Source: Amoeboradix gromovi X-113 (Eukaryota; Fungi; Sanchytriomycota). From it: a stretch of 16,773 bases of DNA. Positions 1 through 16,773 of this stretch are shown here, piece by piece. The DNA is taken from positions 1-16,773 of the forward strand of contig JADGIF010000153.1 of the NCBI GenBank assembly GCA_018985225.1, written 5' to 3'. The notes under the pieces were generated by a model. The model worked only from the letters and a program-made list of their open reading frames with translations. It was not told the DNA's origin and made no database searches. The position numbers were made by a program, and so were the translations under genes. Positions within the stretch are counted from its first letter, which is position 1. Each line of letters begins with the position of its first letter.

Positions 1-180
1 CCAAGTTGTCTACACTTGAGAAGTGTGGGGTTTGAAATCTTCATGATTTTCGAATTCTTCACATTTAACGTAGGCGAATACCAAGGGCATAAATGCATTA
101 GAAACACTCGGGGTCTCCAAATGAAAATTTCAACATTTTTTGTCAAGCAGGATCCATGCTTAGTTGTATTTTACGGTGGT

Positions 181-1329
181 ATGGTAAGATGTCCTATATG
201 TCTAGACGACGTTTTGTTGGCACCAGTTATATTAAAATGCCGTCATGTTTGCTGTTTACCCTGTGCTCTAAGAATGGTATACTCACCATTTCTTACGATT
301 CCTAGGATATCATTCAAAAAAATTGAAGATATATCAGTGTATACACTTAGGCCGGTTATTCAAGACCTGGTTGATTCTATAATTGATACCAGTTTACCTT
401 TGAGAGTTAGCATGGACTCGAATAGTCTTGAAGTGCCGGCAAGCAATAAGTCATTCAATTGTCCTATATGTTCTGCCTTTGGTAAAGCTCAAGATCTGCT
501 ACCAGCAGAAATTCGTCATATGAAAGAGGACCATCGCCAAATTCATCATTCGAAAGGCACAAAATCTATTAAAATACATTCCGATTTGCCGTTTTACGAG
601 TATTTGGTATCTTGTGGACCATTATATGGCACCAGATTTGCTGACTTTTGTGACAACGGTATAATCGATGCTTTGGATTTAAACAAAATTTATTCTTCCT
701 ATTCTGAGAACATAAAAAGCGCTTTTGATGGCGTAGTAAAAGATATTGCAGACCGCATTTATATAGAGATGGATAAAAGGCTGTCCATGAGTACACCTGA
801 AGTAATAGATAATGTGGATAGTGAGTCAGAATCTTGGGCATCAGTTGCAAAAAAAGAATTGCTAGTCGATGTTACCGAGTTAGACATATCTATTGAAGGG
901 ATATTAAAGGATCTCATGTCTAATCAAGATAACATTCTGTACTCTTCCGTTATCGCCTGCGTGTTCTACTCATTTGCGATCAAGTTTTGCCAGCTGAGAA
1001 TGAAATCTGCGGGCGATGAATTGGTTGATCGAATTAAAAACAATGATTTTGCCGTAGCAGACGATGAAGATTTGGAATTTGGATATTCTTGCATCGATTC
1101 AGTTATTGGACTAGACGATATGGCTTTGCTGATGAATATGTATAATTCCGCCCCACCAAAGGTGCTATCAGTTAAAGGTCATGTCTTAGTCTCGGAAAAC
1201 AAAAGAATTTTGATTATGCATTCAGTGGAAGATCAACTGTTTGAAACTACATTTAAAGATGAAGTTGAATCTCCGAGAATGTTAAGACAATTAAGTGAAC
1301 TAATTGAAGCGCAATTAAAAGTAAAGTGA
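181..1329 (+). CDS. RING-HC (C3HC4) zinc-finger protein, putative E3 ubiquitin ligase
   Basis: From ATG 181: CPIC-x12-C-x-H-x2-C-x2-C (CPICLDDVLLAPVILKCRHVCCLPC), then about 65 aa, then FNCPIC. The ORF track starts at TTG 16; ATG 181 directly precedes the RING and is more likely, though ATG 43 and 121 are possible. The C-terminal part is not recognised. Confidence 0.65.
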   Translation: MVRCPICLDDVLLAPVILKCRHVCCLPCALRMVYSPFLTIPRISFKKIEDISVYTLRPVIQDLVDSIIDTSLPLRVSMDSNSLEVPASNKSFNCPICSAFGKAQDLLPAEIRHMKEDHRQIHHSKGTKSIKIHSDLPFYEYLVSCGPLYGTRFADFCDNGIIDALDLNKIYSSYSENIKSAFDGVVKDIADRIYIEMDKRLSMSTPEVIDNVDSESESWASVAKKELLVDVTELDISIEGILKDLMSNQDNILYSSVIACVFYSFAIKFCQLRMKSAGDELVDRIKNNDFAVADDEDLEFGYSCIDSVIGLDDMALLMNMYNSAPPKVLSVKGHVLVSENKRILIMHSVEDQLFETTFKDEVESPRMLRQLSELIEAQLKVK

Positions 1330-1387
1330 CTTCCTCGTAAATATTTTATTTTATATCTCCACGTTTTAGTTGCTGACCAAGGATAAA

Positions 1388-2690
1388 ATGTCCGAGACTC
1401 CTAAAAGAAAAAATAAACCTCCTGAACTGAATGATGTAATGAAGACACCAGTTAAGAAGAAGAGGAGGGTTGAGGATGATAGCAGTGAAATTAAAAAAGA
1501 TGTTTATGTTACACCTACTAAAGATAGAATGATACCCAGCAGATTAAACAAATCTATATATACCAGCGTGCTATTTCAAAGCAATAGGTTGAAAGCACCT
1601 CGCAATACAAATAGTAAGAAATTTATTCGCCAACCACCTCATTTGAACAAGGATGTAATAGTAGACAGATTAAGACATTCGAAGGTCCCCATTAAGCAAT
1701 ATCAGCTAGACGATATAATGGATGATTATTATCTTAATGTCCTGGACTGGTCTGCCAAAGGACTGATAGGAATAGGATTGACTAATAACTTGTATGTCCT
1801 GGATCCATCCAACGATCTCAACTACAAGTTCTATTCATGTGAAAACGATCACATAACTGGTATTAAATACAACCCATCTGGTGCGTTTATAGGTATAGGA
1901 ACTCATTTAGGTAATCTAGCTTACAAGGACTTGAATTCTGGAGTTTCCACCAATTCTACTAATGTAGCAAATCTGTCTCAAAGAATTGGATGCATGGACT
2001 GGAAATCAGACAGCGTAGTAGCAGTTGGATGTAGAGATAAAAACGTGTATATTTATGATATTAACAGCAATAACAGGGCATTTAAATTGGATAAGCATAA
2101 GCAAGAAATTTGCGGAATAGCGTTCAACAGCACCGGAACCCACCTGGCAACTGGTGGAAATGACAATGTTTTTATGGTTTGGGATCTAAGGCATTCCACT
2201 CACCCAGTGTATACTAATGAACATAATGCTGCAGTTAAGGCTGTTTCGTGGTCACCAAACAAGGTATTACTTACTAATCCAGCCAAACATACTAGCTACA
2301 GGCGGTGGAACAGCCGATAAGTGTCTTAAAGTTTGGGATATAAATCAGCCCAAGTGTTTGGTTAACATTGATACATCCTCGCAAGTATGCAATATATTAT
2401 GGTCAAAGAATTCAACAGAGATCTGTAGCACGCATGGATATTCCCAGAACATGATGCACGTCTGGAAATACTCCGATTCGAATTCTTCTGTTGATTTTGG
2501 CCTGTTTGAACAGTCTTCATTTACACTAGATCAACTATTCGCATTCCAAGCACATACAAGTAGAGTTCTGTATGCAGCTTTGGGACCGGACAATGAGACT
2601 GTTTGCACAGCGGCAGCGGATATGCATCTTAAATGCTGGAAAGTATTTCAGCAACAAAAATCTGTGAATCCTACTCGCTTGATGCGCTAG
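1388..2690 (+). CDS. CDH1: APC/C activator Cdh1/Fzr1 (Cdc20/Fizzy family WD40 protein); join(1388..2263,2283..2690)
   Basis: C-box DRMIPSR, DDYYLNVLDWS, HKQEICG, EHNAAVKAVSWSP, LATGGGTAD, SQVCNILWSK..EICSTHGYSQN, HTSRVLY, and a C-terminal MR (IR-tail variant). ORFs 1370..2320 and 2217..2690 join in frame after removing 2264..2282 (WSPNK|PNILATGGG). STHGYSQN and DTxSQVCN favour Cdh1 over Cdc20. Confidence 0.88.
2264..2282 (+). other. 19-nt spliceosomal intron (GTATTACTTACTAATCCAG)
   Basis: GT...AG with a TACTAAT branch-like motif. Its removal restores the conserved WD40 reading frame exactly. Confidence 0.88.
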
Positions 2691-2752
2691 TAAATAGTTT
2701 TCCTGTTTCTTTTCGTTTGAAAGAGGGTATTTTTTACTCCCTCAAACATTAC

Positions 2753-4526
2753 ATGATTTGTCTGGTTTTGGATCAATCGATAGCAAACAGAAATGCTAAC
2801 CAGTGCATTGTCCCAATTTTGAACAGTGTATTACAAGCAGGTAACGTAAGTATGAGTACTCCATGTCTTTTAATACCGTATCACAGTCAAAACACGAGCG
2901 TTTATTCAAAATCAACATTAGGTGATAGTATCCAAAAAATAGCGTCTCTGAAATATGATCATTTAAACCCTATGGTGAACTCGCTATTGGATGCAATGTA
3001 TTTAGCATACACAAGTTTAAAACAATCTGATTCTAAGCATATCATCATTTTGTGCAGTACTTTGTATATAGATGGCTTCGCCAATCCTAATCCCTCAAAA
3101 AACATCTCCAATATGGCTTCAATGCTAGATACGCTGAAATCGGAGAACATTTCAGTTTCTGTATTATGTAAAAAGGGATTAAAACCCATTGAAGAGTTGT
3201 CTAAAAATGGTTGGAGAAGTAGCAATCCCAATTATTCTGTTATATTTGACAAATCTTTCGTTCCTGAGATTCCACATTTAACTACTTCTACAAATATTCC
3301 AGCTTCTGTTACTTTTGGCAATCAGCAGCAATCCCCTCCACAACATCAGGTACATCAACAAACGCAACAGCCTATACAGCAGCAAATACAGCAGCCTATG
3401 CAGCAATCAATTCCTAATGGCATGAATATGGTTCCTGTTGACTACTATCCTCCACCACCGACTGATGCTGCTTTGTGGTCTGGTCAGTTACAAATGAATG
3501 AAATAGTTGCTCCTGTTATTGCCACTCCGATATCTAAGCATGATGTTCCTCAATTGTATTTTTAACTAATTTAGCAACTGTCAAATCTGGCCACATACTC
3601 TGAGTATTTTTGGATTGTATACGGTTAACATCCATACTTTGCAAGGATATGTGCAATCTAATCATATTCCTATTGTTTCTTTTGAAGATCAGCAACCCAC
3701 ACCTCAATTTGACTCCATCAAACGTTCTTTGCAAGAGCAACGAAAAGTTGCTGTTATTAAGCAAGACCAGTATCACGGATTTTGTATATTTATGAACAAT
3801 AACAGGTTACTGGGGTTGGTAATGATTAAATCTCAGTTCCCACCGGATATTCTGCAATGCTTGGGTTACACTTCGCCTGCTCAACAGCCGATGGGAATGC
3901 AAATGCCCATCAGCGTGTCCCCTCCTAGTGTAGCTACTCCTGCCAGTGTGCAGCATACGCCTAACCAGCAAGCGGCAATTTCCACAACACCTCAGCAATT
4001 ACCTCAACAGCCAACACCCGGACAACAGCAGCCTCAACCAATACATCATCAGCAACAGATTCCACAGCAGCCGATGGGGAGTCCACACTTGTATGGACAA
4101 CAGCCTCAACAAGCTCAGCAGCCGATGGGAAGCCCACAAATTAGAGGAGGGCCAATACCTCAACAGTTTCAACAGCAGTACAGGAATGTACCTGCACCTC
4201 AACAACAGCATCAGTATAGAAACATGCCAATCTATAATCCCTATATGCAACAGCCTCCACGTGGGATGCAATTTAGAACGCCTTATGGAATGATGCAGTA
4301 TCCTATGATGATGCAACCACAAATGGGAATGCAACAGATACCACCACAGATGATGCAGCAACAGCAGCAAATATCGCAACCGCAAAGGCCACAGCAACCA
4401 AACATGTCTCCAGGAATGCCACAACAAATGCCTATGAATAACCAACAAATGCCACCTAATATGCAATATATGCCGCAGCAGTACTATCAACAAGGGATGC
4501 AGCCACAGTATAGAAGACCGCAGTAG
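2753..4526 (+). CDS. MED25: Mediator subunit 25 (MED25/PFT1)-like protein: VWA domain + ACID/PTOV-like domain + Q/P/M-rich tail; join(2753..3555,3575..4526)
   Basis: N-terminal VWA-like strands (MICLVLDQS, SLLDAMYLAY, KHIIILCS, ENISVSVLC). After splicing: LWSGQLQM ... IWPHTLSIFGL ... EQRKVAVIKQ ... NNRLLGLVM, resembling the MED25 ACID domain. Then a long Gln/Pro/Met-rich tail. Two ORFs join via the 19-nt intron 3556..3574. Confidence 0.65.
3556..3574 (+). other. 19-nt spliceosomal intron (GTATTTTTAACTAATTTAG)
   Basis: GT...AG with an ACTAAT branch-like motif, and it contains the in-frame TAA. Removal gives PQ-F-NCQIWPHTL in frame with ORF 3615..4526. Confidence 0.85.
3880..4523 (+). repeat. 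Low-complexity Gln/Pro/Met-rich coding tract with repeated QQPMG(SP) units
   Basis: CAGCCGATGGG recurs near 3885, 4068 and 4119; CAA/CAG-rich codons. Confidence 0.8.
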
Positions 4527-4625
4527 ACTAGCCTTATTTTAAAATAAATGCATTACAGTTTTATTCTTATTGTCCGGTTTATGTTCTTTACATTATTAAT
4601 TTTAACTTTTGAAACAACAAAGGCA

Positions 4626-5390
4626 ATGCAGTGGAAAGCATGGGAAGAAGTGTCTGATTTAGGAATACAGGCGTTGGCTGTATTCACTGTAGTAGCATTT
4701 ACCGGGGTAGCTATGAGGAAGAAGAACAGTTATTATAAAAGGTATGCCACAATAGATGACTTACATCCTAAATATTTAAAAAAAACTCACTTGTTACGAG
4801 GATATGGATTAACAATAAGAGATGGTGACAATTTTAGGTTTTACCACACTACTGAAATACAGCAACTGTACTGGCTGCTAAGTGGAAAAAGGGACTTGAA
4901 ATACGCAACATTTACAACAGAGGATATCAAAATAAGGAGAAAGGAAGGAACAATTGCGATAAGGCTAGCAGGAATCGACGCTCCTGAATCTGCACACTTT
5001 GGAATGACTGCCCAGCCTTTTTCAAAAGAGGCCACTGAGTATTTGAAAAAACTGCTACAGGTTGATAACGGCCTGAATACCAAATGTAGAAGATTAATGA
5101 TAGAACCGCTTAAGAGAGATCAATATGGAAGATTAGTCAGCATGGTTTACTACCAGCCAATACCTTTCTTACCCTGGTATAGGAACATTTCAGAAGAGAT
5201 GATAAAGCTAGGACTGGCAGTAGTCTATACAGCAGCTGGTGCAGAGTATGGGAAGCTTGAAGAAAGACTCTTAAGATTAGAAAAGAAAGCCCAGAAGAAA
5301 AAAAAGGGTATTTGGGGTCTTCAAAATTTTGTGAGTCCTGGAATGCACAAGGAACTGTTTAAGACAGGGAAGCAAGTTATTCGGCAATGA
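4626..5390 (+). CDS. LCL3: LCL3-like staphylococcal-nuclease (SNase) family endonuclease with N-terminal TM segment
   Basis: DGDNFRFYHT, TIAIRLAGIDAPESAHFG, QPFSKEA, DQYGRLV, EMIKLGLAVVY, AEYG, KKKGIW. ATG 4626 is preferred; in-frame ATGs at 4548 and 4581 lie in an AT-rich stretch. Confidence 0.88.
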   Translation: MQWKAWEEVSDLGIQALAVFTVVAFTGVAMRKKNSYYKRYATIDDLHPKYLKKTHLLRGYGLTIRDGDNFRFYHTTEIQQLYWLLSGKRDLKYATFTTEDIKIRRKEGTIAIRLAGIDAPESAHFGMTAQPFSKEATEYLKKLLQVDNGLNTKCRRLMIEPLKRDQYGRLVSMVYYQPIPFLPWYRNISEEMIKLGLAVVYTAAGAEYGKLEERLLRLEKKAQKKKKGIWGLQNFVSPGMHKELFKTGKQVIRQ

Positions 5391-5399
5391 ATAAATAAT

Positions 5400-6212
5400 T
5401 TACTTCAAGAAATCGATGTAATCTTTGATTATTAAATGCAGGAATTTGGGCTTGCACTTTAATGCCTCACTAATGGATGTCATGCACAAACCAATTTGTT
5501 TGGCTTCTAAAATGCTATCTAATGGAGCCTCTTCGAACCCTATGTTTATGCTAGAGTCTTTGGAAGCTTTTAGATCAGATGCCTCCAGTTTTGACAACGA
5601 TGAACAATCAACCTCTCTGATAGCTGACTCCAAATTTGATTTCTGAAGGAGTAGCGAATCTACGTGAGAGATCCAGCTAGAAACAGTTAAACAGGAAGAC
5701 TGAGGATCCATTCTAAGCGTCTGATCTAGAACATGCTCCAACTCTTTTTTAGTTTGACACTCAGCTGTGACTTTAGCCAAGTCAATTTTTTGTTTTTCAG
5801 TTTCTAAAATTAGTTCAGCTATTCTATCCTCTACCAATATTCTTGCCTTGACGTCATCCTCTGACTTTTTGTTAGATCTCTTCATTTTGAGTCTGTTTTC
5901 CTCAATAAATTTGGAAAACCTATCTTTGTGTTCGAAATATTTTTGCTTTTCCACAAAAAATGATACTTTGAGTTTTTCTTTCGAAACCAGCCATTTTGAA
6001 TGGTTTGTTTGTGCCTCTATTAGCTTTCTTTGGAAATCTAACTGTTGTTCTTGAACATCAAACAAATAAGTGTCTTGAATTGATGCAATGTTGTTATTTA
6101 ATAGAATTGGCTGCATAGGAAACTCGTAAGACCCATTAACATATGCCTTTATTGGTTCCAGTTGGATCTTGCCCCCCCTTTGGGTAATAAAGATATCTTT
6201 GCCATCTTCCAT
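5400..6212 (-). CDS. Coiled-coil DUF4200 protein (CCDC42/CFAP73/CFAP100-like, cilia/flagella-associated)
   Basis: 270-aa coiled-coil ORF containing RFSKFIEENRLKMKRSNKKSEDD, similar to the DUF4200 signature KFLxENxxKxxRAxKKAxxE. Confidence 0.55.
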   Translation of the reverse strand: MEDGKDIFITQRGGKIQLEPIKAYVNGSYEFPMQPILLNNNIASIQDTYLFDVQEQQLDFQRKLIEAQTNHSKWLVSKEKLKVSFFVEKQKYFEHKDRFSKFIEENRLKMKRSNKKSEDDVKARILVEDRIAELILETEKQKIDLAKVTAECQTKKELEHVLDQTLRMDPQSSCLTVSSWISHVDSLLLQKSNLESAIREVDCSSLSKLEASDLKASKDSSINIGFEEAPLDSILEAKQIGLCMTSISEALKCKPKFLHLIIKDYIDFLK

Positions 6213-6344
6213 TTTATATGAAACTTATCTTCGCTGTTTGAAAGACGCAAACAGGAAACATTAAATTTAACCCTAGAGAAGTGAAATAAATTTGTCTTAC
6301 AGGTGAAAGATTAAAAATTAACTTAATGAAATTCCGTGTGACAC
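6213..6344. promoter_or_regulatory. Putative bidirectional promoter (132 bp) between the divergent DUF4200 and GPN1 genes
   Basis: The two ATGs point away from each other across a short AT-rich spacer. Inferred from geometry only. Confidence 0.5.
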
Positions 6345-7190
6345 ATGAATTCGCAACAAAAAGAGGACACTCACGTAATTATAGTCATCGGAATGGCAGC
6401 AGCAGGCAAGTCGGCTACTGTCAAAGCGTTAAAGCGCTTAAATCCCTACACCATAAATTTAGATCCTGCAGTTCTCGACACTCCATACACGTGTAATATC
6501 GACATTAGAGATACAATTGATTACATGAAGTTAATGGAGGACTATTCATTGGGACCCAACGGTGCCATAATGACCTCTTTAAATTTGCTTTGCACTAAAT
6601 TTCATGACATTATTGCTCTCATTGATAAAAGAAATCCAAAATATGTTGTAGTTGACACTCCTGGTCAGATTGAGGCATTTACATGGTCAGCTAGTGGTCA
6701 AATTATTATGGAAACATTGGCTTCTAAGTTTCCTGTATCAATAGTGTATGTCGTGGACAGTGTTAAATGTGATAATCCCGTTTCTTTCATGTCAAATTTA
6801 GTTTATGCATGTTCTATCATGTACAAATCTCAGCTGCCTTTTGTTTTGTTTTTTAATAAATCCGACCAAACAGATACTTCAAGGCTAATAAGTTGGATGC
6901 GGGATTATGACAATTTTATGGAACACTTAATGAAATATGAAAACGACGGTAACTATGCTACAGATTTAGCAAGAAGCATGGCACTAATGCTTGAAGATTT
7001 TTATAAGGTGCTAAACGTTGCCTGCGGAAGTGCTTTGAATAATGACCTTGATAATTTGCTGGATAAGTTGGAGGAATCTAAAAATTCATTTGAAGAATAC
7101 AGAAAGATGAGAATACAGGCTGATAAGCATAGAAAAGAAAGAAAGACACATGAATTAAGTGTTAAATTAGAAGGATTGGATCTGAAATAA
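6345..7190 (+). CDS. GPN1: GPN-loop GTPase 1 (GPN1/XAB1/Npa3)
   Basis: GMAAAGKS P-loop, NLDPAV, IDIRDT, LGPNGAIMTSLNL, DTPGQIEAFTWSASG, FMSNLVYACSIMYK, NKSD. Confidence 0.93.
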   Translation: MNSQQKEDTHVIIVIGMAAAGKSATVKALKRLNPYTINLDPAVLDTPYTCNIDIRDTIDYMKLMEDYSLGPNGAIMTSLNLLCTKFHDIIALIDKRNPKYVVVDTPGQIEAFTWSASGQIIMETLASKFPVSIVYVVDSVKCDNPVSFMSNLVYACSIMYKSQLPFVLFFNKSDQTDTSRLISWMRDYDNFMEHLMKYENDGNYATDLARSMALMLEDFYKVLNVACGSALNNDLDNLLDKLEESKNSFEEYRKMRIQADKHRKERKTHELSVKLEGLDLK

Positions 7191-7323
7191 ATTTTATATT
7201 TTTAATTTCCATTTTATATTTCTAGTTCCAAAATTAGTGTGATAGATCACGATTCCTAAGTGTTTGCAGCTTGGTTAAATACTATTTCAATATGATTCAC
7301 ATTTATGAAATTGAAACTCCATG

Positions 7324-7460
7324 GATTTGTATGTCTCCAGTCTCCTCGTTAAAAGTCCAGATTTCCGAGAAAATCGAGAATTTCCACAGAGAAACTAGCA
7401 ATGCTAGATGCTCTGTTACAGCGATTGCTCACGCTTTCACTACCTTGAGGCGGGATTGAA
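7324..7460 (-). ncRNA. Putative Fanzor omegaRNA A (scaffold about 7460-7344, guide from 7343 downward)
   Basis: Lies directly 3' of RuvC-III. Minus strand reads CCGCCTC (7453-7447); hairpin AGCG/CGCT (7435-7420); long hairpin ACAGAG..CTAGCA-T-TGCTAG..CTCTGT (7416-7386); hairpin 7384-7360; then GACTTTTAACGAGG. Same layout as the copy at 8727-8837. Confidence 0.65.
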
Positions 7461-8045
7461 TAAGGATGCAGATACTTGATGTATATGTTCCTTGCTGCCA
7501 TATGGTCTCTATCTATTTCCAAATGACACTGTACAGGTGTAAGTTTCTAAATTGGCTTTCTTTAGAGTACCGCACCTTGTATATGTCTGACTAGTAAATG
7601 ATTCATTACATTCGACCATCGTCTTTCCTCTTTGCTTACACTTGAACTTCAAGCGTTCTTTGAATGCGTAATGGGACATTGTAGCCAAGTTTCTTGCGAC
7701 CTTGCTCGACAAACTACTTATCATCTGGCTCGTATTGAACGATGGCAAGTAAATAAGATCGTACGTCTTTGTCAGGTAATCACATATCTTCATATGACAA
7801 TCCTCTCTAAGATTCTTTACACGCTGTATCAGTCTATACATGACCTTTTTATACTTGCGCTTCTTTTTTGATCGTGTTATTTTTGATTGTACTTTGTCGA
7901 TTGCGTATAAATACTTTTTGATATGATGGAATTCATGTGAGCAAAACTCCTAGATATTTTCACTGTCGTATCCCGTCAAAAACTTTCGTACACCTGGATC
8001 TAATGCAATCACTTTTTCAATTATCTTTGGTTCTTCACATTTAAA
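7349..8045 (-). pseudogene. Fanzor2/TnpB RuvC nuclease pseudogene A (5'-truncated, one in-frame TAG, one frameshift)
   Basis: ORFs 7950..8366 and 7509..7841 share a frame, separated only by TAG 7952-7950: VIALDPGVRKFLTGYDSENI*EFCSHEFHHIKKYLYAIDKVQSKITRSKKKRKYKKVMYRLIQRVKNLREDCHMKICDYLTKTYDLIYLPSFNTSQM...SHYAFKERL...VECNESFTSQTYTRCG...YTCT. A frameshift near 7529 then gives CHLEIDRDHMAARNI (RuvC-III), running to TAA at 7351-7349. Confidence 0.9.
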
Positions 8046-8240
8046 CAAGTCTGTAAGAGCATACAAGTTCACATTGTGGTTCTCAATGAAGGCGACAAAG
8101 ATAAGGGAGAAGAGCTCAAAGACGACCTCTTCGCGGTCTGCACTTGCTTCATTGCGCAAGCACATGGAAGAAAAAGTCCTGGAAAAAGATGCGAATGCCA
8201 AGGAAGAAATTCTGATGGAGAAAAAGCTCAAGAGAGTTAA
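8040..8240 (+). pseudogene. tnpA: C-terminal fragment of an IS607-type serine recombinase (TnpA)
   Basis: A frame not in the ORF track reads FKQVCKSIQVHIVVLNEGDKDKGEELKDDLFAVCTCFIAQAHGRKSPGK...*, matching the IS607 TnpA tail pattern IVVLN...EELxxDLhxIhxxFxxRLYGxRS. It overlaps the start of the downstream Fanzor, as in IS607. The N-terminal HTH and catalytic Ser are missing. Confidence 0.72.
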
Positions 8241-8722
8241 GCGCGAAGAGGCAGATCGAAAAGGGATCTTGAAGATACGTGGTCCTGAATTTTTTAGGCC
8301 AGCTCTGGAAGGTGAGAACGCTACTGGTATCACACTCCAGAAGTTAAGAAACCTTTCAAGATGCAAGACGCTATATGCCTTGAGGATAAGCCATGGGTGT
8401 TAATACACCGGAAATGATATGCGACGAAGCCCTGACTGAGTTGGTAGTCAAGCACAAGGAACAACTCTTCAAAAGTAGGAAGGCTACATACCGCCAGGAA
8501 GAATATTCCAGAGGTAGCCGGTACTATCATTATTTCAAAGACAAGGTTGGGAAAGTCTTACCTCCATAGATGTTCAAGGGTGCGGAAACAAACCATCCAA
8601 GAAGATCAAGGCTATTGCTCTAAATCCAGGTGTCCGGAAGTCTCTTGCACGATATAATGGGGAAGGTGATCGAGATCGATGATAGAGACCTGAATGTCAT
8701 AACAAAGGTGCTTGTTAAGACA
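8164..8722 (+). pseudogene. Fanzor2/TnpB pseudogene B (multiple frameshifts and deletions; RuvC-II/III deleted)
   Basis: Across frames: K/R-rich N-terminus MEEKVLEK...KKLKRVKR...ILKIR, PWV-NTPEMICDEAL, LFKSRK, IIISKTRLGKSYL, KIKAIALNPGVRKSLARYNG (8611-8660; D-to-N form of IALDPGVRKFLTGYD), GKVIEI. Confidence 0.8.
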
Positions 8723-8857
8723 CTTGCCGCCTCTGGCCTTGGATACCTTGGGGACTCATGCAGTTGTTAGTTTAGCACTAACGATAATGAGAAAGAGAAA
8801 TTGTGCATTATGTACAATTTCGGTGATTTTCTTGAGGAGATGATAGAGAAAACTGTA
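8723..8857 (+). ncRNA. Putative Fanzor omegaRNA B (scaffold about 8723-8837, guide from 8838)
   Basis: CCGCCTC (8727-8733); hairpin CTCAT..TTGTTAGT-TTAGC-ACTAACGA..ATGAG (8755-8791); hairpin GAAATTGTGCA-TTA-TGTACAATTTC (8797-8821); then GATTTTCTTGAGG (to 8837). Confidence 0.62.
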
Positions 8858-8951
8858 TATCGCCAAAGCAAGATGATAAAATATGAGCCGTTTCCCTCAA
8901 TTCTAGAAGCTACTTTTTACAGTGTGTGTCCCAAGTTTAAAGTATTAACAT

Positions 8952-10562
8952 TTACTTTTCAATCACTCTTTTAATATCCTCATATCCTATCAGGACCACA
9001 TCTTGTATTTTTTCATTCAACAAATAGGTATTTCTTGCCAATTCTAAACTATCATCAGTCACCTTTTGGGTCGTGATGAAATAAAATTTACCCAATGTGT
9101 AGTCTGTGTATTTTTTTTTGATTTTCTGCCAATTTCGAGCAGCCTTGGTTAAAATATCCTTCATATTTCTTGCTTGCTTATTTGTCATCGCCGCAATGTT
9201 ATCATCATCAATTTTGTGCTCTAAAGGTATCTTTCCATTATATCCATCAGTCCATCTTTTTTTTTTATCACCACATTTTATTTGAATAATGTGAATTTTC
9301 CTTTCGTTGACAACAAATCCATCCATGTCGTTATCTTCGGCACCCGTAATTTGGTAAACGCCATCAACTAGTTCTGTACCTTCTTGTTCACGATACTCGC
9401 CTATTTGTAAATCGTCAGAGTGCTTTAAGATTACAGATTCCATATAGTGACCCAGTGAAGTAAATTTCTTTTCAGTCAACAAATTAAAGACCAAGAAATC
9501 CAAATAATCACTTTTCAATTTAAAATAATTCACTATATACGTGATTGTAAATGGCAACAGCAATTGTAATTCCTGTATACCGGAAGAATGAAAAAAGTAC
9601 GACTCTTGATATTCAGAAATGCATGCGTAAAACTCGCCTGGGAGAGACTGGCTAGTAAACAATTCTGCCCATTTTAGAGTTATAATCGATAACGGATTGC
9701 TATCGTCATATTTCAGATAAAACATGGTTAAAATTGAAGCCAAGGTATCATTTTTATTGATATAAGTCCCAAAGTCTTTTTCGGAAATACACTCATCATT
9801 AACCGAATTCATGTATCTGGGAATGCCACCTGTTTTCCAAAGAATATCAGCAGCAGCACCTAAAGCGACTCCGCAATAATTTGCTATTTGGTTTGCCTCT
9901 CTCAATGGATAAACGTATTTCCTTGTATATACTGTGTTGTTCAAATTGGCGTAATCAGGTTTATCACTAAATGCATATTTGTCCAGTTTGTATGAGCTAC
10001 TGGATATGAACCCCAGCACGGTTGTAGATTTGCCAATGACATACAACTGGTAGATGATTTCTTGGCTAGATGTTTTGTCGTTTAACTCATAAACATGATG
10101 AATTTCATCTGCAAAGAAAAACAGTCTGAAGCCTTGAGCTCTAAGAGCTGCAAACCAGTCAAGTTTCTGATCATAGTCATCGTGTTTTAAATTGCAGCCT
10201 TTTTTCTCAAGCCAATTCTGTATTTTATCAAACGGTGAAGTTAATTTTGACAATGGCTGAGACATATCCGAGTAGAAACTCTGTGCATTTAATTTCTTTT
10301 CCTCAAAATATATGTTGAGCAGTGAATTCATATTTCTCATCAACCATGTCTTGCCTGTACCTCTAGCACCAACAATAGCATAGTTTGGTTTTTGATTTTC
10401 CTGATTTAAATTTAGCATTTTTTGAACACCATCAGAGATATCTTTAACTAGGGCTCTCACATCTTTTGTAGAGAAAAGAGGCTTTGAGCCCAGTGTTTCC
10501 CATTTAGAAACTATATGATCATTGACAGCTGAAATATGCAAATTAGATAAATCTTCTTCCAT
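8952..10562 (-). CDS. Crinkler-like (CR-type) P-loop NTPase fused to a PD-(D/E)xK restriction-endonuclease-like domain
   Basis: Walker A IVGARGTGKT, Walker B LFFFADEIH, helical-domain TGGIPRYM. C-terminal GHYMESVI ... DMDGFVV ... IHIIQIKCG ... FYFITT, an E..D..QxK REase pattern. Confidence 0.7.
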   Translation of the reverse strand: MEEDLSNLHISAVNDHIVSKWETLGSKPLFSTKDVRALVKDISDGVQKMLNLNQENQKPNYAIVGARGTGKTWLMRNMNSLLNIYFEEKKLNAQSFYSDMSQPLSKLTSPFDKIQNWLEKKGCNLKHDDYDQKLDWFAALRAQGFRLFFFADEIHHVYELNDKTSSQEIIYQLYVIGKSTTVLGFISSSSYKLDKYAFSDKPDYANLNNTVYTRKYVYPLREANQIANYCGVALGAAADILWKTGGIPRYMNSVNDECISEKDFGTYINKNDTLASILTMFYLKYDDSNPLSIITLKWAELFTSQSLPGEFYACISEYQESYFFHSSGIQELQLLLPFTITYIVNYFKLKSDYLDFLVFNLLTEKKFTSLGHYMESVILKHSDDLQIGEYREQEGTELVDGVYQITGAEDNDMDGFVVNERKIHIIQIKCGDKKKRWTDGYNGKIPLEHKIDDDNIAAMTNKQARNMKDILTKAARNWQKIKKKYTDYTLGKFYFITTQKVTDDSLELARNTYLLNEKIQDVVLIGYEDIKRVIEK

Positions 10563-10642
10563 TTTACGTGTTTGATAAAAAGTTTCAAAATACAGAGCAA
10601 ATTGGATTCACAGAGCTGTCGAGAATTTGGAATTAAAGAGCA

Positions 10643-10728
10643 CCGATATTTGTACAATTATCAGATACATCACCAACGACGAGGATGATATTGAATCCTC
10701 GTAACGGGGAGCTTTCGTTAAATATCGG
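10643..10728. other. Multibranched inverted-repeat element of unknown function
   Basis: A perfect 9-bp outer stem CCGATATTT (10643-10651)/AAATATCGG (10720-10728) encloses a perfect 8-bp stem ACGAGGAT/ATCCTCGT (10679-10702) and an AACG/CGTT hairpin (10703-10719). Confidence 0.45.
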
Positions 10729-10846
10729 AGGCCGCCATCAGACAAGAGTTGGTGCAGCTTTGAATGAAAATATCTTGGCTATTGTCTGTCCAAAAGATGG
10801 CTTATTCAATTAGGCTTTAATGTAAGGATGTCCATAGACAAGTCAT

Positions 10847-11335
10847 TTAATTTGAAGGCAATGCTCTTTCGCCTGATAAAGAAGAGCGATTAAATATTTT
10901 TAGCTTATCAACTACCATAAAAACATGAAATTCTTCTCGGATGTATAATAACACACGACTCGGGTCTCTTTTCTTTCTTTCAAACAACGTTGTTGGGACA
11001 AGTGCATTAGATACAAATAAATAATCAGTCCAATTCAAATCATCTTCAATAAGTGTATGCCGTTCTATAAGCAAATCGTTTACTTTGTCTCTTACAAAAT
11101 ACAGCGCCAGGATATTCAATCTGAAATACAGAAAAGTGATACTGTGCAATACTTGAAATATCATAAAATATAAGATCATGTTTGTTTAGAACCTCTGTGA
11201 TATCAGTTGATGCTACTCAACGCAGTATTGGTGTTAAATTACTACCACTTTTTGATCGGAAGATAGCAAATTCTTCAAATCCAATCATAAGGGACATACA
11301 AACTAGTGTTTTAGAAGTGCCACAATTTTTGCTGT
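10847..11335 (-). pseudogene. Possible decayed paralog of the CR-type NTPase
   Basis: Degenerate Walker A-like CGTSKT (ORF 11217..11498) upstream of Walker B-like VFMVVDKL (ORF 10847..11179), on the same strand and in the same order as the adjacent intact gene. Confidence 0.3.
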
Positions 11336-12343
11336 TTAAAACGTTATTGTAGAAGATTGCACAATAAATTGTGGCAAAACACGAGATAATAACAGAAAGA
11401 TGCATAGCACATTGTAACATTAATAGATGTTTAAATGCATTTATCTTCTTTCTACATCGATACGAGTGTAATATTGTAGAGCATAGATTCGGGTACATTA
11501 AGTGGTGTTTTAATAACTGACGAGGCTACTTTTAATTTAGAAAAACTCAAGGACTTTATGATGGAGAGCCAATTGCGTTTACTGAAGAAAGATACAATGA
11601 GTCACTAGAAGATGAATTTACTAATTGCGGTTCTTTTAGATCCAAGCAGTAGTAATCCAAAATCAATTGATCAACTGCTGCTCTGCGACAGAGATTCTCA
11701 CTAAACCATGTTCCATCGAGTCGTATCCTAATACGATGGCATCACCTTATTTAAAGTAATATCAACATTTTGGTACAAGCATATCATATCCACATGTTTA
11801 AGTGTTCTGAACCAATTTTTGACAGCAGAGTACTATATTACTGAGAACTAGTCATATAGCGCCAGTGAAACAATTGGTTGTTTTTGGAACAGATATAAAG
11901 TAACGAAACTGTATAGAATTCATGGAATTCTAACAGATATCAGACCCAGATTCAGCGAAAAATTAAAGTCGGCAGAACAAGAAGATTCTTTTGAATGATA
12001 CAAAGAGAAGAGCACATTTTGTTCAGTTTAAATTAAATCAATTTATTGAGTACACCATACTTGAGTCAAATTGGCCTTAGGGTAAGATTAATCTGGTTAA
12101 ATTCGTTGAGCTGAATCCTTCTTGGATTATATTAATCTGAACTTACATGTCCAGTAAGTTCACCATATCAGACATTAACCTCTCCTGAGCATTCTTGTAC
12201 TATCAATTGTTTAGTGTTATATGGATGACCTGATAAAACTTGCTTATCGTTGGTTGGGCACCTATTTTTATGGGCTTGTATATCCAAGTGCTCAATATAG
12301 CCTTTTTCTTTTTGTGCCCCTCCAGTCTACTTTTCACACAAGC

Positions 12344-14122
12344 ATGTCCCAAATGTCTATCGTAAATAGATATAAATTGAGAAAGAGAGAATCTAGCACC
12401 GAAGATGAAAACGGCTCAGGTTCTGATGATAATTTTATTGTAGAGTCACACAGCAACTCTACTGAGAAACTAGGAAGCAATGAATTTTATGTTGAACAAA
12501 TCCTGGACAGTAAATACGATGCTAGAAAGAAGAGATTCCAATACTATATAAAATGGGAAGGCTTCTCTGATTCCGAAAACACCTGGGAAGATGAAAGAAA
12601 CGTGAGTAAAGAAGTAATTTCTTCTTATTTTCAACAGATTAAAAAAGACGCATACTCTCAAGTACAAGAAGCTCAAAAAGATAGTAACCGAAATAGGTTG
12701 CAATACAAAAAGTCGCTACTTATCTTGGAAAGAATTCATAACTTCATTAAGAGGTGCAATTGTCACACTTCCAATGATTATATCCTAGATGTAGTCAAAC
12801 AGATATTGTGCGGATTAGATCAAGATACATATGAATGTTTTGAACCAACAGGATACACTGTATTAAGTATAAATAGATTTAAAGACATTCTCAGTGATAT
12901 GAACTGCAAAGTTGCTGTTCGTTTATCAAAAAATAATGAGGTTTCCGAACAAGTTTGGGATTGGACTAAAGCTTTGGAGATATGCCCCAAAGAATTGTCG
13001 CTATACTTTCTCGAAAAGCTCGGTATTCGACATAATCCAAAAGACCCGAATATTGATGAAATTTCCATAGAAGCAGCTGTAAATCCACTGCCGCAGCTAC
13101 TTGATGTGAATCATAGTTCTGATAAACGTTATACTACAGAGACAATACATAACTTTCATATGAACGATTTTCATTTTAATTCAAAAACAACTGACTCATT
13201 AGCTGTGAATACCGTTGATTCAAGTAGCCAGTCTAATCTATCTAATCTGGATGGCATTATCGATATCCAACATTCTATTCAGATGGAGCAACACATTCTC
13301 CGAAATATGCCTAAATACACGGCAGAGGCTTCTGATAAAAATAGCAGATCTCGCAGTGTAGGGAGTCATAGGCATCTATCTAGCTTTCCCACTCTCAGTA
13401 CATTAGAAAGACCGGTGACAAGATCTAGAAGCGCGTCTAAGCATTCCGCACCTTCAAATAATCAATTTGAAAAACAAACGACAATTGAACCCGATAAAGC
13501 GTTTCTACTGCCTAGTTACGCTACTGTTAATTGCCAAAGCTGTGATTCGAGCGATGAATCAAACACTAGCACAAATGAGGACCTTGAAAGAGTCACCAAT
13601 TGCAGATTTAATGGGCTACACAAAATACGAAGAGATGTACCCGCGATATCTCCAATAACTCCGCTCCCTTCTAGACACTCATCAGTTGATCAACCACTTG
13701 AAATTTGCAGACAATCTGCAAGTACTACTCTGCTCGAACCTGGAGAGATGAAAACCTCTCCAATAGAATCGCTCAATAAAATTACTCCATTCAAATCTGA
13801 ACATATCCTAGACAATTCATTAAATGGCAGTTCTAGCAGGTCAATGAATATAAACCTTAGACATATACCATCTAAAATAAAGGACAAGCGTTCTCTTACC
13901 GCTACTATCAAATCCGGTAGTAGCCCAGTTAAATCTTCAATTATCCCATCGCTAAGGAAATCTTTGGTTGAACACTCACTATTGAAGCACCCCGAAGATG
14001 GTGTCAAATTACTCAAGACACCTAAGAGAAATAATAAATCAATAGGTTCCATTAGAAATCATAGGGTGACTAACATCAATGACACTGCGGACAATAACGT
14101 GTCTAAATATGAAGATTTGTAA
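12344..14122 (+). CDS. Chromodomain protein, HP1/Swi6-like (chromo + probable chromoshadow + long Ser-rich disordered tail)
   Basis: An acidic leader precedes EFYVEQILDSKYDARKKRFQYYIKWEGFSDSENTWEDERNV (aromatic cage intact, about 12482-12605). FEPT...KALEICPKELSLYFLEKL (about 12839-13021) resembles the chromoshadow end ANxKCPQhVIxFYEERL. ATG 12344 is preferred over 12221. Confidence 0.75.
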   Translation: MSQMSIVNRYKLRKRESSTEDENGSGSDDNFIVESHSNSTEKLGSNEFYVEQILDSKYDARKKRFQYYIKWEGFSDSENTWEDERNVSKEVISSYFQQIKKDAYSQVQEAQKDSNRNRLQYKKSLLILERIHNFIKRCNCHTSNDYILDVVKQILCGLDQDTYECFEPTGYTVLSINRFKDILSDMNCKVAVRLSKNNEVSEQVWDWTKALEICPKELSLYFLEKLGIRHNPKDPNIDEISIEAAVNPLPQLLDVNHSSDKRYTTETIHNFHMNDFHFNSKTTDSLAVNTVDSSSQSNLSNLDGIIDIQHSIQMEQHILRNMPKYTAEASDKNSRSRSVGSHRHLSSFPTLSTLERPVTRSRSASKHSAPSNNQFEKQTTIEPDKAFLLPSYATVNCQSCDSSDESNTSTNEDLERVTNCRFNGLHKIRRDVPAISPITPLPSRHSSVDQPLEICRQSASTTLLEPGEMKTSPIESLNKITPFKSEHILDNSLNGSSSRSMNINLRHIPSKIKDKRSLTATIKSGSSPVKSSIIPSLRKSLVEHSLLKHPEDGVKLLKTPKRNNKSIGSIRNHRVTNINDTADNNVSKYEDL

Positions 14123-14273
14123 ACTAATAAGCCCACGCATATCACTGAAATCTACTAATTTGGCAAGAAATGAAAAAATGCAATCCTGACTATAATTAGG
14201 CTCGGATAAAAGAATCTCAACTGTTTAAGTAAAGAGTAAATAGACTTTTAATATTTGAGTAATTTATTGTGAC

Positions 14274-14640
14274 TATAAGAATTCTGTCATTCCAACAGAA
14301 TTTTTCCATAATTTTCTGATTACATTGACGCGGTGGATTCGTTCTTTTCATGTGTTGGGGATGTCTCCAAATCATCTCAGTCCGAGTTTGTCAAATCTCA
14401 AGACATCATCTAGTGATGTAAAAGCACTCTTCCAACTATCATTTGGAAGCTAATGGGAGACCATACAGCACCAGGGACCATACATTTAGAGTGTGTGCAT
14501 CCTTGCTGCATCCAGACCCATAGTAGCAAAGTGTGAGGAGTCACTGTAGCGGCTCGACTAGTGCTTTCAATTTCTCTGTAAAGATCTCTGGTTTATCGTA
14601 ATCGAACAGTTCTAATGAGGGGAATATCCTATTTGTGCTA
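14274..14640 (-). pseudogene. Possible decayed coding fragment (P-loop-like GSGCSK)
   Basis: The minus strand reads RIFPSLELFDYDKPEIFTEKLKALVEPLQ*LLTLCYYGSGCSKDAHTL..., protein-like but interrupted by stops and frameshifts. Family not established. Confidence 0.22.
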
Positions 14641-14683
14641 ACCTTCAAACATCTTCAAAAAGAGGGTGTTGTCATAGGAGTTC

Positions 14684-16087
14684 ATGTTTTTAGAAGCAGT
14701 ATATGTTGCGACATTTTCGATACTAATAGCACTAGGAATATTTGCCTTATACCAGTCCAGGCATTACCAAAATAAAACAAAATCTGATTACACGAGCCCC
14801 AAAAAACATTCTACAATAAAAGTTATGTGGTCCATGTATTCCGCCAGTGTAGGGTCATGGGTGAGTGTGGCACCTAGCCAATATGCTAGCTTTGCAGGAA
14901 TTTTGGGGCTGGTAATGTATGCTTTTAGTTCAGCAATTCCGATAAGTATCGTCTCAGTAATGAGTGGTAAAATGAGCGAAAGTAGTTCTATGAATGAGTA
15001 CATAGGTAAGAGATTTGGTAAGCATTCTCAAGTTTTTGTTATTATAGTATCAATTCTGAACATGGGCATTGCCTTGGTCGCAGAGTACACAACAATCGGG
15101 TCAATATTTCAAAATGTAGTGCAAAGTTCACCCGTGCCATCCATGATACTGATTGGGTTAGTTACTATGTCATACACTAGTATTGGAGGTGTAGCTGTAT
15201 CTGTTGTTACTGATCAGGTCCTGGCAGTTTTGACAATGATACTACTCCTTACGACGCTAGTTTATATATTAGTTAATTTTAGGCCTATTTTACCACCTTT
15301 ACCCGCAAGCATGGGAATTAATGAGGCAGGGTTATCGTCAATATTGACAATGCCAGTTTCAATGATATCTTCAACTATATTTAGTGAATCTATGTGGCAG
15401 AGAGTTGAAGCTTCAGAGAACAGAAGGTCACTTTATATATCTGCCTTTTTTGCCTCCATAATAGTTTTTATTGTTTTGATGTTTTACGGTTTGGTGGGAT
15501 TCTTTGTAACTTGGGCCGAGTTGTCTGCAGATCCCAATACCTTGTTTTTTCACATATTCAGTGACACAGAGAGCTGGATAGCTGTCGTTTCGATTGTTAT
15601 ATCATCCATGATGAGTCAATCTGCTATTGATTCCTTGCAAAATGCACTTGTTGCATCAGTTTGCAGCAATATAATCCCTTGCACAATATCTTTCGCTAGA
15701 TTTGCTGTGTTTTTAATCAACGTACCGGCTATTTTGATTAGCTTACAGATGTACCCAATAATGAATTTGTACTTGATGGTTAACTTGATTACGGCAAGTT
15801 GTGTGGCACCCTTACTACTAGGTCTCTTAGACATACAATATTATAGGGGATGGGCATTTATTGCCTCTTGCTTAATGGGAATGTTGGGTGTCTCATTAGT
15901 TGGTATCATAGAAACGGGATCATTAACTCATGGAATGCAACTGTCATGGATTGGAAATGAGTTTAACTACAAATATTTTGTAGCAGCATTAACTGTCTCT
16001 GCGGGTTGCGTTTTTCTATTTTCTACGATTTTAGGTGCTTTACAGCGCAAAACTTTCAGCATACCAGCCACACTTGAAAAGCTTTAA
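14684..16087 (+). CDS. Sodium:solute symporter (SSS/SLC5-like) membrane transporter
   Basis: About 13 hydrophobic segments; SASVGSW, EYIGKRFG, YTSIGGVAVSVVTDQV, MWQRV, SAIDSLQNAL motifs typical of the SSS family. Confidence 0.85.
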   Translation: MFLEAVYVATFSILIALGIFALYQSRHYQNKTKSDYTSPKKHSTIKVMWSMYSASVGSWVSVAPSQYASFAGILGLVMYAFSSAIPISIVSVMSGKMSESSSMNEYIGKRFGKHSQVFVIIVSILNMGIALVAEYTTIGSIFQNVVQSSPVPSMILIGLVTMSYTSIGGVAVSVVTDQVLAVLTMILLLTTLVYILVNFRPILPPLPASMGINEAGLSSILTMPVSMISSTIFSESMWQRVEASENRRSLYISAFFASIIVFIVLMFYGLVGFFVTWAELSADPNTLFFHIFSDTESWIAVVSIVISSMMSQSAIDSLQNALVASVCSNIIPCTISFARFAVFLINVPAILISLQMYPIMNLYLMVNLITASCVAPLLLGLLDIQYYRGWAFIASCLMGMLGVSLVGIIETGSLTHGMQLSWIGNEFNYKYFVAALTVSAGCVFLFSTILGALQRKTFSIPATLEKL

Positions 16088-16773
16088 CAGCCAAATTCTT
16101 ATTTGTTTAAAACGAAGCAGAATTAATAAATTCTAATGTAATTGACAAACTGGTCTCATTATCTGGATATTTCTGAACGCAGTACTGCTCTTAATATACT
16201 AAACCTGCACACAATTTTAAATCGTCTGAACAGTGTTGGAGTGCAACTATTGCCTTCCAAGGCTCAAAAACTCTGTTTATGGGATGTTACCAACTTGTAC
16301 ACTTTGTCATGACCGAAGTAGTTTACATGAGCCGCAGCAGATATCCAACTTTTGGATTTATTTTATCAATACGAGTTCTAAAAGATGTACAATGGATATC
16401 ATGGAAGTAGATATTGTCAAACACATACTTTTGCAGAAAAGCAGAGAATCATTGAAACAAGAATCACCTGGATTCAGGCGTGAACAAATTTCCTGTGGGA
16501 TATAAAAATGTGATCCTCTTCGAGTTTTGCTTGCATGAGTTTAATTAAATAAGATATAATCCAAAAGAGAAATCTTTTTGGATAGGAAAAAAGGATATCT
16601 ATAAAGTTATGAATCATATGAAAGATCGAACAGAGGATTAACATATGGGACATCAAATATAAAAACTGGACCAACATTCTGTAACAACTTGGAACATTAT
16701 TTCAGCTTTATTAATTTTATGGATTTAAGAGGCGAGTGGACATGCAGCTAGTTGCGGAGTTGACGAGTATAAA

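Follow-up and report, generated by a model that had tools for sequence, protein, structure and literature searches.

Two 19-nt elements in sanchytrid protein-coding genes are very probably spliceosomal introns and may reflect a near-fixed intron length

In the 16,773-nt stretch of DNA analysed here (the window), two protein-coding genes are each interrupted by an element of exactly 19 nt, GTATTACTTACTAATCCAG at positions 2264-2282 and GTATTTTTAACTAATTTAG at positions 3556-3574. The initial annotation had described them as ultrashort introns that share the form GTATT-N4-ACTAAT-YY-AG and that each restore a protein reading frame. Both elements indeed have this form, and at both sites removal of the element joins two open reading frames (ORFs) into one. 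The locus thereby raises two questions: whether these elements are spliceosomal introns, and whether their length is fixed. On the first, we infer splicing from the sequence and are confident that both are genuine U2-type spliceosomal introns of a sanchytrid; the second calls for a more graded answer, developed below.

Judged by its encoded proteins, the window is sanchytrid DNA and is distinct from the Sanchytrium tribonematis record. The N-terminal part of its Cdh1 protein is 73-79% identical to the proteins of four close relatives, including S. tribonematis (73%), and all others among the matches listed are at or below 40%. The GPN1 protein of the window is 73% identical to the S. tribonematis protein and 74-83% identical to two further proteins; non-sanchytrid proteins among the matches listed do not exceed 53%. 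The S. tribonematis orthologues of GPN1 and Cdh1 are proteins of one contig. Sanchytrids are algal parasites, sister to Blastocladiomycota, with genomes of 10.5-11.2 Mb, according to the available text of their genome paper (PMC8371127). The parts of the window that concern the two elements are as follows.

1388..2263, + strand: exon 1 of a Cdh1/Cdc20-family (fizzy-related) APC/C activator gene; PF24807 model positions 5-189, homologues named fizzy-related/CDC20, end ...SWSPNK
2264..2282, + strand: predicted intron 1, 19 nt, phase 0; begins with a GT donor that has T at +5 and ends in a CAG acceptor, with the putative branch A at 2277 in a CTAAT motif
2283..2690, + strand: exon 2 of the Cdh1/Cdc20-family gene; PF24807 model positions 188-292, start PNILATGGG
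2753..3555, + strand: exon 1 of gene 2 (a Med25-like Mediator subunit as a lead only; VWA-like N-terminus); relatives align from the Met at 2753
3556..3574, + strand: predicted intron 2, 19 nt, phase 2; begins with a GT donor that has T at +5 and ends in a TAG acceptor, with the putative branch A at 3569 in a CTAAT motif
3575..4526, + strand: exon 2 of gene 2, a conserved domain and then a Q/P/M-rich tail; 89% identity over P0245 residues 271-365

By a rough count, intron density in the window is about 0.17 per coding kb. Rfam gave 0 matches in the window at E values up to 0.5, and no snRNA was found there. Among the sequencing runs listed in a search, none with RNA contained the window, which speaks neither for nor against splicing.

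The donors of the two elements are GTATTACT and GTATTTTT, and both carry the branch motif ACTAAT. Base 14 of each intron is the putative branch A; 12 nt lie between the first G and this base, and 5 nt follow it, in agreement with the earlier estimate that only about 12 nt separate donor and branch A. Both window introns have GT...YAG ends, with which the five introns reconstructed for relatives (see below) are compatible. A branch motif of the YTNAY/CTRAY type lies near the 3' end, as CTAAT in both window introns, and A14 and Y15 are forced in all five of the relatives' introns. U12-type introns have an RTATCCTT donor and a TCCTTAAC branch; neither the two donors nor the ACTAAT branch match this consensus, and a U12-type assignment was rejected.

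How unusual such a motif is depends on how strictly it is drawn. The window contains GTATT-N4-ACTAAT-YY-AG twice, whereas shuffled sequences hold 0.01 copies on average and none of 200 has two; this comparison is not blind, the pattern having been drawn from the two sites themselves. A looser motif, GTR...YTVAY-N-HAG, gives 10 matches in the window at lengths of 15-30 nt, with 11.2 expected, and 2 matches at 19 nt, with 0.72 expected (30 of 200 shuffles reach 2). Since the loose motif is no commoner than chance, the motif alone is not proof, and the case rests on the reading frames and on the relatives. When a consensus derived from the relatives was scanned at 18-21 nt, four sites in the window matched, and only the two 19-nt sites join long ORFs. 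An 18-nt look-alike, GT...CTCAT...TAG at 1893-1910, was discarded as an intron; it keeps the reading frame, and its codons specify a GIGTHLG-like stretch that relatives retain.

For the Cdh1/Cdc20-family gene, the two ORFs that flank position 2264 encode consecutive parts of the Pfam family PF24807, CDC20/Fizzy WD40 (model positions 5-189 and 188-292). With an HMM built from 115 non-sanchytrid Cdc20/Cdh1 homologues we evaluated 759 removals that leave no stop, covering 13 lengths. When the top score at each length is compared, 19 nt comes out highest (356.3 bits), with 351.1 bits at 16 nt, 349.3 at 22 nt and 346.3 at 1 nt. The GT-AG removal at 2264-2282 scores 355.3 bits, at most 1 bit below the top score; neighbouring 19-nt removals that lack splice ends score alike. 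It is also the best of the six GT-AG/GC-AG removals, the next of which reaches 341.1 bits. The distance from a WxP motif to the following GGG motif is five residues in 80 of the 80 readable homologues (of 115), and it is the same in the spliced window protein.

Pfam has no family for either half of gene 2, even at E values up to 5. When the start of exon 2 was used as query in an exhaustive search, four matches were obtained, among them P0245, an unbroken homologue of 591 aa from a different species, which lies on a 1,927-nt contig and could be either a spliced transcript or a gene without introns. The GT-AG 19-mer at 3556 is the best of 204 stop-free removals scored against P0245. The spliced product aligns with it gap-free over 129 residues across the junction, and the global alignment (584 vs 591 aa) holds 351 identical residues. 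Intron 2 contains stops in both exon frames (3563-3565 and 3567-3569), and no removal of 1 or 4 nt is stop-free. In the ESM Atlas, P0245 has Med25 clusters as neighbours, at 0.84-0.88 and so short of the 0.9 bar, and a Med25-like Mediator subunit is accordingly named here as a lead only for the identity of gene 2. At both sites, then, removal of the 19 nt restores a colinear protein, as is expected of U2-type introns.

The relatives provide the second line of evidence. No confirmed locus was found for them in metagenome contigs, prokaryote genome contigs or viral contigs, so their introns were reconstructed from proteins only, by back-translating the read-through peptides of ORF-called proteins. 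All four close Cdh1 homologues stop matching after SWSP[NH]K, and the next residue in each is Val (GTN). In three of them exon 2 is restored only by a 19-nt GT-AG removal: P0122 (10 of 11 residues identical), P0123 (11 of 11) and P0124 of S. tribonematis (30 of 36). The fourth, P0125, stops inside the intron and fits a length of 15 nt or longer; its last codons would fit a branch motif one base later, which would make that intron 20 nt long. At the second site, two of three gene-2 homologues, P0242 and P0243 of S. tribonematis, end seven codons after the same Leu, as expected if the terminal TAG of a 19-nt intron is their stop; this TAG was assumed, so that A18 and G19 in the gene-2 relatives are set by the method. 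The remaining homologue, P0244, breaks about seven codons earlier. Seven introns at two orthologous sites (two in the window and five reconstructed) are thus 19 nt long or fit that length. When all seven are taken as 19 nt, G1, T2, T5, A14, Y15, Y17, A18 and G19 are invariant, T12 occurs in or is compatible with every one, and bases 6-11 vary. Because the break, the length and A14 are kept across species, assembly error is excluded, and selection on splice-type signals is indicated.

This last point bears on a competing account, in which indels from sequencing or assembly, or artefacts of amplification, cause the frame breaks and the resemblance to GT-AG introns has arisen by chance. The published sanchytrid genomes derive from whole-genome amplification (PMC8371127, available text), a 1-nt removal also opens the frame of gene 1, and the loose motif alone is no rarer than chance. 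However, separately assembled relatives, whose proteins are about 73-79% identical, show the same break, a 1-nt fix leaves six extra residues that are found in 0 of 80 readable homologues, and with stops in both exon frames of element 2 no single indel opens its frame. We give this account next to no weight, and 1-nt assembly indels, the outcome that would have overturned the initial annotation, are excluded by the conservation of the break between species. It is also highly improbable that the inserts are bypassed without a spliceosome, by a programmed +1 frameshift or hop or by Ire1/tRNA-ligase splicing as in HAC1. The HAC1 intron is non-spliceosomal and about 19-20 nt long in some fungi, a length that the 19 nt seen here match, and the gene 1 insert is free of stops in either frame. 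Introns of the Ire1/HAC1 type, however, have CNG|CNG stem-loops at both cut sites and follow no GT-AG rule. Reading of the sequence finds this motif at none of the four borders, and neither region folds better than its shuffles (z 0.22 and 1.00). A simple frameshift would not get past the stops that element 2 holds in both frames, and all 7 introns keep GT...YAG ends and, within a branch-type motif, an A at -6.

A different objection agrees that these are introns and disputes only the ruler: 19 nt would be the mode of an ordinary short distribution, for example of 15-25 nt, and splicing might, as in microsporidia, be inefficient. In favour of this, the sample comprises only two orthologous sites, the P0125 intron could measure 15 nt or more, and P0244 is interrupted elsewhere; the short introns of Encephalitozoon cuniculi are spliced at less than 20% on average (PMC6349667, available text). 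A broad tolerated range would nevertheless predict drift in length, whereas 19 nt are kept in the five introns reconstructed for relatives even though the neutral bases 6-11 have diverged. We consider this objection unlikely to be correct and favour a near-fixed length of 19 nt across the phylum, which is likely as far as two orthologous sites can show. The fixed-length, ruler-like mode of splicing put forward in the initial annotation is partly supported, in that relatives, S. tribonematis among them, retain both the 19-nt length and the A at -6; a fixed length genome-wide is not established by seven introns at two orthologous sites.

Such introns would be removed in two steps through a lariat, the branch A lying at a set distance of six bases from the 3' end. 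U2 snRNA would pair with the (Y)TNAY motif at bases 11-15, the attack of A14 on G1 would close a lariat loop of 14 nt, and the YAG whose last base lies 5 nt past the branch A would dock without scanning and without a polypyrimidine tract. These steps are modelled on the established U2-type pathway; the anatomy of the introns and its conservation are observations. The donor (GT, with T at +5), about five free spacer bases, the branch motif and the acceptor together account for the full 19 bases, so that a minimum donor-to-branch distance and a fixed branch-to-AG distance likely dictate the length.

On the protein side, the major spliceosome is encoded by the lineage, as seen in the eggNOG table of Amoeboradix gromovi (PMC8371127, supplement 4), which covers 3,757 of 7,220 ORF-called proteins of this one species and which we examined by term searches. 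The table lists Prp8, Brr2, U5-40K, Snu13, cactin and U2AF35; U1-70K, U1A/U2B'', SF1/BBP, U2AF65 and SF3B1; Prp5, Prp22-type helicases and DBR1; and Yju2, Cwc25, Prp17, Prp40 and Luc7. DBR1 is annotated in both published sanchytrids, which is compatible with a lariat. The name Prp16 and KOG0924 have 0 matches in the table, and a helicase listed under K12815 only is likely to be Prp16. Slu7, Prp18 and U1C have 0 matches there by KEGG and KOG identifier, and Slu7 and Prp18 also have 0 by name. The identifiers searched are those that we take to denote these three proteins. Because the table is partial, and short or intron-split genes would be missed, the absence of Slu7, Prp18 and U1C is treated as a lead only. 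The reduced or altered spliceosome that had been proposed for this genome is thus faintly suggested by the three proteins not found in the partial table, while the core, the U1 proteins, U2AF and SF1 are present; the sanchytrid spliceosome looks broadly canonical, with a reduction that is at most partial.

Loss of Slu7 and Prp18 would accompany, and may perhaps have permitted, the 5-nt spacing between branch and 3' splice site, a candidate link. In yeast, Slu7 and Prp18 are dispensable at short branch-to-3' distances, and it has been suggested that Prp18 sets a lower limit of about 10 nt (PMC10711555, PMC10158995; available text). The same 3' spacing in Yarrowia lipolytica (PMC2483917) is a point to be weighed against such a link. 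Tentatively, we sketch a wider reading, possible though short of probable, in which Sanchytriomycota splice essentially only 19-nt introns, the shortest in Fungi, with a spliceosome that keeps U1, U2AF and SF1, has lost Slu7 and Prp18 (perhaps also U1C) and reads a donor with U at +5. Two fixed distances would then define the intron, 13 nt from the donor G to the branch A and 5 nt from the branch A to the end. If this phylum-wide reading is true, Fungi would have converged independently on the -6 branch geometry of the ciliate Stentor.

In the literature searched, which lies mostly outside subscription journals, we found no description of sanchytrid spliceosomal introns, and no 19-nt spliceosomal introns of a fungus in print. 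For the sanchytrid genome paper, TransDecoder was used to predict ORFs directly on the contigs, without introns; 'splic' is absent from the paper's main text, where 'intron' occurs once, in a reference title (PMC8371127). The available text of a second sanchytrid paper contains no discussion of introns (PMC10459994). Because the published proteomes were ORF-called on genomic contigs, intron-bearing genes such as Cdh1 and gene 2 are truncated or split in public sets, and claims of gene loss for the phylum may need rechecking. The earlier expectation that standard gene finders would miss such introns is borne out by the truncated Cdh1 and gene-2 proteins in the protein collection and by the ORF-only annotation (PMC8371127, available text). 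The known floor for fungal spliceosomal introns is likely lowered from 22 nt, in E. cuniculi, to 19 nt, and an independent case of tiny introns is added in the kingdom whose spliceosome is best understood. Yeast structures and genetics can for this reason be used to test the minimum lariat (a 14-nt loop) and the role of Slu7 and Prp18.

Tiny introns of fixed length are already known from Stentor, mikrocytids and nucleomorphs, and we compare the window introns with these and other systems as described in the available text of the papers cited. Stentor coeruleus has 15/16-nt GU-AG introns, 8,806 in number, and all five snRNAs have been reported for it (PMC9505925). Its introns resemble those of the window in their tiny, near-fixed length and GU-AG ends, in a branch A at base 10 of the 15-nt introns and base 11 of the 16-nt ones, which is at -6 as in the window, and in the U at +5 of their commonest sequence. 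They differ in belonging to a ciliate, in measuring 15-16 nt, in their large number and in having no strong branch consensus, whereas the window introns carry ACTAAT and occur at about 0.17 per coding kb (PMC9505925). The mikrocytid parasite Mikrocytos mackini likewise has introns of uniform length and conserved sequence, in genes for gene expression and the cell cycle, the classes to which the two window genes also belong; however, mikrocytids are rhizarians with introns of 16-17 nt and a strongly reduced spliceosome of 17-19 proteins, with U2, U4 and U6 found, whereas the sanchytrid keeps U1 proteins, U2AF and SF1 (PMC10245619). In the chlorarachniophyte nucleomorph of Bigelowiella natans, introns of 18-21 nt with GT-AG ends come closest in length, but they lack a discernible branch A and belong to an intron-rich endosymbiont relic, in contrast to the clear branch motif and the fungal main nucleus of the window introns (PMC6009652). 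The shortest median intron lengths in animals are 22 nt (PMC13644364).

Within the fungal lineage, E. cuniculi is a holomycotan parasite that similarly has few, short GT-AG introns with a CTAAY-type branch motif; unlike the window introns, these vary from 22 to 76 nt, have a GTAAGT donor and are served by a heavily reduced spliceosome (PMC3629993, PMC6349667). The window introns lie 3 nt below the E. cuniculi minimum of 22 nt, the shortest fungal-lineage spliceosomal introns met in the literature searched (PMC3629993), in keeping with the earlier statement that they are shorter than typical fungal or microsporidian introns. The fusion of the branch motif to the 3' splice site is not new in fungi, since Yarrowia lipolytica has the same spacing. 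Its introns share the 3' geometry of the window introns, ACTAAY followed by 2 nt and AG, and have no polypyrimidine tract, but they are long (median 204 nt in the paper's table) and unconstrained in total length (PMC2483917).

All seven introns, namely the two 19-nt introns of the window (2264-2282 and 3556-3574) and five inferred from read-through peptides of relatives, carry a T at donor position +5, where the usual fungal base is G. From this substitution, a changed or relaxed U6/U1 contact is predicted. Rows 1135-1136 of the A. gromovi eggNOG annotation table (supplement 4 of PMC8371127) list the gene for the branch-point-binding protein SF1/BBP itself as two ORFs on one contig, which is what a hidden intron within that gene would cause.

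The second window intron lies in gene 2 (2753-4526), which is split in public sets into two fragments, both annotated as unknown. As a lead, the Atlas neighbours of its homologue P0245 indicate that it is likely a Med25-like subunit. In the relative that encodes P0244 and P0247, pieces of gene 2, the break falls about 7 codons upstream of the window intron's position, the first ~70 residues are missing and the final piece starts later than its window counterpart. Together, these differences suggest that this species has other or additional introns.

Gene 2 belongs to a cluster that is very compact, with intergenic gaps of 9-132 nt, and three of the cluster's orthologues are carried by a single Sanchytrium tribonematis contig. 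The cluster and the features downstream of it are as follows:

178-7190: RING-like protein, Cdh1, gene 2, SNase-domain nuclease, unnamed coiled-coil-like ORF and GPN1
7509-8399, minus strand, plus about 8600-8660, plus strand: TnpB/Fanzor-like remnant
8952-10607, minus strand: intronless 551-codon ORF, P-loop NTPase

Within the remnant, ORF 7509-7949 matched OrfB_IS605 and Cas12f1-like_TNB in a Pfam search. The ORF upstream of it ends, immediately before the stop, in a RuvC-I-like ALDPGVRKFLTGY stretch; a second, degenerate copy was found by eye on the opposite strand near 8615-8655. The 551-codon ORF gave weak Pfam matches to AAA_22, AAA_14 and TniB and has a C-terminal PD-(D/E)xK-like motif. 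Its putative NTPase-nuclease layout resembles that of Crinkler-type proteins.

Follow-up and report, generated by a model that had tools for sequence, protein, structure and literature searches.

How the two overlapping genes of a bacterial-type insertion sequence, a serine-recombinase gene (tnpA) followed by a nuclease gene, might be translated in a eukaryotic cell is the question raised by a short locus in the fungus Amoeboradix gromovi X-113. The window is the whole stretch of DNA that was analysed, 16,773 nt of contig JADGIF010000153.1 (assembly GCA_018985225.1, forward strand), and all coordinates refer to it. The reading considered probable is that the locus holds a dead copy of an IS607-Fanzor2 element in which the DNA of tnpA also encodes, in the +1 frame, part of the Fanzor2 N-terminal domain, and that its ancestor likely used an mRNA with twin start codons.

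Eukaryotic IS607 elements with Fanzor2 (IS607EU) have the same arrangement, a serine-recombinase tnpA and then Fanzor2, mostly as fragments or pseudogenes; according to the available parts of PMC3627910, PMC3673617 and PMC13565253, such elements occur in amoebae, ascomycetes, a basidiomycete, stramenopiles and giant viruses. Eukaryotic IS607-Fanzor2 elements, those of fungi included, are thus already published, and the present remnant is a new fossil of a known kind.

The tnpA remnant, the decayed Fanzor and their flanks

The features on which the analysis draws are as follows.

6342..7190, + strand: host GPN-loop GTPase gene, left flank (PF03029, E 8e-65; EukProt)
7342..8037, − strand: Fanzor A, the 3' half of a second Fanzor2 element (right end 7342-7345)
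8037..8038, no strand: head-to-head junction of two 5'-truncated elements, placed from a 99%-identical Fanzor A copy
8040..8240, + strand: 5'-truncated IS607 tnpA remnant; last strand of the catalytic core, helix E and tail, without the HTH domain or the catalytic Ser
8041..8240, + strand: partial Fanzor2 N-terminal domain (WFS motif) and start of the core, encoded by tnpA DNA in the +1 frame
8164..8166, + strand: ATG formed from TnpA His-Gly codons, near where canonical TnpBs begin
8355..8485, + strand: REC-like fragment of Fanzor B (PWV / NTPEMICDEAL), two frames, weak match
8499..8590, + strand: WED/linker fragment of Fanzor B, another frame (E about 1e-4 to 8e-4; 3 frames searched)
8590..8660, + strand: RuvC-I of Fanzor B (E 3e-5 to 2e-3; 3 frames searched)
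8657..8722, + strand: last recognisable piece of Fanzor B, after RuvC-I, read by eye
8952..10607, − strand: host AAA-ATPase gene, right flank, on the same contig as the tnpA remnant

An earlier note on this DNA, made from the letters alone, had taken an unlisted frame beginning IVVLNE at 8040-8240 for the tail of an IS607 TnpA. The peptide was recovered from the + strand frame 8004-8240, which includes FKQVCKSIQVHIVVLNE ... EELKDDLFAVCTCFIAQAHGRKS and ends at 8240, and the assignment was upheld by profile searches. With the 66 residues from 8040, the best PDB match was 3ILX (E 2.8e-5), all four PDB matches at E<=10 being IS607-type TnpAs, and NCBIfam NF033518 was matched at E 9.4e-6 over profile positions 138-184 of 187, with a score under the whole-protein cut-off as expected of a fragment. 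A Pfam search with the 78-aa peptide returned no match at E<=1. Among 1.84 billion representatives, all three matches at E<=0.001 were TnpA-like, one of them (P0002) being an Amoeboradix gromovi protein held in EukProt. The helix E region places the remnant among IS607-type serine recombinases, of which it covers approximately the last quarter; the 5' three quarters of tnpA, with the HTH domain and catalytic Ser, were found nowhere in the window. Both of these features are present in the nearest relatives (P0001, P0003 and L083) and in P0054, a full-length IS607 TnpA of A. gromovi from EukProt, P0002 being partial. Both Amoeboradix sequences are known here from proteins, the record of P0054 naming a 13,987-nt contig.

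A Fanzor nuclease lies downstream of tnpA on the same strand and overlaps it, a feature of IS607 that is present here. Its pieces (element B) occur in the expected order with at least three changes of frame by profile matches and five by eye. The REC, WED and RuvC-I motifs previously reported from this stretch as frameshifted were in part recovered: the WED/linker and RuvC-I do occur in changing frames, but the REC match is weak (E 0.02-0.05 for the part from 8402, 3 frames searched), the part before 8402 having been read by eye. The RuvC-I motif reads ALNPG and not DPG, Asn replacing the catalytic Asp at codon 8623-8625, and past ~8722 no RuvC-II, zinc finger, RuvC-III or right end of Fanzor B was found, nor the right-end motif seen at 7342 and 64-76. 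Since only the last quarter of tnpA is left, the Fanzor2 frame is broken, the catalytic Asp has been replaced and the C-terminus is missing, the copy is a dead, 5'- and 3'-truncated IS607-Fanzor2 element. Its homologous RuvC-I motif with Asn for Asp would accordingly be that of a decayed, rather than an active, member of the Fanzor2 group. Descent from a once-autonomous IS607-Fanzor2 element, as the earlier note proposed, is supported, and the remnant sits among host genes at single-copy depth.

The same note had described the stretch as locally GC-richer than the host genes. Its count of 31/60 at 8101-8160 is correct, but the stretch stands out only modestly: a count of 31 or more occurs in 2.6% of the 60-mers in the window, spread over 13 different 500-nt blocks, and the 44% GC of 8040-8722 (window, 37%) is reached by 3.7% of 683-nt windows. 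As a marker of foreign origin GC is weak.

The flanking genes (CDC20-like, GPN GTPase and chromodomain) are eukaryotic, and two window proteins have EukProt entries. In run X1, a single 6,276-nt contig spanning 8008-14283 at a depth of 46 (neighbours 38-50) joins the remnant to the AAA-ATPase and chromodomain genes. That run is possibly the source sample itself and so not independent of the window's assembly. None of the X1 contigs listed crosses the Fanzor A repeat from GPN1 to the remnant, and the 6,276-nt contig has 30 letters only to the left of the 8037/8038 junction, so the link to GPN1 rests on the window's assembly. These same facts are what would favour a mis-join to the host of tnpA-Fanzor DNA from a co-sequenced giant virus or bacterium; the contig that ties the remnant to two neighbouring genes, a degree of decay befitting a host-resident fossil, and the existence of related TnpAs in Amoeboradix all speak for residence in the host, and a mis-join is regarded as the least probable of the readings considered.

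The AAA-ATPase gene at 8952-10607 (− strand; Pfam AAA_22, E 7e-6) also has a possible C-terminal nuclease-like region, and presumably resembles the Crinkler-type ATPase-nuclease genes.

The reading frame overprinted on tnpA

According to the earlier note, the Fanzor begins at the ATG at 8164 and overlaps tnpA by 77 nt in the prokaryotic manner. The position of the ATG and the length of 8164-8240 are both arithmetically right, but the short overlap is contradicted by the sequence upstream: no stop interrupts the +1 frame between 7954 and 8403, so that the overlap spans the entire remnant; in intact relatives it takes in most of tnpA. Moreover, the +1 peptide from 8041 matches a profile of the relatives' N-terminal extension built without the window (E 8e-10). 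When the TnpA peptide was re-encoded synonymously 10,000 times, an ATG arose at the place of 8164 in 6,445 cases, and 60/142 relatives have one at the equivalent place. Given the open frame upstream and the origin of this ATG as a by-product of His-Gly codons, 8164 is probably an internal Met rather than the start used by this family, the true overlap extending far beyond 77 nt. A start at 8164 does have points in its favour: the ATG is there, close to where canonical TnpBs begin; homologues from Moorena are 403-409 aa long in RefSeq as against 564 aa from other sources in the same cluster; and in the canonical IS607s of this set the overlap with tnpB is absent or does not exceed about 100 nt. 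Nevertheless, the frame upstream of 8164 is not only open but bears a conserved motif of the N-terminal domain, the ATG is explicable from the TnpA codons, and the upstream segment belongs to a Fanzor2 structure already solved (PMC11832414, available part). A prokaryote-style unit with its Fanzor start at 8164 is therefore held to be very unlikely.

Within the window copy, the stop-free +1 frame over the remnant has a probability of 0.007-0.06 under synonymous re-encoding, varying with the codon table, and the WFS motif was retained by chance in 25/10,000 re-encodings. Because 17 of 93 stop-free re-encodings score as well as the real +1 peptide, residue-level selection is only weakly indicated in this copy. 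Codon counts under the conserved Trp were partly circular and were left out of the evidence.

Relatives were gathered by means of an 18-sequence TnpA alignment, 80 loci from each of three collections (viral, metagenomic and prokaryotic), a viral scan with a 4-sequence alignment having given no confirmed relative. A Fanzor or TnpB frame +1 to tnpA and overlapping it by at least 300 nt was present in 54/63 viral, 66/70 metagenomic and 42/54 prokaryotic loci; a broken tnpA or the lack of a downstream nuclease frame had removed 17, 10 and 26 of each 80, respectively. Over the resolvase core of ~120 codons, the +1 frame was stop-free in 97 of 110 distinct elements, about 9 stops being expected in each from synonymous re-encoding with the codon usage of each locus, and the +2 frame was stop-free in 0/110. 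For the 90 DPG-type elements, 21 stops were seen in the +1 frame as against about 800 expected, and 81 elements were stop-free as against 0.1 expected, whereas two canonical-type controls contained +1 stops as expected (13 vs 12.8 and 9 vs 11.4). The +1 product of the relatives carries conserved LWLP and SWF motifs.

The locus is thus taken to carry a selected dual-coding layout, though the copy is dead. That the long overlap was a eukaryotic invention is ruled out, as bacterial pro-Fanzors share it; it is older than eukaryotes and did not arise for eukaryotic translation. What looks tied to the virus and eukaryote side is only the lengthening of the overlap as far as the beginning of tnpA.

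The identity of the overprinted product was approached through ApmFz2, the Fanzor2 of Acanthamoeba polyphaga mimivirus (PDB 9B0L; PMC11832414, PMC10530073), which was the best structural and profile match. In the available parts of these two papers, its N-terminal domain comprises residues 53-130 behind a disordered NLS region; by cryo-EM it completes the RuvC and touches both RNA and DNA, and it is described as unique among available TnpB structures (PMC11832414). With profiles that included the downstream core, the SWF motif aligned to ApmFz2 from residue 76 onwards; when the profile was restricted to the overlap, no ApmFz2 match was obtained in the PDB at E<=10, the sequence match needing its downstream anchor. 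An AlphaFold model of the Fanzor of the relative L083, in which tnpA covers about the first 238 Fanzor codons, had a mean pLDDT of 74 with residues 1-113 below 50, the model having used an alignment. Residues 113-576 of this model aligned to ApmFz2 53-518 (Z 26.3, rmsd 5.3, 408 aligned), and TnpB structures aligned to it only from about residue 202. An N-terminal domain ahead of the TnpB core is therefore partial in the window and matches 9B0L in the relatives, and in the predicted structure of the L083 Fanzor the overprinted segment matches the ApmFz2 N-terminal domain. The locus differs from ApmFz2 in that the homologous segment is here encoded inside tnpA and the window copy is catalytically dead; a term look-up in the available part of PMC11832414 for TnpA or an overlap gave 0 hits. 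Two close relatives known as proteins only, P0158 and P0165, keep the motifs behind a short N-terminus, which suggests that the domain can outlive tnpA.

These findings would trace the N-terminal domain of Fanzor2 to an overprint on tnpA, and many TnpB and Fanzor2 annotations, those of editing-tool candidates among them, may start 100-200 codons too late. In the Moorena TnpB cluster, that of P0212, the shorter RefSeq entries described above suggest that an overprinted N-terminus is frequently lost in annotation.

Start-codon spacing and the translation of both proteins

How an overlapping two-gene unit is expressed in a eukaryote had been left as a question by the earlier note. For the dead window copy it is moot; for its relatives, closely spaced start codons suggest an answer. 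In long-overlap elements, to which the count was restricted (15 of the 28 analysable giant-virus-MAG loci), the first +1 ATG lay within 30 nt of the tnpA ATG in 12/15 giant-virus-MAG elements, with a median of 7 nt, in 14/34 other viral and 34/55 metagenomic loci, and in 3/41 prokaryotic loci, with a median of 85 nt; TnpA start codons of the relatives were chosen by a script rule, and 7 loci without a usable ATG were dropped. The offsets of up to 30 nt were 4, 7 or 10 nt in 53 of 63 cases, and the two nearest intact relatives had offsets of 4 nt (L081) and 7 nt (L083). No other ATG intervened between the two starts in 14/15 giant-virus-MAG elements, compared with 16/41 prokaryotic elements, and a Shine-Dalgarno-like word preceded tnpA in 0/15 of the giant-virus-MAG elements.

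Close ATGs were present in 5/57 members of a prokaryote-rich clade and absent in 7/27 members of the window's clade, 20/27 window-clade members with data having ATGs within 16 nt. The raw contrast in spacing between viruses and prokaryotes (Fisher P 3e-7) is inflated by kinship, the tree providing 1 independent pair, which cannot reach significance.

Published measurements bear on such spacings. In the available parts of the sources, close out-of-frame AUGs compete for scanning ribosomes in yeast up to about 17 nt (PMC9743702), and close AUGs drive the dicistronic mRNAs of TYMV and influenza B, where, for TYMV and for NB/NA, two out-of-frame AUGs within about 15 nt head long overlapping ORFs (PMC6294492), as in the elements described here. 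In those systems output was measured in RNA-virus mRNAs or reporters (PMC6294492, PMC9743702), whereas the IS607-Fanzor2 mechanism is inferred from sequence only. Given the offsets of 4, 7 and 10 nt and the published competition between close AUGs, a division of initiation between twin AUGs is favoured; it would fit the spacing in giant-virus elements, but with one independent contrast.

An intact ancestor would accordingly have made both proteins from one mRNA, ribosomes choosing between two start codons separated by only a few bases. The window copy, whose 5' end is gone, would once have borne the same twin ATGs there, and eukaryotic scanning ribosomes would be split between them as has been measured for other mRNAs. 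TnpA would have moved the element, and Fanzor2 together with the right-end RNA may have guarded or restored it. The 8037/8038 junction probably goes back to a deletion that took away the left parts of two neighbouring elements of divergent orientation and so brought them together.

Alternatively, the Fanzor2 of intact eukaryotic copies might be made by another route, such as re-initiation, a frameshift, or a transcript of its own that begins within tnpA or a short way upstream; the remnant and its dual coding would then stand as described, and close ATGs would be a habit of the clade with no part in scanning. It is consistent with such a route that the long overlap is common to bacteria, where scanning is not applicable, that there is only the one independent contrast, and that in some giant-virus elements the first +1 ATG lies 160-289 nt in; according to the available part of PMC6294492, moreover, close AUGs need not act by plain leaky scanning. 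The piling of offsets at 4, 7 and 10 nt, inside the published range of AUG competition, is less easily explained in that way, as are the scarcity of intervening ATGs and of Shine-Dalgarno-like words in the giant-virus-MAG set (vide supra). Another route is accordingly judged unlikely, and twin-AUG initiation is retained as the favoured account, one that offers a testable answer to how a two-gene bacterial insertion sequence is translated in eukaryotes.

Neither the long +1 overprint, nor its link to the Fanzor2 N-terminal domain, nor twin AUGs were found in the literature searched or by term look-ups. The available parts of the IS607EU accounts (PMC3627910, PMC3673617, PMC13565253) describe no +1 overprint across most of tnpA and no twin start codons, and no overprint or twin AUGs appeared in the portions consulted of these three papers or of PMC10530073, PMC11832414 and PMC10691335, or in PMC10711439 (main text and one supplement) and its preprint. 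An overlap of the two ORFs has been noted for prokaryotic IS607 (PMC6188088, available part). Among the papers listed for Amoeboradix and transposition, none concerns IS607 as far as titles and the beginnings of abstracts go.

Element A, origin and repeated sequences

Fanzor A, on the opposite strand, retains the DPG motif, the alternative Glu and the RD motif, with one stop, one frameshift and the loss of the first zinc-finger Cys. The alternative RuvC-II Glu, six residues before the zinc finger, is invariant in 90 relatives, the region being missing from element B. Element A is 62% identical to the metagenomic L081. Elements A and B are only 73% alike over 41 nt at RuvC-I and are therefore different copies. 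IS607 elements have defined left and right ends, without terminal inverted repeats or target duplication. Element A ends sharply on the right, at 7342-7345, with a sequence similar to the right ends of L081 and L083. In this right end, where a structured guide RNA would be expected of a Fanzor2, the folding is nothing unusual (z -0.53) and there was no Rfam match, element B having no right end. No left end was identified, and both ends of element B are lost. The junction could be placed at 8037/8038 from a 99%-identical copy of A in run X1 that departs from the window after 8037 and beyond it is still Fanzor sequence. With the 5' part of tnpA found nowhere else in the window, the idea that element A simply inserted into tnpA is unsupported.

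Affiliation was assessed with quick trees of 141 nuclease cores and of 52 chosen TnpAs. Element A pairs with L081 (SH-aLRT 94) and L083 in a 38-row clade (SH-aLRT 94) that contains 13 giant-virus-MAG rows and no prokaryote row. The tnpA remnant, which fills 24% of the columns, is grouped with the metagenomic L083 and with Amoeboradix P0002 (92), within a starred set of 8 rows that has no giant-virus-MAG row. The flanks of L083 hold dense unnamed ORFs and a PCNA-like gene with viral and eukaryotic look-alikes, and this locus may be that of a giant virus. Entry by way of a giant virus, raised as possible in the earlier note, is compatible with these data, such a donor being putative: the clade of element A has giant-virus-MAG rows, and the tnpA remnant lies apart from them. 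A Fanzor2/pro-Fanzor grouping, nearer to 9B0L than to Fanzor1, holds for element A and its relatives, element B being too fragmentary to place. The pro-Fanzors, mostly cyanobacterial IS607 TnpBs (PMC10711439, available part), share the DPG motif, the alternative Glu and an IS607 TnpA partner and, from the present analysis, the long +1 overlap; they differ in forming a clade separate from Fanzor A and in their first +1 ATG, at a median of 85 nt into tnpA as against 7 nt in giant-virus elements.

In run X1 the right end of element A reaches a summed depth of about 45,900 as against about 50 in flanking bins, depth not being equal to copy number. At least 54 contigs leave the window at 7342 and 22 at 7345, and their flanks agree only at 0.41-0.43. 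A large in-genome amplification of Fanzor2 element A is possible, and the many flanks at one right end suggest movement, the mobilising enzyme and any dependence on TnpA being putative. The same run contains a second tnpA copy, on a contig of 3,403 nt and depth 85 whose positions 1273-1340 match 8109-8176 (68 nt, 81% identity). To either side of this copy at least 255 letters are unmatched, so that a whole element could fit, and its 30-letter loose ends translate as TnpA in one frame and, in the +1 frame, as the Fanzor extension. By way of comparison, the available part of PMC3673617 records 1-22 IS607EU sequences per genome and no evidence of eukaryotic transposition; with this the many insertions of one right end and the second tnpA copy in X1 contrast. 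The locus points to a high-copy, possibly active family in the same genome. A nuclear genome with a recently active IS607-Fanzor2 family of hundreds of copies, possibly one of them intact and autonomous, with transposase and nuclease expressed from one twin-AUG mRNA and with the NLS-bearing extension and N-terminal domain of Fanzor2 overprinted on tnpA, is a tentative further reading to which rather less than an even chance is given; if true, the element could be tuned toward moving or toward homing through the spacing of its AUGs, which would also help to explain why IS607 in particular crossed into eukaryotes.

Several further sequences in the window were recorded. A second very high-depth repeat end lies at about 16640 (16640-16773, + strand), its summed depth being near that of the right end of element A. 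It showed no clear match to the relatives' left ends and may mark the left end of the family or belong to some other element. At 1-76 (+ strand) lies a right-end-like sequence that stops at 76 and shares its terminal motif with 7342 (2 matches, 0 in 200 shuffles); it falls within the open frame 1-1329, which precedes a RING-finger gene. An exact 14-nt repeat between this sequence (55-68) and the junction (8031-8044) is at chance level (mean 1.5 in 100 simulations). The stretch 16468-16545 (+ strand), 54% identical over 26 aa to the L081 Fanzor just after RuvC-I (E 4e-4), is probably another small Fanzor2 fragment. The repeated right end of element A itself extends over 7342-7840 (− strand), the flanks past 7342 being AT-rich and unlike one another. 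Finally, the segment 11766-12340 is moderately repeated in X1, where several contigs are <90% alike.
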